From Bilabrum cf. latius (Eukaryota): DNA of 38,401 nt. Each line of letters starts with the position of its first letter. The first letter of the stretch is position 1. This document shows positions 1-38,401 of the stretch, piece after piece. Made by a program: the position numbers and the translations under genes. The stretch is taken from positions 1-38,401 of the forward strand of contig OZ237778.1 of the NCBI GenBank assembly GCA_965178125.1. Reading direction: 5' to 3'. The notes beneath the pieces are model-generated. The model ran no database searches. It was not told where the DNA came from and worked only from the letters and a program-made list of their open reading frames with translations.

Positions 1-72
1 GTTCATGTAGCTCAATGGTAGAGCAGAAGACTGAAAATCTTTGTGTCGATGGTTCAATTCCATTCTTGAACA
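1..72 (+). tRNA. trnF: tRNA-Phe(GAA)
   Basis: Cloverleaf; anticodon loop CT-GAA-AA; T arm GATGG-TTCAATT-CCATT; acceptor GTTCATG/CTTGAAC with one T-T mismatch. Confidence 0.95.
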
Positions 73-80
73 AAATTTTA

Positions 81-165
81 GAAGTGGTGGCTGAGTGGCT
101 AAAAGCGGTAGACTGTAAATCTATTGAGATAATTCTCTACATTGGTTCGAATCCAATCTGCTTCA
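81..165 (+). tRNA. trnY: tRNA-Tyr(GTA), long variable arm
   Basis: Acceptor GAAGTGG/CTGCTTC; anticodon arm GTAGA-CTGTAAA-TCTAT; TTCGAAT T loop. Confidence 0.95.
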
Positions 166-233
166 TTTTTTTTTTGTTATTGTTATAACTGTAAATTTAT
201 TATTTTCAGTAAGTTTTTTTATATCTTGAATTC

Positions 234-2186
234 ATGTATTTATTATTATTAAGTATACCATTTTTAAATTTTTTATTATTAAGTCTTTTTAGTAGAAATG
301 TGTGACTAGAAAATATTTTTAAATTTTTAATACAATCTAAATTTTTTTTATTATTTTTAACATTTGTAGCTTTCGACGAAATTATTTTTTCTGATTTATC
401 AAGTTTTTTAAATATTAGTATTTGGTTTCAATCTGAATTATTAACTATTTATTGAGGATTTCAATTTGATGGTTTAGTAGGAATTATGTTATTAGTAGTT
501 TCTTCCATATCATCCTGCGTACATATATATTCTTTAGAATACATGGGAGAAGACCCTCACTTACGACGTTTTTTATCATATATAGCGCTTTTTACTTTTT
601 TGATGTATATTTTGATTAGTGCTAATAATTTAATTCAATTGTTCGTAGGATGGGAAGGTGTAGGATTGTCTTCTTATCTATTAATTAATTTTTGATATAA
701 TCGTTTACAAGCTAATAAAGCTGCTTTAAAAGCCATGATTGTTAATAGAGTGGGAGATATTGGACTCGCTATAGGTATTTTTTTGTTATTCAACTTTTTT
801 GGAACAGTAGAGTATGATTTATTAGCTGTTTTAAACGATAATAATATTAATATTTTTTATAAAATAGGGCCTTTAAGTATAAGCCAATTAGATATTATTT
901 GTATATGTTTATTAATTGGGGCAATCGGTAAATCAGCACAGATAGGATTACACGTTTGATTACCTGATGCAATGGAAGGACCTACTCCGGTATCTGCTTT
1001 GATTCATGCAGCTACAATGGTTACTGCAGGTGTTTTTTTAATTTCTCGGGTATCTTTTTTATTTGAAAATTCTTTATTCTCTTTTTTTTTGATTTGTGTT
1101 GTAGGAAGTTTAACAGCATTAATGGCCGGTACTATTGGATTAGTCCAGAATGATTTAAAAAAAGTTATAGCATATTCAACTTGTAGCCAGTTAGGTTACA
1201 TGATATTAGTTAGTGGTATTGGAGGTTATAAAGAAGCTATGTTTCATTTAACTACCCATGCTTTTTTTAAAGCAGGTTTATTTTTAGGAGCAGGAAGTTT
1301 AATACATGCAGTTAGTGATGAACAGGACATGAGAAAATTGGGAAGTTTACATTCTTTTATTCCTTTCACAACAATCGTAATGATGGTGTGTTCTTGTTCG
1401 TTATGTGGAATGCCTTTTTCCGCAGGTTTTTTTTCAAAAGATTTTATTTTAGAATCTGCAGGTAGCTACGAAAGTACAGAAAGTTTTTTTATTTACTGAA
1501 TAGGATTTATTACTGCAATTTTAACCGCTATTTATAGTAGTAGATCTTTATATTCTAGTTTTTATGATGAAGTACAAGGATTAAAAAAAATATATCAAAA
1601 TATACACGAAGGTACTATTCTAATGGTGGGGCCTTTATTTTTTTTAATTTTATCGGGAACTTCTTATGGTCAAATTTTATTTGAAATCTTTTTAGGTTAT
1701 GGTAATGATATTTGATTATTTTTAGGAAATTTTAAGATTAAAGACTCTAATTTTTTTTCAGCTGAATTTTTAGATGTTTATTTCAAACAAAACTTATTTT
1801 ATTTAGTAGTTCTTTCTATAACTACATTTTTCATTCTTATATTTTTCGTGTGAAAAAATATTTTATGAGAAAATAGTCTTTCTAATTTTTTAAATAATAC
1901 AGGATTATACCATTTTTTAAATAAAAAATGATATTTTGATAAGATTTATAATAGTTATATTAATAGTAATATAAGTTCTATTGCTTATAATATAACTTAT
2001 CAAAATTTAGATCGTGGAGTGTTTGAAGATTTAGGTCCAACAGGTATAAGTACTTTAATTTATCAAATAGCTGCGCGCTTAAAAAAAATTTATTTTGGTA
2101 TTTTATATCAACATTTATTATTATTAGTAATCTCTTTTATTTTAGTAATGTACTTTTTTTTTAGTTTAAATAATTTAATATTTTAA
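234..2186 (+). CDS. nad5: NADH dehydrogenase subunit 5 (650 aa, UGA=Trp)
   Basis: Three track ORFs share one frame, joined through TGA; motifs [45 protein letters not shown]; ends TAA. Confidence 0.97.
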
Positions 2187-2240
2187 TAATAAATTTAAAT
2201 GAATTAGTTTAAAGGTTTTAAAGTATTTTAATAAATTTAA

Positions 2241-2483
<243 letters not shown>

Positions 2484-2503
2484 GAAAATTAATAAAAATT
2501 TAA

Positions 2504-3451
2504 ATGACAAATTTAGTAAAATTATTCAGTATTATTTTTTTTAATTTAACTTTTATAAATTCTGTTCAATTAGAACAAATGTCTAATTGACAATATGGAT
2601 TTCAAATTCCTGCTGCACCGGCCGCAGAAGGTATCTTAAATTTCCATCATGATCTTTTTTTTATCCTACTTATTATTATAGGAATAGTTTTTTGAGCTAT
2701 ATATATATGTATTTCTTTATGAAATTCAACTAAAACTAATCAACCTATTTATTATTTTTCACATGCATCTGTATTAGAAATGGTATGAACCATCATACCA
2801 GCTATTATATTAACCTTAATTGCAGGACCTTCTTTTGTTCTTTTATATTCTGTCGATGAAATCATAAGTGCTTTAATTTCTTTTAAAGTTATAGGTCACC
2901 AATGATATTGATCTTACGAAAATATAAGTTATGATTTTTTATTTGAAGAATTACAACTTTTAAATAATATTGTAGATGCTAACGCATCGAGTGAAAAAAT
3001 CGAATCTTTAAATAACTTTCAAGATTTTGTAAATAAATATATTAGAACTTCTAATGTGTCTTTTGACAGTTACATGGTTAATGAAAGTGAATTACAACAT
3101 CGTTCCCAACGTATGTTGAAAGTAGATAATAAATTGTATGTTCCAATAGAAACTAATATTAGATTTTTAGTAACTTCATCCGACGTTCTACATAGTTGAG
3201 CAATACCTAGTTTGGGTATTAAATTAGATGCTTGTCCAGGTCGTTTAAATCAAACTTCAACTTATATTAATAGACCCGGAAATTTTATGGGGCAATGTAG
3301 TGAAATTTGTGGGGTTAACCATGGTTTTATGCCTATTTCAATAGGTGCCGTAGACTTATTTGGTGCAGGTAATGTAATGAAAGAAGAAGAATTACAAAAT
3401 ATAGCCAGTTTATTTAAACATTTAAGTATTGAAATGATAAACTCTAATTAA
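2504..3451 (+). CDS. cox2: Cytochrome c oxidase subunit 2 (315 aa, internal insertion)
   Basis: WQYGFQ, GHQWYWSYE, DVLHSW, CuA motif [14 protein letters not shown]. Confidence 0.97.
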
Positions 3452-3460
3452 AAAATTTTA

Positions 3461-4657
3461 ATGGATATTTTAAAAAGTGTTAATGTAGAAACACAAAAAA
3501 ACTTTATGTTAAATTTTGGACCACAACATCCAGCAGCGCATGGAGTTCTACGTCTTATTTTATCGTTAGAGGGAGAAACAGTAATTTCAGCTGATCCTCA
3601 TATAGGTTTGTTACATCGAGGAACAGAAAAATTATTGGAGTATAAAAATTATTTACAAGGTATACCTTATTTTGATCGTTTAGATTATGTATCTATGATG
3701 GCACAAGAGCATGTCATTTGTTTAGCTATTGAAAAATTGACTAATTTAAAAGTTAGTTTACGTTCTCAATTTATTAGAGTAATTTTTTTAGAAATTACAC
3801 GAATTTTAAATCATTTATTAGCAATAGGGTGCCATTCCATAGATGTAGGGGCCATGACTCCAATGCTATGAAGTTTTGAAGAACGAGAAAAATTAATGGA
3901 AATCTACGAACGTATAAGTGGTGCAAGAATGCATGCTAGTTTTTTTCGTCCTGGAGGCGTAAGTCAAGATTTACCACGAGGTTTATTATCAGATATTATA
4001 CGTTTCACAAATCAATTTGTAAAACGTATAGACGAAATTGAAGAATTATTAACTAATAATAGAATATGAAAACAACGTTTAGTACAAGTGGGACATGTAC
4101 CTTTAGAGTATGCTAAAAGCGCTGGCTTTAGTGGTGTAATGTTACGTGGAAGTGGATCGAGCCATGATTTAAGAAAAGCTATACCTTATGAAATTTATGA
4201 TAAAATTCCTTTTAATGTAGTCTCGGGTACAAAAGGGGATTGTTATGATAGATATCAAATTAGAGTAGAAGAAATGAGACAATCTTTAAATATAATAGAA
4301 TTTTGTGTCAAACATATTTCTGCAGGTAGTATTTATTCTGATGATAAGAAGTTAACTCCTCCTAGTAGAAATGAAATCAAAAATTCTATGGAAGGTTTGA
4401 TAAATCATTTTAAATATTTTACTGAAGGTATAACAGTACCTAGTGGGCGTGTCTATGTATCTACAGAAGCACCAAAAGGAGAATTTGGAGTAACTTTAAT
4501 TTCAGATGGGACTAATAGTCCTTATAGATGTAAAATAAGGGCTCCTGGTTTCTTTCACTTACAAGGTTTAGACTGAATGACTAAAGGGCATATGATTGCA
4601 GATGTGGTTACTGTTATAGGAACTCAAGATATCGTTTTTGGGGAAATTGATCGTTAA
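3461..4657 (+). CDS. nad7: NADH dehydrogenase subunit 7 (398 aa)
   Basis: [29 protein letters not shown]-terminal DIVFGEIDR*. Confidence 0.98.
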
Positions 4658-4674
4658 CGATATAATTAATTTAA

Positions 4675-5412
4675 ATGTATAAAATCTTGAAAAAAGATTA
4701 TTTATTAAAACGAAAATTAAAAATTAAAAAAACAGGAGGACGTAATAAAGTAGGTAAAATAACTGCGCGTCACAGAGGAGGAGGTCATAACCAAAAATAT
4801 TATAATATTTCATGAACTAAACAAACATTCAATAATATTTTAGTTGGAAATGTTATTAAACAAAGTTATAGGCAACCACTAAATTTATATTTTAATAAAG
4901 AAAATAATCAATTGAGTTTATGCTCTAACGTAGTAGAACATCAATTATTTGATTTTATGTTAAATCAAGAAAAGGAAGGTAAGATAAATTTATTAAAACA
5001 AATTAGTATAGGGGCTTATATTTACAATATAGAACGAAAGTTTGAAATGGGTCCAATTTACTGTAGGTCAAAATTTTCGTTTGGACAAGTTTTGCAAGTA
5101 ATAAAAGATAAAATATTGATTAAACTTCCTTCGAAAAAAATTAAATTATTTGATAAAAACATAAAAATTTTTCTTCTAAATAATTTAAATATTATCAAAC
5201 AAAAAGATGAATCTAAAAAATTAAAAAATAAAGCAGGGTGTTCTAGATGATTAGGGCGACGTCCAAAAGTTAGAGGTGTTGCAATGAATCCTGTGGATCA
5301 CCCTCATGGGGGTGGAGAAGGAAAAACTTCTGGAGGACGTTTTTCTTGCTCGCCTACAGGATTATTAGCAAAAGGGTACAAAACAAAACGTAAGAAACAT
5401 GAGAAAATTTAA
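4675..5412 (+). CDS. rpl2: Ribosomal protein L2
   Basis: [18 protein letters not shown] and [32 protein letters not shown]. Confidence 0.96.
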
Positions 5413-5623
5413 CTTTAATAATTATTTATTTATACATAAAAAACAACAAAATATCCCTAAAAAGGTGAAATCAAATGTTCAATTAATTCCTGTGTTTTTA
5501 AATAAATCAGTACAAGTATATAATGGTTTAAATTATTTTAATATTGATGAAATTAAAAAAAAGCATTTAAATTATAAAATAGGTACTTTTATTAATACAC
5601 GTGTTACAAAAAAAAGAAACTAA
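5399..5623 (+). CDS. rps19: Ribosomal protein S19 (divergent)
   Basis: [14 protein letters not shown]...KIGTFINTR resembles S19; sits between rpl2 and rps3 as in the ancestral S10 operon. Confidence 0.85.
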
Positions 5624-8050
5624 ATGGGACGTTCAGGACAAAAGGTGAATCCAGTAGGTTGAAGAGTAGGTATTTATCGAAAATGAAAAAATAGTTGAAT
5701 TCAAAACAAACTAAATTATAAAGATTTATTATTAACAAGTATAAACACTTCAAAATTATTACGTTCGTTTTTACGTTTCGGTAAAAAACGACGATTATTC
5801 TTTTTTAATTATAATTTACTTAATAATAATAATTTAGATATCTTTTGTTTTTTTACTAGAATAAAACGTAAAAAAATGAAATTTAGGCAAAAAAAGAAAA
5901 AAATTAAAAGGTATAATAGAAAGTTGCAACAGTTGATGTTAAATTATTATGAAAAAAAATGAGATGTTTTTTTTAGTAAAAAACGATCGAAAATAAAGAA
6001 AATTAAACAAAAACACACAAAGCTCCAAAATGATTATAATAATTCTTTTTATTGACTTTATTTTAACAATTTGAGAAAATTTCAAAAGAATAAATTTAAA
6101 TCAAAAAAACCTTTGAAACTTTTTCAAAAGAGTAAAATTAAATCAAAATTGAAACAAAAGAAAGGTATATATAAACGAAAATTTTGATATTTTCGAGAAT
6201 GATGATTTTCAAAAGTAAAAAGAAGATCTTTTAGAAAATCTAGATTAAAGAACAAAAAATTTAATAAAGTTGAGTTGAAATTAAAACAACGAAATTATAA
6301 GAATAAACGAATGATAAATAAGATAAAAAAAAGAAAAACTTATTATTATCATTTTTTTTATAATATTGAATATTTTAGTTTATATTTTTCTTTTAATTTA
6401 TTAAATAACTTTCCTAAAACTTTCAGCACAAAACACAGAGATCATTTAACTTTAGCGATTTTAAAAGAATTATTCTTAAAATCATTTTTATTCTCTAATA
6501 ATTTGTTTAAATATAGTATTTTACATTTAAATTACAAAAAGTTAGAATCCTTTCAATCAGAATTTAACATAAGTTACGAAACAAGCTATATTCACAAGTT
6601 GATAATGAATAAATATAACTTTCATTATCAAGATAAAAGTTTTTTTAAACATAAATTAACTTACAGTGATAATTTTTTTGCTGTTAATAAAAAACATTCA
6701 ATAGGTAAAAGAATTTTGAATAAATTTAGCTTTAATAACAATCTTAGACATAATATTTTTAAGAAAACAGCACGATCAAATCTAGTATACCAAAGTTATT
6801 TTATAAATTCTCGATATAATTTTAATCAATTATTTTTTAATAATTTAACTTTTTATGATAAAATCATAAAGTCAACAATTAAAAATATTTCTAGAAATAA
6901 AATTTTTCCAAGTTTAAAACTTTTAAGTTTTTTAAAGTTAAATAATTTGTATTCTTTACGTTTATCTTTTTTTTATAAAAAACCAAATCTTTTTTTTACC
7001 AATAAAATTTTACAAAAAACTTTTAAATTTAATAACTATGTATTAACCAATGTGAAAAAGAAAAAAAAAATTTTAAACATTTATAATACTACCAAAATTT
7101 TCTTTAAGTATAAATATTTGAAAAATCCTTTAAAATTAATTAAAAGTAGTTTAAATATTTTGACTGGATATAATACTGACGTTTTTTTTGGATCTGTTAA
7201 TTCGTTATACAAATTTTCTCGAAAAAAATATTGAGATCCTGACAATTTAAAAAAATTACCCACCTATAGACAAAAGTTATATTTAAAACAGATACGCTTA
7301 CGTAAATACGAATTGAAAAAATTAGTTTTTAAATTTTATCGTCGAGTACGTAGACGTTATATACAATTAAAAAATTTAAAATTTTTACTTCGATTATGTA
7401 TGTTAACAAGTTTCGTTAAACGCCCTATAATCTTTGCTCGGTATTTTTGTTATCAAATACATAAATTTCCTAAAAAATATAGACAAATTCCTTTTTTAAA
7501 ATACGTGATGTCTATATTCTTAACATTATCTAAAAGAAAAGAAATTTTAGGATCAAGGATACAAATACAAGGACGGTTTGATAAATGAAGAAGATCAAAA
7601 ATCATTATAAAAGAAAGCGGCATTTTGACTACACGTAAAAAGTTTTTTTTTATAGAATACGGAAGCGCCTCAAGTTTTATAAAAAAAGGGAGTTTTGGCA
7701 TAAAAATTTGATTATCATATAGTTCTAAATTTTCAAATTTTTATAAAAAGTGTTTAAATTCTTATTTTAATTATTCAAATTTTTATAAAAAAAATATTTT
7801 AAAAAAGAAAAAATTGTTGAATAATTTTTTTCAAAATAAAACATTGTTAAAAAAAGAAAGAAGAAAAAGAAAAAATAAATTTAAATTTAAACAAAAACAT
7901 AGCAAATATAGAAAGAAAAAAATTACTTCTAAAAATAGATTAAAAAAGAATTCTAATTCAATCACTTATTATTGAAATTATAAAAAAATAAAATGGTTAT
8001 TACAACAAAATAAGATTACTGAATTAGTAAATTTAGGTAATTTAGCTTAA
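5624..8050 (+). CDS. rps3: Ribosomal protein S3, greatly expanded (808 aa)
   Basis: N-terminal GQKVNPVGWRVG; C-terminal domain ILGSRIQIQGRF...GSFGIKIW; single frame open throughout with UGA=Trp. Confidence 0.9.
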
Positions 8051-8063
8051 AACTTAAATTTAA

Positions 8064-8477
8064 ATGAATTTTAAACCTAAACAATGAAAAAAAAAAAAAA
8101 ATAGTAAACAACGTTTAAGCTTATTAAAAACAAAACGTTCATGTGTAAATGAGCATGGAATTTATGCGTTAAAAGCAATAGAACCTGGCAAATTATCTTT
8201 AAGTACAATCGAAGTTATTAGGCGCTTTATAATGAATAAAACAAAACGTAAATCAAAACTTTGATCGAGAATTTCTCCAGATAGTCATATGACTAGAAAA
8301 CCTGCTGAAGTTAGAATGGGAAGAGGTAAGGGAGCTATAGATCACTGATTCGCGCGCATAAAAAGAGGGCAAATTATTTTTGAAATAAATATGAATCAAT
8401 CAAACCTTTTAAAAAATTTATTAAATAAAATTGATCATAAAATTCCTTTTAAAAGTAAAATTATAAAAATAAAGTAA
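8064..8477 (+). CDS. rpl16: Ribosomal protein L16
   Basis: TRKPAEVRMGRGKG...W...GQIIFE; absent from the ORF track because of TGA codons. Confidence 0.96.
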
Positions 8478-9736
8478 TGAAAGAGTTACAAAATAAAAAT
8501 AATTCGAAAGAATTACAATTGCCTGTAAAAAAATATGAATCTTTTTCATCAAATCGTATTTTTTTTATCGAACAACTTTTGGGTATTTTACAATTTACCA
8601 TTAAAAAAGGGTTAAAAAAAAAATTAAAAAGAGAACTGAATTTATTATTATTAGAATTATATAACAAAGATAACACATTTTTTTATAAATTCAATAAAAG
8701 GTTAATTCGGTATAAACAACCATATAAAACTGTATCAAAACGAAAAAAAAAATGAAAACGTAGATTATTTTCGGTGAAGCAAAAAGAATTTAGAGTAACT
8801 CCGTTTCTAAAAAAAAATTTTTTTACAAAGAATTTTAAACGTTTTTATAGAAGACGACCTAAGAATTATTTGATTTTTTTAAATTCTAGAGAACAAATGC
8901 ATAACATTAAAAAAATTTATATAGATTTAGTAAAAGGTGAAACAACCTCTCAATTTAGAAGCACTGTTTCGAAACAAATAAAATTTTTTTTTAATATAAA
9001 ATCTCTAAAAACACAAAAAAAGATAGGATGAATAAAATATTTAATTCGTAAATATTTAAGACAAAAATATCCAAATAAAAAATTTTGAAATCGTTACAAA
9101 ACACCAGTACATTATTCAAAAAAATTCATATATAAACGTAAGTTAAAGTTTAGGTTATTAAGAAAAAAAAGAAGAAGTAAGTTGTGACGTTTTCTAAAAT
9201 TAAAAAATAAGCATAACGGTTATAATTTCAGTAATTTAAAAACAATAAATACAAAATCTTTAGTTAAAGCAAAAACATATATATCTAATTCATCAAAACG
9301 AAGTAAAAATTTATCAATTTATAACAAGTACTTTTATTATAAATTCGCCAAAAAAGTTAAATTTAATAGAGAAGGGCATACTTGAAAAAGAGTTTATTCT
9401 ACTGAATCATTACAAACTTATCAAGTTGTTTTTTATAGTTCTGATAAATACAATTTAACTAAAGTTCAAAAATATATAAAAAATTTATTAAAAAATAATT
9501 TAAAAGTTAAATTACTTATACACCCTATACAAAAAAAAGTAAAAAAAGTAACTGTTCTTAAATCACCTCATGTCAATAAAACAGCACGAAGTCAATACGA
9601 TCAAGTTAATTATAAATTACGAATAGAAATACAAAATAATAATTTAGTAAATAAAAAAAGAATATATTTAATTTTAGTTAAACTAAAAACTTATTTTTCT
9701 TTTTTAGATTTTTCTTTTAAATCTGTATTACTTTAA
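8477..9736 (+). CDS. rps10: Ribosomal protein S10 with ~300-aa N-terminal extension (419 aa; possible rps7-rps10 fusion)
   Basis: C-terminal TVLKSPHVNKTARSQY S10 signature; frame open from the ATG overlapping the rpl16 stop (TAATG). Confidence 0.85.
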
Positions 9737-9737
9737 A

Positions 9738-9810
9738 GTATTTCTAGCTCAACCGGAAGAGCTTTGACCTTCTAAGTCAATGGTTATGGGTTCAAATCCC
9801 ATGAAGTACT
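9738..9810 (+). tRNA. trnR: tRNA-Arg(TCT)
   Basis: Acceptor GTATTTC/GAAGTAC; anticodon arm TTGAC-CTTCTAA-GTCAA. Confidence 0.93.
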
Positions 9811-9827
9811 ATATATTTAATTTATTA

Positions 9828-11135
9828 ATGAATAATTATTTACATGTTAAAAATACTAAAGAAAACTTAATAAATAATGATTATAACAATTTTGTCATTT
9901 TATGATTTATATTATTAACTAATTCGGTTTTTCCTTCATTAGATTATAAAAACTTATCTTTTTTTAATTTATCAAATTCTTTATTTATTCGTTTTCAGTA
10001 TCCGGATTTATTTTTTATTTTAATTGAATTTTTTATTTTAGATATAACTTTATCGTTTTCACAATTAATCGATCTATGCGTGACAGATTATCCTTTTTTA
10101 AAACATCGTTTTGATTTAAGTTATATTTTTTTTTTATTTGATTTAAAATTTTATGTAGTATTAAATATTGCATTAACAGAATTTGGTATAATTAGTACTC
10201 TATTTTATGTATTTTTATCTGCTTTATGATCAGAAAGAGAAGTTTGAGACAGTATGGGTATACGTTTTTCAGAAAATCCTGGAATGCGTCGAATTTTAAG
10301 TGATTATGGTTTTCATGGACATTATGGGCGTAAGGATTATCCTTTATTGGGTACTTATGAATTACATTACAGCGAAGCTTTAAAAATTATTGTAAAAAAG
10401 ATTCCTTCATTTAGTCAAATGATGAGAACATTTATCTTCAAAGATTTGAATAACGTGGAACAAACAAATTTATCTTTTAAATCTTCTATATTTTTTATCT
10501 GTTTTAGTTGATTTAATTTTATTTCTCTAGATTTTTTGTTTTTTTTTATATTAATTTTATTCTTTGTTTTGTGAGTGTCTTTAATAAGTTTTGCTCCCTA
10601 TAAAGATCAAGGAACTTTTTCGATTCAATTTTACACATTATTTTTATTTTTAAGTTTATACTTGTCAGGAAGTTGTGAAAAATTTTATTTTATTTTTAAA
10701 GAACACACTAGTTTAAACAATTTAGATTCAATAAATTTTTTATTTGAATATTTATCATCTTCTAATATATTTTTGTCTTTTTTAAGTTTAATAATATTTT
10801 TTTCCTTTTTTTTATTTTATCAAAAATATTTGAATAAAGATGAAATTATAGATAAAGATATAGTTTTAAACTTGACATTGTTTTCAATATTATTTTTTTT
10901 TTGAATTATAGTAAAAGATTTTATTGAATTATTTTTGATTATAGAAGGATTTGCTTTTTTAAGTTTTATTTTAGTAGCTAGATCTCGTCAAACTAAATTA
11001 GGTTCTTCTGTTGGAATACGTTATTTATTGTTAAGTGGAATTCCTGCAGTGTTTTTCATTTATGGTATAAGTTTTTATTATTATTATACTACTTCTATTT
11101 TATTATATGATATTGATTCATATATTAATATTTAA
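9828..11135 (+). CDS. nad9: Nad9 fused in frame to the N-terminal part of Nad2 (435 aa)
   Basis: Nad9 motifs LIDLCVTDYP, WSEREVWDSMGIRF, RRILSDYGF..RKDYPL; no TAA/TAG before the Nad2-type helices ELFLIIEG...GIRYLLLSG...YGIS. Confidence 0.85.
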
Positions 11136-11143
11136 AAATTCGA

Positions 11144-12238
11144 ATGTCTTTTTATTATGAAAAATTTAAACTAAAAGATTATATTTTTGATGTTATCCAA
11201 TTTTTAATATTTAACTTAACAAAAATTTTGGGGTTAAATATCGTTTTTATATTATTATGGTCTAATTTCGATTTAGAGTTTAATGTAATAGAAGATAATT
11301 TATTTAATCAATCAATTTTTATGATAGAAAAAAATTTAATATCATGAAGATCTATAATAAATGATTCATTAATTGATTATACGATAAATTACAACAACTG
11401 AAATTTATTATTTTTTTGAAGCATAAGTTCAATATTATTTTTATTTTTGTTTAAGTGAGCTGCTTGACCTACTTATAATTGAGCTATTTTTATTTATAAT
11501 ATTTCTAATACAGGAGCAGCAGGTTTTTTATCTTTTTCAATGAAATTTGTATATGGTATCTTTATTTTAATTTTGAACATTTATCTTTTTAACTATTTAG
11601 ATATGTTTTGAAGTTTACTTTTACTAATGATAAGTATTTTCAGTTCTTTATTTGCAGTTTTAGGCGCTGTGAATGAACGTTTTATTAAAAAATTTTTACT
11701 ATATAGTTCTTTAGGTCATGTAAGTTTTATGTTACTAGGATTAGTTTACTTTTTAAATGGTGGCTTTGAAATGTTATTTCTATATTTGGTTATTTATACT
11801 TTAATGTCTAATATATCATGGTTATTTTTAGTTTCTTCATTACAAAATATTAAATTATTAAATTCATTTGTACTTTCTTTAAATAATGATACAATTTCTA
11901 AAGTAATTATAAGTTTAATGTTATTTTCTTTAAGTGGTTTACCTCCTTTTAGTGGTTTTTTTGTAAAATTTGAAATGTTATTATTATCAATATATAGTTC
12001 TGATTATATATTAGTTATAGTTTTACTCATTTTAAGTTTAATTACTCTTTTTTATTACATACGTATAATAAAAATAATCTTTTTCGATAAATTTGAGTTA
12101 TCAAAAAATTTAGGTGTAAGAGAAAATATATTACAACTTTTAATTAGTTTCAGTTTTATTTGTGTTATTTTTTTTATACTTTTTTTTGATTATACTATGG
12201 TATATTATTTAAAAAATTTCATAAATTGTTTTTTTTAA
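11144..12238 (+). CDS. nad2: NADH dehydrogenase subunit 2, C-terminal part (364 aa)
   Basis: FLFKWAAWPTYNW (cf. FKLGAAPFHFW), IKKFLLYSSLGH, SLSGLPPFSGFFVKF, FYYIRIIK. Confidence 0.9.
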
Positions 12239-12249
12239 TCATAATTTTT

Positions 12250-12471
12250 ATGATATATTTATATTTGATTTTAATCTTCTTTTTTTATTACAAAATTTTT
12301 TTGATCTTCGAAATTTTTAATATTTTAAATTTAAATCTTTTCTTTAACTTATTATTATTTTATACTAATATAAAATATAAAATTAATTATATTTTTATCT
12401 TTAATGTATTAACTTTTTGGATCATTAGTGAATCCAATTTCATAATTTTGAGAACTTCTTTTTACTTTTAA
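12250..12471 (+). CDS. Hypothetical hydrophobic protein (73 aa)
   Basis: ATG..TAA ORF filling the gap between nad2 and rps8; strongly hydrophobic; no confident motif. Confidence 0.45.
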   Translation: MIYLYLILIFFFYYKIFLIFEIFNILNLNLFFNLLLFYTNIKYKINYIFIFNVLTFWIISESNFIILRTSFYF

Positions 12472-12480
12472 AATTATCAA

Positions 12481-12870
12481 ATGAAAACCATCAAACAATT
12501 AATAAATTTAGTAAATTTAAATTTAAAACAACAACGCAGATGATTCTGTTTTAAAATTAAACATAATAATTTTTTTATTTATTATTTTTTAAATATATTA
12601 ATATTAGAAAATTATATAAGATCTTATCAATTATTTTATAAACAAAATTGTTTGTGAGTAGAAATTATATTATATAATAATATTTCTAATAAAAATTATA
12701 AGAAAATAAATCTTTTAAAAAAAAAAGAAAAAATTAAAATTAATAGTTTATGAACCAAACATAATTATGGTAACTTATTAATTTTAACAACTCCTTTTGG
12801 TTTATTAACGCATAAAGATTGCTTACGTTTAAACATAGGAGGGATACCTTTAATTAATTTAACTATTTAA
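12481..12870 (+). CDS. rps8: Ribosomal protein S8
   Basis: C-terminal LILTTPFGLLTHKDCLRLNIGG; 129 aa; directly upstream of rpl6. Confidence 0.93.
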
Positions 12871-12875
12871 GAAAA

Positions 12876-13409
12876 ATGTTTTTTTTTAAAAGAAATATAA
12901 GATTTTATGTTAAAACAGGAAAATTTTGAGTGTGTTTAAAAAAACAACAGGATAAAGAATCAGTGTCCCATATACTTTGTAAATTAAAAAATAAAAATTT
13001 TAGAATTTTACAAAATAAGACAAATTTATATTTTATGGTTAAAAATTTAAATAATGTTTTATTTTGGAAATTATTAGAAATTAACTTATCGAGTTTAAAC
13101 GTTTGATGATATTATAAATTTAAATTAGTAGGTGTAGGTTATAAAATCAATTTCGATCAAACGACTAATATGTTAAATATAGCGTATGGCTATAGTAACT
13201 TACAAAAAGTAGTACTTCCAAAAAGTATTAATTTTTTTGAATTACCTGAACGTCAGTTGTATGGCATAAGTTCTATGAATAAGATGAACTTAATTAACTT
13301 TTTAACAAAATTAGAAAAAATTAGACGATTTGATCCTTATAAAGGTAAGGGTTTAATATTCGAAAATAAATTTTACTTACGTAAAATAAATAAAAAAAAT
13401 GATAAATAA
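12876..13409 (+). CDS. rpl6: Ribosomal protein L6
   Basis: LVGVGYK and IRRFDPYKGKG motifs. Confidence 0.93.
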
Positions 13410-14178
13410 ATCTTCAATTTATGATTCTTTAAATTATAAACATTTGATTTTTACACGTTCAATTATAGGACACACTGCAAGTAAAGTTACACGTTTTATT
13501 AATTCATTTATTACTGGATGACGAGGTAATATAGCAATTTTTGACATTTTTTTAATCCGTATATCATTATTAAATTTCTATATTATTCTGAAATGAAGTG
13601 GATATAGGCGGTTGAATTTGTTATTATATTTAAAAGATCAAAGGTTTTTAAATTTAGTTAACCGTAATTGATTATTACATAATAAGAATTATCACGGTTT
13701 TAATAGAAAAAATAGTTTATTAGGACATATATTTACTTCTCATTCATGATTAGGAGGTATTATTTCGAATTGAAATATATGATATTCTTTCTTTGAAAAT
13801 ATAAAAAATCTTGAAGATAAAAAGATACATGTGTCAAAGAGTGCTCAAAGATATCTACGAAAATCACGAGGTTTATTATTACGTCAAGCACATCCATCAT
13901 ATCCTGATTTAGTCTTATTATTAACTAGTGAAAAAATAGCCTTACAAGAAACTTATATAAATTATGTACCTACAACAGGTATATTAGATAGTGATCTGAC
14001 TACGAAAGGATTTAGTTTTTTTATTCCAGGTAATGATGATTCTGTTGACTTTCAATTATATTTTATAGAATTATTACAAAAAAGTTTACGAGAAGGAAAT
14101 TTATTAGAAACTCAAAACTTCTTTTTTTTTTTTTATTATTATTTAAAAAAATTTATAAATTTAAATGATGCATTTTAA
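13399..14178 (+). CDS. rps2: Ribosomal protein S2
   Basis: IGH, FITGWRGNIAIFD, WLGGIISNW, PDL, GILDSD, IPGNDDS. Confidence 0.93.
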
Positions 14179-17100
14179 ACCAAGATATTCTTTATCTTTT
14201 AAGCTTAAAAGTAAAATTTGATCTTATAAAAATTCTCGTTTAAGGTTATTTGTAGATAAACGAGGAAGACGTTTCTTACGAAAAGGACGAAATCAAAGGA
14301 TTAAACGAGTATTAAAAAATATGAAATGAATGACTATTCGTTGACCTTTTGGTTTAAGTTTGAACTTATTGAACTCTCGCAAAAGACGTAAAAATTATAT
14401 ATTTAGAGCACGTTGAAAGTATAAAAGTTTTTTTTTAAGACAACAAGGTTATAGAAAATCTTTAGGTAAAATTAAATATAGAAGGTTAAAAGTAATGTTT
14501 AAAAATATATTAAATAAAAATTTTTTATTTAAATATTTATCATTTTTAAAAAATATAGAATTGCGTTTAGATATATTATTATATAGATTAAAATTTAGTA
14601 TAACTCCCTTTTCTTCAATAACATTATTAAATAAAAAAATATTTTTACTTAATAATAATTTTAATTATAAGTTTAATTCTGTTTGTAGAATCGGAGACAT
14701 TATATCTATTAATTGAAATTTATGAGAACTAGTTCGTTTTATTTTTTTGAGTAAATTACGAATTCGTTATTTTCGTTTGTTTTTAAACACAAAACGTTTA
14801 AATTTTAAATATAAAAGGTATATAAAAAATTATCAATTGAATTATAAAAATATTAATCTTATTCAATTCAAAAACAATAATAAAAATTTAAAACAATTAA
14901 ATAACCTGATTTACTTTGTAAAAACCAATATTTTAAAAAAAAACTTCAAAAGAAAACTTAAGCATGTGTTAATTAACAAAAAATTAAAGTTTGTGAATTT
15001 AAATTTAAAATTAAATAATATATTAAATAATTACTTCTACTATAAAAGGTTAAAAGTTAAAAATTACAATCTTTTTAAAAATAATTATATAATAAAAAAA
15101 ATTAAGTCAAAAAACTTCAAATATTGATTAAAACGTAAGATAAAACAACAGATTAAGTTTAAAAAAAGTTTTAGAATAATAAAAAAAAAAAAAATATTAA
15201 GTTATAAAAATTTTAATAAAAAGAGCAAATATTTTTGATTAAAACGAAAAAACAAAAAAGTTAAAAAAAAGTTTATTGCTCGTAAATATTACAAATCAAA
15301 ATTTCGCCGGTTAATAAAACAATCAAAAAACTTAACAAAAATAGATTCAAAGGTTTCGTTTGTAAAATGAGATAAATTAAAAAAAAATAAAAAAAAATTA
15401 AAATTATTTAAAGTTTATTTTAAAAATTTTATGAAAATGAAAAAAAGTAAAAAAAATAAAAAACGAATAAAAACTTTAAAATGAAAGTTAAATAGGTATA
15501 ATTATAAGCGTATAAATGTTTCTAAAAAAAAAATTTTATTTTCTTTTTTTAATAACACTTCTCAATGAAAGTTAAAAAAACAAAGATGGTTAAAACACTT
15601 TTGATGAATTTCTAATAAATCTTTTAAAAAGAATAGATTAATAAAAAATTGTACGATTAACAAATTTAAATATAATAAAGTATTTGTAAATAATTTCCAA
15701 AAATTTGAAAATTCGAAAATTTTGTTGACAAAATTATCTAATATACGATACAATATTATTAATAAAAATTTTAATAATAAATTAATTAGTTTAAACGAAA
15801 ATAAATTTAATTTGGATATTTGATCAAAAAATTCAAAACCTATGTTAAAAATAAAAAAAAAACACACATATTTTTTTAAAAATTATATGTTTTTTTTTTT
15901 TTCTATATTTTTTAAAATAAGATTAAGACAGTTTTTTAATTCGATAAATCATAATAAAGAAAAAAACTATAATTATATTAATTCCTTAAAAAAAGTCAAA
16001 GGTAATTCTTTATTTGTTTATTTATTAATTATAAAAATAAATTATTTATTGAAAAAAAAACATACATATTCAATACCTTCAAGATTTATTTTTAACAAGT
16101 TTAACTCTGTAATTAAGTTAAAAAATATGAAAAAAAATAAAGTAGAGAGTGTAAAATTTTCTTTTCGATATAATAAATTAAAAAATGTTTTTAATAATTT
16201 TAAATATTTATTATTTTTATTAAAATTTAAACAATTTATAACTATGAATTTTCGATTAAATTCAAAAAAATTAAACTTAATAGATTTTTATGTTTCTGAT
16301 TTTTTGAATTTAGTAAATAATTTCATAAATAAAATATATATATATTATAAGTATTCAAAAGCTAATTCTTTTTTTTTATTCAATTATTCTTTTTGTAATT
16401 TACGAAAAATTAATCAAAATATTTATTTTATTACTTCATTAATGATAAAAAATTTGACTATTAGAAATAATTATAAATTATTTAAATCGTTGCAACATAC
16501 TAATACTTCGGTGTATAATTCAAAAAATACTGATAATTTAAAAAGTAATATCAAAATATTTTATAGAAATATTTTAAAAGAAATAAAAGAATACAGAAGA
16601 GAAATAAGAAAAGATTTAAAATTAAGAAAAAAATATAAAGCTAAAATTATGAGACCAAAAAAAATAGATAAGTTAACCCTTCAACATTTTATATCAAAAT
16701 TTATTTTAAAAATAACTTATAATAATTTTTTATATAAGTTAAATGTTAAAGAAAAAAAATATTTTTTTAAAAAATTAAAACTTTTAAAACTTTTAAATAC
16801 AAAAAAAAACATTAATATTACGAAAAATTTAACTTTTTATCAAAAAAAAAAAAACAAAAAAAAGATAAAGAATCTTTGATCTTTGAAAGTACAAAAAAAT
16901 AATTTTAACACTAAGATAAATAAACGTTTAAAGAATTTTGAAATATATCCTCAATTCAAACTTTCGAAAGTAAGAAAAAAATTTAAAAAAAGGTTTAAAA
17001 AGAGAAATTTAAAGCAATATATAAAAACAAAGTTATTTTTAAAAAGTAAAAGATTAAAAAAAATGAGTAAAGAAAGAATTCGTAGAAGATTATCATTTCC

Positions 17101-17356
17101 TTTAAATAATGCGAAATCATCTAGATTAAGTCGACATGTTTTATTGAAAAATAAACATATTAAGAAATTTAATTTTGACCTATTGAGTATTAAAATGAAC
17201 AATTGATATTACTTACCTTCATTTATTGAAATGAATTTTGAAATTTTAAACTTTATTATCTTAAGTAATCCTTTAACAGAAAATATTTTAACCGGATTTT
17301 CCTATAATTCATTTTTAAAATCTTATATTAGATTTAATAAACGTCAAGGTTTTTAA
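14165..17356 (+). CDS. rps4: Ribosomal protein S4, giant (1063 aa)
   Basis: IELRLDILLYRLKF...RIGDIISI S4 domain; C-terminal LPSFIEMNFEIL; four track ORFs join in one frame through TGA. Confidence 0.88.
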
Positions 17357-17424
17357 TTTTGTTTATGATTTGAAATTGTCTGTTTTTTTATTGTTGTTTT
17401 TCTATTGAGATCATTCAATAGAAC

Positions 17425-17496
17425 GAGAGTGTAGTTTAATGGCAGAACGTTAGTCTTCAAAACTATATGGTAAAGGTTCGAATCCTTTCTCTCTTG
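17425..17496 (+). tRNA. trnW: tRNA-Trp(TCA), reads UGA
   Basis: Anticodon loop CT-TCA-AA; T arm AAAGG-TTCGAAT-CCTTT. Confidence 0.93.
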
Positions 17497-17503
17497 ATTA
17501 ATT

Positions 17504-17881
17504 ATGTATAATTATATTTCTATATTAGATTCTTTTGAACACACAACATTATTTGTATTTTTATTATCAAGTTTTGGTCTTAGTACTATTCTTTTAATAG
17601 TTTCTTTATTGATAGGTACTCATAATCCATATTACGAAAAAATTTCTGCATATGAGTGTGGGTTTGAGCCTTTTGAAGATGCTCGTAATAAATTCGATGT
17701 AAAATTTTATATCGTTGCTATTTTATTTTTAATTTTTGACGTTGAAGTATTATACTTACTACCTTGATTATTAAATCTACAATATATAGGAATTTATGGA
17801 TTTTGGTCTATGATTTTATTTTTATTATTGTTAGGTTTTGGTTTTATATACGAAGTAGTAAAAGGTGCTTTAGACTGATAA
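17504..17881 (+). CDS. nad3: NADH dehydrogenase subunit 3
   Basis: EKISAYECGFEPF, FLIFDVE, C-terminal KGALDW*. Confidence 0.97.
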
Positions 17882-17902
17882 AATAGAAATTTATGTTTTT
17901 AA

Positions 17903-17974
17903 GGGTATGTAGCTCAGGGGTAGAGCAGTAGACTTTTAATCTATTTGTCTTGGGTTCAATTCCCAACATACTCA
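17903..17974 (+). tRNA. trnK: tRNA-Lys(TTT)
   Basis: Acceptor GGGTATG/CATACTC; anticodon loop CT-TTT-AA. Confidence 0.95.
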
Positions 17975-17980
17975 GTTTTT

Positions 17981-18052
17981 TGAAATATAGCCAAGGGGTA
18001 AGGCATCGATTTTTGGTATCGATATACAAAGGTTCGAATCCTTTTATTTCAA
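17981..18052 (+). tRNA. trnQ: tRNA-Gln(TTG)
   Basis: Acceptor TGAAATA/TATTTCA; arm TCGAT-TTTTGGT-ATCGA. Confidence 0.95.
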
Positions 18053-18063
18053 ATATTGTTGTT

Positions 18064-18136
18064 GGCGGATATAACTCAGGGGTAGAGTAGCGAGCTGTGA
18101 CCTCGAAAGTCGAGGGTTCAAATCCCTCTATTCGCC
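18064..18136 (+). tRNA. trnH: tRNA-His(GTG), encoded G-1
   Basis: G-GCGGATA/TATTCGC-C; anticodon loop CT-GTG-AC. Confidence 0.95.
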
Positions 18137-18143
18137 CTTTTTA

Positions 18144-18215
18144 GTCTTTTTCGTCTAGTGGTTAGGACAATACCTTTTCACGGTATAAACATGAGTTCGA
18201 TTCTCATAAGAGATG
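18144..18215 (+). tRNA. trnE: tRNA-Glu(TTC)
   Basis: Arm ATACC-TTTTCAC-GGTAT; D arm GTCT..AGGAC. Confidence 0.95.
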
Positions 18216-18353
18216 TGTATAATTTTTTATTCTTAAAGAAAAATTTAATATTTGTTTTACTGATACTTTTATAACTATCAATTGTTATCTTTATGAATTA
18301 TATATCGAGAGTTTAAATCGTAAAATGACTTATTAACATTAATTAATATTAAA

Positions 18354-18605
18354 ATGCCTCAATTAGATGGTGAAGCTTTTTTTTCCGATTTTTTATTAAT
18401 TTTAGTATTATTTTTTTTATTACATTCAGAAACAACTATATTTGAAAATTTTATACGTATAAGAGCACGTCAAATTTATTATTTAAAATTAACACTTTTA
18501 ATAAAAAATTTTAATTTAGAAGTAAATATTTTAAATTTATACTTAAAAAGCTATATAAGTAAATTTTTCAAAAAAATAAACAATACATACTTATTTAAAT
18601 TTTAA
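18354..18605 (+). CDS. atp8: ATP synthase subunit 8
   Basis: N-terminal MPQLD followed by a hydrophobic helix and basic tail. Confidence 0.9.
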   Translation: MPQLDGEAFFSDFLLILVLFFLLHSETTIFENFIRIRARQIYYLKLTLLIKNFNLEVNILNLYLKSYISKFFKKINNTYLFKF

Positions 18606-18611
18606 TTAATT

Positions 18612-20372
18612 ATGAAAAAATCTTTTTTTTTATTAAATAAAAAAACAAATGAAAATATAACTGAAGAATCTTTTGAATCTTTATTAGATGATTTATTTCA
18701 ATCTGAATATGAACCTGTAAGTTATGGTTATGTAGAACGCGTTAAAGATGGAGTCGCTTTTATTAGTGGATATGAAAATAGTAGTTTCAGTGAATTAGTA
18801 TCCTTCGTACCTTCTTCTGCACGTTTATCTAGTAAGTCTAGTTCAAATAACGTAGATGGAATGGTAGTTGGTATTGAATCCAATTATATTACTGTTATTA
18901 TTTTAGGTAACGAACGTTTAGTAAAAGAAGGAGATAGAGTATTTCCTAAAGAAACTATTGTAAGTGTCCCTGTAGGTATGGGGCTTTTAGGAAGAGTAAT
19001 TGATCCATTAGGAAATCCTATAGATGATCCAAAAAATAAAATTAATATTAATAAGTCTCCTATAGATAACTTATACAGGGAGTATTATGTAGGTAAACGC
19101 TTACGTGGTTACCAAAGACCCGTAGAGATTATAGCTCCTGGTATTATTGTAAGAAAATCTGTATCCCAACCTTTATTAACTGGAATTAACGCAGTAGATA
19201 GTATGGTTCCTATAGGTTTAGGACAACGTGAATTAATTATTGGTGATAGACAAACAGGAAAAACTGCAATTGGTATAGATACTATATTAAATCAAGCATT
19301 TTTAAATGAATTAGTACGTAATTTATATTATTTAAATAAAGAAAACACTAATGCTTTATTACCTTCTAAAGTTTGTTATTGTATTTATGTAGGTATAGGT
19401 CAAAAACAATCTACTATATCTCGAATTGTACAAACCTTACAAAAATCTAGAACTTTATTCGAAAGAAAAGTGGATAATACTCGTCCTATATACTTTAATG
19501 CATTAAAATATAGTATCGTAGTAGCTTCTATTTCTTCTGATGCTGCTCCTCTACAATTTTTAGCACCTTATACAGGATGTACTGTAGGAGAATTTTTTAG
19601 AGATAATGGTTCTAATTCTGTTATAATATATGACGATTTATCTAAACAAGCAGTTGCTTATAGACAAATGTCTTTATTATTAAGAAGACCTCCAGGCCGT
19701 GAAGCTTATCCAGGAGATGTATTTTACTTACACTCTAGATTATTAGAACGCGCTGCTCAAATGTCTGATGCTGTAGAAGGAGGTACCTTAACAGCATTAC
19801 CAATTATTGAAATTCAAGCAAATGATGTTTCTGGTTATATTGCTACTAATGTAATTTCTATTACTGATGGGCAAATTTTCTTAGAATCTGATTTATTTAA
19901 TCAAGGTATAAGACCTGCTATTAATACAGGTTTATCTGTAAGTCGAGTAGGGTCAGCTGCTCAATTTAAGCCTATGAAACAAATTGCAGGTTCTCTAAAA
20001 TTAGAATTAGCTCAATATAGAGAAGTAATGGAATTCGCTAAATTTGGAGCAAGTTTAGATGCCGAAACTAAACAGCAGTTAAATAGAGGAGCTCGTCTAG
20101 TTGAATTATTGAAACAAGATCAATATATGCCTTTAGATATAGCAACTCAAGTTGTTTATATTTATTTGGGTATTTCTGGAGCATTAGATGTTAGTGAACT
20201 AAATGAAATTAAAGCAATTAAAGAAAAAATAGCATTATATATGTCACGTGATTACAAAAATTCTATGTCTAGTGTAAAATATTTAGAAGCACAAGGACAA
20301 ATTGACAATACGTTTAGACAATTAGTTTTCAATGATTTATTATTTATAAATTTTGAAAACGAATTATCTTAA
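18612..20372 (+). CDS. atp1: ATP synthase F1 subunit alpha (586 aa)
   Basis: [52 protein letters not shown]. Confidence 0.98.
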
Positions 20373-20378
20373 TAATAT

Positions 20379-21497
20379 ATGATGTTAAATTTTATTAATT
20401 TATTTAGTCCTTTTGAGGGTTTTAAAAGTCAAGCTTATTATCTTTCTTTATTAAATTTTGAAAATAATAATTTTATTAATATATGAAATTATAATAAGTT
20501 TGGTTATTCTTTTGATAATTTAATTAATATTTCTCAAGTATCTTCTTTTCAATTTTTGATTTTTTTATTATTTATCGTATACGGAACTTTATCTATAAGT
20601 AATTGGTTAAAGGTTAGTTTAATTTTAGAGAATACCTTTGATAAAGTTAAAGAAACTTTTTTAAGTATATTCGTAGCCTCTTTTATTACTATCTTTTTAC
20701 TAAATAGTCAATCAATTTTAAAAGAAACAATGTTACTATTTGATCAGACTAGTAATGTAATACAAATTTCTTCTTTAAAATCTAATTTTTTATTAGTAAC
20801 TGTACAAGAATTTTGATGTTTAAGTAATGCAATCATTGCTTTTTACATTTTAAGTTCTAAAAGTTTAACTAATTTAAAATTATACCCTTCTACATTTGTA
20901 GATGCTTTAAGTGAAAGTTTTTACACTTTTACTTTTAATCTATTCAGTGATATTTTAGGTTTAAAGACAGTAGAAGAAGTTAAGAATCATCAAGTGTTTT
21001 TTTTTAAGATATACGCAATTTTCTTTTTTAACGTCTTTTCAAATTTAGGAGGAATGATTCCTTATTCCATTACTTTTACTAGTCAATTATTTGTAACCTT
21101 TTGTTTAGCTTATTTAGTTTTTTTTGCTTGTACTTATACTATAGTTTCAGAAAAAGGCTTAAAATATTTTTTTAGTTTATTTTTACCTCAAGGGGTTTCT
21201 ATAGGTTTATTATTTTTTTTAATGCCTTTAGAAATGTTATCCTATACTTCACGTGTCGTAAGTTTAGGAGTTCGTTTATTCGTTAATATGATGGCAGGAC
21301 ACGTATTATTAAAAGTTATATCAGGATTTGCTCTTGTAATGATAATTGCTGGAGATTTCATGATTTTAGCTTCATTTTTTCCTGTTTTAGTTTTATTTCT
21401 TTTAACTGTTTTAGAATTAGCAGTTGCTTTAATACAAGCTTATGTATTTACTGTGTTAACATTATTATACTTACGTGACTTTTTTGTTGCACACTAA
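20379..21497 (+). CDS. atp6: ATP synthase subunit a (372 aa, N-proximal insertion)
   Basis: SPFEGF (cf. SPLEQF), NLGGMIPYS, SLGVRLFVNMMAGH, LELAVALIQAYVF. Confidence 0.94.
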
Positions 21498-21512
21498 ATA
21501 TTTTGTATTGTA

Positions 21513-21585
21513 GGGCTAATAGTTCAGTTGGTAGAACACATCGCTCATAACGATGGAGTCGTAAGTTCAAGTCTTACTTAGCCTA
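21513..21585 (+). tRNA. tRNA with CAT anticodon (probably Ile, lysidine type; elongator Met not excluded)
   Basis: Canonical cloverleaf GGGCTAA/TTAGCCT; arm CATCG-CTCATAA-CGATG; identity inferred from the GGGCT acceptor start. Confidence 0.85.
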
Positions 21586-21599
21586 TAAAAACCCAGTAT

Positions 21600-21670
21600 G
21601 GTTATATAGCATAATGGTAATGCAAAAGTTTGCAAAACTTTTAAAAGTGGTTCGATTCCGCTTATAACCT
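21600..21670 (+). tRNA. trnC: tRNA-Cys(GCA)
   Basis: Acceptor GGTTATA/TATAACC, U73; arm AAAGT-TTGCAAA-ACTTT. Confidence 0.94.
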
Positions 21671-21679
21671 TTAAAATTA

Positions 21680-23378
21680 TAATAAAAGCTTATTTTTTTT
21701 TTCGTAGTTGACTAGGTATTTAGGATTGAATGTAAAAAAACAAAAAGTCAAGATTAAATATAAAAATTAAAGTCTTGGATCAATATAATAAATTATTTAG
21801 ATTAAAATAACAATCAAGAGGTGAACTGAAACATCTAATTAACCTTTGAATAAATCAACCGAGTTTCTGTTAGTAGTGGCGAGCGAGGACAGTTAAGTAA
21901 AAAATAAAATTTTTTATGAATCAAAAAAAGGTGTATATTCCTGTAGTAAAAAATTTTATTTTTATTTAAAGTAAAACAATTTATGCGTATTTTGTTTGAA
22001 AATAAGAGATCCGTCTTTTATACTAAAAAAACTAAAATAACCGATAGTGAAGAAGTACTGTAAAGGAAAGTTGAAAGTAAACCCTTGTAAGGAAGTAAAC
22101 CTGTTTTCAGGGTGAAATAGAATCTTAAACGTATAGCTTAATCAGTTGGAGTATTTTATTTATGACAACGTACCTTTTGTATAATGGGCTAGTGAGTTTA
22201 TAAAAAAAGTAAACCTAAATTTTTAATTATGTAGGTAAAGCGAAAGCGAGTTTTAATAGAGCATTTAAATTTTTTTTATAATACCCGAAACTAAGTGATC
22301 TAGTCATGAATAGGTTGATTATAATTTTTATATTATAGGAAGACCGAACTCACGTCTGTAGCAATAGGCGGAGATAATTTGTGATTAGGGGTGAAAGGCC
22401 AATCAAACTTAGATATAGCTGGTTTTTTGCGAAATCTGTTTTAGCAGAGTGTTTTTTATATTTAAAATGAGGTAAAGCACTCAATGGGCAAGGGGGGTGT
22501 TATACTTTACTGAGTTCATGGAAACTTTAAATACATTTTATTAATTAAAAAGCAAACAAACTTTGGGTGCGAAGATCCTAAGTTAAAAGGGAAACAGCCC
22601 AGATTAAAATTTAAGGTCCTCAAATCTTTATTAAGTGAAAAAAGAAAAATATGGTATTGATAATCAAGAGGTAAGCTTGGAAGCAGCTATTCTTTTAAGA
22701 AGACGTAACAGTCCATTGATTAAATCGTATTTTTTTGATAATGTATAGGGGCTAAATAAAGTACCGAAAATTTAATAATATAAAAGTTAAAATTAGGTAG
22801 CAAAATATATCGTATATAGTAGCAATGTGTCATGTGAAAACATAGATTTCATTTCGATAAAAAAAATGCTAGCATGAGTAACGTAAAATGATGCATTAAA
22901 AACATCATCGCCGAAAATTCTAGGTTTTGTTAGGAAGACAGGATAAACCTCTTTTTTAGTTAATCGATTTCTTAATATAAAACGAATGTGTTTTATGATG
23001 ATTAAATTTTTATAAAATATGAACAAAGTTAAATTAAATAAAAACTTTAATTTAACTTTCAAGAAAAAATTTAAAAGTTAAATCGTACTTAAACCGACAC
23101 TGGTGAATAAGTAGAATATACTAAGGCGTACAAGATAATTACATTGAAGGAACTCGGCAAATTAGCTCTGTAACTTCGGGAGAAGGAGTATCTTTTCGAT
23201 TAATGAAAAGATGTCACTAAAGAAAAAGCGGCGACTGTTTATCAAAAACATAGGACTCTGCGAAGTTGAAAAACGATGTATAGGGTCTGACGCCTGCCCG
23301 GTGCTGCAAAATGAAAAAAAAAAGTGCAAGCTTTTTTTATAAATTCCAGTAAACGGCGGCCGTAACTCTGACGGTCCA

Positions 23379-23436
<58 letters not shown>

Positions 23437-23836
23437 CTTTACTGTCTCCAATGTAGGCTTGGTGAAATTGAGATGTCCGTGAAGACGCGGACTTTTTATG
23501 AAGGGACGAGAAGACCCCGTGCACCTTTACTGTAGGTTAAAATTGATTATTTTGATTGATCATGCAGAATAAATGGGAGCTATAAGCATCAGTGAGATAC
23601 CATTTTTTTTTTCTTAATAATCTAATTTATTTAAAGACAGTTTTAATTTGACAGTTTGGCTGGGGCGGCCTCCTCCTAAAAAGTAACGGAGGAGTCCATA
23701 AGATAAGTACAAATTATATATTATTATAATTGAAGAGCATAATGGTATAAACTTATTTAACTGAAAGATAGACATATCGATCAGAGATGAAAGTCGGGCA
23801 TAGTGATCCGATAATACTATACGGAAAGGTTATCGA

Positions 23837-23874
<38 letters not shown>

Positions 23875-24305
23875 GTTTCTTAAGAGTTCATATCAATGGA
23901 AACGTTTGGCACCTCGATGTCGACTCATCATTTCCTGAAGCTGTAGAAGGTTTCAAGGGTTTGGCTGTTCGCCAATTAAAATGGTACGTGAGTTGGGTTC
24001 AGAACGTCGTGAGACAGTTCGGTTTCTATCTTTCATAAAATATAGAAAAAAAAAGAAATTTTATCCTAGTACGAGAGGACCGGATGAAGATAACCTCTAG
24101 TGTATCAATTATGTATTTACGTATAAGTTATATGTATCGTTGAGAAGCCACGTTGTTTTGTTTGATTATTGTTGAAGACATATAAATAAGAAACCGATTC
24201 TTTATTTTTTCTTTATAAAAATTGTAGAAGACTACTACTTTAATAGGCTTAAGGTGTAATATTTGCAAAAATTTTAGCTTTTAAGTACTAATATTTATTT
24301 TTAAT
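21680..24305 (+). rRNA. rnl: Large subunit rRNA (ends approximate)
   Basis: GAACTGAAACATCT, GGTAGCGAAATTCCTTGTCGGGTAAGTTCCGACCTGCATGAA, GGGATAACAGGCTGAT, sarcin-ricin loop AGTACGAGAGGACC. Confidence 0.96.
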
Positions 24306-24361
24306 AATTTATATATTTAATAATATTTTTTTAGAAGTTTAGTTTTAATTTAGTATATATA

Positions 24362-25936
24362 ATGTTACAAAATTATATAAAATTTTATAATTATTTTTTT
24401 CCTTATAGTATAATAATTTTCTGAGTAATCAGTTTTTTTACTCTTTTAACACATATTTTTAATAAAGGTATTCATTTCATAATGTCTTATTTTGATTTTG
24501 GGTCACTTTATTTATTTTTAATGGTTTTTTTACCTTTATTTTCTATTTTATTTATTTTATTATTTACACGTAATAATGTTAAACTAATGTATAAGTATTC
24601 TCTTTGAATCTCAATGATAATTTTCTTATTTAGTTTAGTAGGGTTAAACTTTGTGTCAATAACAGACATTTCTAGTTCTAGATTTTTTTTTTATTTAAGT
24701 CCGTTTACTGAAGTAAAAGTAGAGTTAGGTATTGATGTTTTAAATATTTTTTTTATAATATTAAATAATTTATTTACATTTTTATGTTTTATGTTTGCTT
24801 ATAATAGTAATATAAAAAAAACTGATATGATAATTTATTTATTTTTATTACAATGAGGTGTTAATAGTACATTTTTTGTTTTAGATTTATTCGGTTTTTT
24901 TATATTTTTTGAAAGTACTTTAATTCCTATATTTTTAATGATTTTAATCTATGGTTCTAGAGAACGAAGGGTAAGGGCCTCATTTTTAATTGCATTATAT
25001 ACATTATTTGGTTCAATTTTTTTATTTTTCACCATTTTATATAGTTTATCTAAATTTGGAACCACTAATTTTTATCTATTAAAAAATTTTGAATTAAATT
25101 CAATTGATCAACAATTTTATTGAGTCTGTTTTTTTCTAGGGTTTTCTACTAAAATTCCAATAGTACCCTTACATATATGATTACCAGAAGCTCATGTAGA
25201 AGCACCTACTATAGGTTCTGTATTATTAGCTGTTATTTTATTGAAATTAGGTTCTTATGGAATGTTTAGGTTTATTTTAGAGTTAGTAGCTTTTCAAACA
25301 TATAAATTTAATAATTTTTTTGGTATTTTTTCTATATTAAGTATTTGATTTACTAGTTTAACAGCTTTGAGACAAATAGATTTAAAAAAAATTATTGCAT
25401 ATTCATCTGTTGGGCATATGAATGTGATTATTTTAGGTTTTTTATTTTATAATTCAGAATCTTTAGAAGGTTCTTTATTTCAAATGTTGAGCCATGGTCT
25501 AGTTTCAGGTTCGTTATTTTTTTTAATAGGATCTTTATATTTAAGAGTTAAGGTACGTTCTTTAGAATATTTAGGGGGGTTAATGACTTTATTTCCGTTA
25601 TTTTCGATTTATTTTTTGATATTTTGTATGGCTAATATAAGCTTTCCTGGTACTAGTAGTTTTATCGGTGAATTTTTGATATTTTTCGGTATTTTTAAAG
25701 AATCTTTTATTTATAGTTTTGCAGGTTCTTTAAGTATGGTATTGGGGGCCGGTTTTGTCTTATGAGCATTAAATCGTTTAGTTTTTGGTTCTTTAAAAGA
25801 TATTTACCTTAATATTTTTGTAGATTTAAATCGTTTAGAATTTTTTATGTATTTATTTTTACTAATATTAACCTTTTCATTAGGAATTTACCCTTCTTTT
25901 ATATTAAATTACTTTAGTTTATTTTGATACAATTAA
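24362..25936 (+). CDS. nad4: NADH dehydrogenase subunit 4 (alternative start 24482)
   Basis: [48 protein letters not shown]. Confidence 0.95.
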
Positions 25937-25943
25937 AATTTAA

Positions 25944-27440
<1,497 letters not shown>

Positions 27441-27445
27441 TTATT

Positions 27446-27670
27446 ATGATGTTTTTATTTAAATCATATTTAAAATTGTTATTGAAATACTTAAGTTTAT
27501 TTATATTTTGTAGTCTATTTTATTTTGATATTTTATTTTTTAATCAAGATAACACAGATAATCTATGAAGCGGTATAGACTTAACTAATCTTGGGTTTCA
27601 GTGAGATACTTTGTGATTATGTGCTCCTATAGTAGAAACTCCCAATATTATATATACTTATATTATATAA
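27446..27670 (+). CDS. orf74, hypothetical membrane peptide; paralog of the orf535 N-terminal domain
   Basis: ATG..TAA with 3 internal TGA (missed by the track); 29/58 aa ungapped identity to orf535. Confidence 0.7.
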
Positions 27671-27679
27671 AAAATTTAA

Positions 27680-29287
27680 ATGACAAATATAACAAAATTA
27701 TTAAGTATTTTTTACTTAAAGTTACAATTCGTAGAGATGGTTTTAGATTGGCTTCAACGCTCATATTTCTATATTTTAAATTTTTTATACAACATTTTTT
27801 TAATGATATTTGAAAATTTTAGATTATTATCATTTACAAATTTTTTTTTGAAATTTTTAAGTTTATCAATATTTTTCATTTTTTTTTATTTCGATACATT
27901 CTTTTTTAATCAAGAAAATACAAGTGTTTTTATTGATGGGGTAGATTTAAGCGAATTTGAGTTTAAATGGGATGAGCTTTTTTTATTAAGTCCTGTTTAC
28001 GAAACTTCTGAATGTTTTTATGTATCTATTAATTGGGATTCGTTTGCATTAATTGATAATATAGCGGATTCCACAAATTCATTGGAAGTAATTAAGCAAC
28101 GAGTATTAAGTCCTTCTTGGTCTGATTATTTTAAAAAACCTTTTCGTTTAATAATTTCATTAGTTAGCGAAGGATTTTATTATATGATGTATATTGAGTG
28201 AACTGTTTTAGAGCACATGTTAGAAATCTTATTTCAAGAAAGTAACGATTCTGAACTTGGTAACAAGGTGGAAAAATTTTTAGAATTATGCAAAACTGAA
28301 ACAGGCAATTTAGCTTGTGTAACAGAAGCTAAATTTAATGAGGCTTTTAAGCCTAAAGATACAAACGATTGAAAAAAGTTAAAAACTATATTAGAAGCAG
28401 CAAAAAAGGGACAGCTTTTAGGACACCAGTCACATAGTACAACGCCTAATAAGGATAAGGTGGCCAAAGAAGTAATTTTTCACCTCAAGAAAGTTCATGA
28501 TAATTCTTGATATAAACTTTTTAATGATATTGGCTTTCATGTTAATCAAAATTGGCCAGTTTATGTAGGCGGTTTTATTGTATTAGGAGCAGCAGGTTGA
28601 TATCATTATGATGAGTGTTTGGGCTGATATAAATATACTTACTCTAGCGTTTGGGATACAATTGAATTGTCGAAAGATCAATTAAGTTGTACAGCCCAAC
28701 AGAGGTACGTTAATTATCACTTTAATAAATTTAAAGCAAACTTTAGCGTAGAATCATACTTTTGAATAGAATTTACTGAAGTTGAATTAACTAATTTTAA
28801 AAATACTTTTTTTTCACAAGGTAATTTCACATCGACAAATTATTATAAAGTAGTTCCTAAAATTTTTAAAAATAGTGTGGGTTCTAATGTATGGGTATCT
28901 ATTTTAAGAGAAAATCCTTTTTTTTTTATGAAATTAAATCAATCAAAAATAATATATATGTCCAATGCAGAAGAAATATTAAATCAATTAGAAAAGTTAT
29001 TTGTTGATGATTACCTTTTTTATAGCGTAGGTTTAGTTATAGGAGGCGTAGGTCTAATAAATTGGGTATTAAATAATTTAGAAGTTATTGATATTTTTTT
29101 AGAAGATAAACTTTTTTTTCTATGAATAATCGAATATTTTGATAATTTAAGATTAATGAGTATACCTTTAAAAGATGTTTTTTTTAAATATGAAGAACAC
29201 AAGGCTTATTTGAATATTGAAAATTTTAAAATTAAAGAAAAAACTTTTAGTGAATGATTAATTTTGTACAAAATTAAAAAATTCTAA
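27680..29287 (+). CDS. orf535, orphan multi-pass membrane protein
   Basis: 1608-nt frame open with UGA=Trp; begins with the AAATTTAAATG start context; TAA abuts the nad11 ATG. Confidence 0.8.
27723..27759 (+). repeat. 37-nt direct repeat shared with the nad11 5' region (29325-29361)
   Basis: TACAATTCGTAG(AG/GA)ATGGTTTTAGATTG(G/A)CTTCAACG, 34/37 identical. Confidence 0.9.
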
Positions 29288-30154
29288 ATGTATTTTTTAA
29301 TTAATCAAGAAATTTTTTTGAATGTACAATTCGTAGGAATGGTTTTAGATTGACTTCAACGTTTATGATTACAAATTCCACGTTTTTGCTATAATGTTTT
29401 TTTAGAGGTAGTAGGGAATTGTAGAATGTGCTTAATAGAACTAGAAAAATTAACAAAACCTACAGCATCATGCGCTGCTTTATTAGTTTCCAATATTTCT
29501 TTATATACTTACAGTCCTTTTGTAAAAAAAGTACAAGAAGGTGTTATGGAATTCGAATTAAATAACCATCCTTTAGATTGTCCTATTTGTGATCAAGGAG
29601 GAAAGTGTGACTTACAAGAATATTCAAAAAGTTTTGGTACAGATCGAAATCGAAACTTTCAATCTTTGAGACGTCCTGTCCAAGAAGATTCTACAGAACC
29701 TATTATAAAAATGACCATGGTACGTTGTATTCAGTGTACCCGTTGTATACGTTGCTTTAATAACTTTACTAATAAATACTTTTTGGGTACTTTTGGTAGA
29801 GGGGTAGACACAGTAATCGGTAGTTATTTAGATTATTTTTATCAATTAGAATATCTAAATTTTGTAATTAATTTATGTCCAGTAGGGGCATTAACTTCAA
29901 ATACAAACTCGTTTGAAGATAGAAATTGAGAATTAAAAAGTAAAACAAGTAGAAGTGCTTTAAGTAGTACCTCTAATAAATTAAATTATCAATACAAACT
30001 TCGTTCTAGTACTTCAATAGGATCCTCTAATTTAATGTTTGAAACAAATGTGGAAAGTTTATTAAATAAATATTATAGCTCTTTTTTGGGTATTTGATCT
30101 TTATTAATTTCAGATAAAGAAGTTAACGAAACCAGTAAAGAACATAGGAGCTAA
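29288..30154 (+). CDS. nad11: NADH dehydrogenase subunit 11, N-terminal Fe-S part only (288 aa)
   Basis: IPRFCY, GNCRMC, HPLDCPICDQGGKCDLQ, RCIQCTRCIR, CPVGALTS, RNWEL. Confidence 0.93.
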
Positions 30155-30160
30155 TATTCT

Positions 30161-30228
30161 GGCAGTACGATATGGTATCAGTGCGGGTTCATGCCCCGGA
30201 ACGGATGGTTCAATTCCATCTATTGCCC
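30161..30228 (+). tRNA. trnM: tRNA-Met(CAT), initiator-like, reduced D arm, copy 1
   Basis: Acceptor GGCAGTA/TATTGCC; CGGG-TTCATGC-CCCG; T arm GATGG-TTCAATT-CCATC. Confidence 0.8.
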
Positions 30229-30362
30229 TGTTTATTGACAGAAATTTATTAAGGTATTAATATAAAAAGAGTACCTCAAGTTTTTTAAGTTTAAATGGAT
30301 AATAAAAATATAAAGATTAAAGTTAAAGTTTAAATTTTTCAGTCTTATTGTTCATTAATTAC

Positions 30363-31367
30363 ATGTTAAATATCTTATTTAATATTTTTTATTTTTTAGC
30401 TGTAGGGATAGGAGTCTTATTATCAGTGGCTTTTGTTACTCTATTAGAACGTCATATTTTAGGGTACATACAGAGACGTCAAGGTCCAAATGTTGTGGGT
30501 TTTTTTGGGTTATTACAGCCTATAGCGGATGGTGTAAAATTATTGTTAAAAGAAACTATAATACCGAGAAGTGCTAACCCTATTATTTTTAAATTTTCTC
30601 CAATTTTTACTTTTGCTTTATCTTTAGCAAATTGAGTAGTTATTCCTTTTAATATAGGGTGAAGTGTTTCTGATTTTAGTTTAGCTATACCTTATATTTT
30701 AGTAATAGCATCTTTAGGTGTACATTCTGTTATAATGGCAGGGTGAGCAAGTAATTCAAAATATGCTTTTTTAGGAGCATTAAGATCAGCAGCACAAATG
30801 GTTTCATATGAAATAGCTATGGGTGTAATGTTTTCTTGTATTGTTTTAATGGTAGGTTCTTTAAATTTAAGCGAAATAATCAATTCTCAAAAAAATATTT
30901 GATTTTTATTTTTATTATTTCCTTTATTTTTACAATTTTTTATTTGTACTTTGGCGGAGACTAATCGTCATCCTTTTGACTTACCTGAAGCAGAAGCTGA
31001 ATTAGTTTCTGGTTATAATGTTGAATATTCAGCTGTAGGTTTCGTTTTATTTTTTTTGGCTGAGTATAGTAGTATAATATTAATGTGTACTTTAACAGTA
31101 GTTATGTTTTTAGGAGGTTCTTATTTTATAGGAAACTTTTGATTGAGTTCAGTAAATTGAATTAACGATTTCATTTTATTACCTTGATCTTTTATTTTTA
31201 TTGCTTTAAAAATATTATATTTTATATCATTATTCGTTGTAATAAGAGCAACTTTACCTCGATATAGATACGATCAATTAATGCGTTTAGGTTGAAAAAT
31301 TTTTTTACCTATGTCTTTATGTATACTAATTATTTTGATTTGTATTTATCCTTATATAGTTTTTTAA
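30363..31367 (+). CDS. nad1: NADH dehydrogenase subunit 1
   Basis: [45 protein letters not shown]. Confidence 0.97.
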
Positions 31368-31420
31368 AATTTATATTTAATTTCAATGTTATGTTTTATT
31401 TAAATGATTTTTTATATAGT

Positions 31421-33096
31421 ATTATTGGGTTTGATCCTGGCCCAGAGTGAACGCTAATAAATTGCTTTACACATGCGAATTAAACATATGAAAAATTTTC
31501 TTTTATAAGTAGTGAACGGGTGAGTATATCAATTTAGAATTAACTTTTAATTTAAATATAAAAAAAGTATGTATTACTTTTTTAAATTTTAAATATAAAA
31601 AAGAAAATTTTTGTTAAAAGAAGACTAAATTGTAGGATTAGGTTGTTGGTAATTTAAAAGATTACCAAGCCGATGATCCTTAATCGTCTTGAGAGGGGGT
31701 ACGATCACATAGGGACTGAGACAAGGCCCTAACTCTAATGAGGCAGCAGTGAGGAATCTTGGACAATGAGAGAAATCTTGATCCAGCAAATTTATAGGGG
31801 TGATGATGAAGATCTCTAACGAAACTGTGATTGTAAAACTCTAGTTTAAAGTTGATGATGACAATTTTAAATAATTAGTCTCGGTAAACCTCGTGCCAGC
31901 AGCCGCGGTAATACGGGGGAGATAAGCGTTATTCATATAGACTGGGCGTATAGGGTATCTAGGTCGATTTTAGTTTGTTTTATAGTATAAAAACATAGTG
32001 AAATTATGTTCTTATAAAAAACATAAAATCTGGTGAGTATTTAATGAATGAACATTATTTTTAAAGTTGGGGTGACATCCATTATAATAAAAAGAGTCTC
32101 AAGGGCAAAAGCGGTTCATTAATGAATATCTGACACTTATGATACAAAAGCATGGGGAGCAAATAGAATTGGAGACTCTAGTAGTCCATGCCGTGACTCA
32201 TGAATATTTAATTTTAAATTTATCAAATTTATATTTGTTTAAAGATTTAGAATTGCCGCTAACGCAAAAAATATTCCGCCTGGGTACTACGATCGCAAGA
32301 TTAAAACTCAAAGGAATTGACGGGGGCTCTTTGCAAACGGTGGAGCATGTTGTTTAATCTGATAATCCGCGTAAAACCTTACCAATCTTAATGTAGTGTT
32401 GCATGGCTGTCGTCGGCCCGTGTAGTGATATGTGGCACCTGCATGTGAAACGGGCAGAACCCTTGTTTATTAAGATTAAAAAATTTTTTTAATTTTTTAA
32501 AAGATAAGCTAAGACGGAACTTCTTAGGAGATTTTGATATTATTTAGAAATTATAAATAATTGGTTAGTACAATTAAAAGTACGGGCTCTTCACGGGATC
32601 GTATACTTTATAACATATAAAAGTTTTGATTTGAGGGCCATTATTTATGTTTCATTATGAAATTTGTGAAATTGCGTATTAGATGGAATCGGGGCTGAAG
32701 TCAAGTCGTCATGGCCTTTTTGGATTGGGCTACAAATGTGCTACAATGATAAAAACAATATAATAGTTATACTTTTATACATGTTTAGAAAGAATAACAA
32801 AAATTTTTTAAAAATTATCTTAGTTCGAATTATATCCTGCAATTCGGTTATATGAAGAAGGAATCGTTAGTAATCGTGAATCAGCACGTCACGGTGAATT
32901 GAGCTAGGGTCTTGTACACACTGCCCGTCAAATCACGGAAGTAATTATGGTTTTTAATTAATATAAGTATTGAAAATTAAAAGGGTTTATAATTTTTTTA
33001 TTTTTCAAATAAAAACTTTAAAAGGTTAAAAAACGGAATTATAACTGTGATTAAGTCGTAACAAGGTAATAGTTCGGGAACGAGCTATTGGACGTT
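31421..33096 (+). rRNA. rns: Small subunit rRNA (ends approximate)
   Basis: GTTTGATCCTGGC, GTGCCAGCAGCCGCGGTAATAC, AAACTCAAAGGAATTGACGG, AAGTCGTAACAAGGTA. Confidence 0.96.
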
Positions 33097-33125
33097 ATAA
33101 AATAAATATTTTGTTTTTAATTTTA

Positions 33126-33935
33126 ATGAATCAAATTTCTGTGTTACGTCAAAAACATCCTTTTCATATTGTTGATAACAGTGTATGACCTTTAGTAGGA
33201 GGTTTTTCTGCTTTTTTTATGGTATCTGGTTTAGTAGCTTATATGCAATTTTTTGAACGAGGTATTTTTTTATTTTTATTTGGTTTCTTCAGTTTAATAA
33301 TTACTTCAATTTTTTGATGACGAGATGTAATTCGTGAAAGTACTTTTGAAGGTTCTTTATTACATGCTGTTGAAAATGGTTTAAAAATGGGAATGATTTT
33401 ATTTATTGTTTCTGAAATTATGTTATTTTTTGCATTTTTTTGAAGTTTTTTTCATTCTAGTTTAAATCCTGTACCTGAAATAGGTTGTGTATGACCTCCG
33501 AAGGGAATTGAAGCTATTAATGCTTTCCATGTACCTTTATTAAATACTTTTGTTTTATTGAACTCCGGTGCTTTTGTAACCGTAGTACATTATAGCGTAT
33601 TATCCGGTTATAGACGTCAAGCTATAACCTCTTTTTTTTATACAATAGGGTTAGCTTTATTTTTTACTTTATTACAGTATTATGAATATCGTAATGCATT
33701 ATTTAATATTTCCGATGGTATTTATGGTTCTACATTTTATATGATAACTGGTCTTCATGGATCACATGTTTTGATAGGTACTTTCTTTTTAATGGTTTGT
33801 CTTTATAGATTAATATCACATCAATTTACCCCAAAAAATCATTTTGGGTTAGAAGCAGCTATTTGATATTGACATTTCGTTGATATTGTTTGAATTTTTG
33901 TTTATATTTTTATATATTGATGAGGTGGTGCTTAA
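33126..33935 (+). CDS. cox3: Cytochrome c oxidase subunit 3
   Basis: [34 protein letters not shown]. Confidence 0.97.
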
Positions 33936-33941
33936 ATTTTA

Positions 33942-34580
33942 ATGACTTTTTTTTTTTTTTTTTGTATTATGAATATAATTATAAGTGTAACTTTTTTTTT
34001 GGCTATGCCTTTACCTATATATAGTTTATTACTGATAATTGTTTTATTTATTAATGGTACATTTTTATTATTTAGTATTGGTTTAGAATTTTTACCTTTA
34101 TTATTTTTAGCTGTTTTTTTAGGTGCAGTTATTGTATTATTTTTATTTGCAGTAATGATGTTAGATATTAAAGAAATACCAGGATCTTCTTGAATACATA
34201 GAATATTCACATTTAGAACTTTTCCTGTTTATTTTATATTTTTGATTTTATTTTTGATTTTATTTTTAATTTTTGATGAAACATATTATTTTAATAAACT
34301 TTTAAATCAATTTAATACTTCAGAATTAACAAATAATTTAACATTAAATGTAGAATATTTTGACTTCTTTCAATTATTAGAAGACAATAAAGTTTCTTTA
34401 GGAGCTTTATTAATAGGACGTTTAATGTTTTTTAACTTTATTATATGTTTTTTAATCGTAGGTTTTATTGCTTTATTAGTAATGATAGGAGTAATTTTGG
34501 TTTCAATTTCTGAGAATCGTTTAAAAAGTTCTTTAATTCAAGAAGCTACAGCTCAATCTTTAAGAACTCGTTTATTTTAA
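33942..34580 (+). CDS. nad6: NADH dehydrogenase subunit 6
   Basis: PIYSLL, EFL...VFLGAVIVLFLFAVMMLD, LLVMIGVI; two track ORFs joined by TGA. Confidence 0.93.
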
Positions 34581-34633
34581 GTTAAATTAAATAACATTAA
34601 ACTTTTAAAAAATTCTTAAAATAATTTTTTTTT

Positions 34634-34701
34634 GGCAGTACGATACGGTATCAGTGCGGGTTCATGCCCCGTAACAGATGGTTCAATTCCATCTATTGCC
34701 C
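34634..34701 (+). tRNA. trnM: tRNA-Met(CAT), initiator-like, reduced D arm, copy 2
   Basis: 65/68 nt identical to 30161-30228. Confidence 0.8.
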
Positions 34702-34712
34702 CTTTTTATTTA

Positions 34713-35888
34713 ATGTATATTGTAAAACCATTTTTGTCTAATAGTTTAGTACAAACTAACTATAATCATAATGAAGCTTACCCTTCTCCAATTAATTTAT
34801 CTTATATGTGAGGATTTGGGTTTTTAGCTTTAGTTGTTTTAGTTTCTCAGATAATAACTGGAGTTTTATTGGCTATGCATTATAATGCAGATGTTTTGAA
34901 TGCATTTTCAGATTTAGAGCATATAATGAGAGATGTCGTAGGGGGTTTTGGATTGCGATACTTACACGCAAACGGAGCTTCCATGTTTTTTATAGTTGTT
35001 TACCTTCACGTAGCACGAGGATTATATTATGGTTCTTATTTTCAACCTAGAGTATTCCTATGAATATCTGGAGTATTAATATTATTTTTAATGATGGCTA
35101 CTGCTTTTATAGGATATGTTTTACCTTGAGGACAAATGAGTTTCTGAGGTGCCACCGTTATAACTAATTTTTTTTCTGCTATACCTTTTGCAGGAACAGC
35201 TATTACTCAGTGGTTATGAGGAGGTTATTCTGTAGATGACCCTACTTTAAACAGATTTTTAAGTTTACATTTTTTAGTTCCTTTTTTAATTGTTGGGGTT
35301 GTTGCTCTTCATTTAATATTATTACACGAACACGGGTCTAATAATCCTTTAGGATTCAAACATACACAGTCTATACCTTTTTTTACTTATTTTATTATAA
35401 AAGATATTTTTGGCTTGGTAGTTTTTTGTGTCTTTTTTGGTTTATTTGTTGTATATGCACCAAATTATTTGGGTCATTCTGATAATTACATAGAAGCTTT
35501 ACCTTTGGTAACTCCAGCACATATAGTACCTGAATGATATTTTTTACCTTTTTATGCTATTTTAAGAACAATTCCAGATAAATTAGGGGGTGTTATTGCA
35601 ATGGTATTAGCTATTCTTATTATAGTAGTATTACCTTTTTTTGACACTTCTCGTATACGTTCTGCTTTTTTTAGACCAATACATTTATTTGCTATAGGTT
35701 TTTTCTTTTCTTTTTATGTATTATTAGGATGAATAGGAGCTTCTGCAGCAGAATATCCTTTTATAGAGTTTTCTGAAATAATAACTTCATTGTATTTTGG
35801 ATATTTTTTATTTACTTTATTATATGGTAAATTTTCAGTTTTTAAAATTGAAAATTTTAATAAAAATATCACTGATTTTAGCTTTTAA
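34713..35888 (+). CDS. cob: Apocytochrome b
   Basis: [40 protein letters not shown]. Confidence 0.98.
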
Positions 35889-36158
35889 ATGTTGATTTTA
35901 GTTAGTTTCCTAATTTTTAGTTTAGGTTTATGAAGTTTATTATTAAATAGATCCAGCTTTTTAATGGCTATTTTATGCTTTGAAGTTATGTTTTATGGTA
36001 TTAATATAGGTTTTATAGGTTTTGGTTATATTTTAAATGATGCAATCAGTCAAATAATTTCTATTTTTATTTTAACTTCAGCTGCATTAGAATCAGCTTT
36101 AGCTTTAGCTTTATTAATGGTATTTTTTAAAGTTTTTTCAAATATAATTATAGATTAA
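35889..36158 (+). CDS. nad4L: NADH dehydrogenase subunit 4L
   Basis: LLNR...CFEVM...AALESALALA; 89 aa. Confidence 0.92.
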
Positions 36159-36165
36159 AATTTTA

Positions 36166-36537
36166 ATGTTACAAAAACAATCAAAAGTACAAGCTTCAGA
36201 TAATTCTGGAATGAAATTAGGAACCTGTATTCATATCTATGGAGGTTTCAAACGTAATTATGGATATGTAGGAGATAATATTTTATTATCTATAAAAAAT
36301 TTACGTTTAGTGCGTAAAGTAAAGAAAGGAGAATTACACAAGGGATTAATAATACGAACAACAAAAAAAACAAAAGTTAAAGATGGAATTTCTTCAAAAT
36401 TCAAAAAAAATTCTGTTATTTTGTTAAGTAAACAAATGAAAGTGCTTTCATCTCGTGTTTTTGGCCCATTTTCTCGTGGATTACGTAAAAAAAAGATAAT
36501 AAGATTATTATTGTTATCCAATCAATCTTTTTTTTAA
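36166..36537 (+). CDS. rpl14: Ribosomal protein L14
   Basis: SDNSG..CIHIYGG, VGD, RVFGP. Confidence 0.96.
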   Translation: MLQKQSKVQASDNSGMKLGTCIHIYGGFKRNYGYVGDNILLSIKNLRLVRKVKKGELHKGLIIRTTKKTKVKDGISSKFKKNSVILLSKQMKVLSSRVFGPFSRGLRKKKIIRLLLLSNQSFF

Positions 36538-36583
36538 CTTATATTATATAGTTTAAATTTATTTTTATTATTTTTATTTGAAT

Positions 36584-37582
36584 ATGTTATTATTAAAATG
36601 ACGTTCTTATACAATTGAAATGAAGTTAGTAGAATACAGTAATTTATGGTATTCCAACTTAAAAAAAAATTTGAATAAATTTACTTCAACGTTAGAAATT
36701 TATTTGAAAAACAGTAATTTAAAAAACAATGTAAATATTAAATTACTTTCTTATTTTTTATTTGTATATTATAATTTTAAAACTCACCCACAAATTTTAT
36801 ATACAAAAAAAAACATAATAACTTATAAAATTAGAAAAGATACTCCAAGAGGATTATGCGTATATTTCAATAGTTTTAGATTTTTAAAGTTAATGAAGTT
36901 TTTGAACTTCCAAAAAGGCAGAATTATTATTGATAATAGAATATCAAAAGAACGTATCAGTGGACAAATTTCTAATTTTTTTGATCACTCAAATTTTAAG
37001 TCTTTAATTATTAGTGATAAGAGTTCTATGACTCAAATTAAATCTAATTTTAGATTAAGCAACGTTTATTTGTATTCTTTTAGTTTAAACATATTATTCC
37101 TTAAGAAGTTTGATATTTTTAGTAAAGAATCTTACCTTGTTTTAAAACAAATAAGTCTTTGAAATAATTTTAGCAAGTTTAATAAGATTATTTCTATGAA
37201 ATTAATTTTAAATAAAATTTTTTTAAACAATATAATTATTAATGATATTTTTAAAGAAAATTTAAATCAAAGTAATTATAATTTTTATAGTTATTCTAAC
37301 TTCAAATTAATTAAACCACTATATGGAAATAACCTAACTTATTTAAAAGGTAAAATGAAATTAAAAGAAATGAAAATTAATTCATTAACAGCATTAAGTA
37401 ATATAAAAAAAGAAATACAAAAAATATCTTTTTTACTTTATAACAAAAAAATGTATCGTTTATATTATTTTATCAATTATTTTATTTCATTAAAACAATC
37501 AAAGGTTTTAATTGACTGAACTTTAATAAATTTAATTAAAATATATTTAAATAAATTTGATTTAATAGAATTTAAATTTTAA
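36584..37582 (+). CDS. rpl5: Divergent ribosomal protein L5 with extra C-terminal domain (332 aa; alternative start 36620)
   Basis: PQILYTKKNIITYKIRKDTPRG resembles L5 (PVITKAKKSIAGFKIRKG.PIG); follows rpl14; frame continues through TGA into the next track ORF. Confidence 0.7.
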
Positions 37583-37583
37583 A

Positions 37584-37982
37584 ATGTTGGGTTTATTTAA
37601 TGGTTTTATTAGTTTTCGTTTAATAAAAAAAAAGTTAAATTATAATTATCGCAAAAAAATAATTTGAAAAGAACGTCCTTTATTCAAATGTCCACAAAAA
37701 AAGGGTATCTGTTTAAAATTTATAGAGCGTTCTCCTAAAAAACCTAATTCCGCAAAACGGAAATTAGTTTTAGTAAGATTATCTAACAAAAGACGAGTTT
37801 ATGCTACCATTCCAGGAGGAAAAAATCATAACCTACAAGAACATTCGTTAGTAATGATTAGAGGAGGGAGATCCAAAGATGTTCCTGGTTTAAGATATAA
37901 ATTAGTCCGTGGTGTTTATGATTTAGAAGGATGATCAGGAAGAAAGTCAAGACGTTCTAAATATGGAGTTAAAAAAGTATAA
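37584..37982 (+). CDS. rps12: Ribosomal protein S12
   Basis: [40 protein letters not shown]. Confidence 0.97.
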
Positions 37983-37987
37983 TTTAA

Positions 37988-38389
37988 ATGTGATTATTTT
38001 TAGGAAAAAAATATAGTTATGACTTAAAATTTAGTAAAATGATAGAAGATTTATTTGGATATGGAAAACATCATGCTTTAGAAGTTTGTTGTGAATTAGG
38101 AATTAATCCTAAAATTAAATTAAAAAAGTTAAAAGAAAATTTAGATAAACAAGAATTTAACACAAAAAAAAATTTTGAAAGTTTTCAAAAAAATTTAGAA
38201 TATTACATAAAAAATAATAAAGATTATTTGTATGAAAATAAGTTAAAAGTTAAATTAAATGAAAGACTAGAAAAAATTAAAAAGGTTAAGAATAGACGAA
38301 GTTTTCGTCTAGAGTCAAAATTACCTGTACGAGGTCAGCGTACGCAAACTAATGCAAAAACAGCAAAAAAATTTAAAGGGTTTTTTTAA
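37988..38389 (+). CDS. rps13: Ribosomal protein S13
   Basis: LFGYG, LGINP, LPVRGQRTQTNAKT. Confidence 0.95.
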
Positions 38390-38401
38390 ATTTTTTGAAA
38401 T

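Follow-up and report, generated by a model that had tools for sequence, protein, structure and literature searches.

Does the reading frame that begins as nad9 in this genome run on, with no stop of its own, into the front half of nad2, and is the result one gene with one product? The window, by which we mean the whole 38,401-base stretch of DNA analyzed here, is the genome of an organelle, compact and rich in A+T, with all genes on the + strand. Its Pfam-named genes are nad1, 3, 4, 4L, 5, 6, 7, 9, and 11, cob, cox1-3, atp1, atp6, and many genes for ribosomal proteins; its RNA genes are the large and small rRNA (Rfam) and ten tRNAs (ARAGORN). The original prediction had described an in-frame fusion of nad9 to the N-terminal half of nad2. 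That observation is confirmed: the fusion is real, is reproduced in independent data, and is kept in relatives. In our judgment we probably have here a genuine gene arrangement, maintained by selection in a small lineage of protists, with nad9-nad2a translated as one precursor. The frame and its borders are the following.

9737..9811, + strand: tRNA-Arg (UCU), found by ARAGORN and scoring 64.9 bits against Rfam tRNA, which bounds the fused gene on its 5' side
9828..11135, + strand: continuous nad9-nad2a frame, 435 codons plus TAA, from table 4 translation and a stop census
11133..11135, + strand: terminal TAA of nad2a, which falls within the Nad2 TM6-TM7 loop

The frame opens with an ATG at 9828, 17 nucleotides downstream of the tRNA-Arg. 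The claim that it is free of stops apart from TGA, with the first TAA at 11133, was borne out by the census: within 9828-11135 neither TAA nor TAG occurs in frame before 11133, whereas the other two frames hold 41 and 24. At this off-frame density of 0.0747 stops per codon, the chance probability of 225 open codons is 2.6e-8. The frame contains six TGA codons, at 9903, 10227, 10245, 10509, 10572, and 10902. A reading of TGA as Trp is supported by a UCA-anticodon tRNA at 17424-17497 (ARAGORN); across the 30 ORFs of the window there are 149 in-frame TGA codons versus 20 TGG, and in the Nad9 motif WSEREVW, TGA stands where Trp is conserved. TAA terminates all 30 ORFs examined, and TAG never occurs in frame.

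9828..10457, + strand: Nad9 (NDUFS3/NuoC, 30-kDa subunit) domain, codons 1-210, from PF00329 and NDUFS3 chains

The Nad9 part is matched by PF00329 (Complex1_30kDa) with 75.6 bits against a cutoff of 22.5 (E 6.3e-21), over profile positions 18-123 of 124, and residues 75-220 of P0001 align to residues 35-180 of a plant Nad9 chain (190 aa) with an E value of 3.9e-25. It is colinear with solved NDUFS3 chains to 10 or fewer residues from their C termini, through a QEFRxF-type motif. The peptide SQMMRTF, which the original prediction had likened to the C-terminal motif of Nad9 and which we also take to be of the QEFRxF type, is indeed present at codons 196-202 (10413-10433). When 1.84 billion representative proteins were searched exhaustively with a profile, 3,395 matched below E 0.001, of which the best 150 were listed; 149 of these 150 are Nad9 proteins, 137-351 aa in length, and among the same best 150 of 3,395 no stand-alone Nad9 protein extends beyond profile position 224, the ends lying at about 202-224. 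Unlike stand-alone soluble Nad9 proteins (about 140-350 aa), the fused ORF runs 225 codons past its Nad9 part.

10533..11132, + strand: Nad2 N-terminal part, TM1-TM6, codons 236-435, from alignments with full-length Nad2

Pfam gives zero matches at E <= 1 to the 225-codon tail alone. The tail aligns with full-length Nad2 proteins from their N terminus through the loop after TM6, and hhalign of the four available tails against 20 full-length Nad2 proteins gives a probability of 93.6% and an E value of 2e-7, pairing tail residues 145-228 with Nad2 residues 105-189. The original prediction held that the frame runs into Nad2 N-terminal helices that include the conserved Glu of an IIEG motif. The Nad2 alignments, hhalign, and alignment A4 all agree with this; the motif lies at codons 371-374, and its Glu (codon 373, 10944-10946), in TM5, is invariant in 40 of the 40 rows of A4. 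The A4 profile, which is dominated by full-length homologues, matches plant Nad2 at 9e-147. TM1-TM3 were assigned by count and position, without a significant alignment. A phmmer search with the fused ORF returned weak matches to NuoN (E 0.018-0.041) and, with MbhH included, to NuoN and MbhH only (E 0.018-0.55). An AlphaFold2 model of the whole ORF, built on a mixed and poorly aligned multiple-sequence alignment, has a pLDDT of 65.8, with a good Nad9 part and a tail at 50-65; a model of the tail only reaches 66.5, with the linker and the segment behind it below 50. Foldseek with this low-confidence tail model found nothing in the PDB at E <= 0.001, and the weak matches listed (E > 0.001), nearly all of them to antiporter-like subunits, are a mixture of ND2, ND4, and ND5 with one NuoK-like chain.

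11144..12238, + strand: nad2b, with its own ATG, an N-terminal extension, and Nad2 TM7-TM14
11180-11260, + strand: hydrophobic helix of the nad2b N-terminal extension, about codons 13-39

The remainder of Nad2 is encoded next door. The nad2b protein matches PF00361 (Proton_antipo_M) over positions 73-294 with an E value of 2.9e-20, and hhalign pairs its residues 97-324 with Nad2 204-434 (probability 99.9%, E 2e-36). Since the match of the tail to Nad2 extends to about residue 189 and that of nad2b begins at about residue 204, the halves are complementary, and nad2 has been cut in the TM6-TM7 loop; the adjacent ORF at 11144-12238 being the C-terminal half of Nad2, the arrangement is a fission plus a fusion. 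By its PF00361 domain, Nad2 is accounted for only with the fused tail and nad2b combined. We take the proton-path residues of Nad2 to be the TM5 Glu and the Lys residues of TM7, TM8, and TM12. In the rows displayed, the nad2b motifs LFK (LFKW) and FFxK (FFVKF) each have their Lys aligned with a Lys of full-length Nad2, and the MKF Lys is near-aligned only, one to two columns off the PK Lys of the full-length proteins. Both Nad2 halves are presumably assembled, as we would expect from knowledge of the family.

Relatives of nad2b are P0005 (96%), P0006 (77%), P0007 (70%), P0008 (59%, 550 aa, its longest contig equal in length to that of P0004), and positions 11321-12718 of L001; the next match is to a full-length protein at only 37% identity. 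Nad2 is thus not a single 14-helix (or 11-helix) polypeptide in this group: there is a stop after TM6, and nad2b is a separate gene in six of six cases. All six nad2b genes start with ATG, and all six proteins carry a hydrophobic 17-mer (Kyte-Doolittle 1.55-2.19) within their first ~40 residues, in an extension that is otherwise variable and 94-288 residues long. Long insertions in the TM6-TM7 loop are found in some full-length relatives, P0009 being an example.

10458..10481, + strand: polar linker EQTNLSFK, codons 211-218
10482..10529, + strand: extra hydrophobic segment "TM0," SSIFFICFSWFNFISL, codons 219-234, from a hydropathy scan, a candidate membrane helix
across the junction: predicted linker peptide DLNNVEQTNLSFK, expected to run on into the hydrophobic segment

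The "TM0" segment has no counterpart in other Nad2 proteins, whose sequences open only a few residues ahead of TM1 (alignment A4). Ahead of TM4 there are four hydrophobic segments in the fused tail versus three in canonical Nad2. The extra segment stands between the linker and TM1 in all four clade sequences; it comprises 16 hydrophobic residues in the window and about 14 in P0004. On it, AlphaFold2 places a 13-residue helix (217-229) with a pLDDT below 50, and the model was set aside as support for a membrane-spanning "TM0."

The fused frame is kept in four of four clade sequences, namely, the window, P0003, L001, and P0004, at 72-99% protein identity. A word-based search of 5.8 billion proteins yielded two fused relatives, P0003, at 99% and 435 aa, and P0004, at 73% in alignment and 425 aa, which are singletons from Logan and JGI. 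L001 and L002 represent one metagenome contig with two copies of a ~37,005-base unit; in L001 the order is tRNA-Arg (9920-9994), a fused ORF of 438 codons (88%) with its stop at 11318-11320, and then, directly after the stop, the ATG of a 465-codon nad2b. The fused ORFs of P0003, P0004, and L001 are colinear with that of the window over the full length and end at the same aligned place. The comparison with related mitogenomes that had been proposed as a check thus has the junction in frame and colinear in three relatives, with zero indels between the window and L001 and only in-frame, whole-codon indels against P0004. Among the best 150 of the 3,395 matches in the profile search, P0004, as representative of the clade, is the sole one that covers both halves; the fused form was not found outside the clade in the protein libraries, among those best 150 profile matches, and a scan of viral contigs added no further fused relatives.

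The junction was examined in contigs of four runs (X1, X5, X6, and X18), and contigs cannot show transcript ends. Those of X1 are identical throughout and may be the source of the window sequence. From another study, X5 record 12 covers 10383-10530 with zero differences, and from a third study, X6 records 19 and 20, which are probably DNA, cover 10063-10504 and 10487-10699, again with zero differences. The metatranscriptome X18 contains, in records 3 and 4, contigs from a relative of ~95% identity that cover 10063-10485 and 10463-10707 with 23 and 10 substitutions, zero gaps, and no new stop. By codon reading, the X18 differences at the junction are synonymous at 10436, 10454, 10505, 10517, and 10527 and change Ile to Met at 10499. 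A check of support across the junction had also been called for, and in contigs it came out in favor of the fusion, with two other studies identical and X18 without indel or stop. X18 demonstrates sequence continuity, not expression as a single transcript, and an RNA library can contain DNA.

These data bear on the possibility that an assembly indel erased a nad9 stop, or that the tail is a dead remnant of nad2. In its favor, the region is 79.5% A+T with homopolymer runs, and Pfam fails to recognize the tail. However, two other studies have contigs with an identical junction, three relatives are colinear across it, the tail has an omega of about 0.08 and retains the invariant TM5 Glu, and a Pfam scan of the window ORFs found no other Nad2 N-terminal part elsewhere in the window. 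The nad9-nad2a junction is not an assembly slip, and artefact and decay taken together are highly improbable.

Selection was estimated with the Nei-Gojobori method under table 4 for the window versus L001, at a dS of about 1.1. Omega is 0.035 for Nad9, 0.235 for codons 205-235 (linker and extra helix), 0.083 for TM1-3, and 0.082 for TM4-6. The linker region evolves faster than its flanks, and nowhere else in the frame is conservation so low; an omega of 0.235 across codons 205-235 nevertheless indicates that the frame is read through the junction. Our main argument is that the frame has been kept although a shift would soon stop nad9, which indicates that nad2a depends on the nad9 start.

Codons that could start nad2a on its own are scarce. 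ATG occurs in the fused frame only at codons 1, 143, 153, 198, and 199, and the tail of the window has no Met at all. The linker codons GTG at 10455 and TTG at 10446 are GTA and TTA in L001. The start-type codons common to the window and L001 are only TTA/TTG or ATT/ATA. A Met is present at codon 224 in P0003 and in the X18 variant, and Met-Met opens the extra segment of P0004; from its position, such a Met could serve as an internal start in those lineages.

Two separate proteins might nonetheless be made if the precursor RNA were cut in the linker, with nad9 receiving its stop by polyadenylation or being left on a non-stop mRNA and with nad2a starting at a non-ATG codon or a Met. Codon 215 is TTA in both the window and L001, so a cut after T or TA plus added A's would yield TAA. 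Several non-ATG starts are permitted by table 4, Met codons stand at or near the start of the extra segment in P0004 and P0003, and the X18 contigs break and overlap at 10463-10485 with unequal depths of 17.1 and 4.78, although contig depths are unfit for ranking gene parts and the break is not interpretable from contigs. As X6, probably DNA, also breaks, at 10487-10504, we read the X18 break as an assembly effect; a transcript end at 10463-10485 could also account for it. Against separate proteins, the frame of separately translated halves would be free to drift among dense off-frame stops, yet it is shared by four of four sequences. The linker is under purifying selection in the fused frame, the shared start-type codons are of the limited set given above whereas 26 of the 30 listed ORFs of the window use ATG as their start, and neither a structured RNA nor a tRNA-like element was found at the junction. 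In numbers, RNA folding at the nad9/nad2a and nad2a/nad2b junctions gave z scores of +0.89, +0.73, -0.37, and +0.78, with no structure in either place (the first two being those that bear on a cut in the linker), and ARAGORN and Rfam found no tRNA-like or Rfam element at the junctions. On balance, separate translation seems improbable to us.

Other ways of ending nad9 at the junction fared no better. The original prediction had allowed for a stop created at the RNA level; for C-to-U editing this finds no support, in that the sole CAA of the linker (10461) is AAC in L001 and is unchanged in the X18 RNA-library contig. A -1 frameshift onto the off-frame TAA at 10451 was dropped: there are 65 off-frame stops in 435 codons, and no slippery heptamer was seen. 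The TGA at 10509 was considered as a context-dependent stop and rejected, since the Trp is absent from P0004, yet the frame continues there.

The reading we prefer, translation of nad9-nad2a as one precursor, can be described as follows. The mitochondrial nad2 gene would have been cut in two within the TM6-TM7 loop. Its C-terminal piece would have become the independent gene nad2b, having acquired an ATG and, at its N terminus, an additional hydrophobic helix, and its N-terminal piece, TM1-TM6, left startless, would be read from the nad9 ATG because nad9 is without a stop. Translation from the ATG at 9828 would then give a 435-residue precursor made up of Nad9, the linker, the extra hydrophobic helix, and Nad2 TM1-TM6, in which the single extra helix would let matrix Nad9 and membrane-bound Nad2 TM1-TM6 both occupy their normal places. 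We infer that there is one chain, that its extra segment would span the membrane, and that it may remain joined.

The topology can be worked out from known structures. Bacterial structures have TMH1 beginning on the corresponding side of the membrane, that of the intermembrane space in mitochondria. For ND2, the available portion of PMC8762328 puts the N-terminal end of TMH14 on the matrix side. By alternation, TMH1 then begins on the intermembrane side, so that a matrix Nad9 joined to a TM1 starting on the intermembrane side needs exactly one extra span. One extra hydrophobic segment, as predicted from hydropathy, thus makes a tethered topology possible. The TM5-TM6 loop, ARSRQTKLGSSVGIR, is strongly basic and by the positive-inside rule would fit a matrix location. 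TM7 would likewise begin on the intermembrane side, and the hydrophobic 17-mer added to nad2b may be the counterpart of "TM0." As to reach, the same portion of PMC8762328 places mammalian NDUFA5, bound to NDUFS2/NDUFS3, in contact with NDUFA10 on the matrix side of ND2, near the site of ND2 TMH1-3 in other organisms; by analogy, a tie from Nad9 to the front of ND2 appears sterically plausible.

Whether the chain persists is a matter of finer balance. We find the arguments evenly poised for a Nad9-Nad2a chain that stays joined, and it is possible, if rather tentative, that the 435-residue product sits whole in mature complex I, with the new TM helix linking the modules and Nad2 TM7-TM14 separate. 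Cleavage after insertion is a more doubtful outcome. It would make the fused frame a polyprotein gene, with one chain that is then cut by a protease, as proposed for Acanthamoeba cox1/cox2; we count this within single-precursor translation, of which it is a sub-case, and hold it to be rather unlikely. It shares the sequence evidence for a single precursor, the linker is the least conserved stretch of the frame, and fused mitochondrial ORFs are known, namely, cox1/cox2 in Acanthamoeba and cox1/cox3 in Gefionella, from the excerpts available of PMC12086354 and PMC13632651. On the other hand, no cleavage-site signature was found in the sequence, and the extra helix, needed even in a chain that is cut, is kept in four of four sequences.

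How far does the arrangement resemble known ones? Lonergan and Gray reportedly described, in 1996, a continuous cox1/cox2 frame in Acanthamoeba castellanii mtDNA. In that case, as far as the excerpts go, two respiratory-chain genes likewise share one stop-free frame and the fate of the product is debated; its partners are whole membrane subunits that lie side by side in the same complex, whereas the present fusion couples a matrix subunit with one piece of a membrane subunit that has been split. NuoCD is a single polypeptide, as given in the available portion of PMC8762328, and the Nad9 part of the fused ORF drew matches to PDB chains with the name NuoC/D. In NuoCD of Escherichia coli and its relatives, as here, the C terminus of the Nad9 homologue runs into another core complex I subunit. 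Its partner is the neighboring soluble 49-kDa subunit of the same module (NuoD/Nad7), unlike the partner here, half of a membrane antiporter-like subunit of the other module, which requires a membrane crossing.

A split nad2 is known from ciliates as nad2_a/ymf65 plus nad2_b, and the accessible part of PMC3318907 likewise has two separately translated pieces, an N-terminal one with ~ten predicted helices and a C-terminal one of ~166-178 aa, whereas the cut in the present case comes after TM6, at Nad2 ~189-204. Neither ciliate piece is joined to nad9 in that account, unlike here. The window is not ciliate-like, with well-conserved cox3 and atp1 and all genes on one strand.

Fused mitochondrial ORFs, a fused Nad9 homologue (NuoCD), and split nad genes are therefore already known. 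The combination seen here, in which a subunit of the matrix arm continues into the front half of an antiporter-like subunit that is itself split, is apparently undescribed: we found no description of a nad9-nad2 fusion in the full-text literature searched, which takes in few of the subscription journals and none of the supplements. In the current view, the modules of complex I assemble separately before they are brought together, and during catalysis and deactivation the two arms shift against one another. A chain that stays joined would tie the quinone module covalently to the proximal pump module, as a built-in strut where animals use the NDUFA5-NDUFA10 contact. If so, the Q and ND2 modules would have to assemble together rather than separately, and the lineage would provide a natural test of how much module independence is needed for assembly and arm movement. 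The split also shows that an antiporter-like subunit tolerates a cut between TM6 and TM7, inside the first five-helix repeat. More generally, the locus would be a clear example of a gene that underwent fission and whose orphaned half was then captured by the gene upstream, with an added helix repairing the topology in both proteins.

For annotation pipelines the fused nad9-nad2a gene is a warning: its relatives in the protein collection are labeled with the Nad9 domain only, so that a pipeline would count the front of Nad2 as absent. Division of complex I genes is also familiar from nad11, split or truncated forms of which are common in stramenopiles (PMC6723347 and PMC7194472, in the portions available). 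Together with its gene clusters, the truncated nad11 of the window makes a stramenopile origin a tentative lead. There a complex I gene is likewise divided, between ORFs or compartments; the subunit is a different one, and those portions describe no fusion to a second subunit. In the window, nad11 retains just the N-terminal Fe-S module (288 aa).

The separate nad2b ORF, which carries TM7 to TM14 of Nad2, opens with an N-terminal extension that varies from 94 to 288 residues across six relatives, and outside this extension the same six proteins are 59 to 96% identical. The junction with the preceding nad2a part also takes two forms. In the window, nad2a is followed after 8 nt by nad2b in a different frame; in L001, one of two copies of the region on a metagenome contig from a relative, nad2b directly follows the nad2a stop in the same frame. 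The end of nad2b in the window is overlapped, in another frame, by a very hydrophobic 103-codon ORF that gave no family match; it could be open merely by chance or could encode a small membrane protein.

Features discussed (window coordinates, forward strand, unless stated)
5624-8050, rps3-like gene, 808 codons
8477-9736, rps10, 419 codons
11144-11410, N-terminal extension of nad2b (L001, 11321-11930)
12160-12471, 103-codon hydrophobic ORF
14165-17356, ORF1063, 1,063 codons, in the rps2-rps4 neighborhood
27680-29287, orf535, 535 codons, directly upstream of nad11
29288-30154, nad11, 288 codons

The start of orf535, an ORF with no assigned identity, is a paralogue of the nad11 N terminus, with 51% identity over 39 residues (E value of 1e-9), and at the DNA level positions 27711-27823 match nad11 positions 29313-29425 at 72%. 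The 5' end of nad11 seems to have been partly duplicated, and the copy to have become the beginning of orf535. The 288-codon nad11 itself encodes the Fe-S N-terminal modules only; a molybdopterin-type domain is absent from it, and none of the window ORFs scanned was identified as a second part of nad11.

The ribosomal protein genes of the window are greatly expanded through inserts rich in Lys and Asn; the examples are the rps3-like gene, rps10, and ORF1063, the last of which returned no match in a Pfam scan. Genes are tightly packed. The rpl16 and rps10 genes overlap by one base at 8477, orf535 and nad11 abut at 29287/29288 and cob and nad4L at 35888/35889, both with zero spacer, and the run rpl6-rps2-ORF1063 contains overlaps of 11 bases (13399-13409) and 14 bases (14165-14178).

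The tRNA genes of the whole window number just ten (F, Y, R, W[UCA], K, Q, H, E, M, and C), and because of this small set, most tRNAs would have to be imported. TAG serves as the stop codon in none of the 30 ORFs counted and is likewise never found in frame. The metagenome contig carrying L001 and L002 spans 68,775 bases and holds the same region twice, the copies lying 37,005 bases apart; judging from this repeat, it looks like a circular mitogenome of ∼37 kb whose assembly ran nearly twice round.

What the first reader, a model, noticed from the sequence alone, without database searches (positions are those of the whole stretch)
27446..28021. Hidden 74-aa ORF is a paralog of the N-terminal domain of the adjacent orphan orf535
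Seen: with UGA=Trp, 27446-27670 encodes LKYLSLFIFCSLFYFDILFFNQDNTDNLWSGIDLTNLGFQWDTLWLCAPIVETPNIIY. This aligns without gaps to orf535 LKFLSLSIFFIFFYFDTFFFNQENTSVFIDGVDLSEFEFKWDELFLLSPVYETSECFY (29/58 identical, many conservative swaps). Both frames remain intact despite the divergence. Inference: this may be an undescribed TM-plus-acidic-motif domain (FYFD..FFNQ.NT..G.DL...F.WD...P..ET) under selection, arranged as a short/long gene pair. The short copy could be a partner or antagonist of the long protein; that role is speculative.
Basis: partly seen in the sequence, partly recalled or inferred. Interest (0 to 1): 0.8.

Follow-up and report, generated by a model that had tools for sequence, protein, structure and literature searches.

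The report
Eroded duplicate of orphan mitochondrial gene
The small reading frame after cox1 in this protist mitochondrial genome really is a copy of the start of its large unknown neighbour, but it looks like the worn-down first copy of an old tandem duplication and not a newly found gene pair.

Summary
With UGA=Trp, orf74 (27446-27670) matches residues 51-117 of orf535 (31/67 identical, E 3e-11). The DNA is 75% identical over 105 nt.

Residues 12-50 of orf535 copy the first codons of the adjacent nad11 (20/39 identical, E 1e-9), and the cysteines in that stretch are lost. The order is orfX-start, nad11-start, orfX-start plus rest, nad11. That is what a roughly 1.6-kb tandem duplication of [orfX + about 48 nad11 codons] would leave, with orf535 as an in-frame nad11::orfX chimera.

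Only one related organism has homologues. It has a 535-aa orthologue (77% identical). Directly after its cox1 it has a 317-aa frame with the orf74-type start and the C-terminal half of orfX. The upstream copy therefore shrank independently, to 317 aa there and 74 aa here.

No family, fold or homologue outside these two species was found. orfX is an orphan predicted membrane protein. It is unresolved whether orf74 still works: its first 36 codons look constrained between the species, but dN/dS and frame openness do not decide it. I rate the interest as modest.

The parts
25944..27440 (+). cox1 (498 aa). It ends a few residues after the last membrane helix and lacks the conserved C-terminal tail that some Cox1 proteins carry.
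   Evidence: Translation. Comparison of C-termini of Cox1 proteins.
27446..27670 (+). orf74, the upstream (first) copy of orfX. It keeps its own ATG ATG start, one hydrophobic segment (residues 9-29) and about 45 further residues. A net 1236 nt (412 codons) is missing compared with the downstream copy.
   Evidence: The deletion size is the difference between the two repeat offsets, 1602 and 366 nt.
27671..27679 (+). 9-nt spacer AAA ATT TAA, in frame with orf74. It gives a second TAA directly before the orf535 ATG. It may be the last codons and original stop of the first orfX copy.
   Evidence: Sequence and alignment. In a fixed register, the last 24 nt before the orf535 ATG-end match the last 24 nt before the nad11 ATG-end at 17 positions by my own count. 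This is suggestive only.
27680..29287 (+). orf535, a chimeric frame made of a nad11-derived head plus full-length orfX (the second copy). It lies in the same reading frame as orf74 and nad11.
   Evidence: The orthologue P0005 is 77% identical over 100% of the length.
27711..27823 (+). Relic copy of the nad11 5' coding region, forming orf535 residues about 12-48. The cysteines in the matching nad11 stretch are replaced.
   Evidence: Repeat D1, 72% identical to 29313-29425. BLASTP 20/39 identical, E 1e-9; RFCY becomes NFLY and GNCRMC becomes ENFRLL.
27723..27759 (+). 37-nt core of the nad11-head repeat. It is 34/37 identical to 29325-29361, well above the 72% of the whole repeat. The peptide it encodes is identical in the relative's orf535.
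   Evidence: only these 2 matches in the window, 0 expected. Peptide. No convincing RNA fold (z -1.3 and +0.3).
27818..27829 (+). Duplication junction. nad11-type similarity ends at 27823 and orf74-type similarity begins between 27818 and 27829.
   Evidence: Ends of repeats D1 and D2. Alignments.
27830..28030 (+). The segment of orf535 (residues 51-117) that is paralogous to orf74 residues 7-73: a hydrophobic anchor plus an acidic stretch.
   Evidence: tblastn 27830-28030, 46% identical, E 1.2e-9.
28031..29287 (+). The rest of orfX. The middle part (residues 118-275) is 83% identical to the orthologue. The C-terminal half (276-535) is 75% identical to the orthologue and 56% to the relative's 317-aa copy. 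There is a hydrophobic segment at 446-464.
29288..30154 (+). nad11, carrying the N-terminal iron-sulphur part only (288 aa). Its first roughly 48 codons (29313-29425) are the source of the orf535 head.
   Evidence: Pfam Fer4_Nqo3, NADH-G_4Fe-4S_3 and a weak Fer2_4 hit..

Best explanation
orf74 is the eroded upstream copy left by an old tandem duplication of about 1.6 kb. The duplicated unit ran from the first codons of a lineage-specific orphan gene (orfX, lying between cox1 and nad11) to about codon 48 of nad11.

The duplication produced the order: cox1, orfX copy 1 (own start codon), [nad11 codons 1-48 joined in frame to orfX copy 2], complete nad11. Copy 2 lost its own start codon at the junction and now begins with the borrowed nad11 start; this is orf535. 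Copy 2 stayed full length in both known species.

Copy 1 was cut down independently. In the sister species it is 317 aa (start plus C-terminal half). In this genome it is 74 aa (start plus the next roughly 35 residues), through a net in-frame loss of 412 codons.

orfX itself is an acidic, mostly helical protein with an N-terminal hydrophobic anchor and one or two further hydrophobic segments. I infer that it is a lineage-specific inner-membrane protein under moderate purifying selection.

I put about 60% on orf74 being a relic with no function of its own. I put about 30% on it still being made as a small single-pass membrane peptide.

Shown: the two repeats, their order and offsets, the chimera, the relative's 317-aa copy at the same position, and the absence of outside homologues.
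Inferred: the duplication mechanism, the direction of loss, membrane location, and present-day function.
For: (1) Two direct repeats lie in the order a tandem duplication predicts. orf74 matches orf535 residues 51-117. orf535 residues 12-50 match nad11 residues 10-48. The DNA repeats are D2 at offset 366 nt and D1 at offset 1602 nt. The difference, 1236 nt, is 412 codons. All three frames share one phase (coordinates).

(2) The cysteines in the aligned nad11 stretch are lost in the orf535 head, so the head is a relic and not a working Nad11 domain.

(3) Among 5.8 billion clustered proteins only two relatives appear. A profile search of 1.84 billion representatives adds only one spurious hit at E 4e-4. 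P0005 is 535 aa, 77% identical, and keeps the nad11-type head. P0006 is 317 aa.

(4) P0006 begins like orf74 (26/36 identical). It continues with the C-terminal half of orfX (150/265 identical to P0005, E 3e-99).

(5) In run X8, one contig of a relative runs from the cox1 3' end into the orf74-type start up to window position 27549. It then has 322 unlike letters and then aligns to 28751-28867. This places a frame built like P0006 at orf74's position.

(6) In the 36-column anchor block, copy 1 against copy 1 is 24/36 and copy 2 against copy 2 is 27/36. Copy 1 against copy 2 is only 17-20/36. The duplication is therefore older than the species split, and there has been no recent gene conversion.

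(7) The two species kept different parts of copy 1. That fits independent deletions from a full-length ancestor.

(8) Hydrophobic segments and pI of 4.2-6.0.
Against: - The first 36 codons of copy 1 are nearly as conserved between species as those of orf535 (26/36 against 27/36). In my neutral simulations, 10 or fewer changes in 36 codons has P 0.03 at 20% per-site divergence and P 0.0025 at 25%. The cox1 3' part differs by about 9% overall in the relative (59 differences in 650 nt). If those differences are mostly at third positions, neutral divergence is about 25%. That points to continued constraint on the copy 1 start, which does not fit a dead relic.
- A 74-codon frame surviving the observed divergence without a stop has P 0.09 (42 substitutions) to 0.02 (85 substitutions) under neutrality.
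- If non-coding, 27441-27679 would be among the longest spacers of this compact genome (gaps read).
- I never saw the relative's DNA as sequence, so no codon-based test between species was possible.
- The match of orf74's 3' end to the 3' end of orfX is weak.
Confidence: 0.8

Rival explanations
1. orf74 is a working gene. It would be a small single-pass membrane peptide (anchor plus acidic tail) kept by selection after truncation, possibly acting with or against the long OrfX protein.
For: - The frame is intact and has its own ATG ATG start 5 nt after the cox1 stop.
- The first 36 residues are 72% identical to the relative's copy, similar to orf535's 75% in the same block.
- Neutral simulations make that level of conservation unlikely at 20% or more per-site divergence.
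- Open-frame survival has P 0.02-0.09.
- Two 151-nt contigs identical to 27537-27687 and 27679-27829 occur in a run that is only guessed to be RNA.
Against: - The relative's counterpart lacks residues equivalent to 38-73, including the acidic motif. What is conserved is therefore not the 74-aa product.
- dN/dS of 0.49 equals the 0.50 of a clearly dead nad11 relic.
- 16 frames of 74 aa or more lie on the gene-free minus strand, and 2.8% of 74-codon windows there are open.
- Past selection on a longer copy 1 would leave the same conservation signal.
- No protein of 40-130 aa resembling it is in the 5.8-billion-protein collection.
Confidence: 0.3
2. The conserved 5' part of copy 1 is kept as a nucleotide element and not as a protein. 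It could be a cox1 mRNA 3' end or processing signal, or a leader for orf535.
For: It starts 5 nt after cox1 and is conserved in both species, while everything downstream of codon 37 differs between them. The genome is very compact, so signals must overlap coding-like sequence (spacing).
Against: - The same block is conserved in copy 2, where it is internal to a frame and far from cox1. Protein-level constraint explains that more simply.
- No RNA family matched the region at gathering thresholds.
- I did not fold this stretch. The only folds were of the nad11-head cores, and they showed no convincing structure.
Confidence: 0.07
3. orf74 and the orfX start encode the missing C-terminal tail of Cox1 as a separate, membrane-anchored piece (a cox1 fission inside the mitochondrial DNA).
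For: - cox1 here stops just after its last helix, and orf74 follows directly.
- By eye, the stretch with W, SP/AP and ET resembles the LEW..SPP..HTF tail seen in 11 longer Cox1 proteins (upper part).
Against: - A profile of those 11 tails, searched with all filters off against 514 stop-to-stop frames of the window plus P0005 and P0006, gave nothing above 4.3 bits. It did not pick orf74 or orf535; P0005 scored -0.5.
- Most of the closest Cox1 relatives also lack the tail, so its absence is ordinary here.
- The relative's copy 1 lacks the stretch altogether.
Confidence: 0.02
4. The similarity is due to chance, low complexity or mis-assembly.
For: The DNA is 75% A+T and the shared block is Phe/Leu-rich.
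Against: - The composition-adjusted E-value is 3e-11.
- The match is in register at DNA level.
- The same architecture is seen in an independent, diverged organism.
- One contig spans the region without differences.
Confidence: 0.01

Closest known systems
Chimeric mitochondrial ORFs that begin with a duplicated 5' piece of a core gene. Examples are the plant male-sterility-type ORFs (recalled, established knowledge) and the fungal and algal accessory ORFs noted earlier in this scan (e1-2936086, e1-2943151, e1-2942017).
   Same: orf535 starts with a duplicated start codon and about 48 codons of a respiratory gene (nad11), fused in frame to unrelated, lineage-specific sequence that includes hydrophobic segments.
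   Different: - The donor gene sits directly downstream, and the fusion is explained by one tandem duplication, not by scattered recombination.
- A second, headless copy of the body survives upstream.
- No phenotype or expression data exist.
Tandem duplication followed by random loss in mitochondrial genomes (a model from animal mitogenomics; recalled).
   Same: A duplicated block in direct order with partial loss of one copy. The two lineages lost different parts.
   Different: - The remaining pieces are still open frames.
- One junction created a new chimeric gene.
- No gene-order change resulted.
Orphan ORFs of bicosoecid and other stramenopile mitochondrial genomes. PMC6723347 (passages seen) reports six hypothetical ORFs without orthologues in Cafileria and four such regions in Cafeteria, under code 4.
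   Same: Code 4, a compact genome, and ORFs with no detectable homologue outside close relatives.
   Different: I did not establish which organism this is. Whether orfX corresponds to any of those ORFs was not tested.
Short or split nad11 in stramenopiles. PMC4824035 (passages seen) reports an N-terminal-only nad11 in Cafeteria, Thraustochytrium and brown algae.
   Same: nad11 here encodes only the iron-sulphur part (288 aa) and is followed by nad1. The same arrangement occurs in an unrelated metagenome locus, L078.
   Different: orf535 is not the missing C-terminal Nad11 part. It has no Pfam match even at E 10, and outside the head it shows no similarity to nad11.

Membership tests
Nad11 / NuoG N-terminal 2Fe-2S domain (for the head of orf535) | Detectable homology to the nad11 N-terminus | tested here: met
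   20/39 identical to the window's own nad11 residues 10-48, E 1e-9. DNA 72% identical over 113 nt.
Nad11 / NuoG N-terminal 2Fe-2S domain (for the head of orf535) | Cysteine ligands of the cluster retained | tested here: not met
   RFCY becomes NFLY and GNCRMC becomes ENFRLL in orf535. The relative's copy also lacks them. No Pfam hit for orf535.
Cox1 C-terminal tail (separately encoded Cox1 piece) | Match to a profile of the conserved tail (LEW..SPP..HTF block in 11 Cox1 proteins fetched here) | tested here: not met
   hmmsearch --max against 514 window frames plus P0005 and P0006. The best score was 4.3 bits, on an unrelated minus-strand frame. orfX was not picked.
Head-borrowing chimeric mitochondrial ORF | In-frame duplicated 5' segment of a core gene followed by unrelated sequence | tested here: met
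   Conserved in the orthologue P0005.
Head-borrowing chimeric mitochondrial ORF | The chimera is transcribed and translated | not testable with these tools
   No listed holder is on record as RNA. Only two short contigs were found, in a run guessed to be RNA.
Tandem duplication with partial loss | Direct repeats in the same order, with offsets reconcilable by one deletion | tested here: met
   Offsets of 1602 and 366 nt, a difference of 1236 nt or 412 codons. The order is A, B', A', C, B.
Tandem duplication with partial loss | A longer form of the lost copy exists in a relative | tested here: met
   P0006 (317 aa) sits directly after cox1 in the relative.
Any described protein family or solved fold (for orfX) | Significant profile or sequence match | tested here: not met
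   Pfam gave 0 families at E up to 10 for all 4 proteins. The PDB profile search gave 0 hits at E up to 10. AlphaFold models had mean pLDDT 38.7 and 43.2, too poor for a fold search.

The most novel reading that the evidence does not exclude
orfX founds an undescribed family of mitochondrially encoded membrane proteins. After duplication, its N-terminal anchor module has been kept under selection in a second, progressively minimised gene: 317 aa in one species and 74 aa here. On this reading orf74 is a functional micro-protein, for example an assembly partner or competitor that shares the membrane anchor of the long protein.
Probability: 0.25. Interest if true: 0.55.

Novelty: new member of a known kind. 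Interest (0 to 1): 0.3.

Why it matters
This is a clean, datable snapshot of how mitochondrial genomes make and lose genes. One tandem duplication created a chimeric gene that borrowed the start of nad11, and it left a redundant copy that two sister species trimmed in different ways. For annotators, it shows that orf74 should not be called a new gene on similarity alone, and that the first roughly 48 codons of orf535 are nad11-derived. If orf74 proved to be translated, it would be a rare case of a mitochondrial micro-protein born by truncation. The function of orfX remains unknown.

Tried and rejected
- **Cox1-tail hypothesis.** Rejected.
- **Pfam.** No hits at E 0.01 or at E 10.
- **PDB profile search.** 0 hits.
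- **Profile search of 1.84 billion representatives.** Found only the two relatives plus P0007 at E 4e-4. Its sequence is a Ser/Thr/Gly-rich repeat protein unlike orfX, and I judged it spurious.
- **Search for proteins of 40-130 aa like orf74.** None found.
- **Locus scans with the orfX alignment.** Metagenome and viral contigs gave 592 and 589 pattern matches, none confirmed.
- **80 cox1-bearing metagenome loci (520,105 nt).** No orfX relative by tblastn (best E 0.5) or by profile (best E 0.7).
- **AlphaFold2.** orf535 with a 4-sequence alignment gave pLDDT 38.7. P0006 with a 3-sequence alignment gave pLDDT 43.2. Both are too poor, so I ran no fold search.
- **Protein atlas.** I did not pursue this.
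- **Whole genome.** None is held for this window.
- **Expression.** No RNA holder is listed for the stretch. Run X7 is only guessed to be RNA.
- **Runs X5 and X6.** The X5 pieces laid are identical to the window at depth 2, so they add no independent species.
- **RNA fold of the 37-nt core.** Not better than shuffles.
- **Literature.** A search for 'orf535' found 4 unrelated papers (listing only).
- **Earlier findings of this scan.** Nothing for this genome or this sequence.
- **Complex prediction.** Not used, because its description accepts only table-11 proteins of the window.

Full report
**Context**

The window is a compact, 75% A+T mitochondrial genome or a large part of one (composition). 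All recognised genes lie on the + strand. UGA is read as Trp: a tRNA with anticodon UCA sits at 17424-17497, and there are many in-frame TGA codons in conserved genes.

Around the finding the order is rnl, nad4, cox1 (25944-27440), orf74 (27446-27670), orf535 (27680-29287), nad11 (29288-30154), nad1, rns. The nad11 gene encodes only the N-terminal iron-sulphur part, 288 aa.

A short, N-terminal-only nad11 is a described state in several stramenopiles (PMC4824035, passages read). Code 4 with orphan ORFs is described for bicosoecid mitogenomes (PMC6723347, passages read). I did not determine the organism.

**The observation**

- orf74 residues 7-73 align without gaps to orf535 residues 51-117: 31/67 identical, E 3e-11 with composition adjustment.
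- The DNA copies are 75% identical over 105 nt at an offset of 366 nt.
- tblastn finds no further copy in the window.

orf535 residues 12-50 are a copy of nad11 residues 10-48: 20/39 identical, E 1e-9. The DNA, 27711-27823 against 29313-29425, is 72% identical at an offset of 1602 nt. The cysteines in that nad11 stretch are replaced in orf535, so the head is a relic and not a functional domain.

Reading left to right, the region is A (orf74), B' (nad11 head copy), A' (orf74-like segment), C (the rest of orf535), B (true nad11). This is exactly the product of a tandem duplication of a unit running from the first codons of an ancestral gene A-C (which I call orfX) to about codon 48 of nad11, followed by loss of C from the first unit.
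- The junction lies at 27818-27829, where nad11-type similarity stops and orf74-type similarity starts.
- The two offsets differ by 1236 nt, which is 412 codons.
- orf74, orf535 and nad11 all lie in one phase.
- orf74 is followed by AAA ATT TAA ATG. The second TAA and the bases before it weakly resemble the end of orf535 before the nad11 ATG (suggestive only).
- Copy 2 lost its own start at the junction and now begins with the borrowed nad11 start codon.

**Independent support from a relative**

The 5.8-billion-protein search returned only two homologues of orf535. The filter-free profile search of 1.84 billion representatives added only a spurious hit.
- P0005 is a 535-aa orthologue, 77% identical, and it keeps the nad11-type head.
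- P0006 is 317 aa. Its first 36 residues match orf74 (26/36). Residues 53-316 match the C-terminal half of orfX (150/265 identical to P0005, E 3e-99). It lacks the equivalents of orf535 residues about 84-275.

I laid public contigs on the window. In run X8, a relative about 9-14% diverged in DNA has one contig that runs from the cox1 3' end into the orf74-type start up to position 27549. It then carries 322 unlike letters and then aligns to 28751-28867. A frame built like P0006 therefore occupies orf74's position. Other contigs of that run carry the orf535 orthologue and nad11.

In the shared anchor block, identities are as follows:

| Comparison | Identical / columns |
|---|---|
| copy 1 vs copy 1 (between species) | 24/36 |
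| copy 2 vs copy 2 (between species) | 27/36 |
| copy 1 vs copy 2 | 17-20/36 |

The duplication is therefore older than the species split and has not been homogenised. The two species retain different parts of copy 1, which implies independent deletions from a full-length upstream copy.

**Is orf74 still a gene?**

The evidence is mixed.

For function:
- It has an intact frame with its own start.
- Its first 36 codons are conserved between species about as well as in orf535.
- In simulations, 10 or fewer amino-acid changes in 36 codons is improbable if neutral per-site divergence is 20% or more (P 0.03; P 0.0025 at 25%). I can only estimate that divergence indirectly, from 59 differences in 650 nt of cox1 3' end plus orf74 start.
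- Survival of an open 74-codon frame under neutral change has P 0.09-0.02.

Against function:
- Nei-Gojobori dN/dS between orf74 and orf535 is 0.49. The dead nad11 relic gives 0.50 against nad11, so this value only reflects one constrained partner.
- 16 frames of 74 aa or more lie on the gene-free strand, and 2.8% of 74-codon windows there are open.
- Earlier selection on a longer copy 1 would leave the same signals.

No expression evidence could be obtained. No RNA holder is listed. Two 151-nt contigs in a run only guessed to be RNA span the orf74/orf535 boundary.

I put about 60% on a relic, about 30% on a still-translated small membrane peptide, and the rest on a nucleotide-level role.

**What is orfX?**

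No family or fold could be assigned.
- Pfam gave nothing, even at E 10, for all four proteins.
- The PDB profile search gave nothing.
- No relative was found in metagenome or viral contig scans, nor in 80 cox1-bearing protist-like loci. One of those loci has cox1, nad4, short nad11, nad1 with no such gene.
- AlphaFold models were of very low confidence (pLDDT 38.7 and 43.2), so I ran no fold search.

A Kyte-Doolittle scan finds an N-terminal hydrophobic segment, another at 446-464, and in the 317-aa copy a Gly-rich hydrophobic segment. The pI is 5.1-6.0, and 4.2 for orf74.

The orthologue pair is 77% identical in protein, at roughly 12-14% DNA divergence in the pieces that aligned. By a rough hand estimate this corresponds to omega of about 0.3. 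The 260-residue C-terminal domain is kept at 56-59% identity between the old paralogues. Real purifying selection on the family is therefore likely.

I infer a lineage-specific inner-membrane protein. This is inference, not shown.

**A tested side idea**

cox1 ends right after its last helix, and orf74 follows it. I therefore tested whether the orfX start encodes the missing Cox1 tail. A profile of 11 Cox1 tails fetched here did not pick orf74 or orf535 out of 514 window frames plus P0005 and P0006 (all scores 4.3 bits or lower). Most close Cox1 relatives also lack the tail. I rejected the idea.

**Comparison with known kinds**

orf535 belongs to the known kind of mitochondrial chimeric ORFs that borrow the start of a core gene. 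Plant male-sterility-type ORFs are recalled examples. Similar fungal and algal cases were noted earlier in this scan; these are unchecked leads. The pair as a whole is an intermediate of tandem duplication with partial loss.

What is unusual is that the donor, the chimera and the eroding headless copy are all still visible side by side, and that two species show different stages of erosion.

**Verdict**

The function is unknown and the interest is modest.

Noticed in passing
27723-27759 and 29325-29361: A 37-nt core inside the nad11-head repeat is 34/37 identical, against 72% for the whole repeat. It includes synonymous positions. The 12-residue peptide it encodes is identical in the relative's orf535. 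This could be a gene-conversion patch or a cis element near the nad11 and orf535 starts. No convincing RNA fold was found.
   Followed up: partly
9780-11135 and 11144-12238: The nad9 frame is 451 aa, but only residues 89-192 match the nad9 family; the rest is hydrophobic. The next frame matches only positions 73-294 of the nad2-type profile. The N-terminal part of nad2 may be fused to nad9.
   Followed up: no
29288-30154 and 30155-30347: nad11 encodes only the iron-sulphur N-terminal part (288 aa). It is followed by a 193-nt gap before nad1, one of the longest gaps in the window. The molybdopterin-like C-terminal part is not in the window.
   Followed up: partly
5624-8050, 8477-9736, 14165-17356: There are very long, Lys-rich frames: rps3-like (808 aa), rps10-like (419 aa) and an unassigned 1063-aa frame. 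Only short stretches match ribosomal protein families.
   Followed up: no
whole window: Only 10 tRNA genes were found in 38.4 kb, so most tRNAs are presumably imported or lie outside the window.
   Followed up: no
25944-27440: cox1 lacks the conserved C-terminal tail (the LEW..SPP..HTF block) that is present in 11 distinct tails among the Cox1 proteins fetched. Most of its closest relatives also lack it.
   Followed up: partly
L078 2053-3576: In an unrelated metagenome mitochondrial contig, a short nad11 and nad1 read as one continuous 507-aa frame under code 4. This is either a possible nad11-nad1 fusion or a missed stop.
   Followed up: no
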